Below, one piece after another: positions 1 through 17,252 of a stretch of DNA of 17,252 nt. Both the position numbers and the translations under genes were made by a program. The notes under the pieces were generated by a model. It was given only the letters and a program-made list of their open reading frames with translations. It did not search any database and was not told the origin of the DNA. The DNA comes from a virus. The stretch lies in UHGV virus genome UHGV-0812067; one strand, given 5' to 3'. Positions within the stretch are counted from its first letter, which is position 1. The number at the start of each line of letters is the position of its first letter.

Positions 1-2
1 TG

Positions 3-482
3 TGTGCCTTGAGAGACGCCGACCAGACCCGACGTGCTGCGGAAGAGTGTAAGTTCAGCTTTAATGAGTCAGAATTAATCTCTTCTATAGGTATTGCACC
101 AGTTAAGCAAGAGATAATAAAGGATGAAGGAATAACTAAGCGGCAATATGAATTCAGAAGAGAATTATCTTCTGAAGAAATGCTTAGTGATGACGCTGAT
201 GAAAAATATGAGCCGCAGTTTTATATATCTGTTTATAATCCATCATGCCCACAAAAGATTATTGTTTGGTTTTTCAAAGACAATAAAAACACAATGGATT
301 TAAGTAATGAGGTCCTTGCTGGTAGAGCGTTCAAGTATTTAACTGGTGTTAATGAAAGTATTTTTGAAAATAAAATGAAAAAGTTTTTAAAGGTACAGTC
401 ATTTGAATCTTTTGATGAAAGGACAGATTCTAAATTTATAAAGAGTGGTGATATTTATTCCATTGATGTTCAACTCAGATAG
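3..482 (+). CDS. 3' portion of an AT-rich ORF of unknown function (5'-truncated by window edge)
   Basis: Frame is open from position 3 (no upstream in-frame stop) to TAG at 480-482. Coding DNA is strongly AT-rich after about position 60, unlike the GC-rich tail genes downstream. Protein is not recognisable to me. Confidence 0.4.
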   Translation, partial: CALRDADQTRRAAEECKFSFNESELISSIGIAPVKQEIIKDEGITKRQYEFRRELSSEEMLSDDADEKYEPQFYISVYNPSCPQKIIVWFFKDNKNTMDLSNEVLAGRAFKYLTGVNESIFENKMKKFLKVQSFESFDERTDSKFIKSGDIYSIDVQLR

Positions 483-501
483 TAATTAAAAATATTAGGT
501 T

Positions 502-557
502 CCCGCCACATCTTCTGCGATGTAAATAACTGACAAAGCAGATTTGGCGGGTTTTTT
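502..557 (+). terminator. putative intrinsic terminator (hairpin + T-tract)
   Basis: cccgcca (502-508) pairs with tggcggg (545-551), with inner pairing catc/gatg, followed by TTTTTT (552-557). The loop is long, so this is a weak call. Confidence 0.3.
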
Positions 558-572
558 GTATCCGGAGTTTAT

Positions 573-1901
573 ATGACGTGGAAAGACAGGCTTCAGGATG
601 CGTCATTTCGCGGCGTACCGTTTAAGGTTGAAGAAGAAAGTGCGGGAACCGGTCGCCGTGTGGAAACACACGAATATCCGAACCGCGACAAGCCCTATAC
701 CGAAGATCTGGGAAAAGTCACTTTCCGCCCGTCCATCACAGCTTATGTGGTGGGAGATGACTGCTTTGACCAGCGCGATCGCCTGATTGACGCGCTGAAT
801 AAACCCGGTCCCGGCACGCTTGTCCACCCGACATATGGTGAGCTGAAAGTCTGTGTTGACGGGGAAGTTCGGGTCAGCACATCGAAAAGTGAAGGGCGTA
901 TTGTCCGCTTTGACCTGAAGTTTGTCGAAGCGGGAGAACTCTCTTACCCCACATCAGGTGCGGCGACGGCGCAGACGCTGATGTCATCCTGTTCTGCACT
1001 GGATGACTGCATCAGTGACAGCTTCAGCGGTTTCAGTATCGATGGTGTGGCGGATTTCGTGCAGAACGACGTTATCGGTAATGCCAGCATAATGCTGGGG
1101 TATGTTTCTGATGCGATGAAAGTGGTGGATTCTGCCGTATCGGATGCCGCCAGGCTGTTGCAGGGGGATATCTCGGTACTTCTGCCGCCGCCATCGTCAG
1201 GCAAAAATTTCGTTGAGCAGGTGCAGAAAATGTGGCGTACCGGGAAACGCCTTTATGGTAACGCCAGCGACCTGGTCACCATGATCAAAACGCTTTCCGG
1301 TGTCAGCCTCGGCAGCGATCTGCAACCGCGCGGCATCTGGAAAACGGACAGTAAAACCACCGCCACGGCGACGCAGCAGCGTAACGTGGTTGCCAGCACC
1401 CTTCGTACGACCGCAATCAGCGAAGCGGCGTATGCCGTCACCCGATTGCCTGCGCCAACAACTTCCGCGGTGATGCAGAATGCCGCAGTGGGGCAGGCAA
1501 CAACACCTGCGCAGAGCACTGGCTGGCCTTCCGTCACGCATCCGGCACTGAACAATGCACCGGCGGTGAAAAACACGGTTGACCTGCCGACGTGGGAAGA
1601 ACTGACTGACATTCGCGACACACTGAATACGGCAATTGATAAGGAGTTGTCCCGTACAACCAGTGATGCGCTGTTTCTGGCGCTGCGCCGGGTGAAAGCA
1701 GATCTGAATGCGGATATCAACACGCGCCTTGAACAGTCTGCACGGATCATTCAGCGCACACCGGATGAGGTTTTACCCGCGCTGGTGCTGGCGGCGACCT
1801 GGTTTGATAACGCGGCGCGTGACGCGGACATTATCCGGCGTAATGCCATTACGCATCCCGGCTTTGTGCCGGTGATCCCTCTGAAGGTGCCAGTGCAATG
1901 A
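573..1901 (+). CDS. Mu gp43 (N)-like DNA circulation protein / tail-baseplate-associated protein
   Basis: ATG at 573 preceded by GGAG (564-567). N-terminus MTWKDRLQDASFRGVPFKV... is typical of the Mu-type DNA circulation protein N-terminal domain. Stop overlaps the next start (ATGA at 1898-1901). Confidence 0.8.
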   Translation: MTWKDRLQDASFRGVPFKVEEESAGTGRRVETHEYPNRDKPYTEDLGKVTFRPSITAYVVGDDCFDQRDRLIDALNKPGPGTLVHPTYGELKVCVDGEVRVSTSKSEGRIVRFDLKFVEAGELSYPTSGAATAQTLMSSCSALDDCISDSFSGFSIDGVADFVQNDVIGNASIMLGYVSDAMKVVDSAVSDAARLLQGDISVLLPPPSSGKNFVEQVQKMWRTGKRLYGNASDLVTMIKTLSGVSLGSDLQPRGIWKTDSKTTATATQQRNVVASTLRTTAISEAAYAVTRLPAPTTSAVMQNAAVGQATTPAQSTGWPSVTHPALNNAPAVKNTVDLPTWEELTDIRDTLNTAIDKELSRTTSDALFLALRRVKADLNADINTRLEQSARIIQRTPDEVLPALVLAATWFDNAARDADIIRRNAITHPGFVPVIPLKVPVQ

Positions 1902-2977
1902 ACGACAATGTCACGCTACGGATAAATGGCCGGGAGTGGAATGGCTGGACATCGGTGCGCATCGGTGCCGGTATTGAACGGCTGGCGCGGGATTTCAGTG
2001 TGGAGATCACCCGCCAGTGGCCGGGAGATGAGGGTATTACCACGCTTCAGCCGCGCATTAAAAACGGTTCAAAAGTGGAGGTGCTGATTGGTGATGAGCT
2101 GGTGATCACCGGCTGGGTGGAGGCGACGCCCGTTCGTTACGATGCCCGTTCGGTCAGCACCGGTATTGCCGGACGCAGTCTGACCGCTGACTTGATTGAC
2201 TGTGCAGCCGAACCGACACAGTTTAACGGACGATCGCTGGTACAGATTGCGCAGGCGCTTGCTGCGCCTTTCGGCATTGAGGTGGTGAACAACGGTGCGC
2301 CGTCGGGTGTTATTCCTGATGTCCAGCCTGATCACGGTGAAACGGTGATTGAGGTAATCAACAAAATACTCGGTCAGCAGCAGGCACTGGCTTACGACGA
2401 CCCGCACGGCAGGCTGGTGATTGGCGGTATTGGCTCAACGCGGGCACATACTGCGCTGGTACTCGGGGAAAACATCCTTTCCTGCGATACGGAGAAGAGT
2501 ATCCGGGAGCGGTTTTCTGTTTACCAGGTGGCGGGGCAGCGTGCCGGAAACGACGATGATTTCGGTGAGGCCACCACCACCGCGCTGCGGGCCCGCACAG
2601 AGGACGCATTTATTGCCCGTTACCGTCCGATGTATATCAGGCAGACAGGGCAGGCTACGGGGGCAGGCTGTATTGCCCGTGCGGACTTTGAAGCCCGACA
2701 ACGGGCGGCGCGGACGGATGAAACCACCTATGTGGTGCAGGGCTGGCGACAGGGTAACGGTACGCTGTGGCAGCCCAACCAGCGGGTGATTGTCTTTGAT
2801 CCGGTCTGTGGTTTCGACAATACCGAACTGCTTGTTTCGGAAGTCACGTTTACTCAGGACCAGAACGGCACCCTGACGGAAATCCGTGTCGGCCCGCCTG
2901 ATGCTTATCTGCCTGAACCCGAAGCCCCCGGCGCGCGGAAAAAGAAAAAAGCCAGAGTACAGGAGGACCCGTTCTGA
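1898..2977 (+). CDS. Mu gp44 (P)-like baseplate hub protein
   Basis: 359-aa ORF coupled to neighbours by overlapping stop/start. Position and size match the Mu/P2 gpD-type hub in the conserved baseplate gene order. Confidence 0.75.
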   Translation: MNDNVTLRINGREWNGWTSVRIGAGIERLARDFSVEITRQWPGDEGITTLQPRIKNGSKVEVLIGDELVITGWVEATPVRYDARSVSTGIAGRSLTADLIDCAAEPTQFNGRSLVQIAQALAAPFGIEVVNNGAPSGVIPDVQPDHGETVIEVINKILGQQQALAYDDPHGRLVIGGIGSTRAHTALVLGENILSCDTEKSIRERFSVYQVAGQRAGNDDDFGEATTTALRARTEDAFIARYRPMYIRQTGQATGAGCIARADFEARQRAARTDETTYVVQGWRQGNGTLWQPNQRVIVFDPVCGFDNTELLVSEVTFTQDQNGTLTEIRVGPPDAYLPEPEAPGARKKKKARVQEDPF

Positions 2978-3525
2978 TGAAGGCGATTGAAACCATACAG
3001 CGACAACTCCTCGGCCTGATTGGGCGGGCGGTGGTGAAAAGCATCAGTGCCGCCACGAAATGTCAGACCGTGGATGTGTCCCTGATTGCCGGTGAACCCA
3101 AAGCCGGGGTTGAACATCTTGAACCCTACGGTTTTACCGCAAGGGCAAACAGCGGTGCGGAAGCGGTGGTGTTGTTTCCGGATGGCGACCGTTCTCATGC
3201 GGTGGTTGTTACGGTGTCGGACCGGCGCTACCGCCTGAAAGGGCTGCAGACGGGTGAGGTGGCTGTCTATGACGATCAGGGGCAGTCCGTGACGCTGGCC
3301 CGGGAGGGGATCGTGGTGGACGGTGCAGGTAAAACGATCACGTTTCGCAATGCGCCTAAGGCACGTTTTGAAATGGACCTGGAAGTGACCGGACAGGTGA
3401 AAGACCTGTGCGACTCCACCGGCACCACCATGTCAGCGATGCGGCTTGCCTATAACGGGCATCGTCACAGAGAGAACGGTCAGGGCAGTAACACCGACAA
3501 ACCTGATAAAGTGATGGAGGCATGA
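2977..3525 (+). CDS. Mu gp45 / gpV-like baseplate spike protein
   Basis: 182-aa ORF with AGGAGGA upstream (2961-2967) and start overlapping the upstream stop. Sequence and size are typical of phage baseplate assembly protein V. Confidence 0.75.
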   Translation: MKAIETIQRQLLGLIGRAVVKSISAATKCQTVDVSLIAGEPKAGVEHLEPYGFTARANSGAEAVVLFPDGDRSHAVVVTVSDRRYRLKGLQTGEVAVYDDQGQSVTLAREGIVVDGAGKTITFRNAPKARFEMDLEVTGQVKDLCDSTGTTMSAMRLAYNGHRHRENGQGSNTDKPDKVMEA

Positions 3526-3950
3526 TGGAACTGTGGCTGACGGTGAACGGTAAACGCACCTGCGCCAGCGCACAACTGGATCCGCTGACCCGCGCCGTGG
3601 TGATTTCCCTGTTTACCTGGCGGCGGGCGGAGCCTGATGACAACGCCGAAGTCCCGATGGGATGGTGGGGGGATACCTGGCCTGCGGTACAGAATGACCG
3701 TTACGGCTCCCGACTGTGGCTGCTTCAGCGCAGCAAACTGACCAATCAGCTGGTGCAGACGGTAAGGGGGTATATCCGCGAATGCCTGCAATGGATGATT
3801 GATGACGGCGTGGTGTCCCGTATTGATCTGGATATCCGCCGCACCGGGATTAATGAACTGGGTAACAGTATCACTCTCTGGCGTCGTGACGGACCGGTAA
3901 TGATTTCTTTTGATGATCTGTGGAGTGCGATAACGCATGGCGGACAGTGA
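3525..3950 (+). CDS. Mu gp46 / gpW-like baseplate wedge protein
   Basis: ORF track starts at 3522 (ATGATG); the second ATG at 3525 has better spacing from GGAGG (3516-3520). About 140 aa, consistent with the GP46/gpW family by position and size. Confidence 0.7.
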   Translation: MELWLTVNGKRTCASAQLDPLTRAVVISLFTWRRAEPDDNAEVPMGWWGDTWPAVQNDRYGSRLWLLQRSKLTNQLVQTVRGYIRECLQWMIDDGVVSRIDLDIRRTGINELGNSITLWRRDGPVMISFDDLWSAITHGGQ

Positions 3951-4995
3951 ATTTCAGCGCCCGACGCTGGCAGAAAATATCAGTATGCTCCGTAACGATT
4001 TATTCGCCAGGCTGGACGTCAGCGACACGCTCCGGCGCATGGATGAAGACGTGCGGGCAAAGGTGTATGCGGCGGCGCTGCATACGGTTTACGGTTACAT
4101 CGATTATCTGGCAATGAACATGCTGCCTGATCTGTGCGATGAGTCCTGGCTGGCGCGACATGCTGCGATGAAACGGTGTCCGCGCAAGGGGGCCACGGCT
4201 GCCAGCGGGTATATGCGCTGGGAAGGTGTCAGCGATGGCCTGAAGGTGACCGCCGGGAGTGTTATTCAGCGCGATGACCTGGTTCAGTACACGGCAACTG
4301 CCGATGCAACCAGCACTGGTGGTGTCCTGCGTGTGCCGATCACTTGCTCAACTACAGGCGCGGTCGGTAACGCTGACGACGGTACGGCATTAATCCTGGT
4401 CACACCGGTGAATGGTCTGCCGTCTTCCGGTGTGGCTGACACCCTGACAGGCGGATTTGATACTGAAGAGCTGGAAACGTGGCGCGCCCGCGTCATTGAG
4501 CGGTATTACTGGACGCCTCAGGGCGGGGCTGACGGGGACTATGTCGTCTGGGCTAAAGAAGTGCCCGGCATTACCCGCGCATGGACATACCGTCACTGGA
4601 TGGGAACGGGAACTGTCGGTGTGATGATTGCCAGCAGTGACCTGATTAATCCCATTCCGGAAGAATCAACGGAAACGGCAGCAAGACAACATATCGGGCC
4701 ACTGGCCCCGGTGGCAGGCTCTGATTTGTATGTATTCAGGCCGGTGGCACATACGGTGGATTTTCATATCCGCGTGACGCCGGACACACCGGAAATACGG
4801 GCTGCCATTACCGCGGAGTTGCGTTCGTTCCTGCTGCGTGATGGTTATCCGCAGGGAGAACTGAAGGTATCGCGTATCAGTGAAGCGATTTCCGGTGCGA
4901 ACGGGGAATACAGCCATCAGTTGCTTGCACCGGTGGACAATATCTCCATTGCAAAAAATGAACTGGCGGTACTGGGGACGATTTCATGGACGTGA
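3937..4995 (+). CDS. Mu gp47 / baseplate J-like protein
   Basis: 352-aa ORF overlapping the upstream gene by 14 nt. Size and position match baseplate J-like wedge proteins (gpJ of P2, gp47 of Mu, JayE of e14). Confidence 0.8.
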
Positions 4996-5570
4996 CAAAC
5001 GATGATTACATCCGTCTGTTGTCGGCACTGTTGCCCCCCGGTCCGGCGTGGTCAGCCAGCGATCCGGCGATTGCCGGTGCGGCACCGTCATTAACCCGCG
5101 TTCATCAGCGTGCGGATGCCCTGATGCGGGAGCTGGATCCGCGCACCACCACCGAACTGATAAATCGCTGGGAGCGTCTGTGCGGCCTGCCGGATGAATG
5201 TATTCCGGCGGGAACGCAGACCCTTCGCCAGCGTCAGCAACGACTGGATGCGAAGGTTAACCTGGCGGGCGGCATCAACGAGGATTTTTATCTTGCACAG
5301 CTTGCTGCCCTGGGCAGACCAGACGCTACCATCACGCGATACGACAAAAGCACGTTCATCTGCTCATCTGCCTGTACTGACGCGGTGAATGCGCCGGAAT
5401 GGCGGTATTACTGGCAGGTCAACATGCCAGCCGCCACCAACACCACCTGGATGACATGTGGCGATCCCTGTGATTCCGCGCTGCGTATCTGGGGCGACAC
5501 CGTTGTCGAGTGTGTGCTTAACAAACTCTGCCCGTCGCATACCTACGTAATTTTTAAATATCCGGAGTAA
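4986..5570 (+). CDS. Mu gp48 / gpI-like tail protein (YmfQ/DUF2313-type)
   Basis: 194-aa ORF overlapping the upstream gene by 10 nt and lying immediately upstream of the tail-fibre gene, as in Mu/P2/e14-type modules. Confidence 0.75.
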
Positions 5571-5573
5571 TCC

Positions 5574-6536
5574 ATGCATCGTATAGACACGAAAACCGCG
5601 CAGAAGGATAAGTTCGGCGCGGGTAAGAACGGTTTTACCCGTGGTAACCCCCAGACCGGCACACCTGCCACCGATCTGGATGATGACTACTTTGACATGT
5701 TGCAGGAAGAACTTTGTAGCGTGGTGGAGGCCTCCGGTGCCAGCCTGGAGAAAGGGCGGCATGACCAGCTGCTTACCGCACTTCGTGCGCTGCTGTTAAG
5801 CCGCAAGAATCCGTTTGGCGATATCAAATCGGACGGCACGGTGGAAACGGCTCTCGAAAACCTTGGTTTGGGAGATGCCAACGGATATGTGGGCCGAAAG
5901 GTTGCGGAAAAATGGATAACGACATCTGGGACATATACGCCTACACCGGGAACAAAAAAAATCAGGGTAACGATAATTGGCGGAGGCGGCGGCGGGGGCA
6001 GTGGGCAAACAAACTCTGCTGGATACGTATCTGCCGGGTCTGGTGGAGGTGCCGGTGGTGTGGCTCGTAAAACAATTGACGTTACCAGTGTTTCATCAGT
6101 GTCCGTAACCATCGGTTCAGGCGGTAATCCAGGTGTCTTCTCTTCAAATCAGCCTGGTGATGGTGGTACCACAAGTTTTGGCTCCTACATGACAGCTGGC
6201 GGGGGTGGCCGAGGAAATAACTGTGGCTCGGTAGCATTCGGTGTTACTCAGTTAATTGCGAACGGTGGCGGCGGGGTTGGTTCAGGAGGTGATATCAACA
6301 CCATCGGCGGCTCTGGCGGCCCGGCGATAATTCTGGGACAGGGGTACACCAGCGGCGGCGGTGGCAACTCAATAGTAGCTGGAGGTGGACAGCCTATTGC
6401 AACAACGTCATCAATGAGTGGAATTGATGGCTCATATGGTTCTGGTGGGTCAGGCGCTTACATTCTGGCCAGCGGTAGTGAAAAAAATGGCGGACGTGGT
6501 GGTGATGGCGTTTGTATCGTTGAGGAGTATGCATAA
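5574..6536 (+). CDS. tail fibre protein, expressed form in this orientation (constant N-terminus + glycine-rich variable C-terminus)
   Basis: ATG at 5574 with GGAG (5563-5566). N-terminus [40 protein letters not shown]... is the conserved phage tail-fibre N-terminal domain. From about residue 98 the protein is extremely Gly/Ser-rich. The inversion crossover site lies inside the gene at 5851-5876. Confidence 0.85.
5851..5876. repeat. invertase crossover site, left (gix/cix/pix/hix-like, 12-2-12 layout)
   Basis: ctctcgaaaacc tt ggtttgggagat: two half-sites resembling the invertase half-site consensus (..TC..AAACC) around a central TT. The 11 bp ttggtttggga (5863-5873) is the exact reverse complement of 7677-7687. 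Confidence 0.7.
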
Positions 6537-6943
6537 TGAATAACATTTATGCTGTTGTTGAAAATGGCGTGGTGATCAACATCGTCGTCTGGGATGGGAA
6601 ATCGGAATGGCAACCGGTAACTGGGGAGGCTGTTTCTTGTTCTGCTCAGGTTGGTATCGGCTGGTTGTATGATGGAAGTAATTTCACCCAGCCACCAACA
6701 CCCGAGCAGACTCCAGAAGAATTAGCAGCGGCAAACATGGCTAAAGCTGCATCTGAGTATGAACGTGCCAGCGTAGTCATTGTAGCGCTAAATGAGCAGA
6801 TCGAAGACGAGGACTACGCAGGGACTACGGAAGAGGCCGTGAAATCAGAATTGGCCGCATGGACTGACTATCGTAAACAGCTTCGCGCTTACATTAAGGC
6901 CGGGGATGGCAGCCAGACACTACCATCCTTTGTAATGATTTAA
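6536..6943 (+). CDS. tail fibre assembly/chaperone-like protein for the current fibre form
   Basis: ATG overlaps the fibre stop (TAATG at 6534-6538) with GAGGAG upstream (6522-6527). C-terminus ...AWTDYRKQLRAYIKA resembles the Tfa C-terminal W-x-x-YR motif. The N-terminal part is not classic Tfa. Confidence 0.55.
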   Translation: MNNIYAVVENGVVINIVVWDGKSEWQPVTGEAVSCSAQVGIGWLYDGSNFTQPPTPEQTPEELAAANMAKAASEYERASVVIVALNEQIEDEDYAGTTEEAVKSELAAWTDYRKQLRAYIKAGDGSQTLPSFVMI

Positions 6944-7323
6944 ACTGGTCGTGTAGGCCACTCTATATCGGGAGCCGTGCTGGTATCAGTTCGCATCACG
7001 GCAACCCGATAATCTTCCCACGAGGTTAATCTAGCAGCTTCTTCATCAGTCGCTATTCCTGCGGTTACTGCATATTGAAGAGGTGATATTGCAAAAGTTG
7101 CTGCCGCCAGCAGCTCTGCTTTTTTCTGATTTGCAATCGCTACTTGCTGATCATGAGTCAGTGGCGCAGGGTCGCTCAGTTCGGGAAAACCACTTTCGTT
7201 TGCAATAATTACCTTTCCTCCCGCCTGCCCAATCACCAATTCTGACCAGTAGTCGTCGGTAATCTCCACCTGGCTATCACTCATCCGCCCAACCGTAAAT
7301 CCAATCTCTGTGGAATAAAACAT
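6940..7323 (-). CDS. tail fibre assembly protein (Tfa), alternative-orientation copy
   Basis: C-terminus ...ATDEEAARLTSWEDYRVAVMRTDTSTAPDIEWPTRPV matches the conserved Tfa C-terminal motif. Its stop codon overlaps the convergent + strand stop within TTTAAA (6940-6943). Confidence 0.8.
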   Translation of the reverse strand: MFYSTEIGFTVGRMSDSQVEITDDYWSELVIGQAGGKVIIANESGFPELSDPAPLTHDQQVAIANQKKAELLAAATFAISPLQYAVTAGIATDEEAARLTSWEDYRVAVMRTDTSTAPDIEWPTRPV

Positions 7324-7685
7324 TACGCACTCCCCATAGCCATATATTTAAAAGAAAAAGATCCGTTCAGATTTGCCCCTGCGGCATCCTTTCCGTAAAT
7401 TGTCACAACCGAACCTGATTCAGGAATGGCGGCATAACTAACAACGCCTGAGCCAATATCAGTCGGGATAAAAGTAAAACCAGTGCTGGGGTAAGCCAAT
7501 GGAAGAGTAAAGCTCAGTACGCCGTTAACAAAATTTCCAGATCCACTGCCCTCCATTATTCTACGGTTTCCTGCAATCACTATTGAAGTAAATACGTTTG
7601 AAGCGCCAGCGTATGTGAAGTTTGACATGTCTGGAATTTGACCAGTTCCTGTACCCACATCTTTTTTGGCTGCTGTTCCCAAACC
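7323..7685 (-). CDS. silent alternative tail-fibre C-terminal segment (Sv'-like), lacks its own N-terminus in this orientation
   Basis: Minus-strand frame is open from the stop at 7692-7694 through the crossover site to TAA at 7323-7325. It reads ...KVGLGTAAKKDVGTGTGQ..., with GLG encoded by the same ggtttggga as NLGLGD in the + fibre, in the same frame. The TTG 'start' in the ORF track is probably not a real start. Confidence 0.65.
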   Translation of the reverse strand, partial: GLGTAAKKDVGTGTGQIPDMSNFTYAGASNVFTSIVIAGNRRIMEGSGSGNFVNGVLSFTLPLAYPSTGFTFIPTDIGSGVVSYAAIPESGSVVTIYGKDAAGANLNGSFSFKYMAMGSA

Positions 7686-7699
7686 AACCTTTCAAATAT
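7674..7699. repeat. invertase crossover site, right
   Basis: tgttcccaaacc aa cctttcaaatat: the left half-site matches the half-site consensus well, the right half is degenerate. It carries the 11-bp inverted repeat tcccaaaccaa (7677-7687). Confidence 0.65.
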
Positions 7700-7726
7700 T
7701 TTTCTGAATCAGGTGATATTTCGCCT

Positions 7727-7753
7727 CTTCTCCTGTTTTTACAACAGGAGAAG
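7727..7753 (+). promoter_or_regulatory. hairpin sequestering the invertase Shine-Dalgarno
   Basis: cttctcctgt (7727-7736) and acaggagaag (7744-7753) form a perfect 10-bp inverted repeat with loop ttttaca. The right arm contains AGGAG (7746-7750), the RBS for the ATG at 7759. Confidence 0.4.
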
Positions 7754-7758
7754 CACTC

Positions 7759-8322
7759 ATGATTTACGGGTATGTTCGTGTATCAACAAATCATCAGGAT
7801 ACAGAGTTGCAACGTCTTGCACTTGAGTCAGCTGGCTGTGAGCGAATTTATGAAGAATATGCCAGTGGCAGAACAGCTAATCGCCCTGTGTTAAAGGAAT
7901 TAATTACGGTGATGAAAAGTGGAGATGAGTTGATTGTCTGGAAGTTAGATCGGATAGGGAGAAATGTGCTGCATGCGCTATTGATGTTTCAAAATCTGCA
8001 CGAAAAAGGTGTTAATTTTCGGAGTATTACAGATGGCGTAGACCTGAAAACAGCAAGTGGTCGCTATAATTTCCGTAATATTCTTTCTGCTGCGCAGTAT
8101 GAATCTGATTTGAATAGCGAGCGAACTTTAGCTGGTTTGGCTATTGCCAGATCCAAAGGCCGGATTGGTGGGCGTAGACCGAAGTTTAGCGACGAGCAGT
8201 GGCAACAGATGGGAGCGCTCATAGCGGCAGGGAAATCACGGCGTTATGTTGCACGTATCTATAACGTTGGGCTATCAACCCTATATAAACGATTTCCTGT
8301 TACTGGCATTCAAACGAAATAA
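7759..8322 (+). CDS. serine DNA invertase (Gin/Cin/Pin/Hin family resolvase-type recombinase)
   Basis: MIYGYVRVSTNHQDTELQ... contains the catalytic Ser motif (YVRVS), VWKLDRIGR, GRIGGRRPK and a C-terminal HTH ...GLSTLYKRFP. It is 187 aa and sits adjacent to the invertible segment. Confidence 0.9.
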   Translation: MIYGYVRVSTNHQDTELQRLALESAGCERIYEEYASGRTANRPVLKELITVMKSGDELIVWKLDRIGRNVLHALLMFQNLHEKGVNFRSITDGVDLKTASGRYNFRNILSAAQYESDLNSERTLAGLAIARSKGRIGGRRPKFSDEQWQQMGALIAAGKSRRYVARIYNVGLSTLYKRFPVTGIQTK

Positions 8323-8361
8323 TTTAAAAGCAATTTAAAGAGTTATTTGTCTAATGTTGGA

Positions 8362-8399
8362 AGCCGCAGCCACGTCGTATGCAAGAACGTGCTGCGGCT
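8362..8399. terminator. hairpin between convergent invertase and dinI-like genes (possible bidirectional terminator)
   Basis: agccgcagccacg (8362-8374) pairs with cgtgctgcggct (8388-8399), about 12 bp with one bulge. There is no clear U-tract on either side. Confidence 0.35.
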
Positions 8400-8465
8400 G
8401 GCTGGCGAACTTTCGATAGTGCGAGTATTGAATGATTTCCAGCCGTTACCGATTTTACGTGTTAA

Positions 8466-8714
8466 TTAGTGAACAAACCACTCGTCAGCAGATTCCCAGG
8501 TATCTTTCAGAGTCTCCTGAACAAAAGTTTTTGCAGAATCCTTATCTGCGGTGCGTGTAACAGAAAGGCCATCGTTGCTGGTGGCTTTTACGATCACCTC
8601 TACATCGTCATAACGTTTACTGATGCGTCGGGTTAATTCTTCCTTTAACGCATCCACAGCACCGGTTGGCATTTTAGTCATTTTTTCTTTGGCTATGCAG
8701 ATTTCAATACGCAT
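8466..8714 (-). CDS. dinI: DinI-family (DNA damage-inducible protein I-like) protein
   Basis: 82 aa, [11 protein letters not shown]...AVDALKEEL...[11 protein letters not shown], closely resembling the DinI pattern (MRIEVTIAK...ETWESADDWF). SD-like GAGGGA precedes the start; LexA-box-like palindromes lie upstream. Confidence 0.85.
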
Positions 8715-8727
8715 AAAAGTCCCTCTA

Positions 8728-8747
8728 TACTGTGTTTGTATACAGTA
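8728..8747. promoter_or_regulatory. LexA (SOS) box 1
   Basis: TACTGTGTTTGTATACAGTA, a perfect CTGT-N8-ACAG palindrome matching the consensus TACTG(TA)5CAGTA, located 14 bp upstream of the dinI-like start codon. Confidence 0.75.
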
Positions 8748-8755
8748 TTATTTTT

Positions 8756-8775
8756 AACTGTATGGATAAACAGTG
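8756..8775. promoter_or_regulatory. LexA (SOS) box 2
   Basis: AACTGTATGGATAAACAGTG, a second CTGT-N8-ACAG element 8 bp from box 1 and directly abutting the integrase stop codon (8776-8778). Confidence 0.6.
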
Positions 8776-9873
8776 TCAAGGGGTCTTATTTCTGCTCCTT
8801 TGGAGCTCTTCAAAACGATTATGTAAAGATTTCGGATACAGTTCGGTATATACCTGCCATAGCACGTTTAATGAACGATGCCCTGTAACCTGGGCTACTT
8901 CCTCAATACTAAAACCAGCCTCAAATAAGCGACTTGCCCCTTCTCTACGCAAATCATGGTATCGCAGATCCTTAATACCTAATTTGCTTCTTACCCTCTG
9001 AAATCCCGCAGTAACAGAAGTGCTGTTATATGGAAAAATGAATTCCGATTTTTTGGGCTGTCGTTGGACGATATCCCAGGCTTCCCCAAGCAAGGCTACT
9101 TTCATGTGGTTGCCTTCCTTTTTGCGTGGATCTTTCCTGTCTCTTACGAGTATAGATTTTTGTTCCTGGTCGAGATCTTCCCATCGTAACCGGCATACTT
9201 CTCCGATTCGCATACAGGACCACACAGAAAATTTGAGGATATCAACGAACGGAATTTTTGAGCATTTATGAGTAGATCGTTGTTGAAGGCCTTCAATGAG
9301 CATGTCCAGTTCATCAGATGCTGGTCTACGATTACGACGGTTTGATTTACCAATCAAACCAAGTTTAAGTAGATATGGACGAGCACTTTTCGCCGGGTTT
9401 GATGTGTAATTAATTCCGTATACAGGTTTGGCCGCATCCAGAACACTGCCAAGATAACTAACATCGTGGCTGACTGTTGCTGGACCTGCGCCAGCGTTGT
9501 TTCTTAGCCTGCAATGTTCAATTACGTCATTTTCTGTCAGTTCAGATAGTTTGATCGCGGAGATGTCACTATCCATAAGCAGTTCCAGCACATATCTTTT
9601 AGTACGGCCTGCTTTACCTCCGGCATTTGGGTCATTTAAATATTTGTGTAGTAAGTCACGGACTGTAAGTCCGTCAACTGCATTTGATGATGGAATGCCA
9701 TATAGATCTAATTCCATCACTTTCTGTGTGCCCCATGTTTTGGCATGAGCATGTTTAGGGAATGTTTTGCTTTCCCTGTAAGTGATAACACCTTTTTCTT
9801 TGATAATCACATTACAGCGATAGCGTGGTGTGCCATCGGATTTTAGTCGTTTCTCTATGTTATAGTACGCCAT
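8776..9873 (-). CDS. tyrosine site-specific recombinase (phage integrase)
   Basis: 365 aa. The C-terminal catalytic region has the R...HxxR...Y arrangement (...LRYHDLRREGASRL...VTGHRSLNVLWQVYTELYP). GAGG lies 7 nt upstream of the ATG at 9873. Confidence 0.9.
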   Translation of the reverse strand: MAYYNIEKRLKSDGTPRYRCNVIIKEKGVITYRESKTFPKHAHAKTWGTQKVMELDLYGIPSSNAVDGLTVRDLLHKYLNDPNAGGKAGRTKRYVLELLMDSDISAIKLSELTENDVIEHCRLRNNAGAGPATVSHDVSYLGSVLDAAKPVYGINYTSNPAKSARPYLLKLGLIGKSNRRNRRPASDELDMLIEGLQQRSTHKCSKIPFVDILKFSVWSCMRIGEVCRLRWEDLDQEQKSILVRDRKDPRKKEGNHMKVALLGEAWDIVQRQPKKSEFIFPYNSTSVTAGFQRVRSKLGIKDLRYHDLRREGASRLFEAGFSIEEVAQVTGHRSLNVLWQVYTELYPKSLHNRFEELQRSRNKTP

Positions 9874-9892
9874 TACACGACCTCGTTATTTC

Positions 9893-9929
9893 GGGTTCCC
9901 ATAAAACGTGGGAACCTGTGCGGGAACCT
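9893..9929. repeat. cluster of GGGAACC(T) motifs upstream of the integrase gene (candidate arm-type or regulatory binding sites)
   Basis: gggttccc (9893-9900, inverted), gggaacct (9910-9917) and gggaacct (9922-9929), lying 20-56 bp upstream of the integrase start. Confidence 0.45.
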
Positions 9930-10105
9930 AATGCGAGAAAAATAGCCTGAAATGTTCAAAAATGCACGATAATCATGAAACACAAAAAATTAATCAAACC
10001 AGCGTGATGCCTGAAAAAACTGGTGTTTACTGGAATTCTCGGTTTAGCATTGCTCCTATGCTCGATAGGATGTACCGTTTTTGAAAAACAAGTAGTTATA
10101 CACTT

Positions 10106-10129
10106 TGTGGGAGCCTATTGGGAACCTGT
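10106..10129. repeat. second cluster of GGGA(A/G)CCT motifs
   Basis: gtgggagcct (10107-10116) and ttgggaacctgt (10118-10129); the latter repeats 9909-9919 (tgggaacctgt). It lies about 200 bp from the first cluster across an AT-rich spacer. Confidence 0.45.
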
Positions 10130-10319
10130 TATTCTTAGAAAGCATCATTTGCTCATCACTTCAATTGACCATGGTTAAAGCCAGCTATAAACTTGACAAA
10201 CGAGGTAACTGGTTGCTTAGGCCCAAGTGGGCACACCATAAGAAGCTCATGTTGGTGATGAAGCAACCCATGAAGTATCGAGAATAATTATAAAGTTCAC
10301 TATCTTTGAGGTTTCTTAT

Positions 10320-10892
10320 ATGTTTTGCGAAGAAAAAGTAGCTCAAATGGCTGCATACCTACTTCTTAAGAGAGGTGGGCGCATGGCATATCTGAAATTG
10401 ATGAAGCTGCTCTATCTGTCTAACCGCCAGTCGATTTTGAAGCATGGCAGGATGATCGGCGAAGATAGCCTTTACTCTATGAAATTTGGACCAGTCATGT
10501 CGAATACGCTGAACTTGATTCGCGGTAAGGCTGAAGGCATTGGTGACTACTGGTACAACTTGATAGAGACGAACGGGCATAATGTATCGTTGCGTTCAGA
10601 TCCGAGGGAAATGGATGCAGACGAGGTCTTTGATGAATTGAGTCGTGCAGATATCCGGATTTTAGATGAAATCTATTCTCGGTATGGGCATATGAACCGA
10701 TTTGATCTCGCAAATATGACGCATTTAGAAAGCGTTTGTCCAGAGTGGCACGATCCTGGCAATTCTCGTAAGCCTATAGACCTGAAAGAAATGCTGATCA
10801 GTGAGGGTAAAAGCGAGGATGAGGCTAATCGCATAATTGGCAAAATGGAAGAATCTCAGAAACTTAAGGAATTTTCTTTGCAATTATCATGA
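10320..10892 (+). CDS. Panacea-domain (DUF4065, PanA/SocA/GepA-like) protein, putative antitoxin or sensor component
   Basis: ATG at 10320 with GAGG (10308-10311, 8-nt spacer). Residues about 20-70 (...AYLKLMKLLYLSNRQSILKHGRMIGEDSLYSMKFGPVMSNT...) fit the Panacea signature (KLqKLLYL ... w/y-GPV). Coding DNA is low-GC relative to flanking phage genes. Confidence 0.75.
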   Translation: MFCEEKVAQMAAYLLLKRGGRMAYLKLMKLLYLSNRQSILKHGRMIGEDSLYSMKFGPVMSNTLNLIRGKAEGIGDYWYNLIETNGHNVSLRSDPREMDADEVFDELSRADIRILDEIYSRYGHMNRFDLANMTHLESVCPEWHDPGNSRKPIDLKEMLISEGKSEDEANRIIGKMEESQKLKEFSLQLS

Positions 10893-11308
10893 CGGATTAT
10901 CAGCCATACAGGAAAGGAACTGTGCTTGCCCCAACTGGACCATGCAATCATCTTCATGTGATTTGTAATGATCCTGTTTATTACCCCGTTAACGATTGTT
11001 ATTGTGTTTTAGTTGTTAATATTTCTAGTATCAAGGATGGTGTCCCCCACGATCCGTCTTGCGTCTTGAATTCTGGTGATCATCGCTTTATCAAGCATCC
11101 AAGTTATGTTGTTTACGCTGAAGCTATAATTTGGCGAGTGGATAACATGGTTAGAAAGCAGCGATCGGGTGAGATTTCTGTTCATGATGATATGCCAGAA
11201 GCTACATTCAATAGAATTCTGGACGGTTTTGATATCTCTGATGAAGTTACGCCAAAGAACCTTAAATTTAAAAATAAATATTGCGTATCATCTATTGATG
11301 ATGAGTAA
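10889..11308 (+). CDS. hypothetical 139-aa protein translationally coupled to the Panacea-domain gene, candidate toxin/effector
   Basis: ATGA overlap at 10889-10892 with the upstream stop. Protein MTDYQPYRKGTVLAPTGPCNHLHVICNDPVYYPVNDCYC... has Cys/His-rich motifs and I recognise no family. Lowest GC in the window. Confidence 0.65.
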   Translation: MTDYQPYRKGTVLAPTGPCNHLHVICNDPVYYPVNDCYCVLVVNISSIKDGVPHDPSCVLNSGDHRFIKHPSYVVYAEAIIWRVDNMVRKQRSGEISVHDDMPEATFNRILDGFDISDEVTPKNLKFKNKYCVSSIDDE

Positions 11309-11347
11309 ACAACAGGAATTGTTTCGGTATAACTTCTGGAGTTTTCT

Positions 11348-11521
11348 ATGGAAGATCAAAAAGCAACCAAGCCACAGGTTAAGTTCGACACAATGAAAGC
11401 ATTCGCAGGTATGGGTGCTGCTGTTGAAGTTCTGATGAAGGCTGCTCCTAACGCGTTCACTCACGCTATTGTCTCTGGTAAAGAGCAGCAGGGTAAGCTT
11501 CGTCGTCGCAAGGCAGCATGA
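11348..11521 (+). CDS. small 57-aa protein of unknown function (not in the ORF track, below its length cut-off)
   Basis: Hand translation: MEDQKATKPQVKFDTMKAFAGMGAAVEVLMKAAPNAFTHAIVSGKEQQGKLRRRKAA. GGAG (11338-11341) lies 6 nt before the ATG, and a strong intrinsic terminator follows 22 bp after the stop. Codon choice looks like a well-expressed enterobacterial gene. Confidence 0.5.
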   Translation: MEDQKATKPQVKFDTMKAFAGMGAAVEVLMKAAPNAFTHAIVSGKEQQGKLRRRKAA

Positions 11522-11543
11522 TCATAGCTGGTGCTTTTTGAAA

Positions 11544-11573
11544 GCCCGCCATCTGGCGGGTTTTTCTTTTTTA
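11544..11573 (+). terminator. rho-independent terminator
   Basis: gcccgcc-atct-ggcgggt GC-rich stem followed by tttttctttttt. Confidence 0.75.
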
Positions 11574-11585
11574 TCGGTGCGGAAC

Positions 11586-11858
11586 TCAACTATTTTTCTG
11601 TTTGTTCGTTCTGACCCTTTCCCATTCAATTCTGCCTTCTTCACGCCGCTGGTCTATATACTCAGCAAGATCCTGAATGTTGATACAGCGCTTCGCTTTC
11701 TGTGATGTTCCTACACGGTAAGTCGGGATCGGCAACTGACAGGCATTTGCTTTCGCTTCTGCTGTGTTAGGGCTCATACCGAAATACTTTTGGCATACCG
11801 CTGACAGCTCGATGTTAGGCGTGTTGAACTCAGCCATAAGTAAAAACAAAGTATTCAT
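11586..11858 (-). CDS. PrtN-family (pyocin activator-like) small DNA-binding protein; possible regulator or recombination directionality factor
   Basis: 90 aa, MNTLFLLMAEFNTPNIELSAVCQKYFGMSPNTAEAKANACQLPIPTYRVGTSQKA..., the characteristic N-terminus of PrtN-like proteins common in enterobacterial prophages. GGAG lies 7 nt upstream of the ATG. Confidence 0.7.
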   Translation of the reverse strand: MNTLFLLMAEFNTPNIELSAVCQKYFGMSPNTAEAKANACQLPIPTYRVGTSQKAKRCINIQDLAEYIDQRREEGRIEWERVRTNKQKNS

Positions 11859-11896
11859 AGACGTTCTCCATACAACCTGGCTGCACCCAGGGGAAA

Positions 11897-12469
11897 TTAC
11901 AGGTCGCTGCTGGTGGCCGGAATCAACTTCTGCCAGATCGCGGACACGTATTTTGCTTGATGTCGCGCATCGGCCAGTGCGTTATGTGCAACCCCATCGA
12001 ATGGCATATCTCGCTTTGGATCGAAACCCACCACTCTGCCTAATGTGACGATGGTTCTGACGTCGTGATCGTTCCAAAATTGCCACGGGCAAACCTGGCC
12101 GGTGCGCTCATATGCGCCGCGCAATATAACGTTGTCGAAAGTAGCTCCATTGCCCCAAACTTTTAAATATTTGGGGTTATCAGAATGCCGATTAATGAAA
12201 TGGCTCAGTTCAGATAGGGCAGACGATATCGGCATCGCATCATCAACACAGATTGCTGATCGTGCTTCTGAGCTTTGTCTTAACCACCACAGAATAGTGT
12301 CACCATCCGGCACCGCTCCCTGCTCCATAGCGCTTTCAAGGTTAACGGCGGTGTAAAACTCCTGACCCAGTTCACCGCTTTGCGGATCGAAGAACACGGC
12401 ACCAATGGAGACGATAGGGGCATTCGGTCTTTTGCCCATAGACTCAAGGTCGATCATTAAATTGTTCAC
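11897..12469 (-). CDS. DnaQ-like 3'-5' exonuclease (DEDDh family)
   Basis: Motif I MIDLESMG, central FDN and C-terminal H-x4-D (VAHNALADA). GTG at 12469 has AGGAG 10 nt upstream; an alternative ATG is at 12457. Confidence 0.75.
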   Translation of the reverse strand: MNNLMIDLESMGKRPNAPIVSIGAVFFDPQSGELGQEFYTAVNLESAMEQGAVPDGDTILWWLRQSSEARSAICVDDAMPISSALSELSHFINRHSDNPKYLKVWGNGATFDNVILRGAYERTGQVCPWQFWNDHDVRTIVTLGRVVGFDPKRDMPFDGVAHNALADARHQAKYVSAIWQKLIPATSSDL

Positions 12470-12470
12470 G

Positions 12471-12914
12471 TTAAATATTCTCCTGTTTTGGTGCTGCTTT
12501 AAGCATTGCGGCGCGGCAGGCGTTCCATCCCCTGACTTCAGCGATTGCAGCTACAGCGTCTATGGCATGCATTTTCGACGCCTCTGGCATCGGTTTTTCA
12601 TCCGGCACTACTGGCGCTGACTGCGGGGCGGCCCAGAGCTTATTGACGCCATCCGGCAGATTATTAAAATCAAACGTACTGCCCGGAATCCTGCCAGCCT
12701 GAATCCTGTCGTCTCCGTCAATCTCGATGAAAAATACTGGCTCTGCGTTCCTCGATGCTAGCACCTCATCAATCACATTCAACATATCACCGAGAATGTA
12801 TGCTCTGTTCCCGCCGTTTGAGTACTGGGTATCATGTTGCAGGTGCTCGCGTATCTGGTGCAGGCGATCGACAGATACAGGACCGTTCACCGGGTGGTTT
12901 GTGCTTTTAGTCAT
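12471..12914 (-). CDS. hypothetical early-region protein
   Basis: ORF track extends to 12968 from a non-ATG codon. I prefer the ATG at 12914 (MTKSTNHPV...), which has GGAGG 6 nt upstream and overlaps the upstream stop (ATGACTAA). Confidence 0.55.
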   Translation of the reverse strand: MTKSTNHPVNGPVSVDRLHQIREHLQHDTQYSNGGNRAYILGDMLNVIDEVLASRNAEPVFFIEIDGDDRIQAGRIPGSTFDFNNLPDGVNKLWAAPQSAPVVPDEKPMPEASKMHAIDAVAAIAEVRGWNACRAAMLKAAPKQENI

Positions 12915-13251
12915 TCCATGCCTCCAGCTCGTTCTGGATTTCCTCGTCGACCTCGTCATTTGTGGCATCTTCGTTCAGATAGTCGCGCGCCTCTTTGAGA
13001 TACTGTTCACGGCGTTCGTGGTACCAGGCAGAGAACTCCGGCGACCACCCTCGATTAGCCCCCTGAAAATCTACCATCGCATTATCCTCTGCCATACGCT
13101 CGACCATGCAGTCGGCAGTTGTCAGGGCGCATTCCCGGATGTAACTGCGAAGGTGGTGCTTACGCCAGTACGGACTGTATTTTGAATCGCAGCGGCTTTT
13201 AAATTCGACAGTCCAGCGACGGATGCAACGTGCGTTCAGTGATTTACTCAT
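12907..13251 (-). CDS. hypothetical early-region protein (acidic C-terminus)
   Basis: 114 aa. GGGAG lies 7 nt upstream of the ATG at 13251, which overlaps the upstream stop as ATGA. Confidence 0.55.
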   Translation of the reverse strand: MSKSLNARCIRRWTVEFKSRCDSKYSPYWRKHHLRSYIRECALTTADCMVERMAEDNAMVDFQGANRGWSPEFSAWYHERREQYLKEARDYLNEDATNDEVDEEIQNELEAWND

Positions 13252-13502
13252 TGTGTTGCTCCCTGTCTGGCTCTATTCAATAACTGGTTAAACATCATGG
13301 TTAGGCTGTTACTGCACCCAAATGGCATATCGTTAACACGGTATGTTGGAATGCCCTTGCGAACACCAGACTTCACGATCCTGCCAGTGGTAAAGAGTTG
13401 CGATAACGAACCAGCGATCGAAGCTGTTTTTTTGTTTAAACCCTTAGCTATTTCAGCGCTGGTGGCGTTGGGGTGAGCCTGGAGATATTCAAATACGGTC
13501 AT
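13248..13502 (-). CDS. small putative winged-helix DNA-binding protein
   Basis: 84 aa. N-terminus ...HPNATSAEIAKGLNKKTASIAGSLSQLFTTGRIV... looks like a wHTH fold; this is inference from the sequence pattern only. ATGA-coupled on both sides. Confidence 0.5.
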   Translation of the reverse strand: MTVFEYLQAHPNATSAEIAKGLNKKTASIAGSLSQLFTTGRIVKSGVRKGIPTYRVNDMPFGCSNSLTMMFNQLLNRARQGATQ

Positions 13503-13666
13503 GGCGTTTTACCTTTACGTTCCTGTTCCAGTTGCACCAGAGACTCTTTTAATGCTGCGAACGTAGCTTCCAGTCTGGTGGCGACTTCGCTCATAAGCGG
13601 TGCATGCTTTGGTGGCAATTCAGCAACGGAGGAAAAAGCCTCCGCTACGAGTTCTTTTACCTTCAT
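13499..13666 (-). CDS. small 55-aa hypothetical protein (not in the ORF track)
   Basis: Hand translation on the minus strand: MKVKELVAEAFSSVAELPPKHAPLMSEVATRLEATFAALKESLVQLEQERKGKTP. Its ATG overlaps the HD gene stop (ATGA) and its TGA overlaps the next ATG (ATGA). Confidence 0.45.
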   Translation of the reverse strand: MKVKELVAEAFSSVAELPPKHAPLMSEVATRLEATFAALKESLVQLEQERKGKTP

Positions 13667-14202
13667 GCGGCGCATTGGCGCTGCTCCATCAACTCGTTAA
13701 AGCGATTGATGAACATGCCGTATGACTGGCCAGGACGAACTGGGTTGATAATGAATAAATCCGTTGGGACAACTCCCTCGAGGCATGGCCAAATGGAACC
13801 TTCGTCAATCTCAAAATCGCGGCGTTCGCTGGCGAGCATCACCAGGTCGGCATATTTCACGGTTGGGTGTTGCTCAGTTGGTAGACCGAACTTCTGCCGA
13901 ATGGCTGCGTCCACACGAGCTTCGATTGCCTGGTAATCCGGAAGCAGGCGCTTAAGTGGGGAGGGGATGTCCTGCAGGTAGGCTTCAGCAGCATCATGAA
14001 GCAGTGCTTCTAATGCAAACTCCTGCGGAACGAGGTGGCTGGTTAAAACGCTATGCTGGCCGACACTGTAAAACTCAGGAAGATGCCCTGCAAAGCGGCA
14101 GATATGAGACAACGCGGTAGCAATATCCTCGATCACGATATCGTCCTGTTGGATATCGAGGTAATTAAAATGTTTGCCGGATAATGTCTGAATGTAGCTC
14201 AT
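13663..14202 (-). CDS. HD-domain phosphohydrolase
   Basis: H...HD signature (...ALSHICRFAGH...LLHDAAEAY...). I prefer the ATG at 14202 (MSYIQ...), which has GGAG 6 nt upstream, over the track's GTG at 14229. Confidence 0.75.
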   Translation of the reverse strand: MSYIQTLSGKHFNYLDIQQDDIVIEDIATALSHICRFAGHLPEFYSVGQHSVLTSHLVPQEFALEALLHDAAEAYLQDIPSPLKRLLPDYQAIEARVDAAIRQKFGLPTEQHPTVKYADLVMLASERRDFEIDEGSIWPCLEGVVPTDLFIINPVRPGQSYGMFINRFNELMEQRQCAA

Positions 14203-14310
14203 GGTTTTCTCCATATTGGCGCGCTGCACCGCGCCATTAAATTAATGAATTGCTGAATTTAGCGTGCAGCAACCCAACCCATGCTTATGGGGGTAATTGT
14301 TGCCTGGTGT

Positions 14311-15228
14311 TTATCGCTTGGCTTCGCCGCCGAGAGAGGTTGTTAATCCGTTAATGAGAGAGATAAGCTCGCCGGTCATCAGAACAAAGTCAGCGTCGAA
14401 CCGCTGAGCCGCATCCTCACGGTCGATATCGTCGTTTTGTTCTGTAATCTCATTAGAGAACTTAAGGCGTTTGATGCTGCCGTCATCGCAAAGAACGAAC
14501 TGAATGCGCTGTTGCCAGTCGATAGACAGCTTTGTAACTACTTTGCCAGCTTCCAGATGCACATGAATTTCGTCACTGACCAGAGTCTGTTTTTTAAAGC
14601 GTCCAATACCGCCATCTTCAAGAATAGCTTTCAGTTCGGCTTCATCACCCAGGCCAAAGCCAGCAGGCGCACTACCGGAACGAACCCATTCGGTCATAGT
14701 TAGTTCGATCGGCGTTTCCATAGTCAGCGGTACCACCGGGAGAGAACCGAGAGTTTTACGAAGCAGGGCCAGTGAGTCTTCGGCACGTTTAGCGCTGGCT
14801 GCATCAACCATGATCAGACCGTCGGTGACGTTGATCCACAAACTAACAGTCGAGTTTTTGGAGAACGCCCGAGGAAGCAGGGAGTGCAACACTTCATCAC
14901 GCAGCGAATCTTTCTCAGTTTTTTTGAGGCGACGCCCCTGATCGGATTCCAGACGCGACACACGCTTGCGCAGTTCTTCAGCAATGACAGGAGATGGCAG
15001 TATTTTTTCTTCCCGGCGAATAACCAACAACACTTGATTATTGACAGTGTGATGCAAGCGATCTGACAGCTGACCAAGTGGTGATACCCAACCGGTTTTT
15101 GCCATATCCTGGCTACCGCATGGAGTGAAGCGAAATAGTTCAAGCTGCTGTTCCAGCTCTTCCTGGTTGATGGTGAAATCGCGACTAATGCGATACACCA
15201 ACATATTTTTGAAAAACGGATTGTTCAT
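14311..15228 (-). CDS. rdgC: RdgC-family recombination-associated protein, phage-encoded homologue
   Basis: 305 aa, [18 protein letters not shown]...[19 protein letters not shown]...KILPSPVI...[22 protein letters not shown]...LGSLPVVPL...RLKF..., collinear with E. coli RdgC along its whole length. Confidence 0.9.
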
Positions 15229-15693
15229 TCTCGGTTCCTCAACGCCTCTGCACCGGCGCTAAAAAGTTAGTTTCTCCATACACAACAGAGAAGGGCACCT
15301 GCATTGGTCGGCGGCTTGCAGAGACCGCTTTCTTTTTGCCCGGGTGGATTGGGTTATGAGCCCGTCGTCCGGTGATGCTCTTCTCTGTTTTGTAAAAAGG
15401 ACGGTACCAGCCGGAAGCAAGGGTACAAACTGGTACCGCCAGGACTACACACAGCATAAAGTTGTGGTGCCGGGTGCCTCCCGGTGCCTGGCGAAGGTTG
15501 CACACCAGGCGGGTGGGTATCCACAGAAGGTCGACTGTCAGCCTCAACCTTAACCCGCGTGCGCTGAGCCGCATTCACCACAACGCTAAGGATTCTCTCT
15601 GGTTGAAAATACTTAGCTGTTATGTGCCTGTCTTTTCACCACTTCAGGCTCGGTGGTATCCTTTTAAGCCCGTATACATAAAAGGAAAATCAA

Positions 15694-15939
15694 ATGACTT
15701 TTGATGAAAAAGAACTTGATAATGCAATTAATAAAATCATCGTAACGTCGCTCTTTTCCTGTCTCAGCGACACTCAGCAGAAACAGTTCTACGAATCGGC
15801 TTTCAACATGATCGAGCGTTGTTGTTTCTGCGATGCCGACGAGTTACCTGAAAAAATCAGGAAACAGTTGGCTGATGCTCTTCGAGTGCGACTTTCTGAC
15901 CAATTTTCTGAAATGTGCTCTCCGAATTTGGACAAATAG
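15694..15939 (+). CDS. hypothetical 81-aa protein
   Basis: ATG at 15694 with AAGGA 7 nt upstream. Sequence is protein-like and acidic/helical. It overlaps the 3' end of a convergent minus-strand ORF. Confidence 0.45.
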   Translation: MTFDEKELDNAINKIIVTSLFSCLSDTQQKQFYESAFNMIERCCFCDADELPEKIRKQLADALRVRLSDQFSEMCSPNLDK

Positions 15940-16132
15940 AAAAAGGCCATTTCCATTCAGGGTCTGATGGAAATACTTCAGCCTGTTCCAAAGCACGGCG
16001 TAAAGAGAATACAACTCCAGCCATAATCTGATGTTTCCCATTGGTCCAGCTATCGCTGCTCTGATCTACAGGAGCGGCTATGTCGTATGACCAAACGACT
16101 TCACCACTATTGTTTAAAATCTGGACTTTCAT
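15857..16132 (-). CDS. hypothetical 91-aa ORF, first ORF downstream of the putative leftward early promoter
   Basis: ATG at 16132 with GGAGG 12 nt upstream (long spacer). The C-terminal third overlaps the + ORF and contains a hairpin (15949-15974), so the true extent is uncertain. Confidence 0.3.
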   Translation of the reverse strand: MKVQILNNSGEVVWSYDIAAPVDQSSDSWTNGKHQIMAGVVFSLRRALEQAEVFPSDPEWKWPFSICPNSESTFQKIGQKVALEEHQPTVS

Positions 16133-16249
16133 TTTGTTCTTTAACCTCCAGATACGGGCGTTTAATTGCCCCGCCGAACAGCTCTTTTCCGCAATAGCTG
16201 CAATGTCTTTCGCGCATCAGCCTGCGCATTCACCACAACTCTAAAAACA

Positions 16250-16303
16250 AATGTAGGACATCCAACATGTGAGTGTCAAGAGTTTATGTTGGTTATCCTA
16301 CAT
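16250..16303 (-). promoter_or_regulatory. putative leftward early promoter (PL-like) with two 18-bp operators
   Basis: On the minus strand: TTGACA (complement of 16274-16279), 18-bp spacer, TACATT (complement of 16250-16255). Operator atgtaggacatccaacat (16251-16268) overlaps the spacer and -10; a second operator atgttggttatcctacat (16286-16303) lies upstream. Confidence 0.6.
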
Positions 16304-16318
16304 AAAAAGATAGGCTCA

Positions 16319-16346
16319 TAAAAAAACCGGGGATACCCCGGTTTTG
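16319..16346 (-). terminator. rho-independent terminator downstream of the repressor gene (bidirectional shape)
   Basis: ccgggg-ata-ccccgg stem (16327-16341), flanked by an A7 run (16320-16326, a U-tract on the minus strand) and TTTT (16342-16345) on the plus strand. Confidence 0.8.
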
Positions 16347-16365
16347 CGATAGTGAGGAAGATGTG

Positions 16366-17019
16366 TCAAAAATCCATTATTACTTGTTTGACAAGACCAA
16401 CTATTCTGCAGTTCTCACCGCATTCAATAGTTTTATAGTTAGGATTTAGTGGGACGAGATACCTGTTCGGCCAGTCCTCAACAAATTTTTTGAGTGTCGC
16501 TTCTTGCCCACCATTGATATGGGCAACAACGATTTTTCCGTTAATACACTCTGTATCAATAATATCTGGCTCTACGATAACGATAGAACCTTCTGGTATC
16601 GATGGTGAGCCGAGGGGATTGGTCATTGAATCACCACGGACCCGTAGTGCAAATGCCATTTCTGATACAAGGGCGGTAGTATAAACCCACTCTTCAGCAT
16701 CTTCTTTCCTGACACCAGGCTCCGTCATTGTCCATGAACCCGCCTGAACCCACGAGATGAGGGGGACTTTTTTAACTGCGAATATTTCAGGTTTTAGATT
16801 TATCTTTGGTTCAGGCGAGCCTTTTCCGCTAACAAGCCACAGAGGATCGCATTTAAGTGCGTTGGCTAGGGCTTGAAGGTTGGCTCCATTTGGTTGGTAG
16901 TCGTCCTTTTCCCATCCAGTAACCGTGACACGGTTCACACCAGTCAAATCAGCCAGTGCTTGTTGTGTCAGGTTCAGTTCTTTTCGCCTTTGGCGAATAC
17001 GATCACTCATGTTCATCAT
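16366..17019 (-). CDS. CI-like phage repressor (N-terminal HTH + C-terminal LexA/S24-type autocleavage domain)
   Basis: 217 aa. N-terminal HTH (RIRQRRKELNLTQQALADLTGVNRVTVTGWEKD); C-terminal S24 peptidase features (...ALRVRGDSMTNP... with a downstream Lys). No strong SD, as is common for repressor genes. Confidence 0.9.
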   Translation of the reverse strand: MMNMSDRIRQRRKELNLTQQALADLTGVNRVTVTGWEKDDYQPNGANLQALANALKCDPLWLVSGKGSPEPKINLKPEIFAVKKVPLISWVQAGSWTMTEPGVRKEDAEEWVYTTALVSEMAFALRVRGDSMTNPLGSPSIPEGSIVIVEPDIIDTECINGKIVVAHINGGQEATLKKFVEDWPNRYLVPLNPNYKTIECGENCRIVGLVKQVIMDF

Positions 17020-17083
17020 GTAGGCAATCCTACCACATGCCCATGTAGGATTCTTGACATTGGTATGTTGGATATCCTACATT
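17018..17083 (+). promoter_or_regulatory. rightward operator/promoter region (OR/PR-like) between the repressor and Cro-like genes
   Basis: TTGACA (17054-17059), 18-bp spacer, TACATT (17078-17083). Operator atgttggatatcctacat (17065-17082) is 17/18 identical to the left operator. A related site atgtaggcaatcctacca (17018-17035) overlaps the repressor start codon, and there is a half-site atgtaggat (17043-17051). Confidence 0.65.
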
Positions 17084-17114
17084 TCTGCTTAACGTAATTT
17101 AACGGGAGACAGAA

Positions 17115-17252
17115 ATGCGGAAATCCGACGTGATTAATTATTTCGGCGGAGTTTGTAAAACCGCCGAAGCCCTAGGTATTAAGCATCCGTCTGTTTCAGA
17201 GTGGCCTGAGATTATTCCTGAAGGCCGAGCGTACCAGTTAGAAAAAATTACT
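17115..17252 (+). CDS. Cro-like small HTH regulator (3'-truncated by window edge)
   Basis: ATG at 17115 with GGGAG 6 nt upstream. Hand translation MRKSDVINYFGGVCKTAEALGIKHPSVSEWPEIIPEGRAYQLEKIT... resembles Cro/YdaS-type HTH proteins. It is divergent from the repressor gene. Confidence 0.6.
   Translation, partial: MRKSDVINYFGGVCKTAEALGIKHPSVSEWPEIIPEGRAYQLEKIT

What the first reader, a model, noticed from the sequence alone, without database searches (positions are those of the whole stretch)
11586..15228. Tightly coupled leftward early operon pairing a DEDDh exonuclease, an HD hydrolase and an RdgC homologue
Seven of the eight genes from RdgC to the exonuclease are joined by overlapping stop/start codons (ATGA at 13663-13666, 13499-13502 and 13248-13251; ATGACTAA at 12907-12914) or single-base gaps, implying stoichiometric co-expression. 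Two of them were found only by hand translation. RdgC is a RecA modulator, and a nucleotide phosphohydrolase plus a 3'-5' exonuclease in the same early operon suggests a recombination or nucleic-acid processing module, possibly counter-defence. The hypothetical proteins in between are unrecognised.
Basis: partly seen in the sequence, partly recalled or inferred. Interest (0 to 1): 0.35.

Follow-up and report, generated by a model that had tools for sequence, protein, structure and literature searches.

The report
Ordinary mosaic prophage early-left operon
This is the repressor-controlled leftward early operon of a common SfV/mEp460-type E. coli prophage, a patchwork of exchangeable accessory genes whose named members already have their own literature, so it is real but ordinary.

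Summary
The genes and the quoted overlap motifs are real. The tightly joined run is six genes (HD to exonuclease, five junctions), not seven of eight. RdgC is 108 nt upstream of the HD gene, and the excisionase is 38 nt past the exonuclease. The tail operon in the same window is packed just as tightly.

The window is a circularly joined SfV/mEp460-like phage with a dusA-type attachment site. The operon runs from a CI-controlled pL (16279-16250) to a PrtN-type excisionase. It matches yfdP-yfdQ-yfdR-yfdS-yfdT-torI of E. coli K-12 cryptic prophage CPS-53 and orf32-28 of SfV.

- The HD protein is 64% identical, full length, to YfdR. Published work shows YfdR binds DnaA and, with YfdQ plus YfdS or YfdT, blocks oriC initiation when overexpressed.
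- The exonuclease is a T4 DexA homologue. A published E. coli homologue, EcD, degrades 5hmC DNA and protects against T4.
- RdgC (67% identical to host RdgC) occupies the slot that holds YfdQ in relatives.
- The proteins in between are a winged-helix protein, a short member of the mosaic DUF550/DUF551 group, and two orphans.

In about 160 related loci only HD+p58 is constant. RdgC, the exonuclease and the middle cargo vary, so a dedicated recombination or counter-defence module is not supported.

The parts
16249..16303 (-). pL promoter (TTGACA 16279, 18-nt spacer, TACATT 16250) bracketed by two CI operators
   Evidence: Promoter scan. The operator palindrome ATGTAGGATAnCCAACAT occurs only at 16251-16268, 16286-16303 and at oR 17065-17082, against 0.02 expected by chance. 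The 40-nt segment 16242-16281 is an inverted copy of the pR region 17052-17091.
16318..16343 (-). Intrinsic terminator just after cI (stem ACCGGGG/CCCCGGT followed by a T-run)
   Evidence: Read directly from the sequence. It separates the cI transcript from pL. The consensus terminator scan did not list it.
15392..15614 (-). STnc100/PasD-like structured RNA ending in a stem-loop plus U-run, between pL and rdgC
   Evidence: Rfam RF02076, full-length match, 43.1 bits against a gathering score of 47, E 5e-7. The minus strand folds with z -4.2, the plus strand with z -1.7. A similar element sits at the same place in SfV.
14311..15228 (-). RdgC homologue, 305 aa
   Evidence: PF04381 at 8e-116. NF001460 equivalog at 513 bits, cut-off 501. 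Collinear with E. coli RdgC (2OWL), 203 of 301 residues identical.
14203..14310 (-). 108-nt spacer and leader of the HD gene, holding the near-invariant hairpin GCGCGGTGCAGCGC (14221-14234) and the SD GGAG
   Evidence: Alignment of eight loci with different upstream genes. Sequence read.
13663..14202 (-). HD phosphohydrolase, 179 aa, orthologue of CPS-53 YfdR
   Evidence: 64% identity over 178 aa to K-12 YfdR, E 1e-89. phrog_318 at 9e-97. Atu1052 (2GZ4) at 4e-13 with the H...HD motif aligned. The ATG at 14202 is the public gene call.
13499..13675 (-). p58, a small protein of unknown function whose start overlaps the HD stop
   Evidence: phrog_12248 at 1e-32, function unknown. Found next to HD in 72 of 80 HD-anchored loci at 50-96% identity.
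13248..13502 (-). p84, a small winged-helix (MarR-like) DNA-binding protein
   Evidence: phrog_1687 at 7e-25. Weak Pfam winged-helix matches (PafC, FeoC, FaeA, TrmB). Relatives in Stx phages are annotated as MarR family.
12907..13251 (-). p114, an orphan four-helix protein confined to Enterobacteriaceae prophages
   Evidence: phrog_6675 at 3e-68, function unknown. 274 database clusters; the listed relatives are nearly all 114 aa, none has a Pfam domain apart from one longer 160-aa member, and those with a source name come from Enterobacteriaceae. AlphaFold model with pLDDT 84. No match in PDB or BFVD, all E>1.
12471..12914 (-). p147, a short member of a mosaic family whose longer relatives carry DUF551 or DUF550
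   Evidence: 2239 relatives; the 120 listed range from 84 to 258 aa, and some carry PF04448 or PF04447. Modular alignment. The ATG at 12914 has GGAGG 6 nt upstream and is the public gene call.
11897..12469 (-). DEDDh 3'-5' exonuclease, 190 aa, homologue of T4 DexA
   Evidence: PF16473 at 2e-74, covering the whole model. T4 DexA (8KEL/8KEN) at 1e-10. Catalytic D7, E9, D112, H162 and D167 align with DexA D7, E9, D119, H186 and D191.
11586..11858 (-). PrtN-family excisionase (recombination directionality factor), the last gene of the operon
   Evidence: PF11112 at 3e-24. phrog_1300 'excisionase' at 3e-40. It holds the same position as torI in CPS-53 and xis in SfV.
11540..11565 (.). GC-rich hairpin between the operon end and the convergent Panacea toxin-antitoxin genes
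   Evidence: Terminator scan, 11 pairs with a T-run on the plus strand.

Best explanation
The region is the CI-repressed early-left (pL) accessory operon of an SfV/mEp460-type temperate phage that uses a dusA attachment site.

Shown:
- pL and its operators lie at 16249-16303, directly after the cI terminator.
- Transcription leftward meets two small ORFs, an STnc100-like RNA with a terminator, and rdgC. A conserved 108-nt leader follows, then a translationally coupled chain of HD, p58, p84, p114, p147 and the exonuclease. The excisionase comes last.
- The layout matches gene for gene in position with yfdP-yfdQ-yfdR-yfdS-yfdT-torI of E. coli K-12 CPS-53, with orf32-orf28-xis of SfV, and with genes 035-025 of mEp460.
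- The operon is a mosaic. Only HD+p58, with the HD leader, is a stable unit. The slot upstream of HD holds RdgC, a divergent RdgC, or the unrelated YfdQ (DUF2303). The exonuclease sits next to whichever excisionase is present. The cargo in between varies.

Inferred from characterised homologues:
- After induction the YfdR-like HD protein binds DnaA domain I and, with its neighbours, damps host oriC initiation. It may also be a weak 5'-deoxynucleotidase.
- RdgC forms a DNA-encircling dimer that restrains RecA on DNA.
- The DexA-like exonuclease trims DNA 3' to 5', either scavenging DNA or attacking modified DNA of superinfecting T-even phages.

These are separate accessory functions that share a promoter, not one machine.
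For: Context:
- The window matches a 43.7-kb circular E. coli replicon (tail, int, dusA' fragment, Xis ... RdgC, cI, cro) over 66% at 96.4% identity, and dusA-integrated prophages.
- pL and the operators are defined.
- The corresponding gene order is seen in CPS-53, SfV and mEp460.

Gene identities:
- HD is 64% identical to YfdR.
- YfdR binds DnaA in a manner dependent on Phe46 and competes with DiaA and DnaB. The minimal gene set for inhibiting initiation is yfdQ + yfdR + (yfdS or yfdT). SfV orf29-31 are named as homologues (PMC4776307).
- The exonuclease is a DexA homologue with an intact DEDDh site. EcD and DexA biology is described in PMC12153337.
- RdgC is full length and 67% identical to 2OWL.

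Mosaicism:
- In 132 HD-containing loci the ORF immediately upstream of HD is RdgC in 53, DUF2303 in 44, and a divergent RdgC in 6.
- Nissle 1917 and ARL09/232 share the RdgC-to-p114 block but have different cargo before the exonuclease.
- KpF5 pairs RdgC with a ParB-like gene and has neither HD nor the exonuclease.
- Mu-like and Burkholderia phages carry the HD gene without either partner.

Literature: lambdoid early-left regions sometimes carry RdgC near cI and DnaQ-type nucleases near int.
Against: - No expression or biochemical data exist for this phage.
- The DnaA-binding role of YfdR was shown only on overexpression, and its authors note it could be an artefact.
- At 64% identity, conservation of the DnaA contact is not assured.
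- The window lacks YfdQ, YfdS and YfdT, which were needed for the CPS-53 phenotype.
- An intrinsic terminator at about 15392 lies between pL and rdgC, so expression of the whole chain from pL needs readthrough or antitermination. That has not been shown.
- RdgC-HD adjacency persists at 71-74% RdgC identity. This could reflect a functional link rather than simple linkage.
Confidence: 0.72

Rival explanations
1. RdgC, the HD hydrolase and the DEDDh exonuclease form one stoichiometric recombination or nucleic-acid-processing module, possibly a counter-defence device.
For: - All three act on DNA or nucleotides and share one operon.
- 30 of 79 RdgC-anchored loci contain all three.
- Five consecutive tight junctions run from HD to the exonuclease.
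Against: - RdgC is not coupled to the chain; the gap is 108 nt.
- The three genes assort independently and the cargo between HD and the exonuclease varies.
- The HD family occurs alone in Mu-like, jumbo and Gram-positive phages.
- No annealing protein is present.
- PADLOC gave only one weak match, to a Cas-associated DEDDh model.
- The published survey excludes these genes from Rec modules.
- The same tight packing is seen in the tail genes.
Confidence: 0.08
2. [RdgC or YfdQ] + YfdR-like HD + the small downstream protein(s) form a real functional unit that shuts down host replication initiation. Here RdgC is a non-homologous substitute for YfdQ.
For: - yfdQ, yfdR and yfdS or yfdT are all required for the CPS-53 phenotype.
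- The slot upstream of HD is filled by RdgC, a divergent RdgC or YfdQ in 103 of 132 loci, always with a leader-sized gap. That gap is 93-144 nt in most loci and about 380-480 nt in a few.
- The adjacency survives roughly 30% protein divergence while the flanking cI types change.
- The HD leader is conserved.
Against: - About 29 of 132 HD loci have neither gene immediately upstream.
- Distant phages carry HD alone.
- The YfdQST proteins did not bind YfdR or DnaA stably.
- RdgC also occurs without HD.
Confidence: 0.22
3. The exonuclease is a prophage-borne defence (HREX-type) that degrades 5hmC-modified DNA of superinfecting T-even phages, rather than serving the phage's own DNA metabolism.
For: - It is a DexA homologue.
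- The E. coli homologue EcD degrades T4 DNA, spares unmodified DNA at 25 C and protects cells.
- The window protein has Ala at position 78, as reported for EcD, and keeps the Trp equivalent to DexA W152.
- Like EcD as described, it is shorter than DexA (190 aa against 227).
Against: - The gene lies at the far end of a CI-repressed operon with no promoter-like site of its own, so expression in a lysogen is doubtful.
- The residue equivalent to DexA D169 is uncertain in the alignment.
- I could not retrieve the EcD sequence, so identity with it is not established.
Confidence: 0.25
4. RdgC acts like lambda RexA. It would be expressed from the cI transcript in the lysogen and serve exclusion or control of induction, as suggested in PMC12315714.
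For: - RexA and RdgC are structural homologues.
- RdgC is the first sizeable gene to the left of cI.
- The suggestion appears in the literature.
Against: - In this window a strong terminator (16318-16343), pL with two CI operators (16249-16303) and a second terminator (about 15392) lie between cI and rdgC.
- rdgC carries an internal stop in ARL09/232 and is truncated in two IMG/VR loci. A maintained lysogen function would not be expected to decay in this way.
Confidence: 0.08

Closest known systems
yfdP-yfdQ-yfdR-yfdS-yfdT-torI region of E. coli K-12 cryptic prophage CPS-53, and orf32-orf28-xis of Shigella phage SfV
   Same: - It holds the same position, between cI/pL and the excisionase.
- An HD gene (64% identical) is preceded by a leader of about 110-130 nt with the same GCGCGGTGCAGCGC hairpin.
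- The next gene overlaps the HD stop codon.
- An excisionase comes last, and an STnc100-like RNA lies upstream in SfV.
   Different: - RdgC replaces YfdP and YfdQ.
- p58, p84, p114, p147 and the exonuclease replace YfdS and YfdT, with no detectable similarity to them.
- The excisionase is PrtN-type rather than TorI-type.
Early-left operon of coliphage mEp460 (genes 035-025)
   Same: - It has a YfdR-like HD gene and the same DexA-like exonuclease. Over the stretch that includes the exonuclease gene, DNA identity is 78%.
- The exonuclease is followed by a PrtN-type excisionase and a similar integrase region.
- The genes form a tightly packed chain.
   Different: mEp460 has YfdP and YfdQ upstream of HD instead of RdgC, a YfdS-like gene after HD, and different middle cargo.
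E. coli RdgC (PDB 2OWL) and phage-encoded RdgC homologues
   Same: Full-length, collinear and 67% identical. It scores above the NCBIfam equivalog cut-off. RdgC homologues occur in 410 cultured-phage records.
   Different: It is phage-borne and repressor-controlled. No data exist on DNA binding or RecA inhibition for this copy.
T4 DexA (8KEL) and the E. coli homologue EcD of the 'HREX' defence
   Same: The same DEDDh fold family (PF16473), with the catalytic residues and the Trp equivalent to W152 conserved. It has Ala78, as reported for EcD.
   Different: It is 37 residues shorter than DexA. The 5hmC-recognition Asp is not confidently aligned. Its activity on modified DNA is untested.
Lambda Red or Rac RecET recombination modules
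   Same: The same general location in an early-left operon.
   Different: There is no annealing protein, no 5'-3' exonuclease and no Gam-like gene. The exonuclease here has the opposite polarity class (DnaQ-like, 3'-5').

Membership tests
RdgC (PF04381 / NF001460) | Full-length match to the family model above the curated cut-off | tested here: met
   Pfam 386.9 bits (cut-off 25), residues 5-302 of 305. NF001460 at 513.3 bits (cut-off 501). 67% identity to 2OWL with no gaps.
RdgC (PF04381 / NF001460) | Ring-shaped dimer that binds DNA and inhibits RecA | not testable with these tools
   Known for E. coli RdgC (cited in PMC11077077).
YfdR-type prophage HD phosphohydrolase | Full-length similarity to E. 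coli YfdR with the H...HD...D metal-binding motif | tested here: met
   64% identity over 178 of 179 aa, E 1e-89. H50, H69-D70 and D78 can be read in the sequence, and the first three align with the matching residues of Atu1052. phrog_318 at 9e-97.
YfdR-type prophage HD phosphohydrolase | Binding to DnaA domain I and inhibition of oriC initiation together with neighbouring genes | not testable with these tools
   Shown for CPS-53 YfdR only (PMC4776307).
YfbR-like 5'-deoxynucleotidase (PF12917 / NF003009) | Score above the curated family threshold | tested here: not met
   Pfam 21.7 bits against a cut-off of 25.9. NF003009 at 17.8 bits against 122. It is related to YfbR but not a member. T5 Dmp is unrelated.
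DEDDh / DexA-like 3'-5' exonuclease (PF16473) | Complete domain with the D-E-D-D-h catalytic residues | tested here: met
   249.4 bits, model positions 1-177 of 177. D7, E9, D112, H162 and D167 align with the catalytic residues of DexA.
HREX defence exonuclease (EcD type) | Loss of the tetramer-forming Asp (DexA D90, A78 in EcD), with the 5hmC-recognition Trp and Asp retained | tested here: inconclusive
   Residue 78 is Ala and W132 matches DexA W152. In the HMMER alignment, however, A78 does not fall opposite DexA position 90, and D169 aligns with V146 in a poorly aligned stretch.
Lambdoid Rec module (Red, RecET, Erf/Abc) | A single-strand annealing protein, usually with a 5'-3' exonuclease or a RecBCD inhibitor | tested here: not met
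   No such family was found among the eight proteins in Pfam, PHROGs or NCBIfam.
YfdQ (DUF2303) as a relative of RdgC | Shared fold or profile similarity between DUF2303 and RdgC/RexA | tested here: not met
PrtN-family excisionase | [quoted passage not shown] | tested here: met
   85.3 bits (cut-off 24.2). phrog_1300 'excisionase'. Its position matches torI and xis in the relatives.
Known anti-phage defence systems (PADLOC) | A match of any operon protein to a defence-system model | tested here: not met
   The only match is a weak one (E 1.7e-4) of the exonuclease to a Cas-associated DEDDh model.
STnc100 sRNA (RF02076) | Score at or above the Rfam gathering threshold | tested here: inconclusive
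   43.1 bits against 47, full-length, E 5e-7. The SfV element scores 39.5 bits.

The most novel reading that the evidence does not exclude
RdgC and the unrelated YfdQ (DUF2303) are interchangeable partners of the YfdR-like HD protein. Together with the small protein that overlaps the HD stop codon, they would form a conserved phage device that targets DnaA to stop host chromosome initiation after induction. On this reading the DNA-ring protein delivers or holds the HD protein on DNA. That would give both YfdQ and phage RdgC a function, and would make the YfdR-DnaA interaction a genuine phage takeover mechanism rather than an overexpression artefact.
Probability: 0.2. Interest if true: 0.45.

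Novelty: new member of a known kind. Interest (0 to 1): 0.17.

Why it matters
It matters little as a discovery. The operon type, its gene families and even the exact proteins are already public, and three of its genes have published functional leads. The analysis is useful mainly as a correction and a pointer.

- The 'HD hydrolase' in thousands of enterobacterial prophages is the YfdR orthologue. The PHROG label 'dNMP phosphatase' does not rest on T5 Dmp.
- The exonuclease belongs to the DexA/EcD group.
- In this phage RdgC lies inside the CI-repressed pL unit, which argues against a RexA-like lysogen role here.
- RdgC and YfdQ alternate in front of a conserved YfdR leader. This gives a cheap, specific test of the CPS-53 replication-inhibition model in an inducible phage.

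Tried and rejected
- T5 Dmp as the source of the 'dNMP phosphatase' label. T5 Dmp falls in phrog_415 and has no similarity to the window HD protein. My recollection that it is an HD protein was wrong.
- Fold assignment for p114. The model is confident (pLDDT 84), but nothing matched in PDB or BFVD.
- A frameshifted ClpX-type zinc-finger gene downstream of pL. The ARL09/232 protein has no match in the window. Only the 161 nt next to rdgC and the 129 nt around the cI end and pL are shared, so this idea was dropped.
- YfdS and YfdT as counterparts of p58, p84 or p114. BLASTP found nothing.
- Defence-system models. PADLOC gave nothing useful.
- Not done: the single search of protein representatives, because the orphan families are narrow and that library carries no names; scans of the genome and metagenome contig collections; and structure predictions for p58 and p147.

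Full report
**Observation**

Eight minus-strand ORFs lie between 15228 and 11586.

Using the starts that have good ribosome-binding sites and that match public gene calls, the junction distances are as follows:

| Junction | Distance (nt) |
|---|---|
| RdgC to HD | +108 |
| HD to p58 | -13 |
| p58 to p84 | -4 |
| p84 to p114 | -4 |
| p114 to p147 | -8 |
| p147 to Exo | +1 |
| Exo to Xis | +38 |

The tight chain therefore holds six genes, not seven of eight. RdgC, the gene on which the interpretation leans, is outside it. The tail and baseplate genes of the same window are packed in the same way: six of seven junctions overlap and the seventh is a 3-nt gap. The packing is a general habit of this genome.

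All eight exact protein sequences are already in public databases, each on 87 to more than 1000 contigs of E. coli, Citrobacter and Salmonella.

**What the window is**

The left part encodes a Mu-type baseplate, tail fibres and a Pin-type invertase. Next come a tyrosine integrase (8776-9873), a Panacea-domain gene pair, the operon under study, and a LexA-like CI repressor at 16366-17019.

The window matches a 43.7-kb circular E. coli replicon with the same order and a dusA fragment next to int. It also matches prophages integrated at dusA. It is therefore a circularly joined SfV/mEp460-like temperate phage.

**The promoter**

An 18-bp palindrome, ATGTAGGATAnCCAACAT, occurs at only three places in 17 kb, against 0.02 expected by chance. 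One copy is in the cI-cro gap. The other two are at 16251-16268 and 16286-16303, where they bracket a TTGACA-18-TACATT promoter that points leftward.

A strong hairpin with a T-run (16318-16343) follows cI. So pL lies immediately to the left of the cI terminator, and everything from there to Xis is repressor-controlled.

Between pL and rdgC lie two small ORFs, an opposite-strand ORF, and a structured RNA that matches Rfam STnc100 over its full length (43.1 bits, just below the gathering score). This RNA ends in a terminator at about 15392. No promoter-like site was found in front of rdgC or of the HD gene. Expression of the chain therefore needs readthrough of that terminator. This step is inferred, not shown.

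**Gene identities**

- RdgC. It matches the family model end to end and is 67% identical, without gaps, to E. coli RdgC.
- The exonuclease. It is a complete PF16473 domain. Its nearest solved relative is T4 DexA (8KEL/8KEN), and all five DEDDh residues are present.
- The last gene. It is a PrtN-family excisionase.
- The HD protein. It is 64% identical over its whole length to YfdR of the K-12 cryptic prophage CPS-53.

The PHROG label for the HD family, 'deoxyribonucleoside 5' monophosphate phosphatase', does not come from T5 Dmp. T5 Dmp is unrelated. The protein also scores below the YfbR family thresholds.

- p84 is a small MarR-like winged-helix protein.
- p147 belongs to a large modular family. 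It has a conserved N-terminal segment, a variable middle, and a shared 'AIDAVAAIAEVRGWNACRAAML' segment and tail. Longer relatives insert a DUF551 or DUF550 domain.
- p58 and p114 have no assignable function. The listed p114 relatives are nearly all 114 aa and, where a source is named, come from Enterobacteriaceae. Its model is a confident four-helix protein with no match in PDB or BFVD.

**Comparison with known operons**

CPS-53 reads yfdP, yfdQ (DUF2303), a 127-nt gap, yfdR, yfdS (overlapping the yfdR stop), yfdT and torI (the excisionase). SfV reads orf32 to orf28 and then xis, with an STnc100-like element upstream. mEp460 has the same plan, and also carries the same exonuclease and a PrtN-type excisionase at the left end. 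The window is a further variant of this plan.

About 70 nt in front of the HD start codon are conserved whichever gene lies upstream. This stretch includes the near-invariant hairpin GCGCGGTGCAGCGC. The HD gene therefore travels with its own leader.

**Is it a module?**

I fetched 80 loci anchored on the HD protein and 79 anchored on RdgC from IMG/VR, and located all the operon proteins in them.

| Anchor set | Loci | RdgC | HD | p58 | p84 | p114 | Exo | All seven genes (RdgC to Exo) |
|---|---|---|---|---|---|---|---|---|
| HD-anchored | 80 | 13 | 80 | 72 | 39 | 14 | 48 | 0 |
| RdgC-anchored | 79 | 79 | 53 | 29 | 20 | 15 | 36 | 3 |

- The distance from HD to the exonuclease ranges from 113 to 4921 nt.
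- In 132 HD-containing loci the ORF just upstream is RdgC in 53, DUF2303/YfdQ in 44, a divergent RdgC (PF04381, 2e-33) in 6, and something else or nothing in the rest.
- Klebsiella phage KpF5 pairs RdgC with a ParB-like gene and has neither HD nor the exonuclease.
- Mu-like phages and a Burkholderia phage carry the HD gene alone.
- The HD family is found in 298 cultured-phage records and RdgC in 410.
- rdgC has an internal stop in one close prophage and is truncated in two loci.

These lists are biased towards close relatives. Even so, they show a mosaic with one stable core, HD+p58.

**What the literature adds**

- Noguchi and Katayama (PMC4776307) showed that YfdR binds DnaA through Phe46 of domain I and competes with DiaA and DnaB. 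Extra copies of yfdQ + yfdR + (yfdS or yfdT) inhibit initiation at oriC. They noted the SfV homologues and suggested a takeover role for the ancestral phage, while warning that the effect might be an overexpression artefact.
- Kang et al. (PMC12153337) solved DexA. They also showed that EcD, an E. coli homologue, digests 5hmC-containing T4 DNA and protects cells. The window protein shares Ala78 and the recognition Trp, but the equivalence is not established.
- Zheng, Casjens and colleagues (PMC12315714) state that a few lambdoid phages carry RdgC just left of cI and DnaQ-type nucleases near int. They do not count either as Rec-module genes, and they suggest RdgC might be co-transcribed with cI like RexA. 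In this window the cI terminator and pL lie between cI and rdgC, which argues against that suggestion for this phage.

**Test of one new idea**

**Verdict**

The feature is real and correctly annotated at family level, but it is an ordinary mosaic early-left accessory operon of a well-populated prophage group. The proposed recombination or counter-defence module is not supported.

The most interesting reading still open is that [RdgC or YfdQ] + YfdR-like HD + the overlapping small gene act together on DnaA. It has a probability of about 0.2 and can be tested directly with published assays.

Noticed in passing
window 15392-15614 (-): A structured RNA matches Rfam STnc100 over its full length (43.1 bits, gathering score 47) and ends in a terminator, between pL and rdgC. 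SfV has a similar element at the same place. STnc100/PasD are known prophage sRNAs (bioRxiv 10.64898/2026.05.13.724894).
   Followed up: partly
window 15570-15589 and 16225-16244: A 20-nt direct repeat (95% identical) marks both the 5' end of the STnc100-like element and the start of the pL transcript. The 655 nt in between, holding a 40-aa ORF, a 91-aa ORF and an opposite-strand 81-aa ORF, looks like an insertion into a pL-leader/sRNA unit.
   Followed up: no
window 14203-14310 (-), hairpin 14221-14234: The leader of the HD/YfdR gene is conserved whatever gene lies upstream, and includes the near-invariant GCGCGGTGCAGCGC hairpin about 10 nt before the SD. Its function is unknown. It loosely resembles a boxB-type hairpin.
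   Followed up: partly
window 16107-16229 (-): The first ORF after pL encodes a 40-aa peptide with an Arg-rich N-terminus (MRRLMRERH) followed by CxxC. It sits where lambdoid phages place N. Related prophages have a different 'ClpX C4 zinc finger' gene here.
   Followed up: no
window 10320-11308 (+): A Panacea (SocA-like antitoxin) domain gene overlaps a 139-aa ORF with no family match. This is probably a toxin-antitoxin pair, next to the attachment site and convergent with the operon. PADLOC found nothing.
   Followed up: partly
window 8776-10070: The integrase lies across the attachment site (dusA fragment) from the excisionase, so in the integrated prophage int and xis are at opposite ends of the element.
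   Followed up: partly
window 6536-8322: Tail-fibre assembly genes lie on both strands (6536-6943 +, 6940-7323 -, 7323-7682 -) next to a Pin/Hin-type invertase (7759-8322). This is probably an invertible host-range segment.
   Followed up: no
window 1-500: GC content is 33% here against 53-60% in the adjacent tail genes. The best E. coli matches to the window begin only at about position 36 or about 549. This may be an inserted low-GC gene.
   Followed up: no
L001 9206-10123; L005 and L090: The phage rdgC carries an internal stop in E. coli ARL09/232 and is reduced to a 128-aa C-terminal ORF in two IMG/VR loci. The gene is therefore dispensable in at least some lysogens.
   Followed up: no
PHROG phrog_318 / L163 124-858: The PHROG name 'deoxyribonucleoside 5' monophosphate phosphatase' for the YfdR-like HD family is not backed by T5 Dmp. 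T5 Dmp falls in a different PHROG (phrog_415) and shows no similarity.
   Followed up: yes

What the first reader, a model, noticed from the sequence alone, without database searches (positions are those of the whole stretch)
15229..15693. 465-bp GC-rich gap with no credible ORF inside the leftward early transcription unit
Between the RdgC start and the small ORFs next to the left promoter lies a GC-rich stretch where all six frames give only short, Pro/Arg/Gly-rich, non-protein-like ORFs. It contains local repeats (cgggtgcct ccc ggtgcctgg at about 15470-15492; ggtacc...ggtacc at about 15403-15443) and an inverted repeat gcctgg...ccaggc (about 15487-15511). Candidates are a structured non-coding RNA, an antitermination or terminator region of the early transcript, or a decayed gene.
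Basis: seen in the sequence. Interest (0 to 1): 0.4.

Follow-up and report, generated by a model that had tools for sequence, protein, structure and literature searches.

The report
Prophage STnc100-like small RNA locus
The "empty" 465-bp stretch is not a dead gene: on the minus strand it carries a divergent copy of a known prophage small-RNA family (STnc100/PasD), that RNA's terminator, and a second conserved folded RNA leader in front of rdgC that no RNA database lists.

Summary
Window 15229-15693 has no conserved ORF.

Three conserved modules fill the gap:
1. A 124-nt pseudoknotted core (15584-15461). It matches Rfam STnc100 at 43.1 bits, below the gathering score of 47, with E=1.2e-7. It shares every conserved feature of that family.
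2. An intrinsic terminator (15440-15392).
3. A 114-nt three-way-junction element (15393-15280). It is absent from Rfam. One arm tip is 14/14 identical to the initiator tRNA-fMet anticodon stem-loop.

The longest antisense ORF hits a PHROG, but relatives carry frameshifts and stop codons in it.

Related STnc100/PasD RNAs are transcribed in EHEC/EPEC, and several are reported Hfq- or CsrA-bound. Most family copies are separate genes in phage late regions. The SfV/ST64B/P1 subgroup found here has no promoter of its own and sits inside repressor-controlled early operons.

Best reading: an sRNA embedded in the operon, in the way DicF is, released by termination after prophage induction. The terminator also attenuates rdgC expression. 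The trans-acting function is inferred, not shown. This is a new variant of a known kind, of moderate interest.

The parts
16250..16279 (-). pL, the early leftward promoter (-35 TTGACA, 18-nt spacer, -10 TACATT). It is overlapped by the operator palindromes at 16251-16268 and 16286-16303. The inferred transcription start is about 16243.
   Evidence: Promoter scan. It is a mirror image of pR at 17054-17083. Inverted repeat I2.
16211..16244 (-). Short copy of the core's 5' part at the very start of the pL transcript: UUAGAGUUGUGGUGAAU followed by the hairpin GCGCA-GGCUGA-UGCGC.
   Evidence: 20-nt direct repeat D2, 95% identical to 15589-15570. Second-best hit of my own covariance model (9.6 bits, E=0.22). 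P1-like phages carry the same short form with a compensatory change in the hairpin, GCACA...UGUGC.
15620..15661 (-). Degenerate fragment resembling part of the core (GGAUACCACCGAGCCUGAAGUGGUGAAA). It is probably a relic of a partial duplication.
   Evidence: Direct repeat D3 (15640-15661 against 15501-15522, 73%). GTGGTGAAA at 15634-15642. Inference only.
15461..15584 (-). STnc100-like core. Its parts are: closing helix GUUGUGGUG (15584-15576) with CACCACAAC (15469-15461); the conserved GGUGAAU; hairpin 1 (15572-15557); pseudoknot strand AAGGUUG (15551-15545) pairing with CAACCUU (15500-15494) in the loop of hairpin 3 (15510-15486); hairpin 4, CCGGG-AGGCA-CCCGG (15484-15470).
   Evidence: Rfam RF02076 match at 15392-15614 (-), 43.1 bits, E=1.2e-7. 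Covariation in the closing helix and hairpin 1 across 44 sequences. P1 has GUUGCGGUG/CACCGCAAC. Pseudoknot own-versus-cross test. Coordinates.
15441..15460 (-). Linker UUUAUGCUGUGUGUAGUCCU, predicted single-stranded, between the core and the terminator. It is a candidate seed region.
   Evidence: Minimum-free-energy fold. This segment varies between family members. Its role is inferred.
15392..15440 (-). Intrinsic terminator: stem GGCGGUACCAG / CUGGUACCGUC, a loop of about 19 nt, then CUUUUUAC.
   Evidence: It corresponds to the 3' hairpin of the Rfam model. The module 15385-15441 is 93-95% identical in mEp460, cdtI and Stx2c phages that lack the core, so it is mosaic. The simple terminator scan missed it because its loop exceeds 8 nt.
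15280..15393 (-). Second structured element ('element 3'), a three-way junction. It has an outer stem of about 19 bp. Arm A is tipped by ACGGGCUCAUAACCCAAUCC (15365-15346), which resembles the initiator tRNA anticodon stem-loop. Arm B is variable (15328-15311).
   Evidence: Inverted repeat I1. Fold z=-2.95. Consensus structure of 33 pairs, 8 with compensatory changes; 96.5% of cells paired against 35-49% in the slid controls. No Rfam hit at E<=10. tRNA-fMet sequence verified.
15226..15259 (-). Small hairpin GCGCC-GGUGCAGA-GGCGU (15259-15242), then the rdgC ribosome-binding site GAGGAA and the ATG (15240-15226).
   Evidence: An equivalent hairpin (ggcggtggcagccgcc) follows element 3 in relatives.
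14311..15228 (-). rdgC, the first gene downstream of the RNA modules.
   Evidence: PF04381, E=8e-116. phrog_724.

Best explanation
The gap is the non-coding leader of the early leftward (pL) operon of an SfV-like prophage. On the minus strand it encodes a divergent member of the STnc100/PasD prophage sRNA family.

Shown:
- A 124-nt core with a closing helix, four hairpins and a pseudoknot.
- A linker of about 20 nt and an intrinsic terminator.
- A second conserved structured element just upstream of the rdgC ribosome-binding site.

Inferred mechanism:
- In the lysogen, cI represses pL and the RNA is silent.
- On induction or infection, pL transcription runs through the small ORF at 15857-16132 into the core.
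- A fraction of polymerases stop at the terminator (15440-15392). This releases an sRNA of about 150-200 nt whose 5' end is made by processing, as happens for the operon-embedded DicF.
- The rest read through, so the terminator also attenuates rdgC and the genes beyond it.
- The released RNA then acts in trans, like the family members reported to be Hfq- or CsrA-bound. It could do so by base-pairing through its variable single-stranded segment, by titrating a protein through its conserved fold, or both.
- On read-through transcripts, element 3 acts as a processing or stability signal for the rdgC mRNA. Its outer stem of about 19 bp looks like an RNase III substrate.
For: Identity:
- Rfam STnc100 full-length match, E=1.2e-7.
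- The window has the family's architecture: GGUGAAU, hairpin 1, the 21-nt CACCGGGAGGCACCCGGCACC, a closing helix and a 3' terminator. The same architecture is seen in canonical 933W (208 bits) and in 74 distinct cores from viral contigs.
- Closing-helix covariation, for example GC 18 against AU 17 at one pair, plus the P1 compensatory pair.
- Pseudoknot: mean own score 17.1 against 11.9 for non-self pairs; a score of 16 or more in 72% against 9%; 31 distinct pairing sequences.

Not coding.

The family is a real, expressed RNA:
- 11 copies are transcribed in EDL933 and one is confirmed by Northern blot (PMC5331693).
- The canonical copy overlaps the Hfq-binding sRNA EcOnc27/sRNA103 (PMC12711010).
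- PasD stability depends on Hfq (PMC8550237).
- PasD2 is in the most abundant CsrA chimera (bioRxiv 10.64898/2026.08.12.744399).

Operon-embedded:
- None of 29 distinct cores of the SfV/ST64B/P1 subgroup has a sigma-70 promoter scoring at least 9/12 directly upstream. Among the other cores, 18 of 75 do.
- In SfV, ST64B, mEp460_4F5, phiES15 and 118970_sal3 the element always lies between the repressor gene and the first early-left genes, on the same strand.
- P1 carries it inside the C1-controlled ban operon, alongside a 'dicF-like region'.

Termination works after the core: 98 of 104 distinct copies have a terminator-like hairpin within 260 nt.
Against: - The Rfam score is below the gathering threshold (43.1 against 47).
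- There are no expression data for this subgroup, no mapped 5' end, and no recognisable processing site.
- The terminator has a large loop and a short U-tract, so its efficiency is unknown.
- No convincing target was found in the window.
- The elaborate conserved fold and pseudoknot are unusual for a plain Hfq seed-type sRNA.
- The P1 copy has no terminator and abuts the tciA start codon. That fits a cis-acting role at least as well.
- Hfq or CsrA binding was shown only for distant relatives.
Confidence: 0.6

Rival explanations
1. The element is a purely cis-acting leader. The core and/or element 3 would modify transcription or translation of the downstream early-left genes. Possible modes are a put-like RNA that makes RNA polymerase resistant to terminators, a ligand- or protein-responsive attenuator that uses the terminator at 15440-15392, or a translational operator.
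For: - The layout promoter, structured RNA, terminator, genes is that of HK022 pL-putL-tL1. These phages have no N-like protein; the ORF next to pL is not arginine-rich.
- The 5' motif is repeated at the very start of the pL transcript.
- In P1 the core sits about 35 nt before the tciA ATG with no terminator.
- Both RNA modules recur in the two places where lambdoid phages depend on antitermination: the early-left leader and the region between Q and the lysis genes.
Against: - I saw no sequence resemblance to HK022 putL or putR when reading them; no formal alignment was made.
- Free-standing copies have their own strong promoters and terminators just upstream of holin genes, and EDL933 copies give discrete RNAs of 160-210 nt. 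So the core does not abolish termination.
- Terminator modules are exchanged independently of the core, which argues against a coupled aptamer and expression platform.
Confidence: 0.2
2. The modules are tRNA-mimicking elements. Element 3 (tip resembling the initiator tRNA anticodon arm) and possibly the core (hairpin 4 stacked on the closing helix, with a 3' CCCGGCACCA resembling a tRNA acceptor end) would serve as processing signals for tRNA-maturation enzymes. Alternatively they would act as decoys for an enzyme that targets tRNA, such as an anticodon nuclease (my suggestion from memory: VapC/MvpT, which cleaves tRNA-fMet).
For: - 14/14 identity of CGGGCUCAUAACCC to tRNA-fMet.
- UCAU flanked by GGG and CCC (UCC in the Klebsiella phage GZ7) is kept in SfV, ST64B, P1, L022 and GZ7, while the surrounding stems covary.
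- Sister elements in P1-like phages and phiNP carry hairpins resembling T-arms instead, and start directly at a tRNA 3' end or at a degenerate tRNA 3' fragment.
- In GZ7 the element starts at the end of tRNA-Arg.
Against: - ARAGORN finds no tRNA in any of these elements.
- The anticodon-like stem has only 3 bp.
- The homologue set was largely collected with a pattern that fixes this motif, so its conservation is partly circular.
- No literature support was found.
- The decoy idea rests on my memory of VapC specificity.
Confidence: 0.12
3. The region is a protein-coding or decayed gene. Candidates are the 69-aa plus-strand ORF at 15344-15553 (phrog_3651) and the 111-aa minus-strand ORF.
For: - PHROG hit at E=1.5e-46.
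- 'Hypothetical protein' is annotated over the region in several phage and RefSeq records.
Against: - Frameshifting indels and stop codons in relatives, and no excess of third-position substitutions.
- No Pfam family.
- The translation is rich in Pro, Arg, Gly and Cys.
- Variation fits RNA helices instead.
- The PHROG match is explained by DNA conservation of over-called ORFs.
Confidence: 0.03

Closest known systems
STnc100 (Rfam RF02076), which overlaps EcOnc27/sRNA103 of EHEC, for example the copy 75 nt downstream of stxB2 in phage 933W
   Same: Same core architecture: GGUGAAU, hairpin 1, the conserved CACCGGGAGGCACCCGGCACC hairpin, a closing helix, a 3' terminator and a pseudoknot. It is encoded on lambdoid prophages in enterobacteria and is a non-coding RNA of about 200 nt.
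   Different: - Scores 43 bits here against 208 for the canonical copy.
- Hairpin 1 is GCGGCUCAGCGCACGC instead of CCCCC..GGGG.
- It lies in the cI-repressed early-left operon rather than between Q and the lysis genes.
- It has no promoter of its own.
- It travels with element 3.
PasD1/PasD2 of EPEC E2348/69
   Same: Zhu et al. (bioRxiv 10.64898/2026.05.13.724894) report PasD as a structural relative of STnc100. It is prophage-encoded, its stability depends on Hfq, and its seed regions differ between relatives.
   Different: I did not have the PasD sequence, so direct similarity was not tested. PasD lies next to Q and LpxR in the late region. CsrA association is known only for PasD2.
DicF of the Qin prophage (dicB operon), and the 'dicF-like region' of the P1 ban operon
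   Same: An sRNA embedded in a repressor-controlled early operon upstream of kil/dicB-type genes, made by processing plus an intrinsic terminator. It occupies the same genomic slot, and P1 carries both.
   Different: No homology. The Rfam DicF match covers only the terminator hairpin, at 15.7 bits against 48. DicF is 53 nt long and has no complex fold.
HK022 putL/putR processive antiterminator RNAs
   Same: A structured RNA just downstream of an early promoter and upstream of the first terminator, in a lambdoid phage that lacks N.
   Different: No sequence resemblance. put consists of two stem-loops with no pseudoknot. Terminators evidently function after free-standing STnc100 copies.
Lambda 6S RNA and StxS (short transcripts from pR' to tR')
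   Same: Short prophage transcripts defined by a promoter and an early terminator in front of a long operon. StxS shows that such RNAs can act in trans. This rests on my own knowledge of Sy et al. 2020, which I did not read here.
   Different: These are made from the late promoter in lysogens. The element here lies behind pL, and about 650 nt downstream of it.

Membership tests
STnc100 (RF02076) | Score at or above Rfam's gathering threshold (47 bits) | tested here: not met
   43.1 bits, so no hit in the gathering scan. The whole SfV/ST64B/P1 subgroup scores 33-43 bits.
STnc100 (RF02076) | Statistically significant full-length match to the covariance model | tested here: met
   E=1.2e-7, model positions 1-206 of 206, minus strand 15614-15392.
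STnc100 (RF02076) | Conserved sequence blocks: GGUGAAU at the 5' side and CACCGGGAGGCACCCGGCACC at the 3' side of the core | tested here: met
   Both are present exactly.
STnc100 (RF02076) | Long-range closing helix and hairpin 1, supported by covariation | tested here: met
   9-bp helix, 15584-15576 with 15469-15461. Family covariation. Compensatory change in P1.
STnc100 (RF02076) | 3' Rho-independent terminator | tested here: met
   15440-15392. The loop is large and the U-tract is only 5 nt.
STnc100 (RF02076) | Independent sRNA gene with its own promoter | tested here: not met
   The best candidate scores 6/12 (CAGCTA-16-GAGAAT). None of the 29 subgroup copies has a promoter scoring at least 9/12.
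STnc100 (RF02076) | Transcribed and Hfq-bound in vivo | not testable with these tools
   Known only for relatives.
HK022 put RNA | Sequence or structure resemblance to putL/putR (two stem-loops) | tested here: not met
   HK022 pL and pR leaders were read directly. No shared motif was seen; no formal alignment was made.
HK022 put RNA | Confers terminator read-through in cis | tested here: inconclusive
   Only indirect evidence: free-standing copies end at terminators and give short RNAs. No assay was possible.
DicF (RF00039) | Match to the covariance model | tested here: not met
   15.7 bits against 48, E=2.7, terminator hairpin only.
tRNA / tRNA-like gene | Cloverleaf detectable by ARAGORN or Rfam | tested here: not met
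   No tRNA in the window or in 9 related loci. No Rfam tRNA hit at E<=10. Only a 14-nt identity to the tRNA-fMet anticodon arm.
Protein-coding gene or pseudogene | Reading frame conserved in diverged relatives, with a codon-position bias in substitutions | tested here: not met
   Frameshifts, stop codons and a flat 10/14/11 distribution. No Pfam family.

The most novel reading that the evidence does not exclude
Under this reading the gap holds two RNA features that have not been described.

(a) Element 3 (15393-15280) would be a new class of phage leader RNA. It is a covarying three-way junction whose invariant tip copies the initiator tRNA anticodon arm. Its sister elements display hairpins resembling T-arms and begin exactly at tRNA 3' ends or at terminator U-tracts. 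It would work by tRNA mimicry, either as a processing signal or as a decoy for an enzyme that targets tRNA-fMet.

(b) The STnc100/PasD core would be a compact pseudoknotted domain that binds a protein, rather than a simple seed-type sRNA. That would reframe a multicopy RNA family of pathogenic E. coli that has been linked to disease outcome.
Probability: 0.2. Interest if true: 0.7.

Novelty: new variant of a known kind. Interest (0 to 1): 0.45.

Why it matters
STnc100/PasD RNAs are multicopy and transcribed in EHEC/EPEC, and several are reported Hfq- or CsrA-bound. One study ties sequence variants in the canonical copy to HUS risk (PMC12711010). Their function is still unknown.

This locus shows three things about the family:
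- It has a divergent subgroup that standard annotation misses, because it scores below Rfam's gathering threshold. Part of this locus has a close match in about half of complete E. coli genomes, and the subgroup also occurs in Shigella, Salmonella, Cronobacter and P1-like phages.
- That subgroup is wired differently. It is embedded in repressor-controlled early operons, so it would be made only on induction or infection.
- The core has a conserved pseudoknot, which any mechanistic model has to accommodate.

The companion element, with its initiator-tRNA-like tip, is a candidate new RNA motif. It also explains why several phage annotations carry spurious 'hypothetical proteins' at this position.

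Tried and rejected
- Rfam at gathering thresholds found nothing. The family appeared only with E-value thresholds.
- Decayed or real gene: rejected.
- put-like antiterminator: the HK022 put sites show no resemblance, and terminators function after free-standing copies.
- Own promoter for the window copy: none is credible.
- 933W pR' compared with the sequence upstream of the canonical STnc100: no resemblance on inspection.
- tRNA gene or pseudogene: ARAGORN was negative.
- Targets of the linker and loops within the window: nothing better than shuffled controls, apart from the trivial antisense match.
- Literature on mimics or decoys of the initiator tRNA anticodon arm in phages: nothing relevant. 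Literature on sRNAs of ST64B: nothing specific.
- The terminator annotated in the SfV record maps to window 15674-15706, not to the hairpin identified here.
- My covariance model R1 contains the window sequence, so its 73-bit hit is not independent evidence.
- The viral-contig sets were fetched with patterns that fix the most conserved motifs. Invariance of those motifs within the sets is therefore circular. Only the flanking helices and the homologues found by BLAST are informative.
- Not used: genome contigs and metagenome scans, and protein structure tools (irrelevant here).

Full report
**Setting.** The window is an SfV-like lambdoid prophage. Window 15338-15800 is 99.4% identical to phage SfV and up to 99.8% identical to prophages in E. 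coli. Part of the query 15100-15800 matches in 2781 of 5426 complete E. coli genomes. The repressor gene cI lies at 16366-17019 (-). It is followed by a terminator palindrome at 16323-16345. Then come two mirror-image promoters that share the same operator palindrome: pL at 16279-16250 (-) and pR at 17054-17083 (+). Transcription from pL runs leftward through a 91-aa ORF (15857-16132, phrog_3195), across the gap, and into rdgC (14311-15228; PF04381, E=8e-116).

**The observation.** The gap is real. Its GC content is only slightly raised: 0.529 against 0.494 for the window, and 0.578 for the central 260 nt. Mechanical ORFs of up to 111 aa exist, but none has a Pfam family. The plus-strand 69-aa ORF (15344-15553) hits phrog_3651. 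In relatives, however, it carries 5- and 3-nt indels (mEp460_4F5) or stop codons (ST64B, 118970_sal3, phiES15). Its substitutions fall 10/14/11 on the three codon positions. It is therefore an over-called ORF lying on conserved non-coding DNA.

**Module 1: an STnc100-family RNA.** A permissive Rfam scan matched STnc100 (RF02076) over its full length on the minus strand at 15614-15392. The score is 43.1 bits, just under the gathering score of 47, with E=1.2e-7. That gap explains why the default scan and public annotation show nothing here.

- The core (15584-15461) has the family's hallmarks: a long-range closing helix (GUUGUGGUG/CACCACAAC), the unpaired GGUGAAU, hairpin 1, hairpin 3, and the conserved hairpin CCGGG-AGGCA-CCCGG flowing into the 3' strand of the closing helix.
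- A pattern scan of viral contigs returned 120 loci holding 74 distinct cores.
- In an alignment of 44 representatives, the outer pairs of the closing helix and hairpin 1 covary. For example, one pair is GC in 18 sequences and AU in 17.
- Phage P1, found by BLAST and not by the pattern, has GUUGCGGUG/CACCGCAAC.
- I also found a pseudoknot. The segment after hairpin 1 (AAGGUUG in the window) is complementary to the loop of hairpin 3 (CAACCUU). The same relationship holds in all 43 representatives, through 31 different pairing sequences. The mean own score is 17.1 against 11.9 for non-self combinations, and a score of 16 or more occurs in 72% against 9%.
- The only family study I could read used nested-only folding and does not mention a pseudoknot.

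**Module 2: the terminator.** Twenty nucleotides after the core lies GGCGGUACCAG-(loop)-CUGGUACCGUC-CUUUUUAC (15440-15392). It matches the 3' hairpin of the Rfam model. This 57-nt module is 93-95% identical in phages that lack the core (mEp460, cdtI, Stx2c phages), whereas ST64B pairs the core with a different terminator. The core and the terminator are therefore exchangeable parts.

**Module 3: an undescribed structured element.** It starts directly at the terminator's U-tract and occupies 15393-15280.

- It folds into a three-way junction (z=-2.95).
- Across 14 diverged homologues the consensus has 33 pairs, 8 of them with compensatory double changes. 96.5% of cells are paired, against 35-49% when the partners are slid. 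None of 500 shuffles reached the observed covariation.
- It has no Rfam match even at E<=10.
- The tip of arm A, ACGGGCUCAUAACCCAAUCC, contains 14 consecutive nucleotides identical to the anticodon stem-loop of E. coli initiator tRNA-fMet. I verified that tRNA sequence against all 5426 genomes.
- UCAU flanked by GGG and CCC persists in SfV, ST64B, P1 and L022, and with UCC in place of CCC in a Klebsiella phage, while the surrounding stems differ entirely.
- In P1-like phages and in L022 the element sits immediately upstream of the STnc100-like core instead of downstream.
- In P1-like phages and phiNP, sister elements carry hairpins resembling T-arms. One starts exactly at the 3' end of a tRNA and another at a degenerate tRNA 3' fragment.
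- No true tRNA is detectable.

**Family context.** I clustered the neighbouring ORFs of 131 copies.

- 91 copies lie between Q antiterminators (PF03589, PF06530) and holin or lysozyme genes.
- 15 copies lie downstream of a cI-like repressor.
- The remaining 25 could not be classified.

Late-region copies can be free-standing genes. L012 has two in tandem, each with a near-consensus sigma-70 promoter whose -10 element ends 8 nt before GGUGAAU, and each with its own terminator. Both lie downstream of the phage's probable pR'/tR'.

The subgroup with the window's type of hairpin 1 (SfV, ST64B, 118970_sal3, phiES15, mEp460_4F5, P1 and several contigs) scores 33-43 bits in Rfam. None of its 29 distinct copies has a good promoter in position, against 18 of 75 for the rest. 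It lies inside repressor-controlled operons.

In the window, a 34-nt short form of the 5' motif also sits at the very start of the pL transcript (16244-16211). P1-like phages have the same short form, with a compensatory change in its hairpin.

**What is known about relatives.**
- The canonical STnc100 overlaps the Hfq-bound sRNA EcOnc27/sRNA103. Its overexpression raised fimZ and espA transcript levels (PMC12711010).
- EDL933 has 11 transcribed copies, one confirmed by Northern blot (PMC5331693).
- PasD1 and PasD2 are reported as structural relatives. Their stability depends on Hfq (bioRxiv 10.64898/2026.05.13.724894; PMC8550237).
- PasD2 forms the most abundant CsrA-bound chimera in EPEC (bioRxiv 10.64898/2026.08.12.744399).
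- No function has been established for the family.

**Mechanism.** Shown here: the RNA architecture, its conservation, its non-coding nature, its position behind pL, and the absence of a promoter of its own.

Inferred: on derepression of pL, part of the transcription terminates at 15440-15392. This releases an sRNA whose 5' end is produced by processing, as in the DicF paradigm. That RNA would act in trans with Hfq and/or CsrA. Read-through transcripts carry element 3 as a processing or stability signal ahead of rdgC.

A put-like cis antiterminator is disfavoured. Free-standing copies are followed by terminator-like hairpins just before lysis genes and give short RNAs, and there is no resemblance to HK022 put. 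The P1 copy has no terminator and lies about 35 nt before the tciA start codon, which keeps a cis role alive.

**Verdict.** This is a real, conserved non-coding locus. It is a sub-threshold, differently wired variant of a known prophage sRNA family, accompanied by a structured leader element that has not been described. Interest is moderate. The tRNA-mimicry and pseudoknot observations are the parts that could grow.

Noticed in passing
window 15694-15939 (+) and 15857-16132 (-): Two small ORFs, each with its own PHROG (phrog_3311 and phrog_3195), converge and overlap by 83 bp between pL and the RNA core. This slot is variable in relatives: a 242-aa antisense ORF in PhiR29_1, a 123-aa same-strand ORF in mEp460_4F5, and nothing annotated in ST64B. 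I did not establish which of the two is expressed.
   Followed up: partly
window 15338 (mosaic junction inside element 3): Identity to SfV-type phages stops at 15338, in the middle of element 3. The left half (arm B plus the 3' arm) is of the type seen in contigs L134, L175 and L209, yet the hybrid outer stem still pairs with a single mismatch. No complete E. coli RefSeq genome covers 80% or more of 15100-15800.
   Followed up: partly
L003 (phage P1, AF234172) 1896-2465: The P1 CDSs plp and upl ('putative lipoprotein' and 'unknown function') are annotated antisense to a unit made of element 3 plus the short form of the core. These ORFs may be worth re-examining.
   Followed up: no
L001 (SfV) 5906-6094, beyond the right end of the window: SfV and ST64B carry isrK (64 bits) and C4 antisense RNA (80-82 bits) back to back in the pR operon. 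These phages are therefore unusually rich in structured RNAs in both early operons.
   Followed up: no
L005 (933W) 2501-2760: AsxR (88 bits) lies on the opposite strand immediately after the terminator of the canonical STnc100. The two sRNA genes converge.
   Followed up: no
L236 (Citrobacter phage phiNP) 790-1670 and L004 (ST64B) 2650-3360: The pL leaders of these phages are 700-880 nt long with no annotated gene. They contain several further conserved, hairpin-rich blocks, including hairpins resembling tRNA T-arms and tRNA 3'-end fragments.
   Followed up: no
window 16323-16345: A perfect 10-bp palindrome, AAAACCGGGG-ATA-CCCCGGTTTT, with A/T runs on both sides, lies between the end of cI and pL. 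It looks like a bidirectional terminator that insulates cI from the pL operon. The weak Rfam hit 'Termite-leu' at this position (21.7 bits against 51) is spurious.
   Followed up: partly
L022, L015, L012, L123, L075 (viral contigs): Several phage contigs carry two or three STnc100-type cores 100-500 nt apart, each with its own promoter and/or terminator. Multicopy arrays therefore arise within single phages, not only through polylysogeny.
   Followed up: partly

What the first reader, a model, noticed from the sequence alone, without database searches (positions are those of the whole stretch)
15694..16132. Convergent, overlapping small ORFs with an embedded hairpin immediately downstream of the left promoter
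The first ORF after the PL-like promoter (minus strand, 15857-16132, GGAGG 12 nt upstream) overlaps by 83 bp a well-supported plus-strand ORF (15694-15939, AAGGA 7 nt upstream). A hairpin (atttccat, loop, atggaaat at 15949-15974) followed by a T-run on the minus strand lies inside the minus ORF. Either one ORF is spurious, or this is an antisense-regulated pair (moron or exclusion-type gene) at the position where lambdoid phages carry rex/sieB-type genes.
Basis: seen in the sequence. Interest (0 to 1): 0.4.

Follow-up and report, generated by a model that had tools for sequence, protein, structure and literature searches.

The report
Convergent overlapping prophage gene pair
Two small genes on opposite strands really do overlap here and both are kept by selection in prophages from E. 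coli to Yersinia; the rightward one carries the same upstream cassette that phage P22 uses, through an antisense RNA called sas, to switch off its sieB exclusion gene when the lytic promoter fires.

Summary
Gene A (15857-16132, minus, 91 aa, equal to SfV orf33) and gene B (15694-15939, plus, 81 aa) overlap by 83 nt, and neither is spurious. In eight lineages (E. coli, Salmonella, Klebsiella, Yersinia, metagenomes) the stretch from the A ATG to the B ATG is exactly 439 nt with no indels. pN/pS is 0.33 for A and 0.29 for B in their private parts. In the roughly 41-nt shared core, synonymous change is depressed in both frames. The pair always lies just downstream of the repressor gene and PL.

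The 38 nt upstream of B (15626-15663) are 94% identical to the sequence upstream of sieB in P22 and lambda, and lie inside the published P22 sas antisense RNA. So B occupies the sieB slot with a sieB-type promoter/sas cassette, and A occupies the slot of N/gp24. Neither protein is related to SieB or N. The same cassette precedes at least ten unrelated small genes elsewhere, e14 ymfI/ymfJ among them.

The embedded hairpin is lineage-specific and probably incidental. Both protein functions remain unknown. This is a new variant of a known kind, of moderate interest.

The parts
15857..16132 (-). Gene A, 91 aa, equal to SfV orf33 and phrog_3195. It is the first gene of the leftward (PL) operon. The conserved protein ends at about ...VALEE (codon 85, window 15878); the tail after that is free to vary.
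   Evidence: Homologues at 56-67% identity are always the first gene after the repressor gene. pN/pS is 0.33 in its private part. The exhaustive profile search found only 19 proteins.
16145..16149 (-). Shine-Dalgarno GGAGG of gene A, 12 nt before the ATG here and 6 nt (GAGG) in relatives.
15694..15939 (+). Gene B, 81 aa, phrog_3311. It is predicted to be a three-helix protein with a CCxC motif, transcribed against PL. The conserved protein ends at about residue 75 (window 15918).
   Evidence: The ORF is intact opposite A in every relative. pN/pS is 0.29 in its private part. The AF2 model has pLDDT 68.
15878..15918 (.). Core that codes on both strands. The conserved C-terminal part of A (FQ.IGQRVALEE) lies opposite the conserved C-terminal helix of B (LSEALRERL..Q..E). 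The third codon position of A faces the second codon position of B.
   Evidence: The 439-nt block has no indels in 8 lineages. pS falls to 0.19 (A frame) and 0.26 (B frame), against 0.55-0.66 in the single-coding parts. Nucleotide identity peaks at 0.86-0.88 around block 237-246.
15633..15662 (+). Candidate promoter of B: TTTTCA (15633-15638), an 18-nt spacer, then an extended -10 TGgTATCCT (15654-15662). The predicted start is near 15668, giving a leader of about 25 nt with the SD AAGGA at 15682-15686.
   Evidence: Inference from sequence. TGGTAT is kept in 24 of 25 short-type cassettes (one has CGGTAT) while the downstream bases vary between CCT, CTT and GCT. In P22 and lambda the same position reads TTC, and the mapped sieB promoter lies about 35 nt further on. 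The simple promoter scan did not flag this site.
15626..15698 (-). sas-like antisense RNA domain, read on the minus strand. It runs from the antisense of the B start codon and SD, through hairpin P3 (15659-15666 paired with 15679-15686), to two interleaved helices: ACCAC/GUGGU (15638-15642 with 15653-15657) and GCCUG/CAGGC (15626-15630 with 15645-15649). The interleaved helices are a probable H-type pseudoknot with an A-rich third loop.
   Evidence: The core is 94% identical to P22 and lambda upstream of sieB and lies inside the published 127-nt P22 sas RNA. Compensatory changes occur in both helices: 96.7% of cells pair, the covariation score is 0.161 against 0.049 in shuffles (0 of 500 as high), and slid controls pair at 21-50%. 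P3 is 5 bp or longer in 24 of 25 variants with covarying inner pairs.
16250..16279 (-). PL-like promoter TTGACA-18-TACATT, with operator-like 18-mers at 16251-16268 and 16286-16303.
16320..16346 (.). Hairpin terminator of the repressor gene: CCGGGG-ATA-CCCCGG with U7 on the minus strand and U4 on the plus strand. It is the first terminator-like structure that a rightward B transcript would meet.
   Evidence: Read directly. SfV annotates a terminator at the equivalent position beside its own, different cI. No other plus-strand terminator-like site lies between 15940 and 16320.
15949..15974 (-).
   Evidence: z = -2.46 in the window, but no structure at the homologous place in L003, L005, L008, L009 or L175.

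Best explanation
Both ORFs are real protein-coding genes. They form one compact, convergent, partly dual-coding cassette inserted right after PL. Gene A is the first gene of the leftward early operon, in the slot that N holds in lambda and gp24 in P22. Gene B lies in the sieB slot, points against PL, and carries a sieB-type regulatory cassette.

Proposed working:
- In a lysogen PL is repressed. B is transcribed from its own extended -10 promoter (about 15654-15662) and translated from a short leader.
- On induction or infection PL fires and A is made first.
- The same PL transcript then runs antisense through all of B and through its start codon, SD and promoter.
- There it folds into the conserved hairpin-plus-pseudoknot domain homologous to P22 sas RNA. 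The loop of hairpin P3 is complementary to the 5' end of the B mRNA.
- Convergent transcription and this stable antisense domain shut B off.

On this reading A and B are expressed in opposite states of the phage, as an excludon.

What is shown: both genes are under purifying selection, they are co-inherited, their position is constant, the upstream element is homologous to the sieB/sas region, and that element shows covariation.

What is inferred: the promoter of B, the direction and effect of the RNA in this phage, and mutually exclusive expression. The biochemical functions of A and B are unknown.
For: Coding status:
- The block from the A ATG to the B ATG is 439 nt without indels in 8 lineages at about 72% nucleotide identity.
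- pN/pS is 0.33 (A) and 0.29 (B) in the private parts, and 1.4-1.6 for the wrong frame.
- Amino-acid substitutions are conservative.

Co-occurrence and position:
- The pair is intact in Salmonella, Klebsiella, Yersinia and metagenome contigs, down to about 25-45% protein identity.
- In every contig long enough to show context it follows the repressor gene, directly or after one or two intervening genes.
- Viral contigs gave 163 relatives of B and 166 of A.

sieB/sas homology:
- One search found 138 phage records with the element, including P22, lambda, HK620 and HK630, with sieB features under the match.
- P22 annotation places PsieB just after the element and sieB convergent with gene 24. Lambda sieB abuts N.
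- The published sas RNA sequence contains the element (PMC13397905; alignment).

Structure.

Leftward promoters: PL is the only sigma-70-like leftward promoter within 600 nt, and none lies next to the sas 5' end in P22.

Analogous slot in E. coli K-12:
- e14 ymfI(+)/ymfJ(-) overlap by 63 nt and share the element.
- RNA-seq analysis lists ymfI-ymfJ and sieB-ydaF as convergent excludons (PMC12288877).
- ymfJ is induced late in the SOS response, log2 4.8, against about 2 for ymfI (PMC11002266).
Against: - No transcript or protein data exist for this phage.
- The B promoter is only a consensus match that the simple scan did not report.
- Pair counts alone slightly favour the plus strand for the RNA. 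The beta helix pairs in 120/120 cells on plus against 112/120 on minus, because a terminal A-U alternates with G.U. A structured rightward leader is therefore not excluded.
- One distant A/B pair (L186) lacks the canonical element.
- Co-inheritance of A and B could follow merely from physical overlap.
- I could not read the 1993 sas papers, so whether sas is cut from the PL transcript rests on my recollection and on the absence of a nearby promoter.
Confidence: 0.6

Rival explanations
1. Only the minus-strand ORF (A, SfV orf33) is a gene. The plus ORF is an accidental open frame on its antisense strand, as implied by the RefSeq annotation.
For: PGAP annotates only A in E. coli CT02, and SfV annotates only orf33. 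Antisense frames of real genes can mimic low pN/pS: the mirror frame scored 0.34-0.50.
Against: About 66% of B (15940 down to 15857 excluded) lies outside A, and that private part has pN/pS 0.29. The B ORF, start codon, SD and length are kept in all lineages, although the A frame there has pN/pS 1.4-1.5 and variable stops. Other annotators call B independently in Salmonella, Klebsiella and Yersinia. B has its own conserved upstream cassette.
Confidence: 0.03
2. Only the plus ORF (B) is a gene and A is spurious, as implied by the phage SKA5 annotation.
For: SKA5 annotates B and not A.
Against: The private two-thirds of A has pN/pS 0.33, with invariant Trp, Gly and Asp positions. Homologues reach about 35% identity and always start right after PL with a GAGG SD.
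Confidence: 0.02
3. Both genes are real, but the conserved upstream element works on the rightward strand. It would be either just a promoter with an upstream element, or a structured 5' leader (pseudoknot plus SD-sequestering hairpin, of thermometer or riboswitch type) that gates translation of B. PL-derived antisense RNA would play no specific role.
For: G.U pairs occur only when the helices are read on the plus strand: 8 of 24 variants in helix beta, 2 in alpha and 4 in P3. In most variants P3 pairs UCCUU with the SD AAGGA. The cassette sits at a fixed distance before diverse start codons.
Against: In P22 the mapped sieB promoter lies downstream of the element, so the element is not in the sieB mRNA, whereas the leftward sas RNA that contains it has been sequenced. 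No consistent promoter lies upstream of the element across variants. The loop geometry (3-nt first loop, 7-nt A-rich third loop) is the classical H-type arrangement only on the minus strand. The A.C mismatches on the minus strand fall on a terminal pair.
Confidence: 0.15
4. The overlap is simple genome compaction. A and B are unrelated neighbours with no regulatory or functional coupling, and travel together only because they share DNA.
For: Overlap forces co-inheritance. e14 YmfJ and the L203 homologue share an N-terminal half but have different C-termini and partners, so the unit can be recombined.
Against: Unrelated gene pairs in the same slot (L203, L205, L210, L237, e14) are again convergent and overlapping by 33-119 nt. 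The architecture itself is therefore conserved. In P22 and lambda the same convergent geometry goes with documented antisense control.
Confidence: 0.15
5. The hairpin at 15949-15974 is an intrinsic terminator or attenuator that stops PL transcripts inside gene A until antitermination occurs.
For: It folds at -15.2 kcal/mol with z = -2.46, and a U run follows the extended stem on the minus strand.
Against: It is not conserved in any diverged relative. The stem is AT-rich, and four bases separate the inner stem from the U run. The terminator scan did not report it. Termination there would truncate a conserved protein.
Confidence: 0.05

Closest known systems
P22 sieB / esc / sas (Ranade and Poteete 1993) and lambda sieB
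   Same: A rightward accessory gene sits inside the leftward early operon and converges on the first PL gene. It has its own promoter, used in the lysogen. The upstream sequence is homologous (35 nt at 94%), and that sequence forms the 3' domain of an antisense RNA covering the gene's start codon.
   Different: B (81 aa, soluble, helical) is unrelated to SieB, a 192-aa protein (BLASTP E 0.98; no Pfam hit). No Esc-type internal start is evident. The cassette is about 39 nt shorter, so the promoter must overlap the element. The partner gene overlaps B by 83 nt instead of abutting it. A is unrelated to N or gp24.
E. coli K-12 e14 ymfI / ymfJ
   Same: The slot is identical, between ymfH and the LexA-like repressor. 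The upstream element is identical, and the ORFs are convergent and overlap by 63 nt. The pair is listed as an excludon, and ymfJ is SOS-induced.
   Different: The protein sequences are unrelated to A and B, and both are of unknown function.
Excludons (convergent or divergent loci whose overlapping transcripts make expression mutually exclusive) and Rac sieB-ydaF
   Same: The genes are convergent, and each promoter's transcript is antisense to the other gene.
   Different: Here the overlap includes protein-coding sequence on both strands, and a dedicated structured antisense domain is conserved.
Lambda OOP/cII and P22 sar/ant antisense pairs
   Same: A short structured phage antisense RNA controls a regulatory or accessory gene at the lysis-lysogeny boundary.
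   Different: Those RNAs have their own promoters and terminators. The sas-like domain here has no nearby promoter and no U-tract terminator.

Membership tests
sieB-type, sas-regulated accessory cassette (P22/lambda) | The gene lies in the early-left region, is oriented against PL, and converges on the first PL gene. | tested here: met
   for the window; for P22 and lambda.
sieB-type, sas-regulated accessory cassette (P22/lambda) | The upstream DNA is homologous to the PsieB/sas region. | tested here: met
   blastn gives 94% identity over window 15623-15657 to P22, lambda, HK620 and others. Aligned to the published sas RNA, the 32-nt core differs at 2 positions.
sieB-type, sas-regulated accessory cassette (P22/lambda) | The encoded protein is a SieB homologue with an in-frame Esc start. 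| tested here: not met
   No Pfam, NCBIfam or PADLOC hit. BLASTP against P22 SieB gives E 0.98. An internal Met39 is conserved, but no SD precedes it.
sieB-type, sas-regulated accessory cassette (P22/lambda) | A stable antisense RNA is produced on infection or induction and switches translation. | not testable with these tools
   This needs RNA and protein measurements. Only homology and covariation are available.
Antiparallel overlapping (dual-coding) genes | Each frame is under purifying selection, and synonymous change is depressed in the shared segment. | tested here: met
   pN/pS is 0.33 and 0.29 in the private parts. pS is 0.19 and 0.26 in the core, against 0.55-0.66 elsewhere.
Excludon | Transcripts from two promoters overlap and expression is mutually exclusive. 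| not testable with these tools
   The geometry fits. The e14 analogue was called an excludon from RNA-seq.
Lambda N / P22 gp24 antiterminators (for gene A) | An N-terminal arginine-rich motif, and a nut site (boxA plus boxB) in the PL leader. | tested here: not met
   The A N-terminus, MKVQILNNSGEVVWS, has one basic residue. There is no boxA in 16133-16243 and no alignment to gp24.
Type II toxin-antitoxin operon | Two co-directional, co-transcribed small genes that belong to known toxin or antitoxin families. | tested here: not met
   The genes are convergent, and there are no family hits.
Intrinsic terminator (for hairpin 15949-15974) | A GC-rich stem immediately followed by a U tract, conserved in relatives. 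| tested here: not met
Rfam families (for the upstream element) | A match to a curated covariance model. | tested here: not met
   No match over 15626-15698 even at E up to 10. No Rfam family matched the sas-like element.

The most novel reading that the evidence does not exclude
A and B may be a two-protein system built like SieB/Esc but with separate genes. B would be a lysogen-expressed abortive-infection or exclusion factor, harmful to lytic growth. A, the very first product of PL, would be its dedicated antidote, which lets the phage's own induction escape while the sas-like RNA stops new B synthesis.

More broadly, the PsieB/sas cassette may be a portable 'on in lysogeny, off at induction' expression platform. 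Lambdoid prophages of Enterobacteriaceae would reuse it for many unrelated accessory genes, each paired with a convergent, overlapping early gene. Its RNA core would be a previously undescribed pseudoknot.
Probability: 0.25. Interest if true: 0.7.

Novelty: new variant of a known kind. Interest (0 to 1): 0.5.

Why it matters
Annotation. Pipelines keep one of the two genes and drop the other: RefSeq and SfV keep A, SKA5 keeps B. Yet the cassette is in about 7.5% of complete E. coli genomes (408 of 5426), and the upstream element is in about 35%.

Biology. The sieB/sas antisense switch, known from one 1993 P22 study, would become a widespread modular device that precedes at least ten unrelated cargo genes, including e14 ymfI in K-12 and a BssS-family gene. 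That gives a concrete, testable rule for how prophages silence lysogeny-specific genes at induction. It also supplies a list of uncharacterised small-protein pairs that are plausible exclusion/escape systems.

Evolution. It is a clean natural example of an antiparallel dual-coding segment in which the wobble positions of each gene face second codon positions of the other.

Tried and rejected
Protein searches that found nothing:
- Pfam, NCBIfam and PADLOC scans of A and B.
- PHROGs, which returned only unknown-function families.
- PDB sequence searches.
- The AF2 model of A was unusable (pLDDT 48). The AF2 model of B (pLDDT 68) gave no Foldseek match at E <= 0.001 in PDB or BFVD.
- Scans of one genome per species found no relative of either protein.

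Viral-contig protein scans returned only near-identical copies. Diversity came instead from protein-cluster look-ups.

Ideas considered and dropped:
- A rightward riboswitch or thermometer as the primary reading of the conserved element. This became a rival once the P22 sas sequence was found.
- An HK022 put-like antiterminator RNA. I had no sequence to compare, and the element turned out to be sas.
- The element as a plus-strand terminator. The scan flags it in the window, but the U run is not conserved.
- A conserved promoter upstream of the element. There is none.
- A dedicated leftward promoter for the sas-like RNA. None was found here or in P22.

Technical limits:
- MAFFT alignments could not hold both length variants of the pseudoknot or the P3 arms in register. 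P3 was therefore scored with my own script, and only the two interleaved helices were scored with the counting tool.
- The 1993 sas paper (Genes Dev) is not held in the library, and no PMC id was at hand for the companion J Bacteriol paper.

Full report
**Context.** The window is an SfV-like lambdoid prophage. The region 15500-16400 is 99.8% identical to Escherichia phage SKA5 and 98.6% identical to Shigella phage SfV up to position 16134. An S24/HTH repressor gene lies at 16366-17019 (minus), followed by a hairpin terminator at 16320-16346. Next comes a PL-like promoter, TTGACA-18-TACATT, at 16279-16250 between two 18-bp operator-like repeats. Further left are RdgC (14311-15228) and other early-left genes.

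**Observation.** Every coordinate in the finding is correct.
- The minus ORF, 15857-16132 (gene A, 91 aa), has GGAGG 12 nt upstream.
- The plus ORF, 15694-15939 (gene B, 81 aa), has AAGGA 7 nt upstream.
- They overlap by 83 nt.
- The 8-bp hairpin is at 15949-15974.

Published annotations disagree. SfV and RefSeq call only A, while SKA5 calls only B. Each ORF has its own PHROG of unknown function. Neither matches Pfam, NCBIfam or PADLOC.

**Both frames are genes.**
- Protein searches found diverged homologues of A at 56-67% identity. A profile of B found homologues in Salmonella, Klebsiella and Yersinia.
- I fetched their contigs. In every case the other gene is intact on the opposite strand. 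This holds down to pairs where A is about 35% and B about 25-45% identical to the window proteins.
- In eight lineages the DNA from the A ATG to the B ATG is exactly 439 nt with no indel, at about 72% identity.
- By the Nei-Gojobori method, pN/pS in the part private to A is 0.33 in the A frame and 1.61 in the B frame. In the part private to B it is 0.29 in the B frame and 1.38 in the A frame (five-lineage version).
- In several relatives the A ORF runs on to 122 aa, but that extension is not under protein-level selection. The conserved A protein ends at ...VALEE (window about 15878) and the conserved B protein at about residue 75 (window about 15918).
- In this 41-nt core both pS values collapse (0.19 and 0.26, against 0.55-0.66) and nucleotide identity peaks at 0.86-0.88. 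That is the pattern expected of true dual coding. The frames are arranged so that each gene's third codon position faces the other's second.

**Position.** Where a contig is long enough, A is the first gene of the leftward early operon after the repressor gene. In a few contigs one or two unrelated genes lie between the repressor gene and A. The repressors themselves are of several different types. The cassette occurs in 408 of 5426 complete E. coli genomes. It is absent from the one-genome-per-species set. An exhaustive profile search for A found only 19 cluster representatives. The pair is thus a sporadic, mobile module.

**The upstream element.**
- Aligning the relatives showed that about 38 nt just upstream of the B SD (15626-15663, GCCTGTCTTTTCACCACTTCAGGCTCGGTGGTATCCTT) are far better conserved than either gene.
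- The same element lies in front of E. coli K-12 e14 ymfI. That gene is convergent with ymfJ and overlaps it by 63 nt, in the same slot.
- Pattern scans of viral contigs and my own scripts found the element before at least ten unrelated small rightward ORFs, one of them BssS-family. Most of these again converge on, and overlap by 33-119 nt, a leftward ORF lying just past the repressor gene.
- Across 24-25 sequence variants, two interleaved helices and a third hairpin are maintained with compensatory changes:
  - helix 1: GCCUG/CAGGC, GCCGGG/CCCGGC, GCCUU/AAGGC, GCCC/GGGC;
  - helix 2: ACCAC/GUGGU, ACCGC/GCGGU;
  - hairpin P3: CCUUUUA/UAAAAGG, CCUUAUC/GAUAAGG, UCCUUCU/AGAAGGA, CCUUGC/GCAAGG, UCUUGG/CCAAGA.
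- With the counting tool, 96.7% of cells pair. The covariation score is 0.161 against 0.049 in shuffles (0 of 500 as high). Slid controls pair at 21-50%.
- Rfam has no model for the element.

**Identification.** A sensitive blastn of 15622-15696 against phage genomes hit 138 records, including P22, lambda, HK620, HK446 and HK630. Identity was 94% over the pseudoknot core, and the features under or beside the match were sieB.
- In P22 the element lies just before the annotated PsieB promoter, and sieB converges on gene 24, the N analogue. In lambda, sieB abuts N.
- A 2026 small-RNA study prints the P22 sas RNA (127 nt, leftward). It contains a P3-like hairpin followed by ACCAC-CGA-GCCUG-AC-GUGGU-UAAAAGA-CAGGC, the second helix ending at nt 110 (PMC13397905).
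- Reviews describe sas as a 105-nt cis-antisense RNA that switches sieB translation from SieB to its inhibitor Esc (PMC12197685; PMC10002423).

The conserved element is therefore the 3' structural domain of a sas-like antisense RNA, together with the sieB-type promoter region. The interleaved helices have the classical H-type geometry on the leftward strand, with a 3-nt first loop and a 7-nt A-rich third loop.

One honest complication remains. G.U pairs appear only when the helices are read on the plus strand. A rightward structured leader therefore stays as a rival. Against it, the mapped P22 promoter lies downstream of the element, and no upstream promoter is conserved.

**Promoter of B.** The window-type cassette is about 39 nt shorter than that of P22 and lambda. 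Almost all short variants keep TGGTAT before variable CCT, CTT or GCT. That makes an extended -10, TGgTATCCT, at 15654-15662, with TTTTCA 18 nt upstream. P22 and lambda read TTC there and place PsieB further on. This predicts a start near 15668 and a leader of about 25 nt whose 5' end is complementary to the P3 loop of the leftward RNA. It is an inference; the simple scan did not report the site.

**Mechanism proposed.** In the lysogen PL is repressed and B is expressed. On induction PL makes A first and then transcribes antisense through B and its initiation region. That yields the sas-like domain and convergent transcription, which together silence B. The only leftward sigma-70-like promoter within reach is PL, and P22 also lacks one beside the sas 5' end. 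That fits a PL-derived RNA but does not prove it. In K-12, ymfI-ymfJ and sieB-ydaF were called convergent excludons from RNA-seq. ymfJ rises late in the SOS response far more than ymfI does.

**What A and B do is unknown.** A is not N-like. It has no arginine-rich motif, there is no boxA in the leader, and it does not align to gp24. B is not SieB-like. B is predicted to be a three-helix protein with a CCxC motif that is lost in the most distant relatives. Fold and sequence searches found nothing.

**The hairpin.** It folds modestly better than shuffles in the window (z = -2.46). It has no counterpart in five diverged relatives. Its U run is the conserved WPFS codons of A. I regard it as incidental.

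**Verdict.** This is a real antiparallel overlapping gene pair in the N/sieB slot, carrying a sieB-type promoter/sas cassette. It is a new variant of a known kind: new proteins, a true coding overlap, and a regulatory cassette that appears to be reused for many cargo genes. Interest is moderate, 0.5.

Noticed in passing
window 15392-15614 (-): A full-length but sub-threshold match to the prophage sRNA family STnc100 (RF02076): 43.1 bits against a gathering score of 47, E 1e-7. A weak DicF-like hit lies inside it at 15399-15453. The same stretch is annotated as a frameshifted ymfH-like pseudogene in RefSeq and as protein YmfH in K-12 e14, so 'ymfH' may really be an sRNA locus.
   Followed up: partly
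window 15570-15584 and 16225-16239 (-): An exact 15-nt direct repeat, GTTGTGGTGAATGCG, brackets the whole A/B/sas module. None of 200 shuffles gave two hits. The right copy is about +4 to +18 of the PL transcript and the left copy lies inside the STnc100-like RNA. It looks like a scar of module insertion or a recombination linker.
   Followed up: partly
window 16134: Homology to SfV ends two bases upstream of gene A's start codon (ATG at 16132-16130). From there on the immunity region (PL, operators, repressor) is of a different type, shared with SKA5 and some Stx phages.
   Followed up: no
window 16080-16244 (+): The SKA5 record annotates a 54-aa ORF across the PL leader and the start of gene A. 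It has no family hit and is probably spurious.
   Followed up: partly
loci L203/L256, L205, L210, L237, L245, L251, L258, L045, L195, L227, L222, L232; e14 L012 2566-2640: The sas-like cassette precedes many unrelated small rightward ORFs (59 to 148 aa; the L210 cargo is BssS family, PF13991). Most are paired with a convergent, overlapping leftward ORF. The partner in L203 shares only the N-terminal half of YmfJ.
   Followed up: partly
L008, minus-strand offsets about 2249 and 2861: One prophage carries two copies of the cassette. Each has different covarying helix sequences (GCCC/GGGC and GCCUU/AAGGC) and precedes a different ORF.
   Followed up: no
L254 (about 97-140 in the leftward orientation): A consensus boxA (CGCTCTTTAACAA) directly follows the element on the leftward strand. 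This suggests that in N-type phages the module sits between PL and nutL. The cargo ORF there is truncated to 21 aa.
   Followed up: no
L012 3290-3330; L003, L009, L010 upstream of A; L175, L196 on the far side of the module: A GC-rich PL-leader motif (CAGGCAGGAYGCCCACGWAGTAG...) is shared by e14 and several A/B prophages. In Yersinia it lies on the other side of the module. Its function is unexplained.
   Followed up: no
proteins P0064, P0065, P0067 (loci L182-L184): Distant homologues of A carry N-terminal extensions of about 65-90 aa of unknown nature. Their C-terminal tails still mirror the antisense of the Cys-rich motif of B.
   Followed up: no

What the first reader, a model, noticed from the sequence alone, without database searches (positions are those of the whole stretch)
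16250..17117. Compact immunity region: repressor flanked by near-identical promoter-operator units on both sides
Both sides of the repressor gene carry TTGACA-N18-TACATT promoters pointing away from it, each overlapped by an 18-bp palindromic operator (atgttggatatcctacat on the right, atgttggatgtcctacat on the left when read on the minus strand, 17/18 identical). Additional operators sit upstream on each side, and one overlaps the repressor start codon, suggesting autoregulation. A strong bidirectional terminator lies between the repressor 3' end and the left promoter. The whole PL-cI-PR unit fits in under 900 bp, giving a directly testable operator consensus ATGT(A/T)GG-N2-CC(A/T)ACAT.
Basis: seen in the sequence. 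Interest (0 to 1): 0.5.

Follow-up and report, generated by a model that had tools for sequence, protein, structure and literature searches.

The report
Prophage lysis-lysogeny switch, P22/lambda type
This is an ordinary but not yet experimentally described lysis-lysogeny switch of an E. coli prophage: a lambda/P22-type repressor gene flanked by two outward promoters that are covered by five copies of an 18-bp palindromic binding site, and the same cassette also sits in some Shiga-toxin phages.

Summary
Three perfect and two degenerate copies of ATGTWGG-N4-CCWACAT lie at 16251-16303 and 17018-17082 (4 hits at up to 2 mismatches against 0.2 expected). Two TTGACA-N18-TACATT promoters point away from a 217-aa repressor gene. 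A hairpin plus T7 follows the repressor gene.

The repressor has an HTH_3 domain and an S24 peptidase domain. It is 44% identical to P22 C2, and its C-terminal domain matches lambda cI, with Ala93-Gly94, Ser131 and Lys177 in place. The divergent gene belongs to the P22_Cro family.

In relatives with 76-92% identical repressors, the half-sites, -35, -10 and site spacings are kept. The central 4 bp vary, the terminator stem covaries, and homology ends right after the PL -10.

Site spacing matches P22 immC: OL1-OL2 35 bp, OR3-OR2 25 bp, OR2-OR1 22 against 23 bp. There is no OL3, as in 933W.

- The consensus spacer is N4, not N2.
- OR2 is only half a site.
- The terminator matters in one direction, insulating the co-directional PL operon from repressor transcription.

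The cassette is 99-100% identical in SfV-like myophages and Stx1/Stx2c phages and occurs in 140 of 5426 E. coli genomes. I found no paper describing these operators. Verdict: a new member of a known kind, of low interest.

The parts
16250..16255 (-). PL -10 hexamer TACATT; lies inside the outer half of OL1
   Evidence: Invariant in relatives.
16251..16268 (.). OL1, 18-bp operator ATGTAGGACATCCAACAT, a perfect match to ATGTWGG-N4-CCWACAT
   Evidence: The half-sites are conserved in 80 related loci. The central G at position 10 (minus-strand reading) was not seen in any of those 80 loci.
16274..16279 (-). PL -35 hexamer TTGACA, between OL1 and OL2
   Evidence: Invariant in relatives.
16286..16303 (.). 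OL2, ATGTTGGTTATCCTACAT, a perfect match; its centre is 35 bp from the OL1 centre
   Evidence: The 35-bp distance is kept in all relatives and equals P22 OL1-OL2.
16320..16345 (-). Intrinsic terminator of the repressor transcript: AAAACCGGGG-UAU-CCCCGGUUUU followed by UUU
   Evidence: Fold gives -17 kcal/mol, z = -2.9. The stem changes in a compensatory way in relatives: ccgggg/ccccgg, ccgggc/gcccgg, ccgagc/gctcgg, ccggat/atccgg.
16366..17019 (-). Repressor gene, 217 aa, HTH_3 plus Peptidase_S24; predicted cleavage site Ala93-Gly94, Ser131/Lys177 dyad
   Evidence: PGAP calls the same ORF a 'LexA family protein', WP_000981537.1.
17018..17035 (.). OR3, ATGTAGGCAATCCTACCA (2 mismatches); overlaps the first two bases of the repressor start codon and contains the candidate PRM -10
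   Evidence: Nearly invariant in relatives, including the 60-64% identical mEp390 and YeP1 repressor loci.
17027..17032 (-). Candidate PRM -10, TAGGAT. It predicts a start near 17021-17019 and so a near-leaderless repressor mRNA (inferred).
   Evidence: It has the same register inside OR3 as TAAGAT in P22. There the record annotates the PRM promoter and an RM transcript start 4 nt before the c2 ATG.
17043..17060 (.). OR2-like site ATGTAGGATTCTTGACAT: one consensus half, while the other half is the PR -35
   Evidence: The block is conserved in most relatives while its flanks vary. The consensus half is changed in the 76-80% group and in L064.
17054..17059 (+). PR -35 hexamer TTGACA
   Evidence: Invariant in relatives.
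17065..17082 (.). OR1, ATGTTGGATATCCTACAT, a perfect match; covers the PR spacer and most of the -10
   Evidence: Identical in all 73 loci where it could be scored.
17078..17083 (+). PR -10 hexamer TACATT
17115..17252 (+). cro-like gene (first 46 codons; cut by the window end), preceded by GGGAGA at 17104-17109
   Evidence: P22_Cro family, 1.2e-16. phrog_409, transcription regulation. The full gene encodes 65 aa in identical cassettes.

Best explanation
This is the immunity region, the lysis-lysogeny switch, of an SfV-like temperate myophage of E. coli. It is built like the switches of P22 and lambda but has its own operator specificity.

How it most likely works:
1. In the lysogen, dimers of the 217-aa repressor bind the 18-bp operators. 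These have contacted half-sites ATGTWGG and a non-contacted central 4 bp.
2. At OL1 and OR1 the bound repressor covers the spacer and -10 of PL and PR. OL2, and the half-site OR2 that includes the PR -35, probably add cooperative binding. Together these shut off both early operons.
3. The repressor gene is transcribed leftward from a weak PRM. Its -10 (TAGGAT) lies inside OR3 and its start is at or just before the ATG. High repressor levels that fill the weaker OR3 therefore shut off repressor synthesis.
4. The repressor gene and the PL operon run in the same direction, so the hairpin-T7 terminator after the repressor gene stops PRM transcripts from reading past OL/PL into the early-left genes.
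5. After DNA damage, RecA* stimulates self-cleavage at Ala93-Gly94 by the Ser131/Lys177 dyad. PL and PR then fire, and the P22_Cro-family protein made from PR binds the same sites and keeps PRM off.

Shown here: the sequence elements, their statistics, the protein family assignments and the evolutionary conservation. Inferred: binding, order of site occupancy, cooperativity, start sites and cleavage.
For: Operators and promoters in the window:
- Four operator hits against 0.2 expected, and none elsewhere in the window.
- In the full 35-kb genome of a phage carrying the same cassette, the only other hit is a single 2-mismatch match inside a lysis gene.
- Identical TTGACA-18-TACATT promoters face outward.

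Proteins:
- The repressor matches HTH_3 and Peptidase_S24. It aligns with lambda cI over residues 9-210 with the AG, S and K positions aligned, and with the P22 C2 N-terminal domain.
- It is 44% identical to P22 C2 and 45% to the phage 21 repressor.
- Cro matches the P22_Cro family.

Phylogenetic footprint in repressor loci of 76-92% identity:
- Half-sites, -35, -10, the 35-bp OL spacing and the 47/48-bp OR1-OR3 spacing are kept.
- The central 4 bp and the flanks vary, the terminator stem covaries, and similarity stops right after the PL -10.
- mEp390 and YeP1 (60-64% identity) carry closely related half-sites and the same OR3.

Comparison with P22:
- P22 sites are spaced 35 (OL1-OL2), 25 (OR3-OR2) and 23 bp (OR2-OR1), against 35, 25 and 22 bp here.
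- The P22 PRM -10 and RM start are annotated inside and next to OR3, in the same register.
- In P22 repressor-operator complexes, positions 2-7 and 12-17 are contacted and 8-11 are not (PMC4267663). This is the pattern of conservation seen here.
- P22R Asn46, which organises the central minor groove, corresponds to Asn44 here (sequence).

Function in related phages: the cassette is 99.5-99.8% identical in deposited phage genomes (vB_EcoM-720R4, SKA5, Lys8385Vzw, Stx2c phages). Lys8385Vzw is described as induced from its host (PMC7946995), so the cassette belongs to at least one phage that has been induced.
Against: There is no experimental evidence for this cassette.
- No paper in the searchable library contains any of the operator strings or the protein accessions.
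- OR2 is only half a site, and its consensus half is lost in the most diverged relatives. Cooperative OR1-OR2 binding and PRM activation are therefore uncertain.
- The proposed PRM has a poor -35 (AAGAAT).
- AGGA lies 8 nt before the ATG at 17019, so an upstream start with a leader cannot be excluded.
- The window ends inside cro, so a cII/PRE establishment pathway cannot be examined.
Confidence: 0.85

Rival explanations
1. The parts are the same but the logic differs. The switch works without pairwise cooperativity, as reported for the Stx phage 933W. Regulation would then rest on the intrinsic affinities of two OL and three OR sites, not on lambda/P22-style cooperative filling of O1 and O2.
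For: There is no OL3, as in 933W, whose repressor is reported not to bind cooperatively (PMC3317979). OR2 is half degenerate and is not conserved in the most distant relatives. The cassette occurs in Stx phages.
Against: The C-terminal domain aligns well with that of lambda cI, which mediates cooperativity. The OL1-OL2 and OR spacings are those of P22 and are strictly conserved. Strict spacing is what face-of-helix constraints between bound dimers would produce.
Confidence: 0.2
2. The palindromes are not repressor operators. The left and right units look alike only because one promoter was copied from the other by duplication or gene conversion, and the extra copies are chance or bind another protein, such as Cro alone.
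For: PL and PR share tcTTGACA and 22 of the 23 bases from the operator through the -10 (they differ only at the central operator base; sequence). That is compatible with copying.
Against: OL2 and OR3 lie outside the promoter hexamers yet keep the same half-sites. Across relatives the half-sites stay while the central 4 bp and the 5 bp between -35 and operator change. This is the signature of a dimeric HTH protein, not of promoter copying. The only other HTH proteins encoded next to the sites are the repressor and Cro.
Confidence: 0.04
3. The cassette in this window is a fossil in a defective prophage and no longer works as a switch.
For: The window does not show the whole prophage. The element directly downstream of PL is a truncated copy of a longer RNA element. 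At least one genome with the same cassette has it fused to a baseplate-gene fragment.
Against: The repressor ORF is intact and 100% identical to that of deposited phage genomes. All five sites and both promoters are intact. The window carries intact-looking tail, integrase and early genes of the SfV type.
Confidence: 0.1

Closest known systems
Salmonella phage P22 immC region (PL/OL - c2 - OR/PR - cro)
   Same: - The repressor has the same two-domain build and is 44% identical. Cro belongs to the P22_Cro family.
- Operators are 18 bp: 7-bp contacted halves around 4 non-contacted bases.
- Site spacings match: OL1-OL2 35 bp, OR3-OR2 25 bp, OR2-OR1 22 against 23 bp.
- The PL -10 lies in the outer half of OL1 and the PL -35 between OL1 and OL2.
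- OR3 abuts the repressor ATG and holds the PRM -10 in the same register.
- The overall size is about 820-835 bp.
   Different: - The half-site is ATGTWGG here and ATTTAAG in P22. The recognition helix reads VNRVTVTG here and VSNVAISQ in P22.
- There are two OL sites instead of three. A canonical hairpin-T7 terminator takes the place of OL3.
- PR has the lambda register here, with OR1 over the spacer and -10 and OR2 over the -35. In P22, OR2 lies in the PR spacer and OR1 sits over the start.
Phage lambda immunity region (cI, OR1-3, OL1-3, PRM, cro)
   Same: - The C-terminal domain matches at 7e-25, with Ala-Gly, Ser and Lys aligned.
- PL and PR diverge from the repressor gene. OR is tripartite, with O1 over the spacer and -10 and O2 at the -35.
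- The repressor gene and the PL operon are co-directional and need a terminator between them.
- The repressor mRNA is leaderless or nearly so (inferred here).
   Different: - Lambda operators are 17 bp with different half-sites, and its N-terminal domain is not the closest match.
- Lambda carries rexA-rexB between cI and PL, which makes the region about 2.4 kb.
- Lambda has OL3.
- Lambda Cro belongs to a different fold family from P22_Cro.
Stx2 phage 933W switch
   Same: It is a lambdoid switch with three OR sites but no OL3 (PMC3317979). The cassette studied here also occurs in Stx-converting phages.
   Different: This cassette was not tested for similarity to the 933W repressor, and the operator sequences differ. 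Lack of cooperativity is documented for 933W only.
Immunity regions of mEp390 (E. coli) and YeP1 (Yersinia)
   Same: The repressors are 60-64% identical, with almost the same recognition helix (VNRVTVTG and VSRVTVTG). The layout is the same, OR3 is the same, and the half-sites are related: ATGTAAG, TAGTAGG, ATGTCAG.
   Different: Several half-site positions differ, so cross-immunity is uncertain. As far as I could find, neither has been studied experimentally.

Membership tests
Lambda cI / P22 C2-type phage repressor (HTH + S24 self-cleaving domain) | N-terminal Cro/CI-type helix-turn-helix domain | tested here: met
   HTH_3 1.1e-15, residues 8-62. P22 C2 N-terminal domain structures match at 4e-14.
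Lambda cI / P22 C2-type phage repressor (HTH + S24 self-cleaving domain) | C-terminal S24 peptidase domain with a Ser/Lys dyad | tested here: met
   Peptidase_S24 3.7e-25. Ser131 aligns with lambda Ser149 and Lys177 with lambda Lys192.
Lambda cI / P22 C2-type phage repressor (HTH + S24 self-cleaving domain) | Ala-Gly cleavage site in the linker | tested here: met
   VQAGSW (Ala93-Gly94) aligns with lambda VQAGMF (Ala111-Gly112).
Lambda cI / P22 C2-type phage repressor (HTH + S24 self-cleaving domain) | RecA-stimulated self-cleavage and SOS induction | not testable with these tools
   This needs biochemistry or induction experiments.
Lambdoid immunity region (OL/PL - repressor - OR/PR - cro) | Divergent early promoters flanking the repressor gene, with a cro-type gene first in the rightward operon | tested here: met
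   Promoter-like sites on both sides. The P22_Cro family gene starts at 17115.
Lambdoid immunity region (OL/PL - repressor - OR/PR - cro) | Several copies of one palindromic operator overlapping both promoters | tested here: met
   Five sites: 4 at up to 2 mismatches against 0.2 expected. They are conserved in relatives.
Lambdoid immunity region (OL/PL - repressor - OR/PR - cro) | Tripartite OR whose promoter-distal site overlaps the maintenance promoter of the repressor gene | tested here: inconclusive
   Three sites have P22-like spacing, and OR3 abuts the ATG and holds a TAGGAT -10 candidate. However, OR2 is a half-site and no start site is known.
Lambdoid immunity region (OL/PL - repressor - OR/PR - cro) | Repressor and Cro bind these operators | not testable with these tools
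   This needs EMSA or footprinting.
P22 immunity type (homoimmune with P22) | Operators with the P22 half-site ATTTAAG and a C2-identical recognition helix | tested here: not met
   The half-site here is ATGTWGG and the recognition helix is VNRVTVTG against VSNVAISQ in P22. Overall identity is 44%. It works like P22 immC but is a different specificity.

The most novel reading that the evidence does not exclude
The cassette defines an immunity group that has not been studied. Its switch mixes P22-format operators, a lambda-register PR and a two-site OL backed by a terminator. Exactly the same cassette sits in SfV-like myophages and in Stx1/Stx2c-converting phages. One repressor could therefore give cross-immunity and coupled SOS induction between harmless prophages and toxin phages in the same cell, and so influence Shiga-toxin release.
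Probability: 0.3. Interest if true: 0.35.

Novelty: new member of a known kind. Interest (0 to 1): 0.22.

Why it matters
It gives a ready operator consensus (ATGTWGG-N4-CCWACAT), promoter positions and predicted cleavage residues for an immunity type found in about 2.6% of complete E. coli genomes (140 of 5426). Carriers include Stx1- and Stx2c-converting phages. One published genome paper lists CI and Cro as absent from a phage (Lys8385Vzw) that carries this very cassette.

The graded series formed by this group, mEp390, YeP1 and P22 could serve to study how recognition helices and half-sites co-evolve in the P22 C2 family.

None of this changes the accepted picture of lambdoid switches.

Tried and rejected
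- **Third OL site:** none found in 16150-16366, even at 5 mismatches.
- **Extra operators elsewhere:** none in the window. In the full vB_EcoM-720R4 genome there is only one 2-mismatch hit, inside a lysis gene, which is compatible with chance.
- **N/nut-type antitermination downstream of PL:** the first PL gene (91 aa) has no Pfam match and falls in a PHROG of unknown function. It is not arginine-rich. The leader fold is not better than shuffles, z = -1.1. I do not claim a nut site.
- **Rfam on 15000-17252:** nothing in the switch itself. The 'Termite-leu' hit (E = 0.12) is just OL2 plus the terminator hairpin and was rejected.
- **Terminator scan:** the pattern tool missed the terminator. My guess, not tested, is that it extends the stem into the A/T pairs and so uses up the T-run. 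Folding and covariation show the terminator instead.
- **Literature:** the operator strings, the protein accessions and the RNA-element strings returned no paper describing this switch. The Tyler et al. 2004 paper on 933W operators is not held.
- **Crossover sites of the tail-fibre inversion segment:** no inverted repeat of 18 bp or more was found.

Full report
**What is in the sequence**

The region 16250-17117 holds a 654-nt ORF on the minus strand (16366-17019, 217 aa) between two intergenic stretches.

- *Operator sites.* A scan for ATGTWGGNNNNCCWACAT at up to 2 mismatches finds four sites in the whole 17.2-kb window, all here: 16251-16268, 16286-16303, 17018-17035 and 17065-17082. The expectation from shuffles is 0.20, and none of 200 shuffles reaches four. 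Relaxing the threshold adds one more site, 17043-17060, with a perfect left half and a right half that is the PR -35. No further site appears on the left side even at five mismatches.
- *Promoters.* The promoter scan finds TTGACA-18-TACATT on the minus strand (16279..16250) and on the plus strand (17054..17083). These are the two best hits in the region.
- *Shared unit.* Both promoter units read tcTTGACA-N5-ATGTTGGAT(A/G)TCCTACATTT, so the -10 hexamer is part of the outer operator half.
Four bases separate GG from CC.

**The proteins**

The ORF product matches HTH_3 (residues 8-62, 1e-15) and Peptidase_S24 (residues 86-210, 4e-25).

Among solved structures, it aligns with intact lambda repressor over residues 9-210 (7e-25) and with the P22 C2 N-terminal domain (4e-14). 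In that alignment:
- VQAGSW (Ala93-Gly94) lies on the lambda cleavage site Ala111-Gly112.
- Ser131 lies on lambda Ser149.
- Lys177 lies on lambda Lys192.

By tblastn the nearest studied repressors are P22 C2 (44%) and the phage 21 repressor (45%). Closer but unstudied relatives are YeP1 (64%) and mEp390 (60%).

The gene that starts at 17115 behind GGGAGA is a P22_Cro family member (1e-16). It is cut by the window end and encodes 65 aa in identical cassettes.

**Comparative evidence**

A scan of viral contigs returned 80 loci. Sixty-two carry an identical repressor, and 18 carry repressors of 76-92% identity.

In those diverged loci:
- The N-terminal domain, including the recognition helix VNRVTVTGWE, is almost unchanged.
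- The linker and parts of the C-terminal domain differ.

In the intergenic DNA:
- The operator half-sites, both -35 hexamers and both -10 hexamers stay the same. So do the OL1-OL2 distance (35 bp) and the OR1-OR3 distance (47 or 48 bp).
- The four central operator bases change freely (ATAT, ACTT, GTAT, ATAC, CTTT, TTTT, AAAG, ATTT...), as does everything between the sites.
- Similarity ends immediately after CCTACATT on the PL side, and each lineage continues with unrelated early-left sequence.

This is a clean phylogenetic footprint of a dimeric HTH protein. It also shows that the cassette is exchanged as a module.

The pattern agrees with what is known for the P22 repressor. There, positions 2-7 and 12-17 of the 18-bp site are contacted and positions 8-11 are read indirectly (PMC4267663). 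P22R Asn46, which sits at the mouth of the central minor groove, is conserved here as Asn44.

mEp390 and YeP1 have the same layout, the same OR3 and related half-sites.

**The terminator**

On the minus strand, 20 nt after the stop codon, lies AAAACCGGGG-UAU-CCCCGGUUUU-UUU, with -17 kcal/mol and z = -2.9. The stem sequence differs in relatives but always pairs: ccgggg/ccccgg, ccgggc/gcccgg, ccgagc/gctcgg, ccggat/atccgg.

The repressor gene and the PL operon are both on the minus strand. Without a terminator, maintenance transcription would run through OL/PL into the early-left genes. That is the likely function, and it corresponds to the orientation with the long T-run.

The plus-strand version ends in TTTTG and nothing in the window needs it. 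'Bidirectional' is therefore not supported as a functional statement.

**Comparison with P22 and lambda**

The annotated P22 record, scanned with the P22 consensus, compares with this window as follows.

| Spacing (centre to centre) | P22 | This window |
|---|---|---|
| OL1-OL2 | 35 bp | 35 bp |
| OR3-OR2 | 25 bp | 25 bp |
| OR2-OR1 | 23 bp | 22 bp |

- *PL.* In both, the PL -10 lies in the outer half of OL1 and the -35 lies between OL1 and OL2.
- *PRM.* In P22 the record places the PRM -10 (TAAGAT) at positions 4-9 of OR3 and the RM transcript start 4 nt before the c2 ATG. Here the same positions of OR3 read TAGGAT, and the site ends on the first two bases of the ATG. This predicts a near-leaderless maintenance transcript and repression of PRM by OR3 occupancy. 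That step is inference by register, not evidence.
- *PR.* Unlike P22, PR here has the lambda register, with O1 over the spacer and -10 and O2 at the -35.
- *OL3.* There is no OL3. 933W is a precedent for that among lambdoid phages (PMC3317979).
- *Size.* The size of the unit (834 bp) equals that of P22 (about 822 bp), so compactness is the norm once lambda's rexAB is set aside.

**Where the cassette occurs**

The 1.15 kb around the switch is 99.5-99.8% identical in:
- Escherichia phages vB_EcoM-720R4 and SKA5, which are SfV-like myophages;
- the Stx1 phage Lys8385Vzw;
- three Stx2c-converting phages.

It is present in 140 of 5426 complete E. coli genomes, where it is annotated only as 'LexA family protein' and 'Cro/CI family transcriptional regulator'.

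The rest of the window is an SfV-type phage with Mu-like baseplate and tail genes, integrase and early-left genes. SfV itself matches up to 16134 and then has a different immunity region.

I found no paper with the operator sequences or the protein accessions. The genome paper on Lys8385Vzw lists CI and Cro as absent from that phage.

**Verdict**

This is a textbook-type lambdoid switch with a specificity that has not been characterised. It is a new member of a known kind, useful for annotation and for immunity typing of Stx and SfV-like phages, but not surprising.

**Outside the finding**

Directly downstream of PL (16154-16239, minus strand) lies the 5' part of a widespread phage element.
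- It has a conserved 5' module, GUGGUGAAU plus the hairpin GCGCAGGCUGAUGCGC.
- A variable insert of 12-162 nt follows.
- A conserved 3' module, the hairpin GCCGG-AGAUCAGCA-CCGGC plus CACCACA, closes it.
- The 3' hairpin stem covaries, and the two loops are complementary.

In this window the 3' module is missing, so the copy is truncated. A complete relative lies at 15392-15614 and matches Rfam STnc100 just below its threshold. STnc100 is a prophage-encoded sRNA related to PasD (bioRxiv 10.64898/2026.05.13.724894). This is recorded under things noticed in passing.

Noticed in passing
window 16154-16239 (minus strand, PL leader): This is a truncated copy of a widespread phage RNA-like element.
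- 5' module: GUGGUGAAU plus hairpin GCGCAGGCUGAUGCGC, often preceded by a boxA-like GUGCUCUUUCC.
- Then a variable insert of 12-162 nt.
- 3' module: hairpin GCCGG-AGAUCAGCA-CCGGC plus CACCACA. The stem shows compensatory changes, and the loop UCAG is complementary to the 5' loop CUGA.

It occurs in more than 120 IMG/VR contigs, in P1-like plasmids next to tRNA genes, in HK620 between qut and tQ, in what look like T1-like phages, in an Ackermannviridae phage, and in 844 of 5426 E. coli genomes.

It always lies on the transcribed strand and is unannotated in the E. coli genomes (some phage records call a hypothetical protein over it). No Rfam family reaches the gathering score, and no paper holds the strings. 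The window copy lacks the 3' module.
   Followed up: partly
window 15392-15614 (minus strand): A full-length match to Rfam STnc100 (RF02076) scores 43.1 bits, just under the gathering score of 47, with E = 2e-7. It lies in the PL operon, in a stretch where the only ORF is an unlikely 111-aa one. It has the same architecture as the element above (UGGUGAAU-hairpin ... hairpin-CACCAC) and shares GTGGTGAATGCG with it. It is 99% identical in SfV, SfII and SfIV and 87% in ST64B. STnc100 is described as a prophage sRNA related to PasD.
   Followed up: partly
window 5574-8322: The layout suggests a tail-fibre host-range inversion module of the Mu Gin / e14 Pin type (the comparison to Gin and Pin is from memory, not tested).
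- Tail-fibre gene (5574-6536) and an assembly gene (6536-6943) on the plus strand.
- An oppositely oriented tail-fibre assembly gene (6940-7323, Caudo_TAP) and a fibre C-terminal fragment (7323-7682).
- Then a serine invertase (7759-8322, Resolvase plus HTH_7).

No inverted repeat of 18 bp or more was found for the crossover sites.
   Followed up: partly
window 10320-11308: A SocA/Panacea-domain protein (10320-10892, 2e-19) is followed by an overlapping 139-aa ORF (10889-11308). The pair lies on the plus strand, between the integrase gene and the leftward early genes. It may be a toxin-antitoxin or defence cargo pair.
   Followed up: no
window 16260 (central base of OL1): OL1 of this window has G at operator position 10 in the minus-strand reading (ATGTTGGATGTCCTACAT). 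None of the 80 related loci has this variant, and 70 of them have ATAT in the centre. For the P22 repressor, G/C in the non-contacted centre lowers affinity (PMC4267663), so this PL operator may be slightly weaker.
   Followed up: no
Lys8385Vzw (MT225100.1) 32475-33573; paper PMC7946995: The published description of Stx1 phage Lys8385Vzw says CI and Cro are absent. The phage nevertheless carries this cassette at 99.7% identity, with a 100% identical repressor annotated only as a LexA family repressor.
   Followed up: yes
window 11897-12469 and 14311-15228 (minus strand): The early-left operon carries an Rv2179c-like 3'-5' exoribonuclease domain protein (2e-74) and an RdgC homologue (8e-116). 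In vB_EcoM-720R4 a 573-nt early-left gene of the same length as the first ORF is labelled exodeoxyribonuclease VIII; I did not check that the two are the same gene.
   Followed up: no
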